DNA of 64,000 nucleotides. It comes from Candidatus Zixiibacteriota bacterium. GTDB taxonomy: Bacteria; Zixibacteria; MSB-5A5; UBA10806. The DNA lies in NCBI GenBank assembly GCA_024641335.1, contig JAHEDG010000013.1, positions 156-64,155 on the forward strand, read 5' to 3'. Shown here one piece after another: positions 1 through 64,000 of this stretch (position 1 is the first letter of the stretch; each line of letters begins with the position of its first letter). Under the pieces are notes generated by a model. It was given only the letters and a program-made list of their open reading frames with translations, searched no databases and was not told where the DNA came from. The translations under genes were made by a program, and so were the position numbers.

Positions 1-1840
1 GACCTATTGTATCGGCCCCGGCCTCTTCCTTACTCATATCCATCTTCATCCGCTTCATGTCGGCTTCAGGATTGACAGCAGGCGTTTTTCCCGGATAACC
101 GATCTTCTTCTCGATCAGCTTCATTCCGCATTTCGGGCATCGTCCCGGTTTTGCGGAAACTACACTGTCCTCCGGCATCGGGCATTCATAAACCGTGCGG
201 CCGGACGTTTCCTCCGCGGGCACCAACTTCATGCCGCACTCAGGGCATTTGCCCGGACCCATCTGAACGATATGGGCGTGCGAATCCATGGGGCAGGTGT
301 AGACGCCGCTCGCCGGCGCTGCCTTTTCAGAATCCATTTTCATTTCATGTTGATGACTCATTGTATCAGCCTTGGCCGTATCCCGGCCGGTATCCATTTT
401 CATCCCTCCCATTTCCGCTTGCGGATGTTCGGGCTGTTCGGACGGAATGTCGCTGGTGATCTTAACCGATGCCATTTGGGCCTTGATCTTATTGGTCGCT
501 TCCCGCAAACGGGATTCCGAATCGAGCATGAATTGAGAAGATGTCACAACCATATCGCCTTCATTTAGCCCGGAGAGAATTTCGATCATATCGTCCTGCC
601 CCAAAACTCCCAGGGTTATGTCTCTCGGCATGAATTTACCGTCGCCTAAAGATACAAAGGCGACATTTCTCAGTCCCGTACGAATCACCGCCTGGTTGGG
701 GACTGCCAGCCTTTCGCCCGGCAGGGCCGATTCGATTCGGGCCGTGCCGAACATGCCCGGCTTGAGATTCATACCCTTGTTGGAAATTTCGATCCGAATC
801 TCGGCGTCGCGAGCCATGTCGTTTAAATAAGGATAGATAAACGATATGCGCCCTTCGTATGTCTGCCCGGGCAGGTATGACAGGGTTGTTTGCGCTTTCT
901 GCCCGGCCTTTACATAGGGAAGCTCGTATTCGTAGATATGAGCCACAGCCCAGACCGTCGATAAATCGGCTATCTCCATCAGTTTCATTCCGGGCATGAT
1001 GTTGTCGCCTTCGACCACCATCTTCGATATCACGACACCGTCGGCGGGCGTATAAATCGTCAACGTCTTGCGAACCTTTCCGGTACGGGCTAATTCATCG
1101 ATCTGCCGCTGAGATATATCCCAGAGCAAAAGCCTGTCGCGGGCAGCCTCAAGCAAACCACCGGCGCTTTCGCGAGCCGAGGCCAACGACGCGTCCTTAA
1201 GCTGATCATAATTGGCCAGCGCGGAAAGATACTCACGTTGAGCCGCCACCAGATCAGGCGAATAGATCTCCAGAAGAGGATCGCCTTTACTAACTGCCTT
1301 CCCCTCATAATCGGCGTAGAGCTTCTCCACCCATCCCATTACCTTGGAGTTGACACTAACCTGCTTTTCCTCGTTATAGGTGATATGGGCCACGGTGTTG
1401 ATCTCCCGTTTCAATTTCATCTTCCCGACCCTGGTCATCTTTAAGCCCATATTCTGCGAGGTAACCGGATCGATACGGATGATATTCCCGGCAGCCTCGT
1501 CTTCGTACACCGGCACCAGGTCCATACCCATCGGCGATTTGCCCGGCTCGTTGCGGATATAACTCGGATCCATCGGGGCGACCCAATAGGCGATCTTGCG
1601 TTCGCCCGGTTTTTGAACCGATGATTCCCGCCGAATCGGCGTCAATTTCATCTCGCATATAGGACAATAACCCGGTTCGTCGGAAATTATCTGAGGATGC
1701 ATACCGCAGGTGTATTGTTGTTCTATCGACGAATTTGCGGTTTGTTCATGTTTTCCATTATCCGAGAACATCAGCCGTCCCAGGAAAAAGCCGGTTCCCA
1801 GGCAGGCGACCACTATTATCACAAGCCATAATCTTTTCAT
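1..1840 (-). CDS. cusB: CusB-like efflux RND periplasmic adaptor with multiple heavy-metal-binding domains (3' end runs off the window)
   Basis: Not in ORF track; hand translation from ATG at 1840: MKRLWLVIIVVACLGTGFFLG...YTCGMHPQIISDEPGYCPICEMKL...YWVAPMDPSYIRNEPGKSPMGMDLVPVY...GWVEKLYADYEGKAVSKGDPLLEIYSPDLVAAQREYL; same frame open at position 1; lies downstream of a TolC gene. Confidence 0.9.
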   Translation of the reverse strand, partial: MKRLWLVIIVVACLGTGFFLGRLMFSDNGKHEQTANSSIEQQYTCGMHPQIISDEPGYCPICEMKLTPIRRESSVQKPGERKIAYWVAPMDPSYIRNEPGKSPMGMDLVPVYEDEAAGNIIRIDPVTSQNMGLKMTRVGKMKLKREINTVAHITYNEEKQVSVNSKVMGWVEKLYADYEGKAVSKGDPLLEIYSPDLVAAQREYLSALANYDQLKDASLASARESAGGLLEAARDRLLLWDISQRQIDELARTGKVRKTLTIYTPADGVVISKMVVEGDNIMPGMKLMEIADLSTVWAVAHIYEYELPYVKAGQKAQTTLSYLPGQTYEGRISFIYPYLNDMARDAEIRIEISNKGMNLKPGMFGTARIESALPGERLAVPNQAVIRTGLRNVAFVSLGDGKFMPRDITLGVLGQDDMIEILSGLNEGDMVVTSSQFMLDSESRLREATNKIKAQMASVKITSDIPSEQPEHPQAEMGGMKMDTGRDTAKADTMSHQHEMKMDSEKAAPASGVYTCPMDSHAHIVQMGPGKCPECGMKLVPAEETSGRTVYECPMPEDSVVSAKPGRCPKCGMKLIEKKIGYPGKTPAVNPEADMKRMKMDMSKEEAGADTIG

Positions 1841-1858
1841 TTTTTTCCTCTCGATCCG

Positions 1859-3148
1859 TTATTTTTCAAGCGACGGCGCGGCCTCGGCTGTCAAAGCAGC
1901 TATTTGGGCCAGCGATTTTAATCCGTCAGCCAACGATTTTCTTAACTCCAGTTCGGCGTCAAACAACCCCATCTGGGCGTTGATGACATTCATGAATTCC
2001 AGCTTTCCCACCTCGTAGGCGACCCTGGCTGATTCTAATTCGGCCCGAGACTGGGGAATTAGCGATTCCTTATATAAGGTGTAACGCGAACGATCGCGAT
2101 CGTACTCAAGCAGGTGCTTATCCAATTCAAACCGGAGTTGATCGTTCATATCCAGTTTCATGTATTCCGCTTGACGCAGATCGGCCCGGGCCGACGAGAC
2201 CATGTTTTTCTGTTTCCATCCGGCCCAGAGTGGAATATTAATTCCCGCCGAAACACCCAGCATATTTTCCCCGGACATGGGAATCATCTCGCTGGCCTGT
2301 CCGAATCCGTAAGAGACGCCGAAGGTGAAATCGGGCAAATAATCCAATTTGGCGTTTCTTAACATGTTTCGGCGCATATCGATCTCAAACGCCGATTTCC
2401 TCAAACGGGGATTTTCCCGTTCAAGGTTCGATAACAGAACTGATTTATCCAATAACGGGAGATTCGCCATTTCAGGCAGGCTTGCCTTTACCGGCTCCAT
2501 TGACGGGTCGCTGATAAGCTGTGCCAGCATCACTTGAGACATGCCGATCATCTTGACCACCATCAGCTTCTCATCCTCAAGCCTGGTCCTCATTGCCTGC
2601 GCCTGAAGAACGTTGGCCTGAATTCCCTGGCCGACCCTGTATTTTTCCCTGGCTACGGCCTCGAGCTCGTCAAAAAAGCTGATATTGTTTTCGACAGTCT
2701 CCAGGGCATCGTCCCAGTAAGCCAATTCATAATAGGCCGATCTAACCATGGCGGCCATATTCTGACGTGTATTCTCAAGCGATTCCCGATGTCCCCCGGC
2801 CATATCCTTAGCGGCGTTTTTCATGGCTCCGAGTTTGCCGGGAAACGGTATCATCTGGGTAAGCCCGATCATGACATTAGGCGTGGCCATAGGCTCGCCG
2901 ACCCAGGAACCGTTGGTCGGCCCGGTTAAACTTATCATAGCCATGGGATCGGGTAGCGAACCGGCGGGTGATACCATATACTCCGCCGACCTGGCCATCT
3001 GCGCCGCAGCCTGTATATCGGGGTTATCCCGTAATACGGTCATGACCAGAGAATCCAGAACCGGATCCGATGGAAGGGTTTGACCCCATGAAGATAGGGG
3101 TGAAAACAATATGGCTGCGGCTAAAATTAGCCTGATTTTAGAAAACAC
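1859..3148 (-). CDS. TolC/CusC-family outer membrane efflux protein
   Basis: Signal peptide, NPDI/NPRL motifs, 'GLTQMIPFPGKL', 'GINIPLW', 'AYEVGKLEF'; start moved to GTG at 3148 behind AAGGA RBS (track start 3202). Confidence 0.88.
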   Translation of the reverse strand: MFSKIRLILAAAILFSPLSSWGQTLPSDPVLDSLVMTVLRDNPDIQAAAQMARSAEYMVSPAGSLPDPMAMISLTGPTNGSWVGEPMATPNVMIGLTQMIPFPGKLGAMKNAAKDMAGGHRESLENTRQNMAAMVRSAYYELAYWDDALETVENNISFFDELEAVAREKYRVGQGIQANVLQAQAMRTRLEDEKLMVVKMIGMSQVMLAQLISDPSMEPVKASLPEMANLPLLDKSVLLSNLERENPRLRKSAFEIDMRRNMLRNAKLDYLPDFTFGVSYGFGQASEMIPMSGENMLGVSAGINIPLWAGWKQKNMVSSARADLRQAEYMKLDMNDQLRFELDKHLLEYDRDRSRYTLYKESLIPQSRAELESARVAYEVGKLEFMNVINAQMGLFDAELELRKSLADGLKSLAQIAALTAEAAPSLEK

Positions 3149-3223
3149 TCTGTCGTCCTTTCGCAATAAGTTAAATCGACACGGCTTACGCCGGCCAAAC
3201 ATGCTATAACTTATCCTAAAGGA

Positions 3224-3595
3224 TCAACAAAGTAAAGGAGAGCTGGATTGCTTTTCTATGGAGGGTGGTGATAATGATCCAAGTTTGAATATTCGTCCAT
3301 CGAGAATCAAATCTTCCTGGATCATAAGATGTTCGGGATAAATATAATTAACGTCGGGACGAATATTATCCTCTTGTAAAACCGTCAGATTTACCGCCGT
3401 TTGAAACGGGACGGGCTTATCCTGCGCAATCCCGCAACCGCAACAGGGACTTCCCCCCATAGTGAGATCGACCGTTTTCTCCGGATGGCAGCAGCAGGCA
3501 GACACGACGCACCCCTGGCTGAAAGCCACAGGCGCGGCCAAAAGCATCAGGCCCAAAACGGCGCTTAGGATCGATTTCGTTAAATTAACCATCAT
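3224..3595 (-). CDS. small exported Cys-rich hypothetical protein leading the cus-like operon
   Basis: Signal peptide, CCC/CCGC clusters, C-terminal SPP...LLC; a type often seen upstream of heavy-metal RND operons. Confidence 0.6.
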   Translation of the reverse strand: MMVNLTKSILSAVLGLMLLAAPVAFSQGCVVSACCCHPEKTVDLTMGGSPCCGCGIAQDKPVPFQTAVNLTVLQEDNIRPDVNYIYPEHLMIQEDLILDGRIFKLGSLSPPSIEKQSSSPLLC

Positions 3596-3832
3596 GTCTA
3601 TTATCTTAAACTCCCGATACTAATTACGGTTCCCGAAACAATCTATATTAATATTATCGGAAAGCAAGGGTTAATTAATTATTCACAAATCGAAATAATA
3701 CGAGGAAATGACTATTCGCTTTCATAACTTTCTATCTATTAGTCTGTTACTAAGGCAATGCTGAGGCCATAATCAGGAGTTTCTAATCCGATCGCAGCCG
3801 AAAACCCAAAATGGATAATATCGGCTGCCCGC

Positions 3833-5317
3833 TTATTTTCTCGAAATATATTCCTCTGTAGCTTCCCGCATATGTCCCGAACGGTAATCGAAAAGAAAAA
3901 ACGGTATTCCCTCATTATATAGAGAATCGGCTTTGAATTTGATATCCAAAGGCCCCTTAATAGGATCATTGGAGACAATCAATGGCCTTCGGAATCCGAG
4001 CCTGTACATCATCGCCGGCCCGGCAATGGCCCGTCCGGGCATATGATCCAGCAGAGTATATCGACGGCTGTTCAGATCGAGGCCGGACGCCCCGATATCG
4101 TCCACGATACCGCGAACCAGATTCTGGGTGGATTTATATTCGAGCGACGTTATATCGATAGCCGCGACGCTTATCCCCATATATCCGACGAAAAGCGAAT
4201 ATGCGACGATCCTCAACCATGGCCGGGATTTCGATTTTCGGATCATCTCCGAAAACATATACCCGATCAGAACCGCCAGCCCCAGCGATGGCAGATAGAT
4301 ATTCCTGGAGCTGACCTTGTAATTCAACGGGATTATGGGCAAAAGGGTGATGAAGATAATTAGAATAAAGAACTTCACCTGTTTCGACGACCTGATAAAT
4401 GCCCATATCACGATAGGTACAAAACTGAATATGACCAGATAGCTGAACCACCGCCAGAAGTAATAAAACACTCCGACGGAATTCGCGATCTTCTGGAAAT
4501 AGGGATGAGCGGGGGACGGTATGATAAACCAGCCCAGGTACTCGAAAAGAACCCTGATCATATGAAAACCGGGATAATAATAAGTTTCCACCACTCCCGG
4601 TCTGGAAATCAGAACGGTTCGCAAAGTGAAATAAACAATCAGCCCGATAGTCCCGACCAACGCCACAGGCTTTATCCTCCTGATAATCTCTCCCCGGCCG
4701 GCGAAAAGCGCGGTAAAAGCGGCAAAAACCAAAGGAGCAATCACAAAATCCTCAACTATAAACAAACCGAGAAATCCGATTGCCGCGAATTTCCCGAACG
4801 ACGTCCGGTCACCCGATTTCAGATAATCGTAAAGATACCACAACCCTGAAATATAGGCCAAGGCAGCCAGCTCCCGGATGATTCCGTAGAGCCAGATAAC
4901 CGCTTCATAATGCTGAAAATAAGCCGCGAAGAAAATCCCCGAAAAAAGCGCCGCCGGCTTTGGTATTTCTGTCTTTATCAGCAGTTTATAAAAAAACACG
5001 CTGACCAGCGAATGCAGCAGTATATTCAACGAGTAGTAACCGACAGGGTTATCGCCGAATACCAGATACCTCAGATAAATGACAATATTGATCAGCGGAC
5101 GAAACCGTCCGGGATTTTCCATGGACAGAAAATCGGACAGAGAGAAACCGTCGCGCATAAGGTTCAGGACGATCCAGTCATCGGTATGAAAATCGTTATA
5201 AAGACAAATCAGATAGGCTATTACGGCCAGAATCCCTATAACCCATTCTTCTCTGCCCGTTTTTAATATCTTATTCTTGAAATCGTTCTCCTTCCATGAT
5301 AATAACAGTCGGTGCAA
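3833..5317 (-). CDS. GT-C type (ArnT/PMT-like) integral membrane glycosyltransferase
   Basis: N-terminal 'FHTDDW', 'RFRPL', 'GYYSLNILLH', 'EAVIW', 'RNIYLPS', many TM helices; exact start uncertain. Confidence 0.72.
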   Translation of the reverse strand: MHRLLLSWKENDFKNKILKTGREEWVIGILAVIAYLICLYNDFHTDDWIVLNLMRDGFSLSDFLSMENPGRFRPLINIVIYLRYLVFGDNPVGYYSLNILLHSLVSVFFYKLLIKTEIPKPAALFSGIFFAAYFQHYEAVIWLYGIIRELAALAYISGLWYLYDYLKSGDRTSFGKFAAIGFLGLFIVEDFVIAPLVFAAFTALFAGRGEIIRRIKPVALVGTIGLIVYFTLRTVLISRPGVVETYYYPGFHMIRVLFEYLGWFIIPSPAHPYFQKIANSVGVFYYFWRWFSYLVIFSFVPIVIWAFIRSSKQVKFFILIIFITLLPIIPLNYKVSSRNIYLPSLGLAVLIGYMFSEMIRKSKSRPWLRIVAYSLFVGYMGISVAAIDITSLEYKSTQNLVRGIVDDIGASGLDLNSRRYTLLDHMPGRAIAGPAMMYRLGFRRPLIVSNDPIKGPLDIKFKADSLYNEGIPFFLFDYRSGHMREATEEYISRK

Positions 5318-5343
5318 ATTTAGCTTATTTTAAAGGAGATACA

Positions 5344-5727
5344 ATGAAAAAAATTATCCACAGCGAAAAAGCCCCCAAACAAATCGGTCCGTACAGCCAG
5401 GCGGTTGTCGATCCCGCAACCGGATTGCTCTTTACCGCCGGACAGATCGCCCTCGACTGGTCCACCGGCCAGATGCTTGAAAAGGATATAATCAAACAAA
5501 CCCATCAGGTTTTCGCTAATCTCAACGAGGTGCTCCGAGCTGCCGGCAGCTCATTTGACAATGTCCTTAAGGTCACCCTATACCTTAAAGATATGAATGA
5601 CTTCGTTAAGGTAAACGAGATCTATTCCGAATACTTCAGCAAAGACTACCCGGCTCGCTCAGCTGTGGAGGTTGCCGGATTGCCCCGAGATGCCCTGATC
5701 GAGATCGATCTGATCGCCAGGATCTGA
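5344..5727 (+). CDS. ridA: RidA/YjgF family reactive intermediate deaminase
   Basis: 'APKQIGPYSQAV', 'AGQIAL', 'PARSAVEVAGLP...IEIDLIA'; AAGGAG RBS before ATG 5344. Confidence 0.93.
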   Translation: MKKIIHSEKAPKQIGPYSQAVVDPATGLLFTAGQIALDWSTGQMLEKDIIKQTHQVFANLNEVLRAAGSSFDNVLKVTLYLKDMNDFVKVNEIYSEYFSKDYPARSAVEVAGLPRDALIEIDLIARI

Positions 5728-5790
5728 GCTTCTCGGAAATGACTATCCGGAAAAAGGGTTGACATCTGCCCCGCCAGGTGATAACAAATC

Positions 5791-6741
5791 GTGTGCTTCG
5801 AAAAAGGAATTCGAAACGGTAAGAAAGAAATGAAAATGGACCAGGGGCGGTCTCATAAAAGAAAGAATCGATCTGCGGCTATAACTTTGTGCTTAACGGT
5901 AGCTTATCTGGTCTTCTCATGGTCAAATACGGCTCTATCATCGCCTGGAGAATGCGCCTTGGATTTTCTGAATATTCCGGTGGGGGCCTATTCGGCGGCT
6001 ACGGGGCAGGGCAATCTGGCCGGAATCGAGGGTCCGGAGGCTATATTCGGTAATCCGGCGATGATAGGAAGAACGGCCGGAGGATTCGCCTCCTATCAGG
6101 AACTTCTTACGGATACCCGATCGGAGGCTTTCGCGGTCGGCCTGAAGTTGCCGGGATATTATTCGGCGGCATTTGGGTTCCATATCTTTCAACCGGGGGA
6201 GATCAACGGTTATAGTTCGGAAAATATCAAAACGGACAATATAAAGGCCGGGGATTACCTGGCCAGGCTGGGGATATCCTCCAACGGAATCCTGTCTTAT
6301 GGACTGTCGTTCTCTTTCTATGGCCAGCGGCTCCATGATCAGACAGCATACGGTTACGGATTAGGATTCGGCTTATCTTATGAAACCGGTTTTGGACGGT
6401 TAGCTTTAAGCGCTGAGAATATCGGTCCGGATTTCAGGATCGGGGAATCGTCATCGCCTCTTCCTCAACGATACTCCATATCCGGGTGGATTCCGATTCG
6501 AAACAGGTTCTTAAATTTGAATACCGATTTTTATTTCAGCCGTGAATCAGGTTTCGGAATAGCGGGGGGGTTGGAGTACTCCCCGACACCGGGATTCTAT
6601 CTGCGGGCCGGCGGGAATCTGGAGGTCCCGATCGCCCTCGGATTGGGTATCAACGCCAACAGGATAGGTTTCGATTATTCCTATATGCCGTCGGAACTCT
6701 TCGGTGACCGGCATTTGTTCAGCCTGTCTTACCCCCGTTAA
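5791..6741 (+). CDS. PorV/PorQ-family outer membrane beta-barrel protein
   Basis: 'FLNIPVGAYSAATG', 'AIFGNPAM', 'ENIG', 'LRAG', 'FDYSY...FGDRHLFSLSY' are FadL/PorV-like; true start may be 5830 or 5836. Confidence 0.78.
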   Translation: MCFEKGIRNGKKEMKMDQGRSHKRKNRSAAITLCLTVAYLVFSWSNTALSSPGECALDFLNIPVGAYSAATGQGNLAGIEGPEAIFGNPAMIGRTAGGFASYQELLTDTRSEAFAVGLKLPGYYSAAFGFHIFQPGEINGYSSENIKTDNIKAGDYLARLGISSNGILSYGLSFSFYGQRLHDQTAYGYGLGFGLSYETGFGRLALSAENIGPDFRIGESSSPLPQRYSISGWIPIRNRFLNLNTDFYFSRESGFGIAGGLEYSPTPGFYLRAGGNLEVPIALGLGINANRIGFDYSYMPSELFGDRHLFSLSYPR

Positions 6742-6888
6742 TCCTTTAATGCTTGAAATAAAATGATATAATGTCTCTGTCTGTATTCCGAAAGAAGAAC
6801 TGACCTGACGAAAAGCGATCTTGTATTGACAAACATTATTCCTATTCTCTATTTTGGCAGGGGTGAAATAAAACAGTCGGGAGGTTCA

Positions 6889-7437
6889 ATGAGGAAATTC
6901 ATCGCCTTAATAATTTTTACGTTATCGGCCGGACAGGCCCTGGCTCTAACCGATATATCGATCGGCGCGTTCGGGGGATTGAATATCCCTGTCGCCCAGG
7001 AGGACGCCAAAACAGGCAACGCTTTCGGGCTCAAGGCCAAATTCTCGCCGTCCCCCATGATAGGGGGTTCGATATTCTACGAAAATAGGGCTTTCGGCGA
7101 TCCTGAAATCACAGTCGGCGGATTGACTATGAGTATCGACGGCGGCAAGGTTACATCGTTCGGCGCGGAACTCCTTATCGGCAATGTCGGCGGAGCGGCC
7201 GGACCGCATTTCTATTGGGCCCTGGGCATTTCGAATTACCAATGGAAGCGTGATGGATTTGAAGATCACACAAAGGTCGGCTATCATCTGGGGCCGGGAT
7301 TCGAGCTGGTTTTACCGGCCGCCAATATCGGCATCGAGGGACGGGGTAAATTCGAGATTGTCCCTACCGGAAGCGGCGGATCGAGAAAGAACGCCCTGGT
7401 ATTTGTCGGCGTAAACTATCACTTCGGGTTATTATAG
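6889..7437 (+). CDS. small outer membrane beta-barrel protein
   Basis: GGAGG RBS, signal peptide, amphipathic strands, C-terminal 'GVNYHF'. Confidence 0.75.
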   Translation: MRKFIALIIFTLSAGQALALTDISIGAFGGLNIPVAQEDAKTGNAFGLKAKFSPSPMIGGSIFYENRAFGDPEITVGGLTMSIDGGKVTSFGAELLIGNVGGAAGPHFYWALGISNYQWKRDGFEDHTKVGYHLGPGFELVLPAANIGIEGRGKFEIVPTGSGGSRKNALVFVGVNYHFGLL

Positions 7438-7447
7438 GAGGGTTGAG

Positions 7448-7966
7448 ATGAAGAAATACATGATCTACGGTATGGCCCTTCTGGTTTTGATTTTTATAGC
7501 CGGATGCGTGGCCAGCGGAACGCTGATATTGGTGTACGATATCGACTCGTTTATCTCGTCGTCTACTTCTATCCAGGTAACCGAGGTCGATCTGACCGAC
7601 AACAGCGACTACAACGACCACAAAGATAAGATAAAATCGATAGACCAGGTAGCTGTGGTTGGTACATTGGAAAACCTGGAGTTTGCCGACAACCAGGCCG
7701 AGGTCTGGCTTTCCGATGTCGGTACTTATTCGAGCCCGGCCGAGGTCAGGGCTAATGCCACAATCGTTTTCTCATCGCCGGTGATCCTTGCGGGCGATAC
7801 GCTGTTCATCGATTGGTCCGATGCTTTGAGCTACATTCAAAATCTCCAGACATTAAAAGACGCTGCCGACAATGGACATTTCTACTTGTACGGTCTGGCG
7901 GAAAATTCACCGTTCAGCGTCAGGTTCCAGATCAGTCTGGTGATCACTATGACCGCGGGACTATAG
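7448..7966 (+). CDS. hypothetical lipoprotein
   Basis: Lipobox IAGC, AGGAGG RBS, co-oriented with the barrel gene. Confidence 0.7.
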   Translation: MKKYMIYGMALLVLIFIAGCVASGTLILVYDIDSFISSSTSIQVTEVDLTDNSDYNDHKDKIKSIDQVAVVGTLENLEFADNQAEVWLSDVGTYSSPAEVRANATIVFSSPVILAGDTLFIDWSDALSYIQNLQTLKDAADNGHFYLYGLAENSPFSVRFQISLVITMTAGL

Positions 7967-8001
7967 CCGCTGTTCTCATAAGATTCAGGGCACAAAAGCA
8001 T

Positions 8002-8039
8002 AAAGGCCGGATATTCGCTTTGAATACCCGGCCTTTTTT
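8002..8039. terminator. intrinsic terminator (probably bidirectional)
   Basis: AAAGGCCGG...CCGGCCTTTTTT between convergent genes. Confidence 0.75.
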
Positions 8040-8056
8040 GTCGTTTATATTACGAT

Positions 8057-9913
8057 CTATCGCCCTCTGAAACTTCTCGACGGTCTGTTTATCGCGGGCA
8101 TATCAGAGAAGATGGAACGGGGAGGCGAGGTATCGATTTTCATTTTTTCTTCTACCGGTTTCGACGGCGCAGTCGCCGGTATATATTTTCGTCCGGCATC
8201 GGGCGAGATCCCGAATGATTCTTCGGCCGCTTTAATAATATCTTTGTTCAATCCTTCCGCGGCTACTTCAGCGGTGAATTTCCTTCGACCCTCGACTAAA
8301 TCCTTTAGATAAAAATCGATCTGTTCGCGAGTATAATATTTGTTGATATCATACCTGGAGAGATCTCCTCCCCGACATTCCACGATCTCTTCGGTTCCGA
8401 ATATCCCCTGGCGATATTTATTCGTGCCGCGCAGATCGCCCCGCTGGATATCGGCCATGAGCTCGATCGGAACCCGCTCGACCTTTCGGATCATCTTCTT
8501 CCGTTTGACTCCCCCCTCTTCGGTCGTCTCGAGTATCTCTCCCATACCGCCGGTGTTGTACTGGTAGAAATGAAGTTTGCCGGGGAATCGTGATTCCAGA
8601 CCTTGCATTATCTCGTAGAAACGGTTCACCTTGAAAGCCCGTGAGCCTATGATAAACGGATCGGTTCCCACGGTACGCACGGATTCTCCCGCCTTAACCG
8701 GCTCCGACGCGAAACTATGCGATGATTCTCCCCAGAGGTAAGCCAACGCGGCCTGCTTCAGAGTCAATTTCTGGGAGAACGGCAAAATAGTATTTCGCCG
8801 GGTAATAAAGGCGAATACCAAACCGTCCAGCCGCTCCAAAGGAGGCAGATTTATGCTGGGAGCCTGGATACCGACCATTTTTCGGCCGAGTTTGATTCTC
8901 AACTTATCTTTCCTGATAACCGACCGGCCGTTGGCGTTGAGACGCTCGTCGAGAAAATCGGGATTGCCGTCAGAATCTATCATGACATTCTCATACATGG
9001 CGGTTTTATCTATCAGGGCGTAATACATAGCTTCCTGCAGCTTTACGTCGACGTCCGTCTTAACGAAGAAACCGTTCTCTGAGCCGTAAGCGGAGCCGTC
9101 GGGACGAAGAAAAACTATATCGTCCTGCGAGACTTCGGTTCTCTCCCGATCCTTATGGTTAAGTCCCAGTTGGTGACAAGACCAGGTCGATTTGCCTGTG
9201 GCCGACAGCCCGAAAAGCAGGACTCCGAAGGTCTGAAGCTTGCCGGAGAAACTGTCTCTGACATAAACGACCTTGGTGCCGGCATGAAGACCGAGCATCC
9301 CTTTACCGTCAGCCGCCCACATGGCCTGACGGAGAAATCCTTTTTTATCCTCACCCATATAGTCGGTGCCCAGAGCGATATTGATATTGTGCTCCGGAAT
9401 GGAGAGCACCTGCTGTCGAATCGGATGCTCCTCGGGGATATGGATCATGGTGAATTCTGGTCCGGGCCGGTTTGACAGCTTGCCCAGGGTATTGGCCCAC
9501 ATATAGGCGGTACGGTAATTCTTGGGATCGGCCACGGACATATAGAGATTGCATATCGGGTTGAAATCAGGATTGTCGCCCATTTGGCGGCGAACATGTA
9601 CGAACGGCAGAGTTTTCATCATCTGCAGAACCTTATGCAGCTCGTCAGGGGCGTTCTCGATAATCCCCTTTTGCGGCTCAGAAAGTTTCGGCAGCCTTAC
9701 CTCGGGTGAACCGAGATAAACTGTTTTCGGGCCGATTCTGCTGGATACGGCAGAACGCCAACCCCATGAGCCGAATTTTGTTCTTATTCCGGTGGTGACA
9801 GCCAGGGAACGTAGTTTCCTCAATGAATATGATTTAATGTTTGGACCGCTTAAAAGAGGCTTAAGGTTTTCAGCGAATTCCCTATAGGCTCTTTCGTTGT
9901 ATATCTCAGACAT
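8057..9913 (-). CDS. pckA: phosphoenolpyruvate carboxykinase (ATP), divergent
   Basis: 'TDYMGEDKKG', 'LHAG', P-loop 'FGLSATGKST', 'QDD', 'ENGFFVKT', 'NANGRS', 'NTGG'. Confidence 0.8.
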   Translation of the reverse strand: MSEIYNERAYREFAENLKPLLSGPNIKSYSLRKLRSLAVTTGIRTKFGSWGWRSAVSSRIGPKTVYLGSPEVRLPKLSEPQKGIIENAPDELHKVLQMMKTLPFVHVRRQMGDNPDFNPICNLYMSVADPKNYRTAYMWANTLGKLSNRPGPEFTMIHIPEEHPIRQQVLSIPEHNINIALGTDYMGEDKKGFLRQAMWAADGKGMLGLHAGTKVVYVRDSFSGKLQTFGVLLFGLSATGKSTWSCHQLGLNHKDRERTEVSQDDIVFLRPDGSAYGSENGFFVKTDVDVKLQEAMYYALIDKTAMYENVMIDSDGNPDFLDERLNANGRSVIRKDKLRIKLGRKMVGIQAPSINLPPLERLDGLVFAFITRRNTILPFSQKLTLKQAALAYLWGESSHSFASEPVKAGESVRTVGTDPFIIGSRAFKVNRFYEIMQGLESRFPGKLHFYQYNTGGMGEILETTEEGGVKRKKMIRKVERVPIELMADIQRGDLRGTNKYRQGIFGTEEIVECRGGDLSRYDINKYYTREQIDFYLKDLVEGRRKFTAEVAAEGLNKDIIKAAEESFGISPDAGRKYIPATAPSKPVEEKMKIDTSPPRSIFSDMPAINRPSRSFRGR

Positions 9914-10236
9914 CCTTCACCTCATCCTCAAAAGACGCAGGCGGATACGAAAATGCCGCCGTTTTTGTTTGTGAAAAGCTACACAAAGTCGGGCCGGAAA
10001 GCAAGTGGAAACAGTTATACCGATCATTGCCGGAAATCATCTGGACCGCTATGCGATTTGGCACTCGATACCGGTTTGCTTTCGGATTTATAATACAAAT
10101 CGGCCTCTATTCTGTCCGTCTCTTCAGCGTAATTCTCGCGCCTGCGATGAGCTTGACGATTAGTATGGATTCGACCTATATTACTGCGGCTGAAAATAGT
10201 ACTCAGATCAACAGGAGCTTTTTGGAGACAACTGCA

Positions 10237-10380
10237 ATGCCTCGAAAACCGAAAAGACCGAAACTCCGGGTGCCGCTGCCCAAAAAAACCGAGAAGATCC
10301 ATCCGGATAAGAGTAAATATACCCGCAAGGGAAAACATACTAAAGCAACCGAAGGAACGTCCGACGGATTACCGAATTGA
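10237..10380 (+). CDS. 47-aa basic protein, ArfA-like (putative alternative ribosome rescue factor)
   Basis: GGAG 9 nt before ATG 10237; MPRKPKRPKLRVPLPKKTEKIHPDKSKYTRKGKH... contains KxxYxRKGKH. Confidence 0.5.
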   Translation: MPRKPKRPKLRVPLPKKTEKIHPDKSKYTRKGKHTKATEGTSDGLPN

Positions 10381-10485
10381 TTTTAGTCAAGGCCTTCAGC
10401 TGGAAAAGAGGTATATTGCGATAAAGCGGGGAAAAGATCCTCGCCAGTCGATATATTTATTGCCGGCAGGCAAAAGGAGCTGCGG

Positions 10486-11022
10486 ATGGGTCCGATTGAG
10501 AAGTTGATGGACGAACATCGGATTATCCTGAAAGGGATAGGCGTTTTGGAAAATGGGATTTTGGAGCTGGAGAAAAGCGGGATCGTATCCAGCGTTTTTT
10601 TCGACAATATGATAGATTTTATTCGCGGCTATTCCGACAAGTACCATCATGCCAAAGAAGAGGATATCCTCTTTGTAAGGATGGGAAAGGCCGGATTTCC
10701 CACCGAACAGGGGCCTATCGCCGTAATGCTGTCTGACCACGATCAGGGGCGAGGTTTTGTGGCCGAGATGGAGAAAAGCAACCGTCTATACTCCGCCGGA
10801 AATAAATCCGCGGTCGAGGGAATAGTTGAGAATGGGCGAGCTTACGGATCTTTATTAAAACAGCATATATTGAAAGAAGATACAATTCTCTACCCTATGG
10901 CGGTCGATATTCTGGGTGAAGCGGGAATAGCCGCCATGAAGCCTGATTTCGATCGGGTGGAATCGGAGCAGGCCGGAATCGAGAAAAAATATATCGCCCT
11001 GTTGTCCGAGTTGAAATACTGA
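10486..11022 (+). CDS. hemerythrin HHE cation-binding domain protein
   Basis: 'LMDEHRII', 'YHHAKEEDILF', 'GPIAVMLSDHDQGR', 'HILKEDTILYP'. Confidence 0.9.
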   Translation: MGPIEKLMDEHRIILKGIGVLENGILELEKSGIVSSVFFDNMIDFIRGYSDKYHHAKEEDILFVRMGKAGFPTEQGPIAVMLSDHDQGRGFVAEMEKSNRLYSAGNKSAVEGIVENGRAYGSLLKQHILKEDTILYPMAVDILGEAGIAAMKPDFDRVESEQAGIEKKYIALLSELKY

Positions 11023-11074
11023 AAAAACCGATATCAGGTTGACATATAGGATTTCTTATCTTAAATAGCCGTCC

Positions 11075-11560
11075 ATGGATAACAAAATAAACCGCGAGGA
11101 CGATTTCGCCAGGCTCTGGCTGGCGCATGACGGTCTCTGGTTTCAGGCCGTGGAGAGGGAATTCGGTATGGAAGCGGCCATCCGGCTCGATACTATCGCC
11201 TGGAGCCAATTTTCCCCGATCGAAGCCGGGAGAATATTATCACGATTGGGTAAGGAGCCGGGCGGAGGCATGGATCTTCTGGAAGAGGCTCTGGGAGAGC
11301 GGCTTTACGCTTTTATCAATAAGCAGACGGTTATTGAAAAATCTTCGAAGAGACTGGTTTTCCAGATGAATTCCTGCCGTGTTCAGGACGCCCGATACCG
11401 CAAAGGGATGGCGGCTTTCCCCTGCAAAGAGGTGGGAATAGTCGAATACGCCACATTCGCCGAGGCTATCGATCCCCGGATAAAGACCCGTTGTCTTCAT
11501 TGCCCTCCCGACGCCTATAACGGTGAATACTGGTGCCGTTGGGAGTTCTATATTGACTGA
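11075..11560 (+). CDS. DUF6125-family protein
   Basis: 'WLAHDGLWFQAVE', 'CRVQDAR..KGM..FPCK.VG', 'CLHCPPD', 'WCRWEF'. Confidence 0.75.
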   Translation: MDNKINREDDFARLWLAHDGLWFQAVEREFGMEAAIRLDTIAWSQFSPIEAGRILSRLGKEPGGGMDLLEEALGERLYAFINKQTVIEKSSKRLVFQMNSCRVQDARYRKGMAAFPCKEVGIVEYATFAEAIDPRIKTRCLHCPPDAYNGEYWCRWEFYID

Positions 11561-11760
11561 TAATCTCCTTTTATCATCCACTAAATTGTCGGCATTTGCC
11601 TCCAAAATTGAACTTGACATAAAGCCGTATTAATATTTTTATGCATCGAACCGAGCCGGGTTAATTCTGTTTTCGCCCGATTTGCCGGAAATTCACAACT
11701 GAAACTAGATTAAATGTTCCGTCGCCGGATGTCCGGCGGAATCGAATACTGGAGGTTTAT

Positions 11761-11940
11761 TTGACTTACATTATCACTAATGATTGTATCATGTGCGACG
11801 CCTGTCTGCCGGAGTGCCCTGAAAACGCAATCATAGCGGGAGATCCCAAATATATCATTACTCCGGAAACATGCACCGACTGTGGCGATTGCGCCGAAGT
11901 TTGCCCGACCGAAGCCTGCCTTCCTGTAGAGGATGATTGA
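11761..11940 (+). CDS. fdx: 2[4Fe-4S] clostridial-type ferredoxin (59 aa)
   Basis: Not in ORF track; TTG start behind GGAGG; MTYIITNDCIMCDACLPECPENAIIAGDPKYIITPETCTDCGDCAEVCPTEACLPVEDD with two CxxCxxCxxxCP motifs. Confidence 0.93.
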   Translation: MTYIITNDCIMCDACLPECPENAIIAGDPKYIITPETCTDCGDCAEVCPTEACLPVEDD

Positions 11941-12110
11941 GCCGGCAGGATTCTCTTGGCTCCATCCGCCCGAAAAAATAATTTAGATTTCAAGTCATAA
12001 TAGCGGGCCTGGCATTTCGTTTTTATTCTTTGGTAATTCCGCTCTCGATAATTATAATCTCCGAATGAGCAAATCACAGACAAGCCAATGGCGATGAGAC
12101 CGCTTCGGCG

Positions 12111-13982
12111 ATGATACTGGCGAGCTTCTCATCAATAGCCAAATCGTATCCGTCGGGCGATGTTCTCTCAGGAGTCGCCGGGGCTATCAAGGAGGGGGAG
12201 AGAATAGCTCTTCTGGGATCCAATGGCGCAGGCAAGACTACCCTGCTGGAAATATTGGCCGGTAATATAGAGCCGGACACCGGAATTCTGGAAATACCGA
12301 AATCGGTCAGACGGAGCTATCTGCCGCAGAATATCAAAGCGGATAATTCCGGGGATCTATTCGATTACGCTCTGGGAGGGATGGCCGACCTGGTGAAGTT
12401 AAAACATCGACTGAACAATATTCATCATGAACTATCTCTGGACCACGACAACCCCGGTTTGCTGACGGAGTTGGGGAGGCTTCAGGATCAATTCGAGACC
12501 GCCGACGGCTACCTGATGGAATCCAGGGCCAAGGAGGTTCTTGCCGGCCTGGGTTTCGGCCGGGACGAATTCGATAAAAGCCTGAAAGAACTATCAGGGG
12601 GGCAGCGAAACCGCGCGGCTTTGGCCAGGATACTGATAAGCTCCCCGGATTTGCTGCTTCTTGACGAGCCGACCAATCATCTGGATATATCCGGTCTGGA
12701 ATTTCTCGAAGGCTATCTCAAGTCGTATGGCGGAGGAGTAGTTTATGTTTCTCATGACCGGGCTTTTATAGAGGCCACAGCTACAACTGTTTGGGAGATG
12801 GCTCACGGCAAGCTGGTCTTGTATTCCGGCGGTTACGGCTATTATCTTACCGAGCGGGAAAAACGGCGCGATTCTCTGGTCAGGCAATACGAGGCCCAGA
12901 GGGAATTTATCGAAAAGACAGAGGATTTCATCAGACGGAATATCGTAGGGCAGAAAACCAAGCAGGCTCAGTCGCGGCGGCGGATGCTGGCCAAACTTGA
13001 AAGACTGCGAAAACCGGTATCGTCGGATGACACGGCCAATATCAAATTTTCCGGCGCGGAGAGATCGGCCAGAATGGTGGTTCAAGCTGACGAGGCTGGG
13101 TTTTCCTACGACGGCGGACGATTTTTACAAAATCTGGATTTTGAGATCGAGCGGGGCGAGAAGATAGGTTTTTTCGGCCCCAACGGATGCGGTAAAACCA
13201 CTATCCTCAAATTGATAACCGGCAGACTGACCCCGATTGTCGGCCGGATTGAAATCGGGAAGAAAATCAGTATCGGATATTACGACCAATTGACCGAGAA
13301 TCTCGATCCGGAATCAACCCCGCTGCTGACCATCAGAGGGGAAAAACCGGCCTGGACCGAGGGACAGATCAGAAGCTATCTCGGCAGATTTCTTTTCAGC
13401 GGCGAGGATGTATTCAGAATAATCAGGACATTTTCGGGGGGAGAGCAATCGCGGCTGGCGCTGGCCAGGTTGATTGTGACCGAACCGAATTTTCTGGTTT
13501 TGGACGAGCCTACTAATCACCTCGATATCCAATCGAGAGAGGCGTTAGAGGGAGCTTTGAGCGAATATGAAGGTACTGTTCTTTGTGTTTCGCATGACCG
13601 GTATTTCCTCGATAAATTCTCCGAACGGATTTTCGCTATCGAACATGGGAGTATCAGGATATATCTGGGCGGATACAATGATTACCGGCGTAAAAAAGAG
13701 AAACAGACGCCTCCTCCACGGATTCCGGAGAGAGGGATTCGGTCAGGGGAGAAAACGGCGAAAAATAGTAAGCGTCGAATCAACCCGCAAATCGTACAGA
13801 AAATAGAAAATGAGATAGCGGGGCTGGAAACAGAAATCGCTTCGCTGGAAACCCGAATCGCCGAACTGGAGTCGTCGTCCGATTGGCAGAAACTGACCGG
13901 TCTTTTAAGCGAGAGGGATATTTTGTATTCACGGATGGAAAATCTGATAGCCGAAGCCGAGGATCAGACCGGAGGCATCTGA
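12111..13982 (+). CDS. ABC-F family ATP-binding protein (Uup/YheS-like)
   Basis: Two ABC domains (GSNGAGKTT, LSGGQ, LLLDEPTNHLD; GPNGCGKTT, FSGGE), linker and C-terminal coiled coil, no TM segments. Confidence 0.92.
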   Translation: MILASFSSIAKSYPSGDVLSGVAGAIKEGERIALLGSNGAGKTTLLEILAGNIEPDTGILEIPKSVRRSYLPQNIKADNSGDLFDYALGGMADLVKLKHRLNNIHHELSLDHDNPGLLTELGRLQDQFETADGYLMESRAKEVLAGLGFGRDEFDKSLKELSGGQRNRAALARILISSPDLLLLDEPTNHLDISGLEFLEGYLKSYGGGVVYVSHDRAFIEATATTVWEMAHGKLVLYSGGYGYYLTEREKRRDSLVRQYEAQREFIEKTEDFIRRNIVGQKTKQAQSRRRMLAKLERLRKPVSSDDTANIKFSGAERSARMVVQADEAGFSYDGGRFLQNLDFEIERGEKIGFFGPNGCGKTTILKLITGRLTPIVGRIEIGKKISIGYYDQLTENLDPESTPLLTIRGEKPAWTEGQIRSYLGRFLFSGEDVFRIIRTFSGGEQSRLALARLIVTEPNFLVLDEPTNHLDIQSREALEGALSEYEGTVLCVSHDRYFLDKFSERIFAIEHGSIRIYLGGYNDYRRKKEKQTPPPRIPERGIRSGEKTAKNSKRRINPQIVQKIENEIAGLETEIASLETRIAELESSSDWQKLTGLLSERDILYSRMENLIAEAEDQTGGI

Positions 13983-14078
13983 TTCGGCGCCGGTAAAAAA
14001 AATGATTTTCCGCTTTCGGCAGGATGTGATATCTTTGATATCGATGGGAAAACAGCTAAAAGATAGCAAAGGATAATT

Positions 14079-15182
14079 ATGAGGGATCAGAGAATCGAAA
14101 AACTGGCCGATGTTCTGCTGCGTTACTGTATCGGCCTGAAGAAAGGTCAAATGATCGGTTTAAGAGGCACCGTTCTGGCCACGCCTCTATTAAAAGAGCT
14201 TTACAAAAAGGCCCTGATCATGGGAGCCTATCCCTTTACCAGGATTGCTTTCGATGGATTGGAGGAGATTTACTACAAATACTCTTCCGAGGAGCAGCTC
14301 AGATACATAACGCCCCTGCAGAGATTCGAGGCGGAGAGATCCGACGCTCTAGTTTCGGTGATGTCGAGTTTCAATACCAAAGCCCTGACCAAAATCGATC
14401 ACAAGAAGCAGGCTGTCTCACAGAAAGCTATGGCTCCCTTGATGAAAAAAATAATGGCCCGCACCGCCAGGAAAGAATTTTCATGGGTCGGATGTCTATA
14501 TCCAACCAATGCCTCAGCCCAGGACGCCGGAATGTCTCTTTCGGATTATGAGGAATTCGTCTATTCGGCCTGCTGTGTGGATAAAAAAGATCCTATCGCC
14601 GAATGGAAAAAGATCTCCCGTTATAACGCCCGTCTGATAAAATACCTTTCGACCAAAAAGGAAATCCGTATCACCGCCCCCGGAACCGATATGACATACA
14701 ACGTAAAAGGCCGAAAATGGATCAATTGCGACGGGAAAAATAATTTCCCCGACGGCGAGGTTTTCACGGCCCCTATCGAGAATTCCGCCGACGGGCATAT
14801 CCGTTTCACCTTCCCCGCCGTGTACCATGGAAACGAGGTCGAGGATGTCCGGATTGAGTTTAAAAACGGGAAAGCGGTAAAAGCCACCGCCGCCAAAGGA
14901 GAGAAATTCCTGAACACCATGCTCGATCTGGATAAAGGGGCCCGTTATCTCGGCGAAGTGGCCATCGGCACCAATTTCGGGATAAAAAACTTCAGCAAGA
15001 ACATTCTATTCGATGAGAAAATCGGAGGGACCATACATATGGCTCTCGGGCAATCGTACCCTGAATCGGGAGGAAAAAATAATTCCGGTTTGCATTGGGA
15101 TATGATCTGCGATCTCCGCAAAAACGGGGCCCTCTACGCTGACGGGCAGATGTTCTTTAAAAACGGGAAATTTTTGAAATAA
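14079..15182 (+). CDS. M29 thermophilic-type aminopeptidase (AmpT/PepS family)
   Basis: 'NFPDGEVFTAP', 'GARYLGEVAIG', 'ILFDEKIGGTIHMALG', 'SGLHWDMI'. Confidence 0.92.
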   Translation: MRDQRIEKLADVLLRYCIGLKKGQMIGLRGTVLATPLLKELYKKALIMGAYPFTRIAFDGLEEIYYKYSSEEQLRYITPLQRFEAERSDALVSVMSSFNTKALTKIDHKKQAVSQKAMAPLMKKIMARTARKEFSWVGCLYPTNASAQDAGMSLSDYEEFVYSACCVDKKDPIAEWKKISRYNARLIKYLSTKKEIRITAPGTDMTYNVKGRKWINCDGKNNFPDGEVFTAPIENSADGHIRFTFPAVYHGNEVEDVRIEFKNGKAVKATAAKGEKFLNTMLDLDKGARYLGEVAIGTNFGIKNFSKNILFDEKIGGTIHMALGQSYPESGGKNNSGLHWDMICDLRKNGALYADGQMFFKNGKFLK

Positions 15183-15292
15183 CCGATATCGGGTTACCAT
15201 AATCACCCGATCCGCCAATAGAAATTTCTTGTCATGATAATACAGATGAAGGCGCGTAACTTAAACGTACTTGATGCGAGGGAGCGGCGGTA

Positions 15293-16303
15293 ATGAAAGT
15301 AAGCGGAAAACTAACCATAGCGGTCGTACTGATTTTCATCTCTATCTTCTATTTTGCCATGCGGAAAACCTTCAAATCGGCGGAGCATTCCAGATCGCTG
15401 ATATTCAGTTATTCGGTCAGGGTAAATAACATACCGAGCGGGACGCAAAAAGCGGATGTTCTCATTCCTGTCCCTCAATCGGATAATCACCAGATAGTCT
15501 CGAACCTGCTGGTGGAAAGCCCTTATCCGCACACTTTTATTATCGACAGCGAATACGGCAATAAACTGTTGACAGTTGAAGCGGTCGGCAATCTCGAAGA
15601 GAGCTTCGAGGTGAAGATGCTCTTTTCGGTAAATCGGAAAAGGTATTCCTCACTCGATGGTTCGATGAAGGACGTCGATACGCCGTCAGAATCCCTCAAG
15701 GCGAGATTCCTGGCGCCGGACAAACTGGTTCCGTTGAGCGGTCCGGTGGAGGAGGAAACAGAGAAAGTAATCGCCGGGGACTTATCGGTTCTGGCCCAAG
15801 CCAGGGCGATTTATAACGACGTCGTATCCACCATGACCTACGATAAAAGCGGCGACGGCTGGGGTCGGGGTGATGTTATCCATGCGTGCACCGCCCGCTC
15901 CGGAAATTGTACCGATTTTCATTCTCTTTTCATCGGAATGGCCCGTTCAGCCGGCATACCGGCCAGGTTCATTATGGGTTTCCCCATTCCGGAAACAGCG
16001 GATGAGGGAGAGATAGGCGGTTATCATTGCTGGGCGGAGTTTTACACCGAGGAATTAGGCTGGGTTCCGGTCGATGCTTCGGAAGCCAGCAAGAATCCCG
16101 ACAAAACCGAGTTTTATTTCGGAACACTCGACGAAAACAGGGTGGCTTTCACTATGGGACGGGATATATCGTTTAACGATGAGCTTTTGCCCGAACCCTT
16201 GAATTATCTCATCTATCCGTTGGTTTTTATCGATGGTACGCCCTATGACGATTTCGAAAAGAAATTCCTTTACGCCCCGCCCACTTCGAGCAGATCATAT
16301 TAG
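15293..16303 (+). CDS. transglutaminase-like domain protein, membrane anchored or exported
   Basis: Catalytic triad motifs 'GNCTDFH', 'YHCWAEF', 'WVPVD'. Confidence 0.88.
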   Translation: MKVSGKLTIAVVLIFISIFYFAMRKTFKSAEHSRSLIFSYSVRVNNIPSGTQKADVLIPVPQSDNHQIVSNLLVESPYPHTFIIDSEYGNKLLTVEAVGNLEESFEVKMLFSVNRKRYSSLDGSMKDVDTPSESLKARFLAPDKLVPLSGPVEEETEKVIAGDLSVLAQARAIYNDVVSTMTYDKSGDGWGRGDVIHACTARSGNCTDFHSLFIGMARSAGIPARFIMGFPIPETADEGEIGGYHCWAEFYTEELGWVPVDASEASKNPDKTEFYFGTLDENRVAFTMGRDISFNDELLPEPLNYLIYPLVFIDGTPYDDFEKKFLYAPPTSSRSY

Positions 16304-16326
16304 CCGAAACGGTAAAATCCAAAAAT

Positions 16327-16360
16327 AAAAAAGGGCTGGTCCGGCTGACCCGCCCTTTTT
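16327..16360. terminator. bidirectional intrinsic terminator
   Basis: AAAAAAGGGC...GCCCTTTTT between convergent genes. Confidence 0.75.
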
Positions 16361-16378
16361 GCCCGAAGGTTAATAGAT

Positions 16379-17743
16379 CTATTCCATCCTCTTCCCCGCG
16401 GTGGCGATAATCATATTCTCCGTATCGAAATTGTCTTTGACCACTCGCTGAACATCATCGACAGTTACCCCGCGGATCTTCGAAAGGTAATCGTCTTCGT
16501 AATCGTAGCCGACGCCCAAAAACTCGTTTCTGCACATATAATATGCCTGGTTGATTCTCGAGGCCCTGGATAACAGCATGGAACCCCAGGTGGAATTACG
16601 GGCTTTGTTCAGCTCGTCCTCGGAGGGCATTTCATTTTTCAGGTTGTTTATCTCGGCGATCATGCCGTCCCGGGCGATATTGTAGTTCTGATATCCTGTG
16701 CCCATAGAGGCGATAGTCCAGCCGAAATCCGGCATAAAAGAGACACCCATACCAACCGAATAAGCCAATCCCTGTTTCTCTCTCAAGTTCAAACGCATGC
16801 GGGTCGAGATTATCGAGGAGGCCATATCGATAGCCGGCGCGTCGGGCGATTTCAACCCCGGAGTGGGCGAACCCATGTAGATATAGATCTGCTCCTTTTC
16901 CATATCCTTGTGAACCTCGACCAACCCCGCCGGTTTATTGATCGAGGCAGCGGCCGGATATTCCCCATCGTAACCAGTCATCTGACCAAAGGTTTCGTTA
17001 ATCCATTTTTTAACGGTTTCCGGCTCTATATTGGAAGCTACGGCCAATATGATATTATTCGGGGCGTAGAATTTCCGATGATAAGCGATCAGATCATCAC
17101 GAGTGAAGCCCATTACCGATCGATTGTCTCCCATGACCGGCTTGCGAAACGGATTGTTTTCGAAAAGAGTGCCGTAAAAAAGTTCGCTGGCGTTTTGGTA
17201 AGTGGATCCGGATTTCATCCCCAGCAATCCCATGACATTATTCCGGGATTTTTCTATCTGATCATCGGGAAAATCCGGTTTGGCGAATATTCGGTAGAAA
17301 AGCCTGGTGCCCGGCTCGGCATATTCGTCGATTGTCTCAAATTTGATAAATGAATAGGCCGTGCTGGTATAACGGTCGTCGTACGGGATATAGGGATTGT
17401 CATTGGCAGTAATCTCCGATCCGAGATCGTCAAGCGTGTTCTGGATCTCATCGGCGCTGAGGCCGTCGGCGCCCAATGTCAGCATCCGGTTGACGAAATC
17501 GGTTATCCCGTCCTTGCCTTCCGGTTCGTTGGCCGATCTGTTTTTACCGAGTATGTTAATTGCGAATACGCGGCTGTCGGGATTATACTTGATAATCAGA
17601 TCGAGACCGTTGGGCAAAGTCTCATGAATGAATTTATTGTAACCGGTATCGCCGCCGTTCTGCGCCGACGCCGGCGAGATAAAAAATATGAACGGCGCGA
17701 AAAATACCGTTATGGCAAAAAACAAGAATTTTGAATTTTTCAT
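16379..17743 (-). CDS. M16B peptidase, non-catalytic subunit
   Basis: HXXEH replaced by DFVNR; 'LREKQGLAYSV' motif; signal peptide; overlaps partner by 4 nt. Confidence 0.85.
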   Translation of the reverse strand: MKNSKFLFFAITVFFAPFIFFISPASAQNGGDTGYNKFIHETLPNGLDLIIKYNPDSRVFAINILGKNRSANEPEGKDGITDFVNRMLTLGADGLSADEIQNTLDDLGSEITANDNPYIPYDDRYTSTAYSFIKFETIDEYAEPGTRLFYRIFAKPDFPDDQIEKSRNNVMGLLGMKSGSTYQNASELFYGTLFENNPFRKPVMGDNRSVMGFTRDDLIAYHRKFYAPNNIILAVASNIEPETVKKWINETFGQMTGYDGEYPAAASINKPAGLVEVHKDMEKEQIYIYMGSPTPGLKSPDAPAIDMASSIISTRMRLNLREKQGLAYSVGMGVSFMPDFGWTIASMGTGYQNYNIARDGMIAEINNLKNEMPSEDELNKARNSTWGSMLLSRASRINQAYYMCRNEFLGVGYDYEDDYLSKIRGVTVDDVQRVVKDNFDTENMIIATAGKRME

Positions 17744-19047
17744 TCCTGCACCTCCGGCTCGGGCGCTAACGCGCAGGCCACATATTTCGGTTTGGAAAAA
17801 TACTTTTTAGCCGCCTTCTGGACATCCGAGGAGGTCACTTTCGAGAGGTTGTCGACATATTCAGCCAGGAAATCGTAGCCGCAGGTGGCCAAAACCGCCG
17901 CTTTCATTATCCCGTAGTAATGCAGTTTTTCCTCGAGCTTGATCTCGTAGACCTTGTTGGGCACCACTACCCGGCGGATATCGTCAGCGGTAAATTTGAT
18001 ACCCGGCAGATCTCCCAGAACATCAATAGCGGTCCGGACAATCTTCTCAATATCGCCGGGATCGTTAGCCCTTATGCTGATATTTAGAAGCGTAAACTCG
18101 CTCTGGACATCCAAACCTGCGCTGACATCGGAGGCCAGCGGATTCTCGCCGTCGGTCAGCGCTTTACTCAACGGCGACGAGGACGAATTCAGGTACTGCG
18201 TAAGAACATCATAGGCGAAATATTCTTTTTCGCTGTAAAGCGGTCCGGGAAGCGAGATATCCACATAGGTTACCTTGGAGGGATAGTTCTTGATATGAAC
18301 TTCAGTTCCGTATGGAGGAGATATATTGAATTTCTCCAGCCTGGGCAGTTTTCCTTTGGGTCTGGAGCCGTAAAATCGATCCACCAGTTTTTTCATTTCG
18401 GCGGTCTCGAAATCGCCGGTTATGAAGGCGGTCATATTGTTGGGGACATAATGCTCCTTGTAATAACTCATAACTTCATCGCGGGTAACCGTTCTGATGG
18501 TCGATTCGTACCCGATCACCGGGCGGGCATAAGGAGTCCCCTTGAATTTAACCGATGTGAAATAATCGCCGGCCACGCCGCTTTCGACATCGTTGTCTTT
18601 TTTGATTTCCTCGACAACAATATCCCTCTCCTTGGGAAACTCCTCGGCGGGCAATATCGAACCGAAAAGCTGATCCGACTGGATATCCAGACCCTGTTCG
18701 ATAAACTCGCGCGGCATAACTATCAGGTAGCCGGTCATTTCCTGCCGTGTGAACGCGTTGATATAGCCGCCGAAATCCTTGATTCCCTCGTTAATATCCT
18801 CGCGGGTTTTGGTCTCGGTGCCGTTAAAGAGCATATGTTCCAAAAGATGCGTGAAGCCGTTATTGGCGTCGCTTTCGTATTTGCTTCCAGCCCGGACCAC
18901 CACCACCGATGATATCAGCGGAGAGGCGTGATTCTCCTTCAAGATCACCTGCATGCCGTTGTCCAGGGTGTAGAAAGTGGTTTTGCCGGCCAGGGCCGAC
19001 GACGCGATCATCAGAATAATCGGGATGATCGTCAGGATTTTTTTCAT
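17740..19047 (-). CDS. M16B zinc peptidase, catalytic subunit
   Basis: 'GFTHLLEHMLFNG', 'NAFT', 'ERDIVVEE', 'PVIG'; signal peptide. Confidence 0.9.
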   Translation of the reverse strand: MKKILTIIPIILMIASSALAGKTTFYTLDNGMQVILKENHASPLISSVVVVRAGSKYESDANNGFTHLLEHMLFNGTETKTREDINEGIKDFGGYINAFTRQEMTGYLIVMPREFIEQGLDIQSDQLFGSILPAEEFPKERDIVVEEIKKDNDVESGVAGDYFTSVKFKGTPYARPVIGYESTIRTVTRDEVMSYYKEHYVPNNMTAFITGDFETAEMKKLVDRFYGSRPKGKLPRLEKFNISPPYGTEVHIKNYPSKVTYVDISLPGPLYSEKEYFAYDVLTQYLNSSSSPLSKALTDGENPLASDVSAGLDVQSEFTLLNISIRANDPGDIEKIVRTAIDVLGDLPGIKFTADDIRRVVVPNKVYEIKLEEKLHYYGIMKAAVLATCGYDFLAEYVDNLSKVTSSDVQKAAKKYFSKPKYVACALAPEPEVQE

Positions 19048-19180
19048 AACTCCTCCGCTATTGAAAAAGCATTTGTTTCTTTCGTCGAGGATAGATAATT
19101 TTGCCGGGCGATAATGTCAAGGAGTAATAGCGGCGAATATCGCGGCATATCAGTAATTAGTTTCTATTGTTTTAGTTACC

Positions 19181-19220
19181 TGTCATCGGAGGACATTGGA
19201 TCTGACGCCCTCCGATGACA
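19181..19220. repeat. perfect 12-bp inverted repeat (REP-like or terminator of CADD gene)
   Basis: TGTCATCGGAGG-N16-CCTCCGATGACA; no poly-T tail. Confidence 0.55.
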
Positions 19221-19280
19221 ACGCCTGTGAGAATATTGATATCGTCGAAGGTGTAATATTACCTGTCGGCATAACCGGTC

Positions 19281-19964
19281 TTAACAGGCAATCCCGTGAC
19301 GTTGGCAAACACCATCGAGCAGGCCGTACAGGGCATCGAGAGTCTCATCGACCGAACGTCTGATTATCTCGAAATCGCGATCATCGATATGCTTCTCCAG
19401 CAGCTCCCGTTCGGCGGCGGCATGTTCCTTATCGGCCTCTATATGAACCTGAAAATAGGCTAAAGCACGGTGATTGTCGAGACCGTAAAATTTCTTCAGT
19501 CCGTCGATCTTGGTTTCGGAGACCTCGGGAATCTGGCTTTCGTAGGCGTAAAGGGCCGCCAAGCCGGCGGCAGTTCCCCGGCCGCCGCAGACAGATCGGA
19601 AAGTCCCGATGAGGTCCGATGTTTCCGGGCGGATATCGGCATTTTCCATTTCGGCGGCCCCGAGACCGAAACCCTCTCCGAACTGAACCCAGAGATCCGG
19701 ATGATTGGGAGTTCCCGCCTCTTCGTCATTGAGATTCTTCAGAATTTCGCGACGGGTATTTATATCCTCGGTTTGAGCGTGCACCGCCGAGAGATATGTG
19801 GGGAAAGCGCTGACATGCCGGTAGTACTGACAGGCGTAATCGCGCAAAGATTCCACACTCAACTCCCCTTTGGTCCAGGCTTGGTAAAACGGATGTTTCA
19901 ACAGGCTTCTTTTTGCTATCCGCTCGTCGATTTCGTCAATGAAAGCGTTGGCGACAATTGTCAT
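19281..19964 (-). CDS. CADD/CT610-family (PqqC/TenA fold) dimetal oxidase, putative self-sacrificing pABA synthase
   Basis: 'HPFYQAWTKGELS', 'YACQYYRHVSAFP', 'NLNDEE..PNH', 'LYAYESQIPEVSETKIDGL', 'YFQVHIEADKEH'. Confidence 0.85.
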   Translation of the reverse strand: MTIVANAFIDEIDERIAKRSLLKHPFYQAWTKGELSVESLRDYACQYYRHVSAFPTYLSAVHAQTEDINTRREILKNLNDEEAGTPNHPDLWVQFGEGFGLGAAEMENADIRPETSDLIGTFRSVCGGRGTAAGLAALYAYESQIPEVSETKIDGLKKFYGLDNHRALAYFQVHIEADKEHAAAERELLEKHIDDRDFEIIRRSVDETLDALYGLLDGVCQRHGIAC

Positions 19965-20046
19965 AACTCCTCCTGAAGCTGTCGCGAGACGGTTGTTAGC
20001 CGCGCCGCGAATATTCCCAACTAAAAAAATTATCGACCACTACATA

Positions 20047-20075
20047 ACGATAGCAGGAATGAATATCATTGTCAA
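20047..20075 (-). promoter_or_regulatory. sigma70 promoter of CADD gene with overlapping Fur-like box
   Basis: TTGACA-17-TATCGT on minus strand; GACAATGATATTCATTCCT (20073-20055) matches the 19-bp Fur consensus at 14/19. Confidence 0.5.
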
Positions 20076-20243
20076 AATAATATTAGGATCGATTGTTTTT
20101 TTTTAATGTAGAAAAATCTTCATGGGGTCATCTGCATTGCTTATTCAAAAAAGGGCTGGAATATCTACAATTCAAAATCGCCCAATTATAGATGTTTCTT
20201 AATGTTTGCCATAATCGAGATCAATTAATATATTGTCCGCCTG

Positions 20244-21227
20244 ATGACTGGAGAAATATCAGGAAAACCGTCGGATAAAGATCGGGTCGATCTTAAAAGA
20301 AATATCTTTAGCCTGAGAACCTTACTGGGATTCGTGGTGGCCGGGATGGTCATCATAGTATTTCTCAGAAATTTCGAAATCGGACAAGCCATTGAAGCCA
20401 TTTCATCCGCCAAATGGTATCTGATACTGGCATCCGCCGCGGTATATTATCTTTCACTCCCGCTTCGGGCCAGTCGTTGGGGGCTTTTGCTTCGACCGTC
20501 AGGCCATGATATAGCTGTTGAACCGCTGGCTCATTATTATTTTCTCTCATGGTTCATCAACGCGCTTCTGCCGGCCAGGATAGGAGATATATATAGAGCT
20601 TACCTTTTGAAGAAGAACAACGGTGTTCCGGTATCTTTGTCATTCGGAGTGCTGTTTTCCGAGCGGGTATTCGATCTGGCTGTTGTTTCGATTTTCGTTG
20701 TTTTCTCCGGAGCTTATTTTTACACCATCCTCCGAGGCACCAGCGAAGGTGACTACCTGGTATTCGGTTTTATGGCGGTGATAATGATCCTCGTATTTTT
20801 CGTGGCCATGGCAATCGGCCTGCCTCGAATACAAGGTTTTTTCCCCGAGAAGTGGAGTATCCGGCTGGAGCTTTTCCGTTCGGGTCTTTTCAGGTCGCCG
20901 TCACGCCTGCCGATTATGATAATCATGACCTCGATAATCTGGCTGACCGAAGCTCTGCGGCTGTATCTGGTTTTTCTGGCGTTCGGGATCCAGGCTGGTT
21001 TCCTGATGGCCGTTTTCATATCGCAGGCTTCGCTAATCTTAATGGCTGTTCCGCTCTCTCCAGCCGGTCTGGGCCTGGTGGAGCTTTTGATGCTGAAGAT
21101 ACTATCATCAACCGGGATATTAACCGATCTGGCGGGAGCTTTAACTATTGTCGACCGTATAATCAGCTATTGGAGTCTTTTGATCTTTGGCGGAATTTGC
21201 TACCTGTTATCAGCGAGGGTCCGATGA
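20244..21227 (+). CDS. lysylphosphatidylglycerol synthase TM-region / AglD2-like flippase
   Basis: 'LRASRW', 'NALLPARIGDIYR', 'ERVFDL', 'PLSPAGLGLVE', 'DRIISYW'. Confidence 0.85.
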   Translation: MTGEISGKPSDKDRVDLKRNIFSLRTLLGFVVAGMVIIVFLRNFEIGQAIEAISSAKWYLILASAAVYYLSLPLRASRWGLLLRPSGHDIAVEPLAHYYFLSWFINALLPARIGDIYRAYLLKKNNGVPVSLSFGVLFSERVFDLAVVSIFVVFSGAYFYTILRGTSEGDYLVFGFMAVIMILVFFVAMAIGLPRIQGFFPEKWSIRLELFRSGLFRSPSRLPIMIIMTSIIWLTEALRLYLVFLAFGIQAGFLMAVFISQASLILMAVPLSPAGLGLVELLMLKILSSTGILTDLAGALTIVDRIISYWSLLIFGGICYLLSARVR

Positions 21228-21967
21228 ACATACTTATCTGTATTCCCACCTATAACGAGTTGGAGAATGTCGAAAATATCATCTCCGCTGTCCTGGCTCA
21301 AGGGGACGATATCGAGGTGCTTATTATCGACGATAATTCACCGGACGGCACGGCCGGTATCGTGGAAAATCTCAAGAAAGACAATCCCAGAATCCACCTG
21401 ATAAAAAGACCCGGCAAGATGGGATTGGGTACGGCCTATGTCGACGGTTTCAAATACGGTCTGTCGCTTCCACGGGTAGGATTCCTGATGGAAATGGACG
21501 CTGATTTCTCCCATGATCCCACTTATCTGACACATTTTCGGGAAGCGATCAAGGATTACGACCTGGTGATAGGATCCCGTTACAGCAACGGTATTTCTAT
21601 TGTAAACTGGCCGATATCAAGGCTTTTGCTTTCTTATTTCGCTTCGATTTATGTTCGTGTTATTACCGGAATGCCGGTCAAGGACCCCACAAGCGGGTTC
21701 AAATGCTTCCGTCGTGAGGTCCTGGAATGGCTCGATCTGGATAAAATCAAATCCAACGGATACGGTTTTCAGATCGAAATGGATTTTTATGTCTGGAGGG
21801 GCGGTTTCAGTATCAGGGAGATTCCTATCCTGTTTATCGATCGGCGGGCCGGGACATCAAAAATGAACCGCAAGATAGTATATGAGGCGGTAATAGGTGT
21901 TTGGAAGCTATTTGTTAAGAAGCTCTTTAGAGCTGACAAGCTAAAAAGAAGACAGAATCCGGCCTAA
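21224..21967 (+). CDS. polyprenol monophosphomannose synthase (GT2, DPM1/Ppm1-like)
   Basis: 'IPTYNE', 'DDNSPDGT', 'GLGTAY', 'EMDADFSH', 'GSRY', 'D.TSGFKCFRR'; ATG 21224 overlaps upstream TGA. Confidence 0.92.
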   Translation: MNILICIPTYNELENVENIISAVLAQGDDIEVLIIDDNSPDGTAGIVENLKKDNPRIHLIKRPGKMGLGTAYVDGFKYGLSLPRVGFLMEMDADFSHDPTYLTHFREAIKDYDLVIGSRYSNGISIVNWPISRLLLSYFASIYVRVITGMPVKDPTSGFKCFRREVLEWLDLDKIKSNGYGFQIEMDFYVWRGGFSIREIPILFIDRRAGTSKMNRKIVYEAVIGVWKLFVKKLFRADKLKRRQNPA

Positions 21968-22080
21968 GATACTCTGTATTTTTTTAAATAAATCGGAATT
22001 TAGATTCTTGCCCTTTTGAAAGGGATAGTTTATATTGACGCCTAATAAAAAGAAAGCTATTGCGGCAAAAGGAGAGGTTA

Positions 22081-22665
22081 ATGCAAAAAATCATCGGCAT
22101 AATATCGATTCTAATCTTGATCGCCGGATCTGCCGTGGCCGCCGATTACTGGCATTTCGGGATGGGACTCCGGGGCACCGCGGTTTTGCCTGGTGATGAA
22201 TACAGCAATGCCTTAGGTGTAGGCGTGGTGGCGTCATTCGGCGACCCCGATTCGAGGTTCACTACTCAAATGGAGATCGACTCGTGGAAAGTCACATATT
22301 CTAAAGACCTTCCGGGTGACGGCTACGGCGCGCTGGAGCATGAATATTCGGGATTCGGGGCCGGGTTTTTCGAAAAGTACAGACTATATGGATTCGGAAG
22401 CAAGATCTCCGGCTACCTTATCGGCGGGCTGGGCGGTTACTTTCTCGAACTAAAACGAGAAGAACCTATCGAATTGGTCGGATTACAGATGCGTTCTCAG
22501 TACCTGCATCCCAGGGCCATGACGGCCGGAGGTACCGGAATCGATACCCGGATCAGCCAGAATATTACTACTTTTGTCGAGGGTAGATACGTTTATATAA
22601 TCAGCGGCGGCGAGGAAGATAAGCCGCTTATCCAGGGATATCTTGGATTAAAGTATCTATTTTAA
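22081..22665 (+). CDS. outer membrane beta-barrel protein
   Basis: Signal peptide, 'FVEGRY', C-terminal 'LGLKYLF'. Confidence 0.75.
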   Translation: MQKIIGIISILILIAGSAVAADYWHFGMGLRGTAVLPGDEYSNALGVGVVASFGDPDSRFTTQMEIDSWKVTYSKDLPGDGYGALEHEYSGFGAGFFEKYRLYGFGSKISGYLIGGLGGYFLELKREEPIELVGLQMRSQYLHPRAMTAGGTGIDTRISQNITTFVEGRYVYIISGGEEDKPLIQGYLGLKYLF

Positions 22666-22689
22666 GCCTCAGCTCAAATTAAACTCTTG

Positions 22690-22718
22690 AAAAACCGCCG
22701 ATTATGGCGGTTTTTTTT
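22690..22718 (+). terminator. intrinsic terminator
   Basis: AAAAACCGCC-GATTAT-GGCGG-T8. Confidence 0.8.
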
Positions 22719-22780
22719 AAAGTTTTTTCCAATCAAGCCGATCATAGGATCATATTAATCCTTAACCAAGGAGGTAAACA

Positions 22781-23317
22781 ATGAGGAGGACTCTACTTCT
22801 CACAACGGTATTTGTCGCGGTGATAGCTATGACAGCTTCCGCGGGCATTAATTTCACCCACGGCGGAATTCGCGCCGGTTATGTGGCTCCCAAGGATATC
22901 GACAACACCATCGGATTCGGCGGGGAAATCGGTTTTGGAGTTCCCGTTCCCAACCTGAGCCTCAGCATCGAGGCCGGTTACTGGAACAAATCGTACACCG
23001 ATGAACTGACCACCTGGAAACTGGGATTCTCCGATCTTAGTTTCGGACTTTCCGGCAAGTACGAAGTTGACGCCTCTCAAGGCAAATTCTATCCGTATTT
23101 CGGAGCCGGTGTAGGCATGCATATGCTGAAGGCCGAAATTGAAGTGATGGGGATTTCCGCTTCCGCGACCGATTCCAAATTCGGGGCTCATGCTTTCGGC
23201 GGAATCAGGGTTCCGTTCGCTCCCGTTATCAGCGGTTTTGTCGAAGCACGTTATACCGTTGTCGACCCGGATTATCTGGGCGTCTATGGCGGTTTGAATT
23301 ATTCCTTCGCCAAATAA
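22781..23317 (+). CDS. outer membrane beta-barrel protein (OmpA/OmpW-like)
   Basis: AAGGAGG RBS, signal peptide, 'PYFGAGVG', 'FVEARY', 'GGLNYSF'. Confidence 0.8.
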   Translation: MRRTLLLTTVFVAVIAMTASAGINFTHGGIRAGYVAPKDIDNTIGFGGEIGFGVPVPNLSLSIEAGYWNKSYTDELTTWKLGFSDLSFGLSGKYEVDASQGKFYPYFGAGVGMHMLKAEIEVMGISASATDSKFGAHAFGGIRVPFAPVISGFVEARYTVVDPDYLGVYGGLNYSFAK

Positions 23318-23340
23318 CTTGACTGAAAACTCAAGTTTAG

Positions 23341-23371
23341 AAAACCCGGCCTGCCGAAAAGGCCGGGTTTT
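23341..23371. terminator. bidirectional intrinsic terminator
   Basis: AAAACCCGGCCT-N7-AGGCCGGGTTTT. Confidence 0.8.
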
Positions 23372-23894
23372 ATTTTGGCGCTTTCAGACGATCCATCAGA
23401 AATTCTATAAAATGAACCATTTTCTCCCGTGATGAAAAACATCGCCTGGGGATAACATAGGCCAGTTTGCGTCGAGTAAAGATCAGAAATATCCGACCAG
23501 TATCCTTTACGGTCTTGATGTCGGGCCAGGCGCTGACCGCCTCCCGTCCATTGGCGCTGATATGGATTCCCTCATCGGTCAGACGATAAGAACGGTGGTT
23601 CATCAGGTCGGAGATGCCCGGACTTTTTATCAGGTAGATCTGCATTATCAGTATCAGCGGCTGAGAAAGTCCTACCGCCAAAAGTATGGCGGCCCATATT
23701 GAAATAGTACTCAAAAGTTCTCTGGTCTCCGAATCGGGATGAGAAAATGAAAGATACACCATACCGACGAAAACAATCAATCCCAATAGATCGAAAAACA
23801 GAAGCCACCTGATATGATAAAAATTGTAGATGGAGATTTCTCCTTTGGTCAGGCTTACATTTACTTTGTAATTCTCAGTCATAATCGTCCCCAT
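23370..23894 (-). CDS. YcxB-family membrane protein
   Basis: Two TM helices then 'W..I..V.DT...FLIF.....AYVIPRRCF'. Confidence 0.75.
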   Translation of the reverse strand: MGTIMTENYKVNVSLTKGEISIYNFYHIRWLLFFDLLGLIVFVGMVYLSFSHPDSETRELLSTISIWAAILLAVGLSQPLILIMQIYLIKSPGISDLMNHRSYRLTDEGIHISANGREAVSAWPDIKTVKDTGRIFLIFTRRKLAYVIPRRCFSSREKMVHFIEFLMDRLKAPK

Positions 23895-23952
23895 ACAGAA
23901 TATATACGATTATACGATTTAGCGGCAAAATAATTCATGGGATTCCGGCGAT

Positions 23953-23982
23953 AAAAACGCCCCGATCTTTCGACCGGGGCGT
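23953..23982 (-). terminator. gyrA terminator
   Basis: ACGCCCCG hairpin followed by T5 on minus strand. Confidence 0.7.
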
Positions 23983-24008
23983 CAGAGAAGAAATATCGAT
24001 TGAATCGA

Positions 24009-26450
24009 TTAGGGCACTTTTTCGCCCGCCGGAACCCTGGCCACATCAATCACTTTATCGGTGGCATCGAGTTTCATCAGCCGGACTCCCTGGGTAGCCC
24101 TGCTCATCGAACGAACAGAACTGATAGACAACCGATTAACAATGCCCCTATGAGTGATAAGCAGCAGTTCGTCTTCGTCAACCACTTCCTTGACAGCTAC
24201 CACCAGACCGTTCCGCTCGGAAGCCCTGATATTGATCACCCCTTTGCCCCCCCTGTTGGTTACCCTGTAATCGGCTATATCCGATCTTTTGCCATAGCCG
24301 TTTTCGGTAACTGTCAGCAGAGTAGATTCCCGTCTTACCACCACGGCCGATATCACATAATCATCCTTGCCCAGGTTAATGCCCCGGACCCCGTAGGCGG
24401 TTCGTCCCATAGGCCTGACTTTCTCTTCAGGGAATCTGACAGCCAGCCCTCTGCGCGTAGCCAGTATGATATCACATGTGCCGTCGGAAATAGCGGCTTC
24501 GATCAGCAGGTCGTCGTCGGGCAGGTTCATGGCTATTATGCCGTCACGCCGGGGATTGGAAAAAGAGGCCAACTCGGTTTTCTTTATCTGGCCGTTCCTG
24601 GTGGCCAGAACAATATATCCGATGTCCTCGAAATTCCTGACGGGAACAAAGGCCGAGACCGAATCATCTTTATCCAGTCCTATCATATTTACGATAGCTT
24701 TGCCTTTGGCCAGTCTTCCGCCCTGAGGAATAGCGTGAACCTTGAGCCAGTGACAACGTCCCTTACCGGTGAAGAAGAGGATGTATTGATGGGTCGAAGC
24801 AACGAACATATGCTCGACAAAATCCTCCTCTTTGGTTTCCATTCCCATGACCCCGCGGGTTCCCCTGTTCTGCTTGCGGTAGGCCGATGTCGACAGACGT
24901 TTGATATAGCCGGAATGGGATATGGTCACGATCATATCCTCTTCCGCGATCAGATCCTCGACAGTGAAATCGTCGTCGATTTCCTCTTCGAGTATGAGCG
25001 AATGACGATCATCGCCATATTTTTCTTTCATCTCCATAAGCTCGTCTTTGATAATTTGCATACGACGGTCTTTGGATGCCAGAATCTCGTTCAGCTCGGC
25101 GATCAGCTTGATAGTTTTTTCGTATTCCTGCAGAATCTTATCGCGTTCCAATCCTGTCAGTCTCTGCAGCCTCATTTCCAGAATCGACTGGGCCTGAATT
25201 TCGGACAGCTTGAATCGTTTCATTAAACCATCTTTGGCGTCCGCGGGATCCTTCGATTTTTTTATCAGCTCTATAACCGCGTCGATGTTATCCAGGGCAA
25301 TTCTGTAACCTTCCAGAATATGAGCCCGTTTCTCGGCTTCAGCCAGATCGAAAGCGGTTCTTTTCAGAATTATTTCATGCCGATGGTTGACGAACTCCTG
25401 CAAAAGATCTTTGATCCCCAAAGTTCGGGGCTGACCGTTCACTAAAGCCAGCATGTTCATTCCGAAAGTAGTCTGCATCTGGGTCATTTTGAAAAGCTGG
25501 TTGAGAACGATTTCCGAGGGAGTATCTTTTTTAAGTTCCAGAACTATCCTCATCCCGTCACGGTCGGATTCATCGCGCAGATCGGAGATTCCCTCGATTT
25601 TCTTGCCGCGAATCAGATCGGCGATCTTTTCCAGAAGATTGGATTTATTGACCTGGTATGGGATTTCGCTGACAATTATACTCTCGCGTCCGTTTTTTTG
25701 TATCTCCACGTTGGCCTTGGCCCTGATCATGAAGCGTCCCCTGCCGGTCATATATCCTTCGCGCATTCCCGAAAGACCGAATACTATTCCGCCGGTCGGG
25801 AAATCGGGCCCGGTGATGAATCGCAGAATATCCTTCGGCGGCATATCGGGATCGTCAATTAAGGCGCAAAGGGCGTCAACCGTTTCGCTTAGATTATGAG
25901 GAGGAATATTGGTGGCCATTCCGACAGCTATCCCGGAGGAACCGTTGCAGACGAGATTGGGGAATTTGGATGTCAGAACACCGGGTTCCTCGCGGGTCTC
26001 GTCATAGTTGGGGATCATGTTGACCGTATTTTTCTCAAGATCAGTCAGCATTTCCATAGCTACGGGGCTCAGCCGCGCTTCGGTATATCTCATAGCCGCC
26101 GCCGAATCGCCGTCGATCGAGCCGAAGTTCCCCTGGCCGTCGACCAGAGGATATCTCATATTGAATTCCTGAGCCATCCTGACCAGTGTCGGGTAAACGA
26201 CCTGTTCGCCATGAGGATGGTAATTTCCCGAAGTATCACCGGCGATCTTGGCGCATTTTCTGTGAGGTCTTCCCGGGGAAAGATTGAGATCGTTCATAGC
26301 CACCAGGATCCTCCTGTTGGACGGTTTCAATCCGTCGCGAACATCAGGAAGAGCCCGGTTGGTAATTACCGACATCGAATAATCTATATAGGAAGATTTC
26401 ATTTCATCTTCGATGAAGACCGGCAGTATTTTTTCAGATTCCAAAGGCAT
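24009..26450 (-). CDS. gyrA: DNA gyrase subunit A
   Basis: '[12 protein letters not shown]', 'YHPHG', '[11 protein letters not shown]', GyrA-box 'QNRGTRG', six-blade CTD. Confidence 0.97.
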
Positions 26451-26630
26451 TGTTTATCTTGCTCCTTCTATTTTATCAACATCAAATCAGTATAGCATAA
26501 TTATCCGGGGAATTCAACAAAATAATAATAATTTCCACACCCTAACTGTTTGGAATACAATAAGTTATTGCTATCATTCCAAGTCGGATACTTTTTTTGG
26601 CAGATCTAGATAATTTTGGGGGCCTCAGAT

Positions 26631-26657
26631 AAAAAAAGGCCCCTTTTCAGGGGCCTT
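26631..26657 (-). terminator. intrinsic terminator
   Basis: AAGGCCCC-TTTTCA-GGGGCCTT with A7 flank (T7 on minus strand). Confidence 0.75.
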
Positions 26658-26670
26658 CAAACTGGTGATT

Positions 26671-27312
26671 CTAATATCTTGGAGGCGCGCCTTTGCCTTT
26701 GGAAGCGAAGGAGAGTTTTACTCCAAAGTAGATGAAATCCCATGAATCGGACGGCAAGCCGATTTCGAATGAATTCCCGAACGCGTTATATTCGGAGGAA
26801 GCTATATTGTATTTGATTTCCAGTTCATAGAGCATATTACGGTCTGTAGGACTGCTCAACCCTATACCTCCGAAAACGAAATTACCCTGATTCCCGGTTC
26901 TATCGAACGTGTCTTCGGGAACATAGAAGTGCGCGTTGGGAGTGAACACCCCGGCTCCGCCCATCAAATATAATTTTCCTTTGGAGACATTAAGAAAGTT
27001 CATTTTAGCCAATCCGCCGAGTTGGCTCAAATTAAAACTCAACCGCCCATCGCTGGTGGGGTATGAGGAGCCGAACCTGACATAATTGGCAAATCCTCCA
27101 ACCGAAAAACCACCGAGAACATAATACCTGATTTCCGCCTCGATCCCGAAACCGGAGCCGGCCGAAAGCCCGGCTGCTTCATCGGCGAAATCGCCTTGGG
27201 CAGCGGTCAAGCCCAATCCGAAAGAACCTACAAAAGTACCGCTTTTCTGGGCGTGCAGGTAGACAGGAGCGGCCAGAATCAGGATTAACGAGACCAGCAA
27301 AATTTTTCGCAT
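26671..27312 (-). CDS. outer membrane beta-barrel protein
   Basis: Signal peptide, amphipathic strands, 'FGVKLSF'. Confidence 0.72.
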   Translation of the reverse strand: MRKILLVSLILILAAPVYLHAQKSGTFVGSFGLGLTAAQGDFADEAAGLSAGSGFGIEAEIRYYVLGGFSVGGFANYVRFGSSYPTSDGRLSFNLSQLGGLAKMNFLNVSKGKLYLMGGAGVFTPNAHFYVPEDTFDRTGNQGNFVFGGIGLSSPTDRNMLYELEIKYNIASSEYNAFGNSFEIGLPSDSWDFIYFGVKLSFASKGKGAPPRY

Positions 27313-27690
27313 TCAATTCTCCTTAAAAAATCGCGACATCACCATTTTTTTCAATATACGAAAACCGCCTGTACCGAACAAACTAAATTCTCCGTTATTG
27401 CCCGTTTTTTAGTACCCCGATTCGATCTCCTTCGGCCAGAGATTACAGGCTATCCGTTTCAAGCCCATTATAATCAACATAATTGAGCTGATTGCGGTTT
27501 CAAAATCTTTGATGGGCAATGGTAAAAAGCTGATCGTCCCATCGTTATGGATTCTAAGTTAACCTGAAAATACTTTACTTGAGATCGAAATTTTAGCCAA
27601 CAGCGGGTCAGGCAACCCCTTATGTCTTTTGATACGCGATATGAAATCCGGGGGGGAATGTCATATGCAGACTATAGCGCCTGTCATCTT

Positions 27691-27975
27691 TTAAGCGTTT
27701 ACTCCTTTTCCTGCAACCATCTGAGCTACTTCCAGCTCATAGGCTTCGAGCACTTTTTCTTCCACATGACGCCGCATCTCGGAATTGACCGGATGAGCGA
27801 CATCCTGATAGGTACCGTCCGGACGTTTTTTCGAGGGCATGCTGATAAAAAGCCCCTTGTTGCCGCTGATGATCTTCATTCCCCTGATGACAAAGGCGTT
27901 GTCGAAGGTGATATTGGCGAATGCCTTCAACTTATCCTCGTTTCTCATGGTCAGCCTGATTTCGGTGATTTCCAC
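27691..27975 (-). CDS. spoVG: SpoVG-family nucleic-acid-binding regulator
   Basis: 'MEITEIR', 'LKAFANITFD..FVI', 'GLFISMPS', 'YQDVAHPVN'; AGGAGG RBS, GTG start. Confidence 0.95.
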   Translation of the reverse strand: MEITEIRLTMRNEDKLKAFANITFDNAFVIRGMKIISGNKGLFISMPSKKRPDGTYQDVAHPVNSEMRRHVEEKVLEAYELEVAQMVAGKGVNA

Positions 27976-28060
27976 GATTCCTCCTGGAGTTGCGTTTTGC
28001 TCCGACGATAAGAATGTAAAATAGAACGGCCCTCATATAATAAGCTGCTGATAACCACTT

Positions 28061-28930
28061 CTAAATTACCTCATAAAAAGGCGGCAATAATACCGGTCTG
28101 CAGTAAAACACTCTGAAGCCCGGCCCGAGTATCTTTTCCATTTTCAGTTGTCTGATATCGCGAGAGAAAAAAATACCGAAAAAAGCCGACCCGGAACCTG
28201 TCATAGCGCTATAATCAGCTCCATTGGAATCCAAAATCTCCTTCAAATTCGAGAGCTCCGGCAGTTTTTTCAATGTAACCTCTTCCAGATCATTCTTGAA
28301 CGACCCTAACAACCGCCTGAATCTGGAGAAATCTATCCTTTTTAATAATAAAAAAGATTCTTCATTTTTTGTCAAGTTAATTTTTACATCTTGATATATC
28401 TGGGCAGTGGAAGCGGTTGCCGAACAGGTGATTACGACAACGCTGTAGTCTGTGGTTATCTGCGTCGGGTTGATTATTTCACCGCGGCCCGAAACACGGG
28501 CCTGGCCTCCGGTTAAGAAGAACGGGACATCCGATCCTATCGCGGAAGCCAGAGCGATGACAGTTTTAAGGTTCGGCTTAATACCATAAAGTTTGCACAG
28601 ACCCCTGATTACGAATCCGGCGTCGGACGACCCTCCGCCCAACCCCGATCCGTAGGGGATTTTCTTCTTAAGATCTATGCGCACACCGGGAAAATAGTAT
28701 TCGTCTCGCAGCGCCAGGGTGGCTTTCAGAGCCAGATTATTTTCGTCCACGGGGAGCGCCGGATCGTCGCAGACCATCTCTATTATGTCTGATTTTTCCA
28801 ACGTGATCTCGTCATAGAGATCTATTGTCTGCATCAGACTATCGATCTGGTGATAACCATCGTCCCGCTTTCCGAGAATTCGCAGATATAGATTTATCTT
28901 GGCAGGGGCCTTTAGCGATATTTTGTCCAA
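28061..28930 (-). CDS. ispE: 4-diphosphocytidyl-2-C-methyl-D-erythritol kinase
   Basis: 'APAKINLYL', 'DGYH', 'GSGLGGGSSDA', 'GSDVPFF', 'MTGSGS'. Confidence 0.95.
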   Translation of the reverse strand: MDKISLKAPAKINLYLRILGKRDDGYHQIDSLMQTIDLYDEITLEKSDIIEMVCDDPALPVDENNLALKATLALRDEYYFPGVRIDLKKKIPYGSGLGGGSSDAGFVIRGLCKLYGIKPNLKTVIALASAIGSDVPFFLTGGQARVSGRGEIINPTQITTDYSVVVITCSATASTAQIYQDVKINLTKNEESFLLLKRIDFSRFRRLLGSFKNDLEEVTLKKLPELSNLKEILDSNGADYSAMTGSGSAFFGIFFSRDIRQLKMEKILGPGFRVFYCRPVLLPPFYEVI

Positions 28931-30468
28931 AACGGAATACCTGTATCCAACCTGTATGATAAGTACAAATTAACATAAAACTGGCCGAAAGATCTGCCCT
29001 TATCATGCTTATAATTGGTAATATCCTGATGACCTAAGGCGCAGCCGGTTTCCATATTATTCAGGATTCGAAAATTCGAAACCAGGCTGATATCGTCGGT
29101 AATCTCCACGATACCAGACGGGAATTTTTCAATTTTTGGCAATATACCGTCCTGACGATCGACAGCGTAATACTCCCCTTTCCCCCTTGAGGCCCACTGA
29201 ATCCCTATCCGGCTATTGCCGGCGAACCGTCTGGTCAGAGAGGCGAATATTTCGTACTCATCGGAATCCAGACGTCCGATAGGACGGTCCCAGTTGTAAT
29301 AGACATTGACTCGTTTCCTGTGGCCGTAAACATATTTATCTATAGCGTTAAGCTCTATCAGAGCTTTCCAATGGCTGAAACGGGACGGGTTCAGATCGGC
29401 GCCCAGTTGTATCCCGAGTCGCTGAGGCCCGTTGTTCTCATACTGAAAATCATCCGCAATCAGCTGACCGTAAAATCGTCCGATTCCCTTTTTCGTCCAT
29501 GACCCGTCGATAGCCCAAAATGTGTTGTCATCCAAAGACCGGTTGAAGGACTCCCAGTAGAAAAGAACTACAGGGATACCATAGTATATCTCCGGCAGCC
29601 GCTCCGGCCCTCCATAGAGAACCACTTCCGATAAGGCTAATTCCCAGCTATTGCCGGTATTCAGAGCGAACCGATGTCCGGCCAGATAGCGTCTGTTATT
29701 CTCGGCCCGAACCGGGTCGTAATAATCATCGATTCTGGCTGTAAACCATGACAACCTGAACGGCTTCAGATCGAACCGAAAACTAATCATATCCAAAGGC
29801 GGAGAACCGTTATCGATAAGCAGACTTCCCCGTGAGGACGGCCCCCAGATAATCCTCTGACGTCCCGCCAGGATATTGAAATTACCGAGTTCAAAAGCGG
29901 CGTAAGCATGATCGAACTGGCCGATTATGCGGGCGTTATGCGCCCTGCCGTAATACCAGGGATACCCGGTACCGTCGGAATCGAAGATCAGCCTGGTATC
30001 GATCCCCCAGTTATTGTCTTTCGAAATCCACCAGCCGGCATTATAAGCGGAACCGATTTCGCCCTTGAAATTACGGTTTACATACCTTGCTCTTCGCAGA
30101 AAATACCCATCCCGGCGTTCCCTGGAAAGACCTCGAAGTTCCAAACCGAGATTGAAATCTCCGGACAGGCGGTCGGGTAAGCTTTTTTGAGGCGGACCGA
30201 GATAATTCAGTACAAACTCGGCAGTTTCCCTGCTTGACGAATCGAAGACTGGCATATCGGACATTATCGCCCTTATGACTTCATTCATCAGCCATGGTCT
30301 TTCAGCCACTGTTAGATCGTTGAGGTAGCCCCTGTTTATCAAATCCAGGATCTCCAGATTGACAGGATCGGCGGACGAGATAAACACGGTTTGAGCGTGA
30401 GACGAGCTGAAGAGAATTATCGCGGATATAAAAAGCGTCGTCCAGATGGTTCTATAAATTAAAAGCAT
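28912..30468 (-). CDS. capsule assembly Wzi-family outer membrane protein
   Basis: Signal peptide, 'GRQRIIWGP...GSLLI.N.SPP', 'YLAGHR', 'LSEVVLYGG'. Confidence 0.75.
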   Translation of the reverse strand: MLLIYRTIWTTLFISAIILFSSSHAQTVFISSADPVNLEILDLINRGYLNDLTVAERPWLMNEVIRAIMSDMPVFDSSSRETAEFVLNYLGPPQKSLPDRLSGDFNLGLELRGLSRERRDGYFLRRARYVNRNFKGEIGSAYNAGWWISKDNNWGIDTRLIFDSDGTGYPWYYGRAHNARIIGQFDHAYAAFELGNFNILAGRQRIIWGPSSRGSLLIDNGSPPLDMISFRFDLKPFRLSWFTARIDDYYDPVRAENNRRYLAGHRFALNTGNSWELALSEVVLYGGPERLPEIYYGIPVVLFYWESFNRSLDDNTFWAIDGSWTKKGIGRFYGQLIADDFQYENNGPQRLGIQLGADLNPSRFSHWKALIELNAIDKYVYGHRKRVNVYYNWDRPIGRLDSDEYEIFASLTRRFAGNSRIGIQWASRGKGEYYAVDRQDGILPKIEKFPSGIVEITDDISLVSNFRILNNMETGCALGHQDITNYKHDKGRSFGQFYVNLYLSYRLDTGIPFWTKYR

Positions 30469-30592
30469 AACATCAATTTATCCGGCAAGTTACAGAATGT
30501 CAAGTTGATAGAGATGTATTCTCCTGGGTCATTCATCAGGATTTGGGGAAATGTGATCGACCGTTTAAAAATAATGAGTTGAAATAATATCT

Positions 30593-31405
30593 TTAAAATC
30601 CCAGGTGAATCCCGAACGCCCACTTATGATCGGCGCGGCTGCGAATAGACTGATTATCGTAAGGCCAGTGTCTGAAATAAATCATCATCGCGCCTTTATC
30701 GCCGTAGATGGTGAAATTAAGATCCAGGCGATGCCGCCGTTTCAGCTCACTTTCCTTGTCCAGGACCCATAGGTTATCGGAATCCAGGTCTATCCCGATT
30801 CGCTTGTAACGCAGCAGACGGTATTGAAAATCGGTGTTCATGGTAAATTCGTAGTCATGATGTTTCTGAAAGCTCATTCCCCGGGGAGCGAAAAAACTGG
30901 CTATCAGATGATAATCAAAACCGTTTTCCCATATGAGACCATCGGCTTTCGGCTCGGGTTGATGATACTTGATTTTGGAAAGATACTTCATATTTCCGAA
31001 ACCGAGCCTGAGAGAGTTCCAATACACGGAATTATCGTGCCATCTGTCTATATCGTGGAAACAATCATGATGAATCTGCGCTTCCATAAAATACTTCTGG
31101 AACTCCAGTCTTCCCGCGAGCCCGAAGGACCAATGAGCCCGTGTCGGATCGAAGACCATATTCGATCTGTATTTCCGCCCCATATGCGTTTCCTTGAACA
31201 GGTCGACCATGAAGAAAAAACGCTTATAGGCGAATGTCTCGATGTTGGCGCTCAGTTCGGTGTCTATAAAGTAATCTCCGTTCTGCTTGAAATAGATATA
31301 GGAAACGATATCGCCGTGCCCCTCGAAAAGGACCCTGAAATCGCCGGCGGAAACGCCGCTCGAAATAAACAAAACCGCTATAATTGCTGATAGGGATCCG
31401 CGCAA
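30593..31405 (-). CDS. hypothetical exported protein, probable beta-barrel
   Basis: Signal peptide, C-terminal 'WAFGIHLGF'. Confidence 0.6.
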   Translation of the reverse strand: MRGSLSAIIAVLFISSGVSAGDFRVLFEGHGDIVSYIYFKQNGDYFIDTELSANIETFAYKRFFFMVDLFKETHMGRKYRSNMVFDPTRAHWSFGLAGRLEFQKYFMEAQIHHDCFHDIDRWHDNSVYWNSLRLGFGNMKYLSKIKYHQPEPKADGLIWENGFDYHLIASFFAPRGMSFQKHHDYEFTMNTDFQYRLLRYKRIGIDLDSDNLWVLDKESELKRRHRLDLNFTIYGDKGAMMIYFRHWPYDNQSIRSRADHKWAFGIHLGF

Positions 31406-31472
31406 CTTCCACCTCTCATTTTTTTTGCACTCGGCCAGGCTAAGAGGACATCCGGATAATATCCCAATAAAG

Positions 31473-31499
31473 AAAAACGCCGCCTCGGTTCAGCGGCGT
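31473..31499 (-). terminator. intrinsic terminator
   Basis: ACGCCGC hairpin then T5 on minus strand after the dehydrogenase gene. Confidence 0.6.
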
Positions 31500-31516
31500 C
31501 GGAAAATCATGGCCTG

Positions 31517-32893
31517 TCAAATCTTAAAAATCTTCTTCCTGCCGGAGATCACGTTTTTAGTAGCGTTCCTGGTATCCACCACTATCGGCGAGTTATCGAC
31601 AATCCACTGGTAGTTGAACGAGGAATGATCGGTTGTTATAGCCGCGCAATCGCAGGACTTCAGCGTTTTTTCATTGAGCGTAATAGCCTTGAGATCCGGC
31701 CCATGATCCATCTTTATAACCGGAACGAACGGGTCGCAGTAGCTGACTTTGGCTCCCTTTTCCTGAAGCAGCCTGATTACGTCCAGCGCCGGAGATTCCC
31801 GCAGATCGGAGATATCTTTTTTATAGGCTACGCCGAGTATCAATATCCTGGCGCCATTGATCGAGAGTCTTCTCGAATTCAGGGCCTTGGTGATTTTCTC
31901 AACCACGAATTCCGGCATGTGAGAGTTGATATCGCCGGCCAGTTCGATAAATCTGGCGTAGTAATTCAGCGATTTCAATTTCCATGAGAGGTAATGAGGG
32001 TCGATAGGTATACAATGTCCTCCAAGCCCGGGGCCTGGATAAAACGGCATGAACCCGAACGGTTTTGTGGCGGCGGCGTCGATAACCTCCCACACGTCGA
32101 TTCCCAATCGATCGCACATCAGGGCTACCTCGTTAACCAGACCGATATTTACAGATCTGAACGTGTTTTCGAGCAGTTTGACCATCTCGGCAGCCTTGGT
32201 CGACGATGTCGGGATAACCTGGACTATCACCTGTTCGTAAAACGCTTTGGCTACCTTCAAGCAGGCCGGAGTCGTGCCTCCCACGATTTTAGGCGTGTTC
32301 TGAGTCGTGTATTTTTCATTCCCCGGATCGACTCTTTCGGGCGAGAAGGCCAGGAACAGATCTCTGCCCACCTTCAGCCCGAGCGCGTCAAGTTTGGGCC
32401 GAATCAACTCCTCGGTCGTGCCGGGATAGGTGGTCGATTCCAGGACAACCAATTGTCCCTGGTGAAGATATTTCTCAATCTGCTCAACCGCGGCCAATAT
32501 AAATGAAACGTCCGGGTCCTTGGTTTTATTCAGAGGGGTCGGCACGCAGATAATGACCACGTCCGAGTTCTTCAAGACAGAGAAATCGTTGGTGCAATGG
32601 AGCCTTTTGAGATCGACCAGCTCTTTGACCTCGTAATCCTTGATATCGTCGACATCCGATTTACCGGCGTTGATCGTTTTTATTTTTTTCTCCAGTATAT
32701 CGATACCGTTGACCTTGAACCCCACCCGGCCGAATTCCACCGCCAGGGGCAGGCCCACGTATCCCATGCCGATAATAGCTATCGACGCCGACCGGTCTTT
32801 AATTTTTTTCTCCAGGCGCGAGGCCAGATCCTCGCCCGCGATTACCGTAGTTTTCTTTTTAGTGTCTTGTTTTTTCGCGGATTTCGATGGCAT
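31517..32893 (-). CDS. UDP-N-acetylhexosamine 6-dehydrogenase (WbpA/WecC family)
   Basis: 'GMGYVGLP', 'CVPTP', 'ESTTYPGTT', 'FSPERVDPG', 'GGHCIPIDP', 'AYKKDISDLRESP'. Confidence 0.92.
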   Translation of the reverse strand: MPSKSAKKQDTKKKTTVIAGEDLASRLEKKIKDRSASIAIIGMGYVGLPLAVEFGRVGFKVNGIDILEKKIKTINAGKSDVDDIKDYEVKELVDLKRLHCTNDFSVLKNSDVVIICVPTPLNKTKDPDVSFILAAVEQIEKYLHQGQLVVLESTTYPGTTEELIRPKLDALGLKVGRDLFLAFSPERVDPGNEKYTTQNTPKIVGGTTPACLKVAKAFYEQVIVQVIPTSSTKAAEMVKLLENTFRSVNIGLVNEVALMCDRLGIDVWEVIDAAATKPFGFMPFYPGPGLGGHCIPIDPHYLSWKLKSLNYYARFIELAGDINSHMPEFVVEKITKALNSRRLSINGARILILGVAYKKDISDLRESPALDVIRLLQEKGAKVSYCDPFVPVIKMDHGPDLKAITLNEKTLKSCDCAAITTDHSSFNYQWIVDNSPIVVDTRNATKNVISGRKKIFKI

Positions 32894-32947
32894 TTATATT
32901 CCCCCGACAAAAATTGAGCTGTTCTTTATAGAGTATATCGTCAAACT

Positions 32948-33910
32948 TCAAATTTCCTCAATCAGGCGAGAACGCCAATATTTCAGTGAATCGGCCAGAG
33001 TGGTTTCTATCGGAATGGCCGGCTCCCAGCCGGTCTCCGATCTGATCCTGTCATTGGAGCCGATCAAAATCGGAATATCTACCGGCCTTAATCGAGATTG
33101 ATCGCTCATTATCTCGATATTCTTGTCTACCATGGTTCGGTATAAATCCAGAAGCTCGGAAAGAGAATATCCTTTGCCGGAACAAACGTTGTAGGGACGC
33201 CCTGCCGTACCTTTCTCCAGTATAGCCGCGTAAGCCCTGACCACGTCGCGAACATCGGTGTAATCACGCCGGACATTCATATTCCCGACCTTCAGCTCCG
33301 GCGGAGCGATACCCAGATCGATCTTGGAGATTTGGAACGCCCAATCGGAGAGAACGCCTACGGTCTTCTGACCCGGCCCGGAATGAGAAAACGCCCTGGC
33401 GATATATACCGGCAGATCATAAGCCCGGTAATATTGATAAGCCAGAAGATCCACGGCCGCTTTGCTGACCGCGTAAGGATTTATCGGCCTCAGAGGACGA
33501 TCTTCGACTACCGGACATTCCTCCGGAGTCAACTGGCCGTAAACCTCCGACGATGATATTATCAGGGTCTTTATGGGGAAATCGACTTTGCTGATTGTCT
33601 CCAGCAGGTTCAGTGTCCCTATCAGGTTTACCGAGAAGGTCTCGAACGGGTTTTCAAACGATATTTTCACAGACGATTGCGCGGCCAGATGAAAAATAAC
33701 GTCAGGAGCGAATTCGGTCAGAGCATTCGACATAACCGCTTCATCGCGAAGATCGCCGCTGAAAAACCGCAGGTCTTTTTCGCCGGTCTGCTCGCCGGTT
33801 TTATCCGGCTGATCGTTATCAAGACCGGCCACTTCGTAATTTTCCAAGAGCAGATGCCTGGCCAGATGCCCGCCGACAAAACCGCGTATGCCTGTGATCA
33901 GGGCTTTCAT
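32948..33910 (-). CDS. rmd: GDP-4-dehydro-6-deoxy-D-mannose reductase-like extended SDR
   Basis: 'TGIRGFVG', 'HLAAQSSV', 'PYAVSK', 'AFSHSGPGQ', 'RDYTDVRDVV'; adjacent to gmd. Confidence 0.75.
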   Translation of the reverse strand: MKALITGIRGFVGGHLARHLLLENYEVAGLDNDQPDKTGEQTGEKDLRFFSGDLRDEAVMSNALTEFAPDVIFHLAAQSSVKISFENPFETFSVNLIGTLNLLETISKVDFPIKTLIISSSEVYGQLTPEECPVVEDRPLRPINPYAVSKAAVDLLAYQYYRAYDLPVYIARAFSHSGPGQKTVGVLSDWAFQISKIDLGIAPPELKVGNMNVRRDYTDVRDVVRAYAAILEKGTAGRPYNVCSGKGYSLSELLDLYRTMVDKNIEIMSDQSRLRPVDIPILIGSNDRIRSETGWEPAIPIETTLADSLKYWRSRLIEEI

Positions 33911-34102
33911 GTCAAGTACCTATCGCACATCTTAAATATTAATACAGAATTCAACATTATTCCTTTAGTTCCTCTTAATCACGGTATTATTTCTGAGTAT
34001 ATCTCGGGGAAATATAAAACAATTCGAACTTATGATCGGTCTCGGAGTGTTTTTCCCGGGCATGCCCGCTGATCTTTTGAGGAGATCTATAATCCATCGA
34101 TT

Positions 34103-35062
34103 CTACTTCTTCCCCAGCTTTTCCATATCGGAGTCGACCATCATTTTAACCATCTGCTCGAACGATACTTCCGGCTCCCAGCCCATTTCCTTTTTGGCGT
34201 GGGAAGCGTCTCCCAAGAGTTCATCGACCTCGGCCGGCCGAACAAAGCGCGGATCGGTGACCACATATTTTTTATAATCCATATCCAGGTGGGAGAAAGC
34301 TATCCGGCAGAGTTCGCCGACAGTATGGCTATGGCCGGTGGCAATTACGAAATTATCCGGTTTCGGATGTTGAAGCATCATCCACATAGCTCTTACATAA
34401 TCTCCCGCGTAACCCCAGTCGCGTTTGGCGTCGAGATTGCCCAGAGCCAGTTTTTCGGCCAGACCGAGCTTGATCCTCGCCGCGCCGTCAGTGATCTTCC
34501 GAGTGACGAATTCCAGGCCGCGCCGGGGAGATTCATGGTTGAAGAGGATTCCCGAAACGGCGAATATATCGTAAGATTCTCTATAGTTTACCGTAATAAA
34601 ATGACCGTAAACCTTGGCTACCCCATAAGGAGATCGAGGATAGAACGGCGTCTTTTCGGTCTGCGGCACCTCCGCCACCTTGCCGAACATCTCCGACGAT
34701 GAAGCCTGGTAAAATTTGATTTTACGGTTGAACTGCTTGACCGCCTCCAGAACTTTAGTGACCCCTAAAGCGTCGAATTCCCCTGTCAGGAGCGGCTGTT
34801 TCCATGATGTAGGCACGAACGATTGAGCGGCCAGATTGTAAACCTCGTCCGGTTTCGATTCTTCAATAACCCCCAAGATTGAAAGCTGGTCCAGAAGATC
34901 GCCGTGAACCAAATGGAGCTTATCGCGGATATGATCTATCCGCTCGAAATTCTCGGTGGAGTTGCGGCGGACCATGCCGTAAACTTCATACCCTTTTTCT
35001 ATCAGCAGTTCGGCCAGATATGATCCGTCCTGACCGGTAATTCCCGTAATTAAAGCTCTCAT
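34103..35062 (-). CDS. gmd: GDP-mannose 4,6-dehydratase
   Basis: '[14 protein letters not shown]', '[11 protein letters not shown]', 'PRSPYGVAK', '[11 protein letters not shown]', 'RDWG'. Confidence 0.96.
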
Positions 35063-35270
35063 CGGTTCCCCTTGCTCAAACTCGCAAAATATAGCTTGTC
35101 AGCTCCAGATGTCAATCAATTATGAGAATAATCCGAAAAGCAGCCGTAAACCGGCCGCTTTCGGCCAAATCGATCCGGCCGTTCTCACAGCCGGCTTTTG
35201 CGCTTTTGTAAACCTCTGAATTACAACCGGATACGCTACCAAAAATATATCTTTCAAAACAGCTTTTATC

Positions 35271-35299
35271 TTGAAATATCAAGCGTATAATGGTATTAT
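35271..35299 (+). promoter_or_regulatory. sigma70 promoter of dciA-gyrB
   Basis: TTGAAA-17-TATTAT with extended TG. Confidence 0.55.
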
Positions 35300-35372
35300 A
35301 TTTAATTGCGGGAAATAGCCTGATGACGCGAAGATCGCGGGGCTGTTGATCCAGTATTGTCGAAGAGAGAGA

Positions 35373-37608
<2,236 letters not shown>

Positions 37609-37613
37609 ATTCT

Positions 37614-37720
37614 GTGCTGTCGGGTCACCCGACCCGACAGTTGCTTGAACAAGATAAAGCGTTCAGGTGAAATCTCCTGACCCCATACCTGTGCCCGGCA
37701 GATGCCCTCGTCCGCCGGGA
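37614..37720. repeat. cluster of REP-like hairpins between convergent genes
   Basis: GTG-CTGTCGGGTC-ACCC-GACCCGACAG (37614-37640); TCAGG-N8-CCTGA; GTG-CCCGGCAGA-N8-TCCGCCGGG (37691-37719). Confidence 0.6.
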
Positions 37721-37762
37721 AGTGTTGAATTTAAGAGGACAGATCGGCCGCGCCGATTTATA

Positions 37763-39208
37763 TCAATCACGTAGCAAAATCTCCGCCGCCGCCCCGCCAT
37801 CGTTATAGAATCGGACTTCTCCCCCGTGTTCCTCGATTATCTTTTTCACTATAATCAATCCGAGGCCGGTCCCTGTTTTCTTTCCGGTAATATAAGGCTG
37901 GTCGATCTTCTCTAATTTTTCCGCGGGATATCCGGGTCCGTTATCTCTGAAAATCACCCGAATCGCGTTATCCGTTTTTTCGGCGGTTATCTCGATAGAC
38001 ACCTTATCGGCCACCTCGACTGAGTTCTTTATCAGGTTGCCGAAAACCCGTCCCATCATCAAAGGATCGAGATCGAGCAGCGGCAGATGGTCGGGGATAG
38101 CCGTATTAATTGTTACATTCTTCCTGTCCCGGTAAAGGAGAAGCGATTTGTTCAGGATATCTTCAAGCGAGCATCTCACCCGTTTCAGCTGTGGTTCTCT
38201 GGCGAATGTCGAGAACTGTCCCGAGAGATCATTCAATGCCTGTATCTGGATGCGTATAGCGGCCAGGAGATCGACCGCTTTATCGCCGGGGATATCCCCT
38301 TTTTGAGCCATCTCCTCCAGCCGGTAAAGCTCTATTGTAATGGGTGTGAGAGGATTCCTGATCTCATGCGCTATCCTTCGGGCGACTTCTCTCCAGGCCG
38401 CCAGACGTTCGGCAGTGAGCAGGCGTTGCTGGTTTTCGACAATCCGATCGGCCATAGTATTGAAGGAATCGGCCAAATCAGAAAACTCGTCCTTCCCCCC
38501 TAATTTGACCCTGCCCTGCAGATCGCCCGCTCCGAGCAGCCGCGCGCCGGATGTTAGTTTCGCCAGCGGATGGGTCAGTTGACGGCTTATAAATACCGAC
38601 AGGATCAACCCGGCAGCCAGCGCCAGAAATATGGATGCCACGGTCAGCACAGTCAGAAGGCGAAGCGAAAACGCTTTATAGATCGAAAGGCTGGCCGATG
38701 TCGAAACCGCTTCCGCAAGCAACCGTCCATTTTCAGCGTAATCGGGTGGCAGAAGAATTCCGCAGCCGATCATGTATCGAGAACGGCCGACCGCATGGAT
38801 CAGAAAGGCTCGCTCTTTGTAATACCATCGCCAGGTACCGGCCGCTGACGGCAGATCGCCGGGGATCGTATCGGCGGTTAACCGCAGAGAATCGGAGAAT
38901 ACCAGCAAACCGGATTCCGGGCTCTGAATAAAGACGATATCCGCCTTTTCTGTCTTGAGCCATTCGCTCAGCGATGTTCTATCGGGTATAAGCGGGACTG
39001 AACGCAGCTTATCCCGAAGCGTCTGCCCGGCCATGCTCTCGGCGTCGGCAGCCATACTCTCGGCCAGAGCCAGACTCGATTCCAGCCCGGACGCCCCTAT
39101 TCGGTTCAGGGTAGAATTCAAGAGATAGGAAGCGGCGGCCAGGATAATCAGGGCGGGCAATAGCCCGACAATGAAAATAATGACGAATATTCTGGAACGA
39201 AATTTCAT
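37763..39208 (-). CDS. NtrY-like HAMP sensor histidine kinase
   Basis: Two TM helices, HAMP, 'AWREVARRIAHEIRNPLTPI', 'NLIKNS', 'DNGPG', 'GTGLGL'. Confidence 0.92.
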   Translation of the reverse strand: MKFRSRIFVIIFIVGLLPALIILAAASYLLNSTLNRIGASGLESSLALAESMAADAESMAGQTLRDKLRSVPLIPDRTSLSEWLKTEKADIVFIQSPESGLLVFSDSLRLTADTIPGDLPSAAGTWRWYYKERAFLIHAVGRSRYMIGCGILLPPDYAENGRLLAEAVSTSASLSIYKAFSLRLLTVLTVASIFLALAAGLILSVFISRQLTHPLAKLTSGARLLGAGDLQGRVKLGGKDEFSDLADSFNTMADRIVENQQRLLTAERLAAWREVARRIAHEIRNPLTPITIELYRLEEMAQKGDIPGDKAVDLLAAIRIQIQALNDLSGQFSTFAREPQLKRVRCSLEDILNKSLLLYRDRKNVTINTAIPDHLPLLDLDPLMMGRVFGNLIKNSVEVADKVSIEITAEKTDNAIRVIFRDNGPGYPAEKLEKIDQPYITGKKTGTGLGLIIVKKIIEEHGGEVRFYNDGGAAAEILLRD

Positions 39209-39328
39209 CTGTAAATGGATATTAGACTCCTGAAGTCCCGCTGTCAATGGCGATTTCCCGATTGCCTAATAAGAAATAAACCTGTTTTATTTCTTGACCT
39301 CAAGACAGCGATTTCATAGCCTTGGGCC

Positions 39329-40249
39329 GTGCCTGGCAAAATTATGAAATTCGAGGAGTTGCGATCGCCCCAGTTGGCCGCGCTGGATAGAAGCAAAACG
39401 GTAATACTCTTGCCGGTATCGCCTCTTGAAGGGCATGGCCCGCATCTGCCTTTGGGAGTGGATTTTTTTGACGCGAAATATTTTTCCGATCGGCTGGCCG
39501 GAGCCATTACGGAAAGAAGAACGGATTTCGACGTTGTAATCTGCCCCGGATTACCTGTGGGCACACAGCTGTACAAGCAAGCAGGTTCATTAAGAATAAA
39601 ACCGTTAACTCTCTATAATCTGATAAAAGAGACCGGCTATTCTCTAACTTATTGGGGTTTTAAGTATATTTTCGTCCTTTCAGGTCATGGCTCTCCCCGC
39701 GATATCGTGACCATTGAATCGGCCTGTAAGAAAGTTTCCATTAAACGAAAAATACAGATGCACAATATTTCCGGTGCGATAGCGGTTCGTTTTCTGAATG
39801 GGGAGTTTGTCGAGAGGATCTCCGCCGGCTTGCCCGATCCACTCTCCCCGACTGACCTGAATCTGATGAAAAAGGATATTCACGGCGGCTGGTGGGAAAC
39901 CTCCATGATGCTCCAGGTCAAGCCTGAGCTTGTGGATGAGAGCTATAAGTCATTGCCTTTCAATGAGAAATCCGGCGATAATCCGAATCCGGGCCTCGGT
40001 TATTATGGCTCTCCATCCAGGGCATCTTTGGAATTTGCCGGCGTTTCGACTGATATTATTACCAACGAAGCAGCCGAAATAGTGGAACGCTGTCTTCGCG
40101 GGGAGGATATTACTTCGGATACGGTTTCCCCACTGTGGAGAATACGGACATTACGGCCTACTTTCAAACGGTCGCTGTATTTTGGAATACTGTTTTCTAT
40201 TAAGGCCTGTGTTATAGTCTGGTTGATTTATAAGTACATAATCCGCTAA
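39329..40249 (+). CDS. creatininase family amidohydrolase
   Basis: 'LEGHGPHLPLGVD', 'SGHG', 'DIHGGWWETS'; C-terminal hydrophobic tail. Confidence 0.85.
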   Translation: MPGKIMKFEELRSPQLAALDRSKTVILLPVSPLEGHGPHLPLGVDFFDAKYFSDRLAGAITERRTDFDVVICPGLPVGTQLYKQAGSLRIKPLTLYNLIKETGYSLTYWGFKYIFVLSGHGSPRDIVTIESACKKVSIKRKIQMHNISGAIAVRFLNGEFVERISAGLPDPLSPTDLNLMKKDIHGGWWETSMMLQVKPELVDESYKSLPFNEKSGDNPNPGLGYYGSPSRASLEFAGVSTDIITNEAAEIVERCLRGEDITSDTVSPLWRIRTLRPTFKRSLYFGILFSIKACVIVWLIYKYIIR

Positions 40250-40364
40250 TAAGTTAAACTGTTTCATTATTATAGCTTGCTGTTGAGCAAGTCTTCTCTG
40301 TTTTGGGTAGTATATGCTAATCCTCAAGGCGAAATCGGCCGATATAGGCAAAAGGAGGACTATA

Positions 40365-40943
40365 ATGCCGGGTATTCCAGCTGGTAAGACATCGTCCGTT
40401 AAGGTCATGGATAAGACTTTTATCCTGCAGACGGAATTCAGGTTAAAGCCCAAGCCGGCGATCGTAACATCAGTGGCCCTTGACGGGCAGGTGATGCATA
40501 AGGTCGAGCGGCAATATATCCGTCCGTATGAGGCGGATCATGATTTCCGTGCGGCCGAGGACGCTATCAACGCTCAACATACCGCTATCGCCAGAAAGTT
40601 GAGCAGCGGGGGCGCCGATTTCATAGGTGTCACCAAAGAGCCGACTATCAGCATTTCCCGAGAGGACAAGTTAGGAGTGATTTCAGGAGTCTCTTTCGTG
40701 GCCAATCTGGAGGAAAAGCTGGCCGCGGATAATCCATCCAGTGTTTATATTCAGTCGAAGCTGATTGTGGAAATATCCGATGCCATCAGAAGCGGCACTC
40801 GCAGCGGACGGTTTCTCAACGCGGCGGTGATCAGCAAAAACGGCAAATTCATTCTGGATAAAAGCGACGGGAAAGCTTATCTCTTAAGCCTGAAACCGGA
40901 AGCCGAAATCAGCAAAATCATAACCGAAATAAAGAATGCATGA
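40365..40943 (+). CDS. hypothetical protein
   Basis: AAGGAGG RBS before ATG 40365; 'FILQTE...P.IVTSV..DG.V' N-domain; coupled to next gene by ATGA overlap. Confidence 0.7.
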   Translation: MPGIPAGKTSSVKVMDKTFILQTEFRLKPKPAIVTSVALDGQVMHKVERQYIRPYEADHDFRAAEDAINAQHTAIARKLSSGGADFIGVTKEPTISISREDKLGVISGVSFVANLEEKLAADNPSSVYIQSKLIVEISDAIRSGTRSGRFLNAAVISKNGKFILDKSDGKAYLLSLKPEAEISKIITEIKNA

Positions 40944-41677
40944 ATAAGATTCTTTCCAATATCAGAGCGGTTCATGGAGTCTGGGGCACCATCGCTATCG
41001 ATAAGAAAAGAGCCCTGACATATCAGATGCTCCCGGCCAATTTCGAGGACGACTCGGTCAAGGAGATCGCCGTTCCCACGTTGAACCTGGCGCGCACATC
41101 AGATGATCCCATGGTCATCGATATGTTTTTCGATACCGGACGAGCCCGACTTTATAACCGGGAGGAGGCGGTCGTGCTGGTGCTTGGGCGGGAGGATCTC
41201 AATCTCGATATGCTCGGCGTGGTCTGCAAAGAGGCGATACCGGCAATCTGCCGAAGGTTCGCCAAAGGCGAACTGGCCGATAACAACCCCCGTCAGTACG
41301 ATCCATCGGGTGCCAGCTTCGAGTTCCTTCTCAAAGCGATCAATATCTTAGCCTACAACGCCCAGCAGAAAATAGGCGCGTATCTTGTCACCAAGCATTT
41401 GCGCAACGCCAAGGACGCTTTGGTTTCGGATCACCAGTTCTTCTCCACGATCAGTGTCGACAACAACGGTGTGGCCAGCCTGATCAAGGGCTATCCTCCG
41501 CACAAAGGGGACGATCTGCTGAATGCGTTCGCCCACTGGGCCAACCTGTTCGTATCCAACTGCGCCTCATCAACCGACAAGCTCAAGCCGGGCGATATCC
41601 TGGAGCTGACCCTGGAGATCAAAAGCAAATTGGAGCTGACCGGTTTTTACCAGTTGTACGCCGACCAGGGGATATAA
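40940..41677 (+). CDS. hypothetical protein with roadblock/MglB-like N-terminal domain
   Basis: 'ILSNIRAVHGVWGTIAID' resembles the roadblock 'L..L....GV.G...' start; fold call is tentative. Confidence 0.55.
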   Translation: MNKILSNIRAVHGVWGTIAIDKKRALTYQMLPANFEDDSVKEIAVPTLNLARTSDDPMVIDMFFDTGRARLYNREEAVVLVLGREDLNLDMLGVVCKEAIPAICRRFAKGELADNNPRQYDPSGASFEFLLKAINILAYNAQQKIGAYLVTKHLRNAKDALVSDHQFFSTISVDNNGVASLIKGYPPHKGDDLLNAFAHWANLFVSNCASSTDKLKPGDILELTLEIKSKLELTGFYQLYADQGI

Positions 41678-41839
41678 AGGCCTAATTATTGGCCTGCAAA
41701 TAATCGCCTTCTGAATATCTATATGCGACGGGTATCGGCTCGGAACTTACCAAGTTGCGGGCAGACCTCCGTACGTGCACTGTAAACGGTCAAGTACGAC
41801 CTTATGTCTCGTAGGAGATTCTTGACCGTGCCTTGAGCC

Positions 41840-41867
41840 GTAGGGTCTTGATTACTCAAACCTCTAA
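41840..41867. repeat. 28-bp GTAG-type REP palindrome (degenerate)
   Basis: GTAGGGTCTTGATTACTCAAACCTCTAA; related copies at 53106, 56417, 57349. Confidence 0.65.
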
Positions 41868-41914
41868 AGGATCGTTAGTTGCGTATTGTTTTACTTTTAG
41901 ATATATTCTTCCGC

Positions 41915-42700
41915 GTGAAAAAACTCACCCACCTCCTCCTCGATATCGAGGGCACCATCGTCCTCGATAAAAAATACACTCCTGTACCCGGCGTGCTGGA
42001 GTGGTTCAACGCGCTGGCCGAAAAGGGGATCGAAGCGCGGCTGGTCACCAACAATACCACCGAATCGCCCGACGATCTCTACGATATCATGTGTCAACGC
42101 GGTTTCGAGATTGAGCGGCGCGATCTGTTTACCTGCATGAGCGAGGCAGCCGAGCGGATGATACGCCAAAAGGCTAAAAGCTGTTTCGTGATCGGCGTGG
42201 ACAATGTGAAGAAGTATCTGCGAAGCCGTGGGATCGAGCCGGTGGAATCCTGGAAGGCGGACGCTGTTTTGGTTGGTCTCGATCCGACATTATCGTATGG
42301 CAAGATGAACACGGCGGCGAAAGCGATATTAGAAAACGGGGCTAAGCTCTATACTCTGCATCGCAACCGGCGTTATGTGGACGAGAACCGCGAGACGGTG
42401 ATGTCATCGGGGCCGATAGCGGCGGCGTTGGAGAACGCCTGTATGGTCAAAGCCAACGTCTGCGGCAAGCCCGATCGGAAATTCTTCTTAAGCAGTATTA
42501 AGGGCTGGGATATCCCGCGCGAGAAGATCCTCATGGTTTCCGACGATCCGTTCGCCGACTTGGCAGGGGCGAAAAAGTTAGGGATGAAAACCTGCTGGGT
42601 CCTGACAGGTTCGCAGAAGGATCTGGCGGTCATCAACAAAATCCCGAAAAATCATCGTCCCGACTTTACACTTGATAGTGTCACGGAAATACCGATTTGA
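41915..42700 (+). CDS. HAD-IIA family hydrolase (NagD/LHPP-like)
   Basis: 'LLDIEGTI', 'VTNN', 'CGKP', 'MVSDD..ADL.GA..LGM', 'VLTG'; GTG start. Confidence 0.88.
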   Translation: MKKLTHLLLDIEGTIVLDKKYTPVPGVLEWFNALAEKGIEARLVTNNTTESPDDLYDIMCQRGFEIERRDLFTCMSEAAERMIRQKAKSCFVIGVDNVKKYLRSRGIEPVESWKADAVLVGLDPTLSYGKMNTAAKAILENGAKLYTLHRNRRYVDENRETVMSSGPIAAALENACMVKANVCGKPDRKFFLSSIKGWDIPREKILMVSDDPFADLAGAKKLGMKTCWVLTGSQKDLAVINKIPKNHRPDFTLDSVTEIPI

Positions 42701-43314
42701 GCCTGCTATCGTCATCCAGAGATACCACCCGTTGGACTTTCGAAAAAGGAGCGTCGCTATACGAGCGTTCCTGGATAGTCAATCATTTCCTCGGGCAGTG
42801 GGACGAACGGATTATGGCGCTCAAACCGGAGCCGCCGATGCTCGATCTGGGCTGCGCGACCGGGCGTATGCTCGGCAAGATGATCGATAGCGGTTATCCC
42901 GAAATACACGGATTCGATCTTTCGCTGAATTGCCTGAAAATATTAAAAAGCAAAATTCCCGAGACACCATTATTACTTGGCAGGGGTTTTATCGAGGATC
43001 TTCCTTATAAAGAGGGCTATTTTTCCAGCGTCCTGCTTTCCGGCGTATTGCATCATCTCGAAGACCCGCAGGCGGCGTTTGCCGAAATCGCCCGAGTATT
43101 GAAACCGTCGGGCAAGCTCTATATCGCCGAACCGCTGTTTCCTATCGGGGCCAGGCAGATAGTAAATCTGGCGCTCGATATTTACCCGTTGACCGGCGAC
43201 AGGCGGTTTTACACTCCTGACGGCGTGATTAAGCTCGCGTCCGGCCAAAATCTGCGCAAAAAAGAATCCCTTATTAAAACCATATCCTATATATTGATTT
43301 TAGAACGATGCTGA
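42697..43314 (+). CDS. class I SAM-dependent methyltransferase
   Basis: 'LDLGCATG', 'GFDLS', 'VLHHL', 'RVLKPSG'. Confidence 0.88.
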   Translation: MSLLSSSRDTTRWTFEKGASLYERSWIVNHFLGQWDERIMALKPEPPMLDLGCATGRMLGKMIDSGYPEIHGFDLSLNCLKILKSKIPETPLLLGRGFIEDLPYKEGYFSSVLLSGVLHHLEDPQAAFAEIARVLKPSGKLYIAEPLFPIGARQIVNLALDIYPLTGDRRFYTPDGVIKLASGQNLRKKESLIKTISYILILERC

Positions 43315-44399
43315 AATTCGGGATAATAGGTCTGTCGCAGTCCGGCAAGACCACTGTTTTCAACGCCCTTTCGGGGGCACACGCGGCTGTCGGCGATTAT
43401 TCGACGTCGAAAGCGGCCAATATCGCCGTGGTCAAAGTCCCGGATAAACGTCTCGACAGGCTGGTCGAGATATTCAAGCCGAAAAAGATCACCCACGCCG
43501 AGATCGAGTATATCGATATCGCCGGCATGAGCGCCGGCGCTTCGTCCGATAAGAAAAAGGAAGCGGCCTACGTCAAATCTATCCGCGAAACTGACGCTCT
43601 CATACAGATAGTGCGCTGTTTCGAGAATCAGAACGTGCCTCATCCCGAGGGCTCGGTCGATCCTGGGCGGGATATCACGGAGACCGATTCGGAATTGATC
43701 CTGGCCGACCTTATGGTTATCGAGAACCGTCTGGCCAAACTCGAGCACAATATCAAGGTTGTCAAGCGGGATAGAGAGGAAGCCGAATTCCGGCTGCTCA
43801 GCAGGTTACGTGAGACTCTGGAAGCCGAGAAACCGTTGCGAACACTGGATCTGACTGCCGACGATCTCAAGATGATCGGCTCATTCGGATTCTTGACTAT
43901 AAAACCGATGCTTTATGTCTTGAATCTCGGTGAGGATCAATTGCCTGACCGGGCCAAATGGGAGGCTGATTTTATTGATCTCACGAATACGGCCAAAAGC
44001 GGCCTGACCAGCATCTCCGGCTCGCTGCAGATGGATATCGCCAACCTGGATCAATCTGAGCGGGCGGATTTCATGAAGGAGCTGGGGATCGAGAGCTCCG
44101 CCTCTGATATCATCATTCAGAAATCGTTCGAGATAATCGGGATGATAGCCTTTCTGACCGGCGGGGAGCCGGAGGTTCATTCCTGGCCGATCCGCAAGGG
44201 GACGACCGCCCAGGAAGCGGCGGGGACGATCCACAGCGATATACAACGGGGATTCATCAAGGCCGAGACAGTGTCTTTCGACGATCTGGATCGCCTGGGA
44301 AGCTGGCCCAAGGCCCGGGAGACCGGCAAGCTCCATCTCAACGGCAAAGCGTATGTCGTACAGGACGGCGACGTGATCTTGTTTATGTTCAATGTGTAG
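43308..44399 (+). CDS. ychF: redox-regulated ATPase YchF
   Basis: 'GLSQSGKTTVFNAL', 'VPDKRL', 'DIAG', 'AAGTIHSDIQRGFIKAE', 'YVVQDGDV'. Confidence 0.93.
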   Translation: MLKFGIIGLSQSGKTTVFNALSGAHAAVGDYSTSKAANIAVVKVPDKRLDRLVEIFKPKKITHAEIEYIDIAGMSAGASSDKKKEAAYVKSIRETDALIQIVRCFENQNVPHPEGSVDPGRDITETDSELILADLMVIENRLAKLEHNIKVVKRDREEAEFRLLSRLRETLEAEKPLRTLDLTADDLKMIGSFGFLTIKPMLYVLNLGEDQLPDRAKWEADFIDLTNTAKSGLTSISGSLQMDIANLDQSERADFMKELGIESSASDIIIQKSFEIIGMIAFLTGGEPEVHSWPIRKGTTAQEAAGTIHSDIQRGFIKAETVSFDDLDRLGSWPKARETGKLHLNGKAYVVQDGDVILFMFNV

Positions 44400-44564
44400 A
44401 TGATTGCTACACAATTAGTTGTATTGCCATAAGTATAGAATTCCCGGAATTAGGCGAATTTTCCGCTTGATTTTAGCGAATAATAATGACAAAAAACTAC
44501 GAGAAATGTCAAAAAGTGCTTGACAAGACTGAACATTTGTGCAATTTTGACGATGTAAGAAAAG

Positions 44565-45974
44565 ATGGCAAAAGAAACTAAAGTGTTCATGGACCCGGTT
44601 CACGGGCTTATAACTTTCGATAAGGAACGCGAAAGGGTACTATTGGAATTAATAGACACGCCCGAATTTCAAAGGCTTAGGCGGATTAGGCAATTGGGAG
44701 TTTCTTATGTGACTTTCCCAAGTGCAGTACATACTCGTTTTTCTCATTCATTAGGGGTTTGCCATCTCGCAGGAATATATATGGATAAGCTTTTTGAAAC
44801 TTATGGGGATAAATTTTTCAAAAAGAGCGATTTCGAAAGGGCGCGCTTGTTAGTTCGTACAGCGGCATTATTACATGATATCGGTCATGGTCCTTTCTCT
44901 CATGTATTTGAAAAGGCATTGGGGAATGGTGTTAAGCATGAAGAATGGAGTTCAAAAATCGTTAGCACTGATACAACATATGTGAATCAGATCTTGGCAA
45001 AATATGAATCTGAAAACGGGATTTCGGCGACTGATATCACATTAATGATTGAAAAGACATATAAGGATGGAAAGCTAGTCAAAATCCTCTCTGGTCAATC
45101 TGATATAGATAGAATGGACTATATTCAGCGTGACAGCCTTTTCACCGGAGTGAAATATGGGCATATTGATCAAGACTGGTTAATTCATTCTCTTAGGCTT
45201 ACTGAATACAAATCATCTGGCGAACAAATAATTGCAATCGACGCTTCAAAAGGTACAAATTCTATTGAGAGTTTTGTCTTGGCAAGATTAAATTTATTTC
45301 AAACGGTCTATTATCATCATAAAACACGTTCGGCCGAAGTTCAATTATCAAAAATATTATGTAGGATGGCTGAATTGATAAAGACCGAATACTTCGATCC
45401 CAATCATGAAGCGCTTTGTAAATTTGTATCAACAGGGTCGAAGAATGCAGCGATTGCTGATTATCTTGCTCTTGATGATTTTTCGATTTTATCAGTTATT
45501 AATATGATTCAAAATAATGTGGATGATAAAATACTAGAAAACCTATGCAAACGCTTTGTGAATCATAAAATTTTTAAGAGCGTCGATATTCCTGATGACA
45601 GAATTATCGATAATATCGCAGATTTTGAAAATAAATTCGATGAAAAAGGCTTAATAAGCAATACTAATGAATTCGATAGGAAAGACGATCTTAAATATTA
45701 TCGCGGTATCGACGAAGCGGGAATTACTTATTATAAGAGTAATCTTTCGAAAGAAGGCTTTGGTGACGAAATTTTGGTAATTATGAAATCAGGTGAATTG
45801 CGCAAGCTTTCTCTACATTCGGGTATAATTGAGGCAATCGCAGAGCCTCCTGAGGATATTCAACTTCATGACGAAAAAACGAAAGGCAACATTAAAAGGC
45901 AACGAGTAAGAATTTGCTTTGACGAAAATATATTTGATAGGTGTAAGCTTGAAAGCATTGTACAGGGAGGTTAG
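44565..45974 (+). CDS. HD-domain dNTP triphosphohydrolase (SAMHD1/YwfO-like)
   Basis: 'DPVHG', 'FQRLRRIRQLG', 'HTRFSHSLG', 'LLHDIGHGPFSH', 'DIDRMDYIQRD', 'VYYH'; visibly AT-rich. Confidence 0.92.
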   Translation: MAKETKVFMDPVHGLITFDKERERVLLELIDTPEFQRLRRIRQLGVSYVTFPSAVHTRFSHSLGVCHLAGIYMDKLFETYGDKFFKKSDFERARLLVRTAALLHDIGHGPFSHVFEKALGNGVKHEEWSSKIVSTDTTYVNQILAKYESENGISATDITLMIEKTYKDGKLVKILSGQSDIDRMDYIQRDSLFTGVKYGHIDQDWLIHSLRLTEYKSSGEQIIAIDASKGTNSIESFVLARLNLFQTVYYHHKTRSAEVQLSKILCRMAELIKTEYFDPNHEALCKFVSTGSKNAAIADYLALDDFSILSVINMIQNNVDDKILENLCKRFVNHKIFKSVDIPDDRIIDNIADFENKFDEKGLISNTNEFDRKDDLKYYRGIDEAGITYYKSNLSKEGFGDEILVIMKSGELRKLSLHSGIIEAIAEPPEDIQLHDEKTKGNIKRQRVRICFDENIFDRCKLESIVQGG

Positions 45975-45975
45975 C

Positions 45976-46491
45976 ATGATAGAGGATTATTTGAGAATTT
46001 TGAAGATTATTGATACTGTTGGAGAACTGAAATCAAGAAAGAAAATACAGAAGATTGTTTATCTATTGCAACAAAAAGGATTACCTTTTAATGAAAATTT
46101 CAGCCTTCACCATTATGGTCCATACAGCCCTGAGTTGCAAATTGAAATTGATCGCCTTACGGATGGGGGATTAATTAAACAAGAGTCTATAGATGATTCA
46201 TATGTCTTTCAGATTGAGGAAAAAGGTACATCCTTCCTTCGAGATAAAGAGCTGCTTATTCAGCAGTTAACCATAAATAAAGTTCCTGACTTAATCGAAG
46301 ATCTCAATAGTATTGAACCAAGCTATATTTTGGAGATGATGGCTACCATCGTTTACTTTGAAAAAAGCTATGGAAAAAACAAAGATAGATTAAAAGAAGT
46401 ATTAGGTGAAGTAAAACCGAAATTGATCAGCCATTTCGATAAAGCCTGGGAAAATCTCGATAAGCTTAATCTTCATAGTGGTAAACGATAA
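45976..46491 (+). CDS. YwgA-like winged-helix protein
   Basis: 'SRKKIQKIVYL', 'F..HHYGPYSPEL', 'LEMMATI'; GGAGG RBS; starts 1 nt after the HD gene stop. Confidence 0.8.
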   Translation: MIEDYLRILKIIDTVGELKSRKKIQKIVYLLQQKGLPFNENFSLHHYGPYSPELQIEIDRLTDGGLIKQESIDDSYVFQIEEKGTSFLRDKELLIQQLTINKVPDLIEDLNSIEPSYILEMMATIVYFEKSYGKNKDRLKEVLGEVKPKLISHFDKAWENLDKLNLHSGKR

Positions 46492-46616
46492 CGATTAAGG
46501 CTGCTTTCCGCGGTAATTCACAGGTCAATTGTCGGCATATATTCCCCCGCCATCCCTCCCCGATTTCCTTTGCCATCCTCGACCATATATACAATATTAG
46601 AGCTGACGAGGTCAGT

Positions 46617-46922
46617 ATGATAAATGAAGGCAAATACCGTTTCCGCGCGTTCACCCTGGAAATCAAATCCCGGCCCATCCCCAAAAGTTTTCTAGTGATT
46701 TTCTCTGGCGGCATGGATGTCGACGGGAGCGGCTGGGAATCGTCGGCCGGAGACCGCAAGAGACTCGAGGATGATTTCAAGTTTATCTGGAACCCTTTTG
46801 ACGCTCCGTCGAATAAGAAAGGGGAGTATATGGTCAAATTCTCCTCGGATGAGAAGCTAAAGAAATTCGGCGATTGGCTCGATAAACAGATTAAGGACTA
46901 CGGAGGATTGAAGGAGGATTGA
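46617..46922 (+). CDS. hypothetical protein
   Basis: 101-aa ORF with GAGG RBS and host-like codon usage. Confidence 0.6.
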   Translation: MINEGKYRFRAFTLEIKSRPIPKSFLVIFSGGMDVDGSGWESSAGDRKRLEDDFKFIWNPFDAPSNKKGEYMVKFSSDEKLKKFGDWLDKQIKDYGGLKED

Positions 46923-46983
46923 AAAGCGTTCGATCCTGTTTCGACTCTTTTTTGAATAATTTGAATAATATCAGGGAGGGATT

Positions 46984-49431
46984 TTGACGGAAGGATCTGT
47001 TGCGAACGAGGGAACAGGCTCCCCGATTCTGGATAAAGAGAAGCTGGCCGGAGGCGAACTTTCCATATTACCATTAAAAGCGGCGGTCGTGTTTCCATCG
47101 CTGGTCATGCCCCTGATGATCACGGAGGCTCGATATGCCCGGCTTATCGACGACGCCCTGATGGCCGGAGATCCGATAATTTTGGTGGCCCAGAAAGATC
47201 CCGATAAGGAGTTCCCGGCGGCGGATGATGTCTATACGGTCGGCACTGCCGGCTCCATTCTGAAGATGCTGCGGTTCCCCGACGGCTCCGTCAGGTTTCT
47301 GGCCCAGGGGTTGATGAGGGTAAAGATCGAAAAAATCACCCAGGTCGAGCCTTATCTCAAGGGAAAAGTCCAGCCTGTCGAGGATATTCAATCCAAAGGA
47401 GTGGAAGAGGAAGCCCTGGTCCGCAATATCCATGAACAGCTTAAAAAGGTAGTCCAACTGGCGCCGTATCTGCCCGACGACCTGCAGGTATCCGCCCTGA
47501 ACACCGAGGATTCATCCAAGCTGGCCGATCTGATCGCCTCCAATCTCAATATCAATACCGAACAGAAACAGGAGATCCTGGAGATATTCGAAGTTTCCGA
47601 ACGGCTGAAGAAACTTACTTTCCTCATTACCAAGGAGATCGAGGTTCTGGAGATGTCCAAGAAGATCCAGACCGAAGCGGCCAGCGAAATGGGTAAATCG
47701 CAGCGCGAATATATTCTCCGCGAGCAGCTTAAGGCGATCAAACGGGAGCTGGGCGAAACCGACGATCACACCATGGAACTCGAGGAGTTTCGCAAGAAAA
47801 TTGATTCCGCAGATATGCCTAAAGAATCCAGAGAGGCCGCTGAAAAAGAACTCGATCGTCTCTCCAAAATGAACCCGTCGGCGGCCGAATACACTATCAG
47901 CCGCACCTATTTGGACTGGCTGGTATGTTTGCCCTGGTCGGTTTCCACAGAAGATATGCTTGATATCAAGAAAGCCCGGAAGATTCTCGACGAGGACCAT
48001 TACGATCTGGAGAAGGTCAAAGAGAGAATTCTGGAATATCTGGCTGTTCGCAAGCTGAAATCCGATCTCAAAGGTCCGATTCTCTGTTTTCTCGGCCCTC
48101 CCGGGGTGGGGAAAACATCATTGGGACGATCTATCGCCCGAGCTATGGGTCGGAAATTCCATCGCATATCGCTCGGAGGTGTTCGCGACGAGGCGGAGAT
48201 CCGAGGACATCGGAGAACATATATCGGGGCTCTTCCCGGACGGGTTATTCAGGGACTGCGCAAGTCCGGATCCAATAATCCTATTTTCATGCTTGATGAG
48301 ATAGACAAAATCGGTCAGGATTTTCGAGGAGATCCTGCCTCTGCCCTGTTGGAAGTGCTCGATCCGGAACAGAATAACGCCTTTTCCGATCATTATCTGG
48401 ATGTTGTTTTCGATCTTTCCAAAGTGATGTTTATAACCACCGCCAACATGTTAGAGACTATCCCGCCAGTGCTTTTGGACAGGATGGAGGTCATTCATCT
48501 GACCGGCTATACCGATATGGAAAAACTGGCTATCACCAAAAAATATCTTATCCCGAGAAATCTTTTCGATCACGGACTGAACTCCGATAATCTGCTGATT
48601 AAGGATCAGGCGATCAAGAAGATCATTTCCGATTACACCAGGGAATCCGGCCTTCGCAATCTGAACCGGGAAATCGGAACCATTAGCCGCAAAGTGGCCA
48701 AGGCGGTGGCCTCAGGCGAAACCGAGAGAATCTGTGTCGATATCAAAAAGGTCAGAAAATTCCTCGGTCCCGAAAAGTTCCAGCAGGAGATGACTGAGCG
48801 AAAATCGCATATCGGGGTTGTCACCGCTCTGGCCTGGACATCCACCGGCGGCGATATACTTTTTGTCGAGGCTACCAAAATGCCGGGCAAAAAGCAGCTG
48901 GAGCTGACTGGACAACTCGGCGATGTAATGAAAGAGTCGGTCAAAGCGGCCTTATCATATTTGCAGGCCCACGGCGACGAGCTCGGGATTACCCGAAGAG
49001 AATTCGAGGAACATAATTTTCATATCCATGTACCCGCGGGAGCTACCCCCAAGGACGGGCCGTCAGCGGGAATAACCATGTGTACAGCTCTGGCTTCCGT
49101 GCTTCTGAATAAACCGGTCAAGCCTCAGCTGGCCATGACCGGCGAAATAACTTTGCGGGGCGATGTTCTACCGATAGGCGGTATCAAGCAGAAAGCGTTA
49201 GCCGCCTACCGGGCTGGAATTAAAACCATACTTCTCCCCAGACGAAACGAAAGCGATCTGGAGGAGATCCCCAGGGAGATCAAAGCGAAGATCGAGTTTG
49301 TTTTGGTCGATCGAGTCAGCGATGTTCTCTGGCACGCGCTCGGGATAAAGATGGAGACGAAAAAGCAGGTTAGAAAGAAACCGGCGAAAAGAACTGTCGC
49401 GAAAAATACTAAAAAGAGCAAACGAAAATAA
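46984..49431 (+). CDS. lon: ATP-dependent Lon protease
   Basis: N-domain, '[10 protein letters not shown]', '[12 protein letters not shown]', 'LDEIDK', 'PKDGPSAG', '[10 protein letters not shown]'. Confidence 0.97.
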
Positions 49432-49453
49432 CCTGTATTTTATACCAGCTCTG

Positions 49454-49479
49454 AAAGCCCGGGCTACCGGGCTTTTTTT
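49454..49479 (+). terminator. lon terminator
   Basis: AAAGCCCGG-GCTA-CCGGGC-T7. Confidence 0.85.
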
Positions 49480-49677
49480 ATTATTTAAATAGCCAGTTTG
49501 TGGTTATTCTCATGCTCAAACTTAACATTCATTGAAAGGACACTTGCCATAACAGTTATCATGGATAATTTAACCTACTATTAATAATTATTCTCTTTAC
49601 AAACCGGGACAAACAGGTATATTTTAAAACGTATTATTGAAAACCTCAGATATCTTTTTTCGAAAGCGAGGAATTGT

Positions 49678-49824
49678 ATGATGCTATTCGGAATTGTCGG
49701 CGGCGTGGAGGTGCTGATCCTGGTGACCACACTCCTGATCGGTATCACTATTTATCTGGTCAGCAGAGAGAAATCGCAGAAAGACATGACCCATGATTCT
49801 GAGAAAAGAGCGGAGATTCGTTAG
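49678..49824 (+). CDS. 48-aa single-pass membrane protein
   Basis: Not in track; GAGGA RBS; MMLFGIVGGVEVLILVTTLLIGITIYLVSREKSQKDMTHDSEKRAEIR. Confidence 0.55.
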   Translation: MMLFGIVGGVEVLILVTTLLIGITIYLVSREKSQKDMTHDSEKRAEIR

Positions 49825-49851
49825 GCGAATTAGGGCCTTGAACTGTCAGCA

Positions 49852-51261
49852 TTAACTCGGCAGCATCTTGCCGGGATTGAGTATCCCCTTGGGATCGAAT
49901 ACCTTCTTTATACTCCGCATCAGCCCGAGTTCCACGTCGCTCAACGCGATCGGTAGGTAATCCTTCTGCACCCAGCCTATACCATGCTCACCGGAGATAG
50001 AACCGCCTAAAATCACCACTTCCCGGAATAGTTCGTTGATGACCTGCGGGAGTTTGTTGTTCCAGTCATCGTCGGAGATATCTTTTTTTATTATATTGCA
50101 GTGGATGTTACCGTCGCCGGCATGGCCGTAGGAGATAGTCAGGATACCGTATTTTTTGGAGATGGCGGTGATTTTCTCCACTAACTCCGGCAGGTGCGCG
50201 CGAGGTACAACAGTATCCTCCTCTTTATAAATAGCGATTGATTTGACCGCCTCACCGATATTGCGGCGCATTTGCCACATCTCGGCCTGTTTTTCGGGGT
50301 TATCGGCCACGAAAACATCGGCGGCGTCATGCGCCAGACAGATCTCCCCGATCTTCTCGGCCTGCTCATCGAGGACATCCTCGCGATCGCCGTCGATCTC
50401 GAAAAGCAGCAGCGCGGCGGCGTCGGAATGAGGGAATTTTTTTTCGAATTTGTCCTCGGCGGCCTTGATGGCGGCCCGCTCGATGAATTCAGCGGCCGAC
50501 GGTACAATCCTGTTCATGAAAATCTGTGTCAACCCCCTGGCGGCTTTCTCGAGGGAATCGAACGGGGCCAAAAGAGTTCTCTTATAGCGGGGGAGCGGAA
50601 TAAGTTTTACGATAATCTCCGCTACAATACATAGTGTCCCCTCGGACCCGACAATCAGCTGGGTTAAGTTATAGCCGGAAACGTTTTTCAAGAGCTTACC
50701 GCCGGTTTTGAATATTCGGCCGTCGGCCAATACGCATGTCAGGCCGTAGACATAATCCTTGGTAACGCCGTATTTCAACGCTCTCGGCCCGCCGGCGCAT
50801 TCGGCTATATTCCCACCGATCGTGCAGGATTCCTTCGACGCCGGATCGACCGGGTAAAACAACCCCTCGGCCTCCACCGCCTGATGCAGATTATGGGTAA
50901 TTAGTCCGGGCTGGACCGTGGCCATCAGGTTTTCTTTGTCTATTTCTATTATCCTGTTCATTCTTTCGGTGGAAAGCACAATCCCGCCGTATACCGGTAA
51001 GGCCCCTCCGGAAAGACCCGTTCCGCCGCCGCGGGTAGTAACCGGGATATTGTTTTGGTGGCAGATTTTCATTATCTCCGAAATCTCGGCCGCGGACGAC
51101 GGTCTGATCGCCGCATCGGGAAAAAACTCGAGATCCTCGGTCTCGTCGTGGGAGTACGGCTCGAGGTCGAATCTATCCAAAATAACCTGATCCAAACCGA
51201 CTATATCGCCAAGACTCTCTATTATTTCCGGGGTGATCCTGCCGAAATCGGGGCTGTTCAA
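49852..51261 (-). CDS. FAD-linked oxidase, GlcD/D-lactate dehydrogenase family
   Basis: 'RGGGTGLSGG', 'CTIGGN', 'GSEGTL', 'GHAGDGNIH', 'ISGEHGIG', 'DPKGILNPGK'. Confidence 0.92.
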   Translation of the reverse strand: MNSPDFGRITPEIIESLGDIVGLDQVILDRFDLEPYSHDETEDLEFFPDAAIRPSSAAEISEIMKICHQNNIPVTTRGGGTGLSGGALPVYGGIVLSTERMNRIIEIDKENLMATVQPGLITHNLHQAVEAEGLFYPVDPASKESCTIGGNIAECAGGPRALKYGVTKDYVYGLTCVLADGRIFKTGGKLLKNVSGYNLTQLIVGSEGTLCIVAEIIVKLIPLPRYKRTLLAPFDSLEKAARGLTQIFMNRIVPSAAEFIERAAIKAAEDKFEKKFPHSDAAALLLFEIDGDREDVLDEQAEKIGEICLAHDAADVFVADNPEKQAEMWQMRRNIGEAVKSIAIYKEEDTVVPRAHLPELVEKITAISKKYGILTISYGHAGDGNIHCNIIKKDISDDDWNNKLPQVINELFREVVILGGSISGEHGIGWVQKDYLPIALSDVELGLMRSIKKVFDPKGILNPGKMLPS

Positions 51262-51420
51262 GTCGAACCTCGCTGTAAAACAAATTTATGTCCTGGACGT
51301 AAATTATGACGACGGCATAGCCCGGTCAAGGTGAAAAGCCTTGACAGAATATTTTTGCTGTCCCAGAATCGATTGGAATGATAAGGATGAATCGTGAATC
51401 GACTTCGTGGGGATTAACCG

Positions 51421-52110
51421 ATGATTAGCCGGATCGCTTTAAATTTGATTTTATTGATATTAGCTTTTTCCCGAATCGTTGTCGGGGAAGAGACTGACGC
51501 GCCGTTAACCCTGAATGAAATCCTTGCCCGGGCCGATTCGGTGAGCAGCAGAAGCGATTCGATACTAACGAATAATAAATACAGCTTCGAATCATATTCT
51601 ATTTTCGAACGCCTGAACAAAGACGGTTCGATTAAGAATATCGATACGACCGATGCCGTGGTTACCATGCGGGGCACCGAAGAGCTTTCCAGGGAGATCA
51701 TTTACTCGTCATCCGGCGATGACGGCAATAAGAAAACAAAAAGAGAAGAGAAACGGTTATCGCTGTCGTTCGATAACCCCGAATATGATTTCACATTGAT
51801 AGGCTCTGATGAATCATCATATACGATTTCAGTCGATCCCAAAACCGACCCCCCCGGCGAAGGACTATACAAGGGAACGATAGAGATCGATAGATCCAGG
51901 TTCTTTCTTAAGAGATTCGATTTTGTCATACCGAATCCCGAAGGCGCGCTGCGGGAATTCTCTATCGAAATGAATTTCGAGCTCCTGGAGGGAGAGCTCG
52001 TGGTTCCTGTCGATATGAGAATGACGGGTTTTGTAAAGGCCCTGCTAGGTATTATCAAAGTTCGGTTCAGCGGTGAAACACGGTTTTCGGATTACAAACT
52101 GCTTCAGTAA
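51421..52110 (+). CDS. hypothetical exported protein
   Basis: Signal peptide; beta-rich, ends 'FSDYK' like LolA/MucB-fold proteins. Confidence 0.6.
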   Translation: MISRIALNLILLILAFSRIVVGEETDAPLTLNEILARADSVSSRSDSILTNNKYSFESYSIFERLNKDGSIKNIDTTDAVVTMRGTEELSREIIYSSSGDDGNKKTKREEKRLSLSFDNPEYDFTLIGSDESSYTISVDPKTDPPGEGLYKGTIEIDRSRFFLKRFDFVIPNPEGALREFSIEMNFELLEGELVVPVDMRMTGFVKALLGIIKVRFSGETRFSDYKLLQ

Positions 52111-52298
52111 GTCCGTAATACGCGGCGACCTGATAACATACGGCATTCATTCCGTGTTATTCCCCAAATCCCTGATCGGCTTACGGCTCGTGGAGGAATC
52201 CATCCAGGCTCGTCCCGCTCGTGTCAGAATATCGGCCGTTTGTTACTTGCTCTCATATTATGAATAAGCTATTCCGGATTTAACCTGGTGTCTGTTTC

Positions 52299-53084
52299 CT
52301 ATTCCAGACCGAATTCCCTATCGAGTAAGAAGCGCCGCATATGATCCCGGAGCGCTATGGGGTCGGTTGATGCTACTCTCCGCGACGTGTGCTCGCTCCA
52401 GCTGTAATCGTCGTCGGGAATCTCTCGGCCGTCGGGCGACGAAACTTTTCGTTTCGGACCGTCATACAAACCGGTGGCTTTGATAAGAGAGTCATATTCC
52501 TTTATTAATTTAGCGAAATTATTATCGCTGTATTCTTCCCGATGAATTACGACATCATCAGGCAGTCTCGGCTTGACCATCGGATCGTGATCGGGATATC
52601 CGAGGCAGATCCCCATAAGCGGGAAAACTCTTTCCGGCAGTTTCAATAGATCGCAAACCTGGCCGGGATTATTGCGTATGCCGCCGATCATGCAGACTCC
52701 CAGCCCCGAAGCTTCCGAGGCCACCAGAATATTCTGGGCCACTAAGGCGGCGTCCACCACCGCCACAATGAACATCTCGATAAACCTGTCGTTGGATTTG
52801 TATCCGCGAAGCTCGCAGACCTGTTGGAGCCTGTGCAGATCCGGGCAGATGGCCAGGAAGACGGGGCATGAAGCCACATACGATTGATCACCGCACAGGT
52901 GAGCTAATTTCGCTTTTTTCTCTTTGTCCTTAACCACGATTATTGAATACGCCTGTATGTTCGATGATGTCGGCGCCTGCCGTGCGGAGATGAGGATATT
53001 TTCGAGCAGATCGTCGGGTATAGGCTCGGGTTTGTATTTGCGTATGGAGCGGTGGGATTTTAACAGAGCGAAGATTTCTTTCAT
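52299..53084 (-). CDS. nfsA: NADPH-dependent nitro/flavin reductase, NfsA/Frp family
   Basis: 'HRSIRKY', 'APTSSNIQAYSII', 'VDAALVAQN', 'IGGIRN', 'KPRLP'. Confidence 0.88.
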   Translation of the reverse strand: MKEIFALLKSHRSIRKYKPEPIPDDLLENILISARQAPTSSNIQAYSIIVVKDKEKKAKLAHLCGDQSYVASCPVFLAICPDLHRLQQVCELRGYKSNDRFIEMFIVAVVDAALVAQNILVASEASGLGVCMIGGIRNNPGQVCDLLKLPERVFPLMGICLGYPDHDPMVKPRLPDDVVIHREEYSDNNFAKLIKEYDSLIKATGLYDGPKRKVSSPDGREIPDDDYSWSEHTSRRVASTDPIALRDHMRRFLLDREFGLE

Positions 53085-53105
53085 TAGCTTTTTCCTCTAT
53101 CCGTT

Positions 53106-53133
53106 GTAGGGATTTGATTAATCAAGCCCCTAC
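53106..53133. repeat. 28-bp GTAG-type REP palindrome
   Basis: GTAGGGATTTGATTAATCAAGCCCCTAC. Confidence 0.75.
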
Positions 53134-53139
53134 GAGTCA

Positions 53140-53168
53140 ATCATATTCCATCTTTACAAACTTGGCAA
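53140..53168 (-). promoter_or_regulatory. sigma70 promoter (copy A) for nfsA
   Basis: TTGCCA-17-TATGAT on minus strand; duplicated at 54115-54143. Confidence 0.6.
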
Positions 53169-53288
53169 CCGGTTTTTATAAGATGGGAAAATAAGCGTCG
53201 GATTGCGCGTCATACTTTATTATGACTGCTTCCCAGTATACCCCCGATATCGAAGAAGCATGGATCTATCCTCTGTATTAACTCTGAA

Positions 53289-53465
53289 GTCGTCAGGTTC
53301 GGGGACCTGACGACACGTCGTTTACGGGTGCGCGGTCAAGTCTCTGTGTTCTCCAAGTGCGGTCAAGTCTCTGTGTTCTCCAAGTGCGGTCAAGTCTCTG
53401 TGTTCTCCAAGTGCGGTCAAGTCTCTGTGTTCTCCAAGTGCGGTCAAGTCCCCGCACTTGACCGC
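53289..53465. repeat. left REP cassette: hairpin + 4x27-bp tandem units + inverted related hairpin
   Basis: GTCGTCAGGT-TCGGGG-ACCTGACGAC; (GCGGTCAAGTCTCTGTGTTCTCCAAGT)x4 at 53332-53439; GCGGTCAAGT-CCCCGC-ACTTGACCGC at 53440-53465. Confidence 0.92.
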
Positions 53466-53954
53466 TTACCAAAGAGCCAATCGATCGATTTTGATAATTC
53501 CCTGTTTTCCGGTTTTATAATATTCCGCGCTGGAACATTCCCAATCTTCCGGGTTTTCAACTAACCCCGCCTTCACCGGATTATTATGAATATAGTTCAA
53601 CTTTACAGCAAAAGTTTTCTCCGAAATGATATAAAGATCATCGAAACGATGTTGCCAAAACTTCTGAATTTTAACATTCCGACTGTTAAAATATTCAAAC
53701 ACTATTCTCTTTTTAAGATCCCTGACAAAGAAACTTATATTTTTTTCTTCCTGAATCGATACCAATAGATGCATATGGTTTGGCATTACAACATAGCCAT
53801 GAACTTTCGCGTTATCTCTTATCCTGTAGAATTCCATATTTGTTAGAACGATTTCGTAATCCTCTTTTTTCTTAAAGCGGAGAACATGATTATAGGTGGA
53901 AGTGGTTATAAAAAAAGTACCGTGGTTTTGCAAACTTCTATACCTAAGAGGCAT
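53466..53954 (-). mobile_element. rayT: REP-associated tyrosine transposase (RAYT, IS200/IS605-superfamily Y1 HUH)
   Basis: 'FFITTST', HUH 'YVVMPNHMHLL', 'FWQHRF.D', catalytic 'YIHNNPVKAGLV', 'W..SS'; flanked by REPs; AT-rich. Confidence 0.9.
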
Positions 53955-53980
53955 TTTGTTACTCTAATTTCTCCATTAAT

Positions 53981-54103
53981 GTCGTCAGGTTCGGGGACCT
54001 GACGACACGTCGTTTACGGGTGCGCGGTCAAGTCTCTGTGTTCTCCAAGTGCGGTCAAGTCTCTGTGTTCTCCAAGTGCGGTCAAGTCCCCGCACTTGAC
54101 CGC
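53981..54103. repeat. right REP cassette: direct repeat of the left cassette with 2x27-bp units
   Basis: Identical to 53289-53465 minus two units (123 vs 177 bp). Confidence 0.92.
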
Positions 54104-54114
54104 TGACCATAGCC

Positions 54115-54143
54115 ATCATATTCCATCTTTACATTTCCCGCAA
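54115..54143 (-). promoter_or_regulatory. sigma70 promoter (copy B) reading into the right REP cassette and rayT
   Basis: TTGCGG-17-TATGAT on minus strand. Confidence 0.55.
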
Positions 54144-54165
54144 CCGGTTTTATAAGAGGGAGGCA

Positions 54166-54236
54166 GTAGGTCGAAAGGCTTGTCCTTTCGACATTGATTG
54201 CCTTAAGTTGTCGAAGCCATAAAGGTTTTGACCTAC
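54166..54236. repeat. inverted GTAG-REP doublet (REPIN-like)
   Basis: GTAG-GTCGAAAGG-CTTGT-CCTTTCGAC ... GTCGAAGCC-ATAAA-GGTTTTGAC-CTAC. Confidence 0.75.
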
Positions 54237-54250
54237 ATCTGGAGGAAACG

Positions 54251-56401
54251 ATGCTTAAAAAAATCACAATACTATTTCTGCTGGCAACCTCAATCGCCAT
54301 CGCCCAGGACGACGGCATTGACCGTATAGAGGCGGCGTTGGATTCGGTCGGGTTCACCCGGGCCGACCTCGGCTATCAGCCCAAGGGTTACTGGAACCGT
54401 TTTCCCCAGCCCGACGGTATCCCCTACGTTATGCCGTTTTTCGAAGACCTCTTCGCCGAACCGCTGGAGGTCATCCCCTACACGCAGGCGATGGGGAATA
54501 CGATCAAACAATATCTCGAACCGGCCTTTTACGATTCCACCGATATCTCCCTGCATCGCATCTCCTACATACTCGGCGTGGATCGGATGATGACCGGGTT
54601 CCGCAACTACTCGGTCAATCTCTCGCCGCGCATAGACTCCACCCGGCCTATGCTCGACGCTTTCGAGCAGGTCTATTTAGCCGAGGGACAGCAGCTCAAT
54701 TTCATGGCTTTCGGTAGTCCGTCCGACTGGCCCAATTACAAGGCCGAGCTGGAATCGTCACTGGTCAAAATCCCCAACGAGTTGCAGGTCATTATAGCGG
54801 AGCTTATTCTCAACTCCTACGACGCGTACAAATGGCGGAATATCGGGATCAGGAATATCAAAACCGAAGACGCTCTGTCGCTTTTCTCCATCAACGATAT
54901 GGCCGAGTCCATGGGCGACGGCCAGAAATATTACCCGCAAATCGATGATATCGCCAAATCGCTCGACACGCATTCCCTCTATTACGGCTGTATGAAAGCG
55001 GCGCAGGCGGCGGAGACAGCGTCGAAAAAGCTGAAGAAATATCTCGACAAGAAACCAAAGAACCTCGATAAGATCGAGTTCGAGTTCGATTCGCCTATAG
55101 GCCGGATAGTGATGGCCGGGACAGGCAAGAATAATCACCCCAAAACCGATTGCGCTATCTTAGTCGATCTCGGTGGCGACGATACCTATAGCGGCAACGT
55201 CGGCGGGACATCATCGTATGATCTGCCGATAGCGATTGCGATCGATTGCGGCGGTAACGATAAATATTTCAATAGCAACCCCGATCTGCCGTCGCAAGGG
55301 ACAGGCATCTTAGGCGCCGGGATATTGATAGATGTCTCCGGTAAGGACGAATACAAAGCGGTAAAGCTCGCCCAGGGATGCGGCTTTTTCGGGCTGGGGA
55401 TACTGCTCGACGTAGCCGGTGATGATGACTACAAGTTAGAAACATCGGGGCAGGGTTGCGGCTATTTCGGTATCGGGATGAACATCGATATCGCGGGCAA
55501 TGACGTCCGCTACCTTTTCGGCGACGGCCAGGGGTTCGGGGGTGTCGGCGGTGTCGGAGTCTGCGCCGATTACGAGGGCGACGACAAATACACAGCCGAA
55601 CCGTACGAAAGCGTGGCCCACCGCGGTGATTACCATTCGGCCAACGCTATCAATGTCAATTCCGCACAGGGGGCCGGTATGGGCCGGCGCGGTGACGGTT
55701 CCGACGGCCACTCCTGGGCCGGCGGATTAGGCGCGCTGATCGATATCAAGGGTAACGATCATTACTACTCCGGCAACTGGACACTTGGATGCGGCTACTG
55801 GTTCGGCACCGGCCTGGTTTACGAGGGGGAGGGCGACGATCTTTACGAATCGGTCTATTTCACCCAAGCCTCGGGGGCGCATTTCTGTATCGGGGCCATA
55901 GTCGATGAAGGGGGTAACGACACGCACAAGCTCTGGGAAACCGCCGGAGCGGGGATAGCGTTCGGATGGGATTTCACCAACGCTATCTTATATGACAAAG
56001 GCGGCAACGACCATTACGAGGCTAAGATCATCTCTATCGCCTGCGCCCAGATCCGCTCCAACGCTTTTCTGATCGACGACGGCGGCAACGATTATTATCA
56101 ACTGCAAACCGGGCAGGAGGGATTCGGCGCGGCCACCTGGCGCGACGATTATAGCATTCCAAACACCATCTCCCCCTATGACGCCTTAGCTAAATCGTTT
56201 TCCCTGCTGCTCGATATCGGCGGCAAAGATACCTATATGGATTGGGAAAGCGAGAAGGATAAAACATCGCCCAATACGATTTGCGGCGATAACAAGACCT
56301 GGTTTAAGCCCGCCCGCGACAACGAACATTATGGCGCGAATAATTACGGTGTCGGTATGGATGTGGAGGATGGGATGGTAACGGAGGGGGAGATGTTTTA
56401 G
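54251..56401 (+). CDS. large exported protein with repeated D-x-x-G-[ND]-D-x-Y motifs
   Basis: GGAGG RBS, signal peptide, about 12 repeats of 'hhD..G.D.Y' with '(S/A)QG.G..G.G' linkers. Confidence 0.75.
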   Translation: MLKKITILFLLATSIAIAQDDGIDRIEAALDSVGFTRADLGYQPKGYWNRFPQPDGIPYVMPFFEDLFAEPLEVIPYTQAMGNTIKQYLEPAFYDSTDISLHRISYILGVDRMMTGFRNYSVNLSPRIDSTRPMLDAFEQVYLAEGQQLNFMAFGSPSDWPNYKAELESSLVKIPNELQVIIAELILNSYDAYKWRNIGIRNIKTEDALSLFSINDMAESMGDGQKYYPQIDDIAKSLDTHSLYYGCMKAAQAAETASKKLKKYLDKKPKNLDKIEFEFDSPIGRIVMAGTGKNNHPKTDCAILVDLGGDDTYSGNVGGTSSYDLPIAIAIDCGGNDKYFNSNPDLPSQGTGILGAGILIDVSGKDEYKAVKLAQGCGFFGLGILLDVAGDDDYKLETSGQGCGYFGIGMNIDIAGNDVRYLFGDGQGFGGVGGVGVCADYEGDDKYTAEPYESVAHRGDYHSANAINVNSAQGAGMGRRGDGSDGHSWAGGLGALIDIKGNDHYYSGNWTLGCGYWFGTGLVYEGEGDDLYESVYFTQASGAHFCIGAIVDEGGNDTHKLWETAGAGIAFGWDFTNAILYDKGGNDHYEAKIISIACAQIRSNAFLIDDGGNDYYQLQTGQEGFGAATWRDDYSIPNTISPYDALAKSFSLLLDIGGKDTYMDWESEKDKTSPNTICGDNKTWFKPARDNEHYGANNYGVGMDVEDGMVTEGEMF

Positions 56402-56416
56402 GTAACGTTACTAGCC

Positions 56417-56444
56417 GTGGGGATTTGATAATTCAAACCCCTAC
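56417..56444. repeat. 28-bp GTAG-type REP palindrome
   Basis: GTGGGGATTTGATAATTCAAACCCCTAC. Confidence 0.7.
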
Positions 56445-56472
56445 CACAATTGATGAAATCTGTTCCATTATC

Positions 56473-56916
56473 CTACCAGCAGATGCAAACAGAAATTATA
56501 CAAATAAACCAAAAGCTGACTATGCAAACACAGAAGCACCAACCGGTTTGATTAAATGTGGTTTTCGTTGTTTTACGCTCCTCCATTTTATGGTGATTGA
56601 TATCGACACGGGCAGACGCCGCGGCTATTTTACCTCCTGACTCCGCAAAAGCTTGCCATTTCCCGTCGATGTTGCTAAGAAAAATATTGTATTTGCCCGG
56701 CGGCAATCCGGTTTCATCCCCCTCGGCTTCCGTATCAAGGACGCCCATAACTTGTCCATTCTCAAATTCATCGAGCGATTTCACTCGGCCCAAATCTGAG
56801 GGAACGAATTTTATATTCTTCCCATCTTTTTTAGCCTGCAGAGCTCGATCCTCCTGAAGTCTGATCCCTTTGGCTTTTTCAGCTATTTCTGTGCCGTTCG
56901 GTTTATCTTTTCGCAT
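56473..56916 (-). CDS. hypothetical protein with C-terminal Cys-rich hydrophobic peptide
   Basis: 147 aa, AGGGGG RBS-like element; ends GWCFCVCIVSFWFICIISVCICW. Confidence 0.72.
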   Translation of the reverse strand: MRKDKPNGTEIAEKAKGIRLQEDRALQAKKDGKNIKFVPSDLGRVKSLDEFENGQVMGVLDTEAEGDETGLPPGKYNIFLSNIDGKWQAFAESGGKIAAASARVDINHHKMEERKTTKTTFNQTGWCFCVCIVSFWFICIISVCICW

Positions 56917-57348
56917 GTTTACCGCCCCCTGGACGCTTAATTTTGAAATAGAGTAAAAGATGAACCCTATTTGATAAAAACGCTAATATCAGCAATTAGT
57001 TCAAATAATTACCCCCTTTGTTTGAAGCATCTATATCGCGACCCCCACTCTGATGAATTTGATAAGGAATGCACGGATCTAATGAAAAAATACTAGTTGG
57101 TACTTCTCGTTCGCAATACGAAAAAAATACCCCGTTTTTGCGTAGATAAGTATACGCACTAAGAACAATCAAGCCATTGACATGTGTTTATAGGTATGGC
57201 TTATATTCGCTCTCCTGTAATCTGCGGATATCTGCATACTGAATTAAATATGGGAATGAGAAACAACAACTGCACCACGTTAGAGTTGCCCAGGGATATG
57301 GATATGGTGATTCCGAAAGCTGAATTTATTTGGTGTAGTCTGTTGGCC

Positions 57349-57376
57349 GCAAGGGTTTGATTAATCAAACTCCTAC
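57349..57376. repeat. 28-bp GTAG-type REP palindrome
   Basis: GCAAGGGTTTGATTAATCAAACTCCTAC. Confidence 0.7.
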
Positions 57377-57383
57377 GAAATAT

Positions 57384-58990
57384 TCATTTCAACAGCACCA
57401 TCTTAACACTTTCCGATCGCGTCCCTGCCTCCAGCCGGGCGAAATATACACCCGACGGATAATCGTCGGCCTGCCAGGTGACGGTGTGATATCCGGCCGA
57501 CAGATTTCCAGAGAATATTTCGGCCACCCTCTGGCCAAGGATATTATAGATCTCGATTCGGACGTCGGATTGCTCCGGCAGGGCATAGCGGATGGTGGTA
57601 GAGGGGTTGAAAGGGTTGGGGTAGTTTTGGAGGAAAGTGAATTGGTGGGGGAGGTCTACAACGTAATCGTTGATATCGACCCTGACCGAATCTCCACCGC
57701 CGTACGCGCCCATGTCGCTGAGGATCGTACCGAGTCCCCAATCGCAATTTAGCAGGATATCTTCGATATCCGGCTGCCCGGCGTCAATGCAGGGGGAATC
57801 ATAAGGATCGCCGCATTCAACGGACTTGAGATGGTAATCGCCGTTATCAGGATCGCGGAAGAGGGGGTCGGCACTTATATTGCCGATTCCATTCCATATT
57901 GTATCTTGAATATCGCAGTAGGAAATAAGAGGTGCTCCGCTGAATATATATATTTCGTTTCCGGAATTCGCGCTATCCGCCCAAAATATGGTATTGACAA
58001 TGACAGGGTTATCGCCGACACCATAAAATCCACCCCCTCTGTTACCGGATAGATTCCATCCGATAATATTATTCTCGATCAAAGGCGAACTATCGAAGCA
58101 GAAAAATCCGCCTCCATTATTAGCCGCCGTATTTTCGATTATTATGTTATATTTAATAATCGGAGCAGCCTCTTCACAATAAATTCCTCCACCGTAATTT
58201 GACGAAACGTTTCCAATAACATCATTATAAGATATCACAGAATTTGAATTTGAGCAGGTAATCCCGGCACCTATTTCGGCATGGTTTTCTATCAATGTAT
58301 TATTGGTAAGAACAGGATATCCGTCTTCGCAATATATGCCGCCGCCCACATTCGCCGCCAGATTATTATCAAAGATATTATGCTTGACGATCGCACCGCC
58401 CGAAATACTGTAGATTCCTCCGCCATTATTGGCGGAGATGTTTCCACTGAATATATTATTTTCAATCTTCGGATACGAATTTTCACAATATATGCCTCCT
58501 CCTTTCTCCGAAGCTGAATTATTGATAATATAATTGTCGCGGATCGTAGGATTGGATTCCAGACATGAAATCGCTCCTCCATTGTCATTTTGACCATTTC
58601 TAATCGTAAAACCCGTGATGATTGTAGTGCTGTCTTGAGATCCATTAAAGAGTAAAACAGAGCCCGAATAATCTCCATCGATAATCGTCGTATACATATA
58701 TGACGAATCACCGGTTAAGATAAAAAGCGATCCCAGAATTATATTGTGTTCATAAAAATCTATATTTTCATTATAGATGCCGGGTTGAACCAGTATTGTA
58801 TCGCCAACGATACTCGAGTTTAGAGCCTGTTGAATAGTTGAATAGTCCGAAGGAACATTAATTATCCTGTTTTCATTTAAGGTTTCCTGCACACCGCCGA
58901 AAGCTCCGATATCAGCCCTGGGTGATCCCAATCCCCACAGGCAGTCGAGAATGTTGTCGTTATAATCAGGGCTGCCCGCGTCGATACATT
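57384..58990 (-). pseudogene. 5'-truncated parallel beta-helix protein with T9SS type-A-like C-terminal sorting domain
   Basis: 'VPSDYSTIQQAL', repeated 'N.A..GGGIYC', CTD 'QNYPNPFNPSTTIRY...YNILGQ...SGVYFARL...KMVLLK'; frame begins mid-domain (CIDAGSPD...WGLGSPRADIGAFGG) with no signal peptide or RBS. Confidence 0.7.
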
Positions 58991-58994
58991 TTCG

Positions 58995-59125
58995 GCCCGG
59001 CTCATGGGCGGGGGAGGCGGATCTCCACCGGCAAGGAAGTTGCTTAAACAGTTTAAATCAGCTATATCGGGACCGTTGCCTTCAACATCAACATCCCCCG
59101 GTACATATTCGCAGTTTCCGGGTAT
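58995..59125 (-). pseudogene. dockerin-like (EF-hand) gene fragment
   Basis: 'CEYVPGDVDVEGNGPDIADLNCLSNFLAGGDPPP' resembles a dockerin type I repeat; out of frame with the downstream gene. Confidence 0.5.
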
Positions 59126-59494
59126 GCAATGATCCTTCAAATCCTGTTTACAATTCAACGCCCTTCGCAGATTGTACCAGGTACAAAATGCCTGTGAGCG
59201 ATCTTCTGCCCGTTGGCGTATATATAGAAATATTTCACTGATCCGTCGCCATAATACTCCGCTATCGGTTTAGATGTATTGTCCGGTGAAAATTACCCAT
59301 AACCGCATAGGTGCACCTATTCTAATAAACTCGACAAATATAACATTAAATCTAAGGGTACTTATTCGATTAGCAAGCCTATAACGGCCAAACAGGTAAG
59401 GCTCAATTTATCAATAATATGCCCAGTGATGGGTATTCTTAATAGCAGATCAAACCGTCGCCACGGCATAACTCATTTAGTTGTAGTCACTAAA

Positions 59495-59583
59495 CGGAGA
59501 GACTGGGATTCGAACCCAGGAGCCCCTTTTGGAGGCTACACACTTTCCAGGCGTGCTCCTTCGACCAACTCGGACATCTCTCC
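59495..59583 (-). tRNA. tRNA-Ser(GGA)
   Basis: GGAGAGATGTCCGAGTTGGTCGAAGGAGCACGCCT-GGA-AAGTGTG, long variable arm, GGTTCGAATCC, acceptor TCTCTCC-G; CCA not encoded. Confidence 0.96.
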
Positions 59584-59754
59584 GATAATTTGCGAATTCA
59601 GAATAATCTCATCGATCCCGCTTGTCAAGGCGTAGTTTATGGTTTGCCGGGCTGGCAAATTATGCGCTTCGAATCAGCCGCAAAACCGCCATAAATCGAC
59701 CTTTCGTTCTGTGTCTTAAGGATATGCCCGATCTTGCGTTGCTGAATTTTAAAA

Positions 59755-59827
59755 CGCCTCAGGCTGGACTCGAACCAACGACCCGCTGATTAACAGTCAG
59801 CTGCTCTACCAACTGAGCTACTGAGGC
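59755..59827 (-). tRNA. tRNA-Asn(GTT)
   Basis: GCCTCAGTAGCTCAGTTGGTAGAGCAGCTGACT-GTT-AATCAGCGGGTCGTTGGTTCGAGTCCAGCCTGAGGCG. Confidence 0.96.
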
Positions 59828-60290
59828 GTATCTACCATTTTCAATTTCCCAACAACCCGCTGAGAGCCATTATCATATCGGCCTATCAAAATAGATTTTT
59901 ATCGGATTTTGTCAAGATATTTGTAGAAAGGGGTCCTCATTCCATCCAATCCTCCAAATCGACCCTCAAGCCGTCGACTATCCGATTGATATAATTGAAG
60001 TAAGCGATAACTTCCACAGCATAGGTTATACCCCGATAATCTGAACCGAGATTCCTCGGCCTCCCGACAGGACACACCAATCGGGCCGAGTATCGGTCAA
60101 TCCCGCTTTGTCCGTCCGAATGAGAAAACGACGAATGGCCGCATATGACTTCACGTTAGTATATTATCTGGTCAACTGATCGAAAAAGCGCTCTATTCGC
60201 TCTCTGTCCGAACGGCCGACAGGCCGTTTTATTTATAAGCCCGGCATTTTATCCTTTGAGGCGGACTTTCCCGCTGATATATTCGATCCA

Positions 60291-61817
60291 ATGCTATTCC
60301 TAACTTCGATCTTGACAGCGTGGCTGCTCACAGGCTATACCGGCGGTTTTCGCCAGGGAGACTGGGTAACCTACACCGATTTTAGATACGTCACTTCGGT
60401 AACAATGGACCAGACCATAGTCTATTTCGGCACGACAGGAGGAGTTATTCGTTACGATCGATTCGCGGAGCAATGGCTGGAACCGTTAACAGTCACCGAT
60501 GGTCTGCCGGTCGGCAGGATTAACAATATCGCCTATGATCCGGATCGCGACCGTCTGTGGGTCGCCACCTCGGCGGGCAACGCTTATTACCAGCTGACTT
60601 TCGAGGAATGGTACGCCGGAGGAGAATTTCCGGCAGAATTTGCCCGCAACGATTTCAATCCGAGAAGTTACGATATCCTGACGACCGAATTCGGCTATTT
60701 CTATCAGAACGGTTATCTTCAGGATTTGGATCAACAGCAGTATCAGTTAACCAAAGGAATTGAAGACAATTTCGATCATCTGTATGTCGGTACCTGGGGA
60801 CATGGCCCTGTCGTGATTAATACCCGGTTCAGGAGTTTGACAATGCTGCCGTATGGACCTTACAGCGGCAATATCACTACTGTAGTGAAAATCGGAGATG
60901 AGCTTTGGATGGGAGACGACGACGGCGACCTGTCGTCCGGCGCGATTTCATCTTATGACACCCGTTCCGGCAGCTGGAGCTGGTTTCAGCCTCGTTATAC
61001 CGACGGTCTGGCCTCGGCCAGGCTGAACATAGCCGCTGGAGATATAGAAACGGTTTGGCTGGGAACCGAGTATGGAATCACTCGCTATGACAAAAACGAT
61101 CGGAAATTTAAGACCTTCGCCGATAATTCATCCCTGCCCTCGGTGATAGTAACCTCTCTGGCCATCAGCGGGTCGCAGGTCTTTGCCGGCACCCGAGCCG
61201 GTATCGGGTATTTCGATAAGACAAAAAATAGTGATCAGCGAAAAAACAAATCAGATTCCAATTCGACCGCGGCGCCCGATAGCGTCGACAACGACGACTC
61301 CTCACGGGTTTTGGCCAAAAGCCGTTTCTTCGGATGGATCATCAACGACCTGGAAATCATCGGAGATCATCTCTATGTAGCCTCTGACAGGGGCGCTCTC
61401 CGACGGCCGATTGACAACAATGGGAAATTCGAATTCCTCAATACTCCTGATAACACCCTTTCCACCGCAGTTATCAATATACGAGGAGCTGGAGACAGCC
61501 TGTATTTCGCCACTGATCGAGATATCGTGATTATCAACTCTCGAACCGAGGAATCATCGACCGTCACAGACCCGTCATACTCCGACCGATGGAGGATCAG
61601 ACGAATAGAAACGGACGGCGCGAATATCTGGGCCGCTACCGATATCGGATTGTGGAAATACCGTATTCGCGATGGTTACACCCGGCTCTATACTATGGCT
61701 GACGGCATGATTTCCGATGATATACGATGTATTGTTATGGACGGCGATTATCTCTGGATTGCCACGCCGGGCGGTTTGATTCGCTTTTATTGGAACGATC
61801 CGGGACGGATTGACTGA
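60291..61817 (+). CDS. exported beta-propeller protein (Reg_prop/PorZ-like repeats)
   Basis: Signal peptide; repeats 'T..DGL....I..I..D....LW.AT..G'. Confidence 0.75.
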   Translation: MLFLTSILTAWLLTGYTGGFRQGDWVTYTDFRYVTSVTMDQTIVYFGTTGGVIRYDRFAEQWLEPLTVTDGLPVGRINNIAYDPDRDRLWVATSAGNAYYQLTFEEWYAGGEFPAEFARNDFNPRSYDILTTEFGYFYQNGYLQDLDQQQYQLTKGIEDNFDHLYVGTWGHGPVVINTRFRSLTMLPYGPYSGNITTVVKIGDELWMGDDDGDLSSGAISSYDTRSGSWSWFQPRYTDGLASARLNIAAGDIETVWLGTEYGITRYDKNDRKFKTFADNSSLPSVIVTSLAISGSQVFAGTRAGIGYFDKTKNSDQRKNKSDSNSTAAPDSVDNDDSSRVLAKSRFFGWIINDLEIIGDHLYVASDRGALRRPIDNNGKFEFLNTPDNTLSTAVINIRGAGDSLYFATDRDIVIINSRTEESSTVTDPSYSDRWRIRRIETDGANIWAATDIGLWKYRIRDGYTRLYTMADGMISDDIRCIVMDGDYLWIATPGGLIRFYWNDPGRID

Positions 61818-62264
61818 AAACGAGCGGAGTATAGCGGGATCGTCGCTCCTCGCTTTATAACAGAATAACGTCGGGCCGCTAAAATTTTCGAGTCAGGCGC
61901 CGCATTCGCTGTGGCAACCGACCCGACACCGCGGGAAAATTACAGCTTGACCATACTAACCAACTATTGAGTATCTTCCCTTGACATCCGGTGTCGGCGG
62001 CATAGCAGTTATTCGAATATGATATTGGAGGGGTTTCCTTTAAGAAAACTACTAATAGACCTGTTCTTGGAATACTTTCAGACGAACCCGCCGATAAAGA
62101 CGCGGCTGTACCGTGAGAAAATATCGGCAATATTACGGAATCCGATCCGTGCCGATTTCTCCTGTTTCCCCCCTTGCAATCCCGGCCCGAAATCCGCATA
62201 TTAGATCCGCGTGATTTTACCGGGAGCTTTTCCCGGATTACCCGGTCTTTTGTAAGGAGATATT

Positions 62265-63797
62265 ATGACCGTTCAAATAGACGGACAATCGCTGACAATC
62301 GAGAAAGTAGAACAGATAGCTCGGCATAAGGCCGATGTCGCCTACTCTTCGGACGCCAGGGCCAAAATCGACAGGTGCCGCGAGGTGGTGCAGAAGATGG
62401 TCGATTCGGGCAAAGCAATATACGGGGTGACCACCGGTATAGGCGAATTCGCCAAGATCAGGGTCAGCCCGGAGCAGGGAGAACTGCTCCAGAGAAATAT
62501 TATCTATTCCCACGCCGCCGGCACCGGCGATCCTCAACCGGAGGACGTGGTCCGCGGGGCGATGGCGCTACGGGCCAACGTGTTAGCCCGAGGTCATTCC
62601 GGAGTCCGCTACCAGACGGCCGAGATTTTCATCAAAATGCTCAACGCAGGAATCACCCCGCTGGTCTTCGAGAAAGGTTCGGTGGGAACTTCAGGCGACC
62701 TCTCCCCCCTGTCGCAGTTGGCCGAGGTCTGTATCGGCGAAGGCAAGGCCTACTATAAAGGCGAGCTTCTGGACGGCGGCGAGGCATTGAAACGGGCCGG
62801 TATCGAGCCGATCCAACTTTCATTCAAGGAAGGCTTAGGGCTTATCAACGGTTCGCAGATGGTCACTTCTGGCGCGGCCCTGCTTCTTTCCGACGCCCGT
62901 CGGCTTTTGAAGAACGCCTTCATCGCCTCGGCTATGAGTATTGACGCTCTCAAGGGGGTGCCGAGCGCATACCACGAGCTTTTGCACGCTACCCGCCCGT
63001 ACAAAGGACAGAACGCCTCCGCTTATAATCTGCGTAACCTGATGGTTGATTCCGAGATCATCGCCGAGAAATCGGATAAGGTACAGGACGGTTATTCCAT
63101 GCGCTGTACCCCGCAGGTGCAGGGACCGTCCATCGATTGCTGGCATTACGCCAAGGAGCAGGTGGAAATCGAAATGAACTCCACCGCCGATAATCCTCTT
63201 TTCTTCCCCGACGAAGATATTTATCTGGCCGGAGGCAACTTTCACGGGCAGCCGGTCGGTATGGTAATCGATTTTCTCTGCATAGCCATGTCGGAAATCG
63301 CCAACTTATCGGAACGTCATACCAACAGACTCCTTAACCCCGTGCTTTCGGGGCTGCCGGATTTTCTGGTCGAAGGTCAGGGCCTGAATTCCGGGCTGAT
63401 GGTTGCCCAGTATACCGCCGCCGCACTGGTTTCGGAAAACAAGGTACTGTCTCACCCAGCCACAGTAGATTCGATTTCGGTGTCCGCCGATCAGGAAGAT
63501 CATGTGGCTATGGCGCCGGTAGCTATCCGTAAATGTACCGAGATATTGAAAAATGTCGGCGCCGTGCTGGCCATCGAAATGTACTGCGCGGCCCAGGCGT
63601 TTGATTTCAGAAAACCATCGAGACCGGGCAAAGGCGGACGGATAGCTTATGATATAATCCGCAGGCATGTGCCGTTTCTGGAAAAAGACCGGGTGTTGTA
63701 TCCCGATATCAACAAGATCGCCGATCTGGTGAGAAGCAACGCCGTTGTCGACGCGGTGGAAAATGAACTGGGCGAATTGCCGCTGCGGTTGAGTTAG
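62265..63797 (+). CDS. hutH: histidine ammonia-lyase
   Basis: 'YGVTTGIG', HAL specificity 'SHAAG', MIO motif 'GTSGDL', 'KEGLGLING', 'QDGYSMRC', 'GGNFHG', 'QEDHV'. Confidence 0.9.
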   Translation: MTVQIDGQSLTIEKVEQIARHKADVAYSSDARAKIDRCREVVQKMVDSGKAIYGVTTGIGEFAKIRVSPEQGELLQRNIIYSHAAGTGDPQPEDVVRGAMALRANVLARGHSGVRYQTAEIFIKMLNAGITPLVFEKGSVGTSGDLSPLSQLAEVCIGEGKAYYKGELLDGGEALKRAGIEPIQLSFKEGLGLINGSQMVTSGAALLLSDARRLLKNAFIASAMSIDALKGVPSAYHELLHATRPYKGQNASAYNLRNLMVDSEIIAEKSDKVQDGYSMRCTPQVQGPSIDCWHYAKEQVEIEMNSTADNPLFFPDEDIYLAGGNFHGQPVGMVIDFLCIAMSEIANLSERHTNRLLNPVLSGLPDFLVEGQGLNSGLMVAQYTAAALVSENKVLSHPATVDSISVSADQEDHVAMAPVAIRKCTEILKNVGAVLAIEMYCAAQAFDFRKPSRPGKGGRIAYDIIRRHVPFLEKDRVLYPDINKIADLVRSNAVVDAVENELGELPLRLS

Positions 63798-63851
63798 GAG
63801 TTTTATCCGGAGGTAAGATTTTCGACCTCTCGCTAAGGACAGGGCTTGCGC

Positions 63852-63874
63852 GTGCGGTCAAGTCGACCTGACCG
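63852..63874. repeat. solo copy of the rayT-associated GTG-tagged REP
   Basis: GTG-CGGTCAAGTC-GACCTGACCG; first 13 nt identical to the array arm GTGCGGTCAAGTC. Confidence 0.6.
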
Positions 63875-63919
63875 AGACTGAGTTATAGATATCACACGAC
63901 TTGTGGTTAAGGAGCGTAA

Positions 63920-64000
63920 ATGCCAAACGATATATCATTCCCTTTCGAGAAACTAACCCGATTCTGGCTCGACGAGATCCGTCCGCCAATTGAAAAGGCC
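63920..64000 (+). CDS. 5' end of an unidentified gene (runs off the window)
   Basis: AAGGAG RBS then ATG 63920: MPNDISFPFEKLTRFWLDEIRPPIEKA... Confidence 0.6.
   Translation, partial: MPNDISFPFEKLTRFWLDEIRPPIEKA

Follow-up and report, generated by a model that had tools for sequence, protein, structure and literature searches.

RAYT genes are described as being flanked by inverted REPs, often directly after the stop codon, and one third of them as sitting in modular BIMEs (PMC2817692). In E. coli, the gene carries BIME-2 on both sides (PMC2817692), and its product, TnpA-REP, cuts and recombines BIMEs in vitro (PMC3333891). Near-identical REPINs that are clustered in tandem together with their flanking sequence have also been described in Pseudomonas fluorescens SBW25 (Bertels and Rainey, 2011; PMC3116915). 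TnpA-Y1 subclasses 2.4 and 2.6 (Quentin et al., 2018; PMC6006769) are equivalent to RAYT groups 4 and 5 of Bertels 2017, and both short repeats and REP insertions have been noted in subclass 2.4 genes (PMC6006769).

The multiplication of REPs and BIMEs is unsettled, and two mechanisms proposed for the present locus in an earlier note, HUH nicking with strand transfer and rolling-circle amplification, are already in print (PMC3333891, PMC2817692). The BIME model of Ton-Hoang (2012; PMC3333891) comprises a nick at the iREP site, extension, a second cut in the linker and strand transfer, and a rolling-circle model was put forward by Nunvar (2010; PMC2817692). As set out in these two texts, both models add whole REP-containing BIME modules and neither predicts units made of half a REP, which would need a cut or a template switch in or beside the hairpin loop.

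Here we describe a locus built of such half-REP units. It lies in the window, by which we mean the whole 64,000-nucleotide stretch of DNA that was analysed and to which all positions refer. The locus is an ordinary domesticated-transposase locus in which a RAYT gene stands between its own REP hairpins. It departs from the ordinary only in that one arm of a hairpin, together with a short linker, is present in head-to-tail copies on both sides of the gene. This arm-plus-linker array is a recurrent but little-described variant feature of a known locus type, the REPtron, and arrays of this kind beside RAYT genes provide a concrete substrate for the study of REP and BIME multiplication.

A RAYT gene between two copies of one cassette

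Judged by its sequence, the gene encodes a RAYT whose catalytic motifs are intact. Its product passes the NCBIfam equivalog model REP_Tyr_transpos (106.2 bits against a cut-off of 80), matches Pfam Y1_Tnp (34.7 bits) and aligns to E. coli TnpA-REP (4ER8) at 40 bits with the HUH and Tyr motifs in register, all of which bears out the identification made in the earlier note. The HUH motif is H60-M61-H62 (NHMH) and the Tyr is Y121 in LNYIHNNPV, the 4ER8 counterparts being HMH and YIYINP. A family search of the genome gave five matches and no near-identical duplicate, so that the gene is single-copy; the other match above the cut-off is a RAYT on contig C36, which is flanked by a different, GTAG-headed REP family.

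Both flanks of the gene follow the same plan in the same orientation: hairpin A, 17 nt, n units of 27 nt and hairpin B, with n = 4 on the left and n = 2 on the right as assembled (Table 1). The earlier note had described the flanks in these terms, and its description is true of the assembly coordinates. Hairpin A has a 10-bp stem and a 6-nt loop (GTCGTCAGGT / TCGGGG / ACCTGACGAC), and hairpin B reads GCGGTCAAGT / CCCCGC / ACTTGACCGC. The left copy of B ends one base short of the RAYT stop codon (B ends at 53465 and the open reading frame begins at 53466) and thus abuts it, as had been claimed.

Table 1. Features of the RAYT locus, in window coordinates
Feature	Position	Strand	Description
X	53140..53186		diverged copy of X', 84% over 37 nt
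Hairpin A, left	53289..53314	-	REP of the genome family, GTG head on minus strand
Linker, left doublet	53315..53331		17 nt
Array, left	53332..53439	+	4 identical 27-nt units
Hairpin B, left	53440..53465	+	REP, head on plus strand, abuts RAYT stop codon
RAYT (TnpA-REP) gene	53466..53954	-	162 aa, intact
Hairpin A, right	53981..54006	-	26 nt upstream of RAYT start codon
Linker, right doublet	54007..54023		17 nt
Array, right	54024..54077	+	2 identical 27-nt units; Logan contig with T>C at 54050
Hairpin B, right	54078..54103	+	second copy of B
X'	54115..54160	+	TTTACA-17-TATAAG; native promoter region for the 716-aa gene at 54251

Each 27-nt unit consists of the 10-nt 5' (left) arm of B followed by 17 nt. 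A repeat finder showed that the first 10 nt of every unit are complementary to the single right arm of B, and a predicted ssDNA fold pairs this single 3' arm partly with the arm of an upstream unit, in line with the earlier proposal that every unit can pair with it. In the left array a GT, matching the opening dinucleotide of the GTG head, stands before every following arm, and an 11-nt direct repeat, GCGGTCAAGTC, bounds every unit. Tandem Repeats Finder reported 4.4 copies on the left and 2.4 on the right with 100% matches and no indels, and the left and right cassettes are 100% identical over 108 nt in register according to the repeat finder. Ranked by score, the left array is number 6 among the 57 tandem arrays listed genome-wide. 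Neither the 27-nt unit nor the 17-nt linker occurs elsewhere in the genome (2.86 Mb, 98 contigs), and exact searches with the unit gave no match in public genome contigs or in metagenome contigs. A search of 52800-54400 against Rfam at E values up to 1 gave zero matches.

Outside the cassettes lie X and X'. Thirty nucleotides of X' also precede the orthologue of the 716-aa gene in a relative, G009, the orthologue being 82% identical over 187 aa, and X reads TTGCCA-17-TATGAT on the minus strand, pointing at a nitroreductase gene.

A small REP family arranged as doublets at the gene

To judge from their stems, hairpins A and B are REPs of the RAYT, as had been suggested in the earlier note. They belong to a genome family of which 18 hairpins are listed on 10 contigs; two of these may be one site at overlapping contig ends, which gives about 17-18 copies. 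The family has the core GTC-R-GGT / ACC-Y-GAC, and its loops are 6 nt long and of the NCGGRG type. All 18 members keep stem pairs 2 and 3 paired, through three pair types each, and pair 8, likewise in 18/18, through two. A 3' AC tail is present in 16/18 and the last stem base is C in 17/18. Read on the other strand, members show a GTG[C/T/G] head, with a true GTAG in one member only; the GTG[C/T] form comes close to the GT[AG]G head of published REPs (PMC2817692, PMC6006769). When reverse-complemented, B agrees with A at 19 of 26 positions, and three of the differences form compensatory stem pairs, which agrees with the description of B as an inverted variant of A. CGTC-tagged REPs (Di Nocera, 2013) were considered as a candidate class and rejected: A contains CGTC, but here it is paired in the stem, whereas the tag is unpaired there.

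The head of B lies on the plus strand and that of A on the minus strand, and each cassette is therefore a head-to-head REP doublet. The resulting order of A, B, gene, A, B alternates in orientation and repeats identical modules, as a BIME does. On the left the REP nearest to the gene is B and on the right it is A; these two are mutually inverted, so that the flanking by inverted REPs which is usual for RAYTs, according to the earlier note, is found here as well. Moreover, the flanking palindromes come from a family dispersed over the genome, as in a REPtron, although the family is small. The dispersed members are singlets and the doublet is found solely at the two RAYT flanks.

The closest homologue of the RAYT (57%) lies on a contig of 2972 nt, G022:C250, from a relative that belongs to a different taxonomic family within the same order, and its locus shares the design seen here. 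Its doublet is formed by A (GGCGTCAGGT...), 12 nt and B (GCGGTCGGGT...), and occurs once at the 3' end of the gene and twice upstream, always in direct orientation; no tandem array is present at these doublets. In G022, as in this genome (G000), the doublet occurs at the RAYT flanks alone, and the status of a dispersed REPIN is therefore not supported: a doublet acting as a dispersed replicating unit was not found. The next closest homologue (50%) has single inverted REPs.

Read-derived contigs and the state of the assembly

Logan contigs (k = 31) were available for three runs of one sediment-metagenome sample, the probable source of the window. These contigs, the product of a second assembler, recover each of the four junctions at which a cassette meets unique DNA: record 1 reaches 53318, record 2 covers 53437-54010 and record 7 begins at 54075. 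Record 8, from run X2, covers 53134-53359, that is, the left flank, A, the linker and unit 1, with no differences. Since the contigs break inside the repeats and none from the public runs spans either array, the counts of four and two units are those of the assembly. The earlier note had proposed that reads be mapped to confirm unit counts and heterogeneity; at the level of contigs, the junctions are confirmed and heterogeneity is seen, and the counts are spanned by none.

The heterogeneity consists of a 100-nt contig with a T>C change in the final base of a first unit, assigned to position 54050, with a depth of 9.11 of 45. Units are thus not uniform across the read population, and the absence of mismatches reported by the earlier note applies to the assembly and not to the reads. 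In addition, the purely periodic 31-mer contigs have depths of 48.9 (8 words) and 35.9 (19 words). For N units in two cassettes the expected ratio of these depths is N/(N-2), or 1.5 for six units; the observed ratio of 1.36, a noisy figure, suggests a total of about 7-8 units and not six.

The variant unit, the depth ratio and the lack of a spanning contig are what would be expected if the cassettes were real and their unit counts and perfect identity had been made by the assembler. We regard such an artefact as unlikely, since the second assembler gives the four junctions, record 8 matches exactly from the left flank through unit 1, and independent assemblies contain similar arrays.

A resident or a mobile gene?

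The earlier note held that the directly repeated cassettes could excise the gene as a circle, which would make it a mobile rather than a domesticated element. Read in this way, the cassettes would be the left and right ends of an autonomous element like those of IS200/IS605. The subterminal hairpins of IS200/IS605 elements are in direct orientation, and the hairpin cassettes here are direct too. The gene has a low G+C content (0.33-0.36 against about 0.5 around it), and the three closest homologues lie in differing gene neighbourhoods. Furthermore, the contig unique to the RAYT has a depth of 5.68, compared with 13.6 and 11.3 in the long flanking contigs. A RAYT-less allele with a single cassette would add no new 31-mers and could therefore hide in the contigs. 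The lowered depth is a weak, unexplained hint of such a gene-less allele, but the contig at the junction between unit and B has a depth of 14.3, nearer to that expected from low local cover (2 x 5.7-7) than to the ~17-18 predicted for a mixture of alleles.

Other observations make mobility very unlikely. The gene is single-copy in its genome, its product falls below the cut-off of the NCBIfam transpos_IS200 model (20.6 against 55), and a protein search of public genome and metagenome collections found no homologue above 58% identity. The gene lies between X and X', which are only 84% alike, and the cassettes are identical; the insertion is thus old and the cassettes are being homogenised. Nor are direct repeats a sign of mobility, because they are a common feature of RAYT loci: 32 of the 159 other RAYT-homologue loci that were scored have one of 50 nt or more in both flanks, 15 of the 174 distinct loci having been left out as too short or masked. 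Finally, the closest homologue has the same doublets in direct orientation.

Work on E. coli points in the same direction. The text of a study that used mobilome sequencing reports no circles carrying the RAYT gene (bioRxiv 10.1101/2024.07.17.603846), and loss of tnpA-REP is described as a precise deletion in which the BIMEs are kept (PMC3333891), so that an empty site could be explained without transposition. Mobility of this RAYT therefore has no support beyond the weak hint from depth, and the earlier claim is not upheld.

Half-hairpin arrays at other RAYT loci

At 175 distinct RAYT-homologue loci, we screened the DNA up to 480 nt from the gene for tandem arrays with a period of 12-60 lying beside a perfect hairpin of which one arm is single and the other recurs at the period of the array. 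The script detected seven loci including this one, the others (6/174) being L034, L042, L119, L122, L129 and L203. The clearest arrays are those of L034 (30 nt x 10.6), L122 (15 nt x 4.0), L203 (18 nt x 2.0) and L129 (37 nt x 2.0). L042 and L119 are less clean, and the units of L042, although counted by the rule of the script, are near-complete REPs when inspected by eye. A seventh other locus, L098, was recognized by eye, its loopless hairpin having escaped the script. It has a 'double foot' palindrome followed by 18-nt units that begin with part of its 3' arm, with 10.6 copies upstream and 3.4 copies downstream of the gene in the same orientation, and is the closest parallel to the present locus. 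Because the RAYTs of the array loci share only 27-50% pairwise identity, the arrays represent independent events.

No description of arm-plus-linker arrays was found in the main text of the RAYT and REP papers covered (PMC3116915, PMC3733652, PMC8266576, PMC3333891, PMC5581495, PMC2817692, PMC6006769 and bioRxiv 10.1101/2024.07.17.603846), whose supplementary figures may show more. The word 'half' occurs 0 times in PMC2817692 and 'tandem' 0 times in PMC6006769. The nearest statement in these texts attributes variation in the length of subclass 2.4 genes to short repeats within them (PMC6006769).

Two controls were applied. The outer flanks of the same loci (286 kb, with 136 perfect hairpins and 28 arrays screened) contained no such array, and neither did the rest of this genome, where 60 arrays were screened, only the two of this gene qualified, and 612 perfect hairpins are present. 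With the controls pooled, the comparison is 6 loci in ~330 hairpins against 0 in ~740, which by rough calculation gives roughly p = 0.001. With the outer flanks alone it is 7 loci in 338 hairpins against 0 in 136, a weak and non-significant difference that is based on few loci.

These figures bear on the main rival to the account that we favour below, namely pure replication slippage, by which the arrays would be ordinary minisatellites that happen to include a hairpin arm and the RAYT would have no role in founding or changing them. Several features are as slippage predicts: the units are perfect and differ in copy number without point changes, each is bounded by the 11-nt direct repeat, and the higher-order a-a-b pattern of units at L034 is typical of unequal exchange. 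However, slippage does not account for the restriction of the arrays to RAYT-proximal hairpins, with none in the outer flanks or elsewhere in the genome. Nor does it explain L122 and L203, whose arrays have the appearance of exact duplications that lack microhomology at either end, at L203 when one mismatch is allowed. We consider slippage as the whole explanation possible, though not probable.

A head can be assigned at only three loci (G000, L034 and L122), and at each of them it is the head-proximal arm that is repeated. Iterons work beside rolling-circle origins, and by analogy the head-plus-arm copies might be dsDNA sites that recruit the RAYT or tune its expression. The position of the repeated arm and the occurrence of arrays both upstream and downstream of the gene would fit such a function. 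It is nevertheless highly improbable, since the closest homologue lacks an array, 167 of the 174 other RAYT loci lack one as well, and the sequence of the unit differs between loci.

In five arrays the boundary falls 0-2 nt from the arm that is repeated, and in two the whole loop is included. The criterion of the screen forces the boundary into the loop or beside it, and these positions are thus not independent evidence.

A possible history of the arrays

The locus is a REPtron with two BIME-like modules, and we lean slightly towards an account in which its arrays were founded in a RAYT-linked event and have since changed by enzyme-independent slippage and conversion. Each module is a head-to-head pair of REPs that belong to the small family of this genome, and inside each doublet the 5' arm of B together with 17 nt has become a 27-nt minisatellite. 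The RAYT may have produced the founding duplication in cis, on the REPs that adjoin the gene encoding it; it could have nicked and transferred a strand at the loop or close to it, or have stalled replication at a hairpin to which it was bound. Later shifts in copy number could have come about by slipped-strand mispairing or unequal exchange among perfect units, which accounts for four against two units without point changes, and pairing of the single 3' arm with any of n+1 5' arms would favour such shifts. The perfect identity of the cassettes would then reflect recent conversion or duplication between them.

Several points weigh on this account. The published BIME models add whole modules, the enrichment beside RAYT genes is based on few loci, and the unit counts are those of the assembly. 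A perfect 27-nt array would alter its copy number by slippage without any enzyme. In addition, 16 nt of each unit have no source in an ancestor of the form A-17 nt-B, from which the array consequently cannot be derived by duplication alone; comparison by eye of the 17-nt tail of the unit with the linker and with the G022 linker revealed no convincing similarity.

In a stronger version, which appears doubtful to us, the arrays would be footprints of the chemistry of a never-assayed RAYT class. The enzyme would nick the head strand in cis in or beside the loop and join it to a site in the linker, so adding units of head, 5' arm and linker before the complete REP. Were this true, array boundaries would map cleavage sites, and REP amplification could be tested with oligonucleotides from the locus. 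Local amplification by the enzyme makes the testable prediction of products that differ by one unit. If, on the other hand, slippage alone made the arrays, the locus is just a REPtron with a minisatellite and would mainly be of use as a marker of strain variation.

Comparison with known systems

The resemblance to IS200/IS605 elements such as IS608 lies in the Y1 HUH core and in hairpins of the same orientation at both ends. These elements are not known to cause target duplication. Unlike them, the gene described here is not multi-copy and scores below the cut-off of the IS200 model, and each end is a doublet with an internal minisatellite.

Comparison with subclasses 2.4 and 2.6 gives a mixed picture, as far as these are characterized in the text of Quentin et al. 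(2018; PMC6006769). The protein agrees with both of them in its WQ and YIHNNP motifs, and a host range outside the Proteobacteria fits too; in addition, the 'double foot' REP of L098 is as in subclass 2.4. In contrast, the NHMH of this protein does not fit the NH[IFV]H of subclass 2.4, M not being among the listed residues, and the distance from HUH to Tyr is about 60 aa here, compared with medians of 88 and 82. The gene also lacks an internal REP of the kind noted in subclass 2.4 genes.

With the REPIN-RAYT system of SBW25 (PMC3116915) the locus shares inverted REP doublets that flank the RAYT. It differs in that the doublet is restricted to the RAYT flanks, here and in G022, the dispersed copies being singlets.

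In architecture the locus resembles the E. coli REPtron (tnpA-REP/yafM), as this is described in PMC2817692 and PMC3333891. The E. coli protein is distant, the REPs here have perfect 10-bp stems and a GTG[C/T] head whereas those of E. coli have GTAG and a bulge, and the REP family here numbers only about 17-18 copies. Furthermore, the repeated unit is half a REP plus linker, compared with a whole BIME in E. coli. In both, however, inverted REPs enclose a Y1 HUH gene present in single copy, a REP lies at the stop codon, REP/iREP doublets are present on both sides, the number of flanking modules varies, and the gene interrupts BIME modules (PMC2817692). The locus is thus of a known kind, a REPtron, in an uncultured sediment bacterium.

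Arm-containing arrays at other RAYT loci

The arrays on either side of the RAYT gene, in which each unit joins a hairpin arm to a linker, find their closest parallel at L098, the locus of a RAYT homologue from a metagenome. A 'double foot' palindrome is followed there by 18-nt units that include part of the 3' arm of the palindrome (Table). At L034, the locus of another homologue, the unit variants of the array follow a higher-order a-a-b pattern. Furthermore, the 11-mer CCCGGCAGATG is common to the arm of L034 and the linker of L098, the RAYTs of these two loci being only 32% identical.

Table. Coordinates of repeats, arrays and gene pairs at RAYT loci and elsewhere in the window
Feature	Location	Coordinates	Description
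Arrays	L098	1236-1442, 2072-2154	10.6 copies upstream, 3.4 downstream; direct orientation
Array	L034	2017-2345	hairpin, then 10.6 x 30-nt units, each of loop, 3' arm and linker
Hairpins	L122	about 190-230, 931-1004	flank RAYT homologue
GTAG-headed REP doublet (GTAGGTCGAAA...)	window	54166-54236	in 5' leader of 716-aa gene
Inverted REPs	L001 (second RAYT of genome, contig C36)	1387-1413, 1998-2024	flank RAYT
Third palindromic repeat, GTAGGG...CCCCTAC	window	53106-53133	upstream of nitroreductase gene
Further member of A/B REP family	window	37616-37641 (contig C79 37771-37796)	inside window
Promoter-like region, X and X'	window	53140-53186, 54115-54160	~47 nt; two copies, immediately outside both cassettes
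RAYT homologue pair	G056:C1	588896-589288, 591428-591820	2.5 kb apart
RAYT homologue pair	G017:C8	101993-103225	adjacent

Surroundings of the RAYT module

The promoter-like copies X (left) and X' (right) are 84% alike over 37 nt, and no further copies of this region were found elsewhere in the genome. The downstream gene has X' as its conserved promoter region, and X gives a good promoter match on the minus strand, towards the nitroreductase gene. The two copies appear to stem from an old duplication that took place when the RAYT module was inserted; Y1 transposases are not known to produce duplications of this type.

Other palindromic repeats are present in the same region. The GTAG-headed doublet belongs to the family of the inverted REPs beside the second RAYT of the genome, and the GTAGGG...CCCCTAC repeat has many matches of 90-94% in its own genome and in those of relatives. 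Two relatives, G056 and G017, carry paired RAYT homologues, with identical scores in the former, and these pairs may be recent duplications.

Read depth and unit variation

Among the k=31 Logan contigs of the runs from the probable source sample, the one unique to the RAYT (window 53437-54010) has a word depth of 5.68, about half that of the flanking contigs (13.6 and 11.3), reflecting either poor coverage of an AT-rich and hairpin-rich stretch or absence of the gene from part of the population. Separately, a contig of run X1 has a T to C change in the final base of a first unit (window position 54050 or the equivalent 53358). This variant, which accounts for about one-fifth of the summed depth, abolishes the GT head before the next arm.

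Comparison with tagged REPs

At L122, the locus of a further RAYT homologue, the flanking hairpins are preceded by CCGT[C/T], oriented by the loop, which resembles the tag of CGTC-tagged REPs. The latter are reported to be without a dedicated transposase (PMC3733652).
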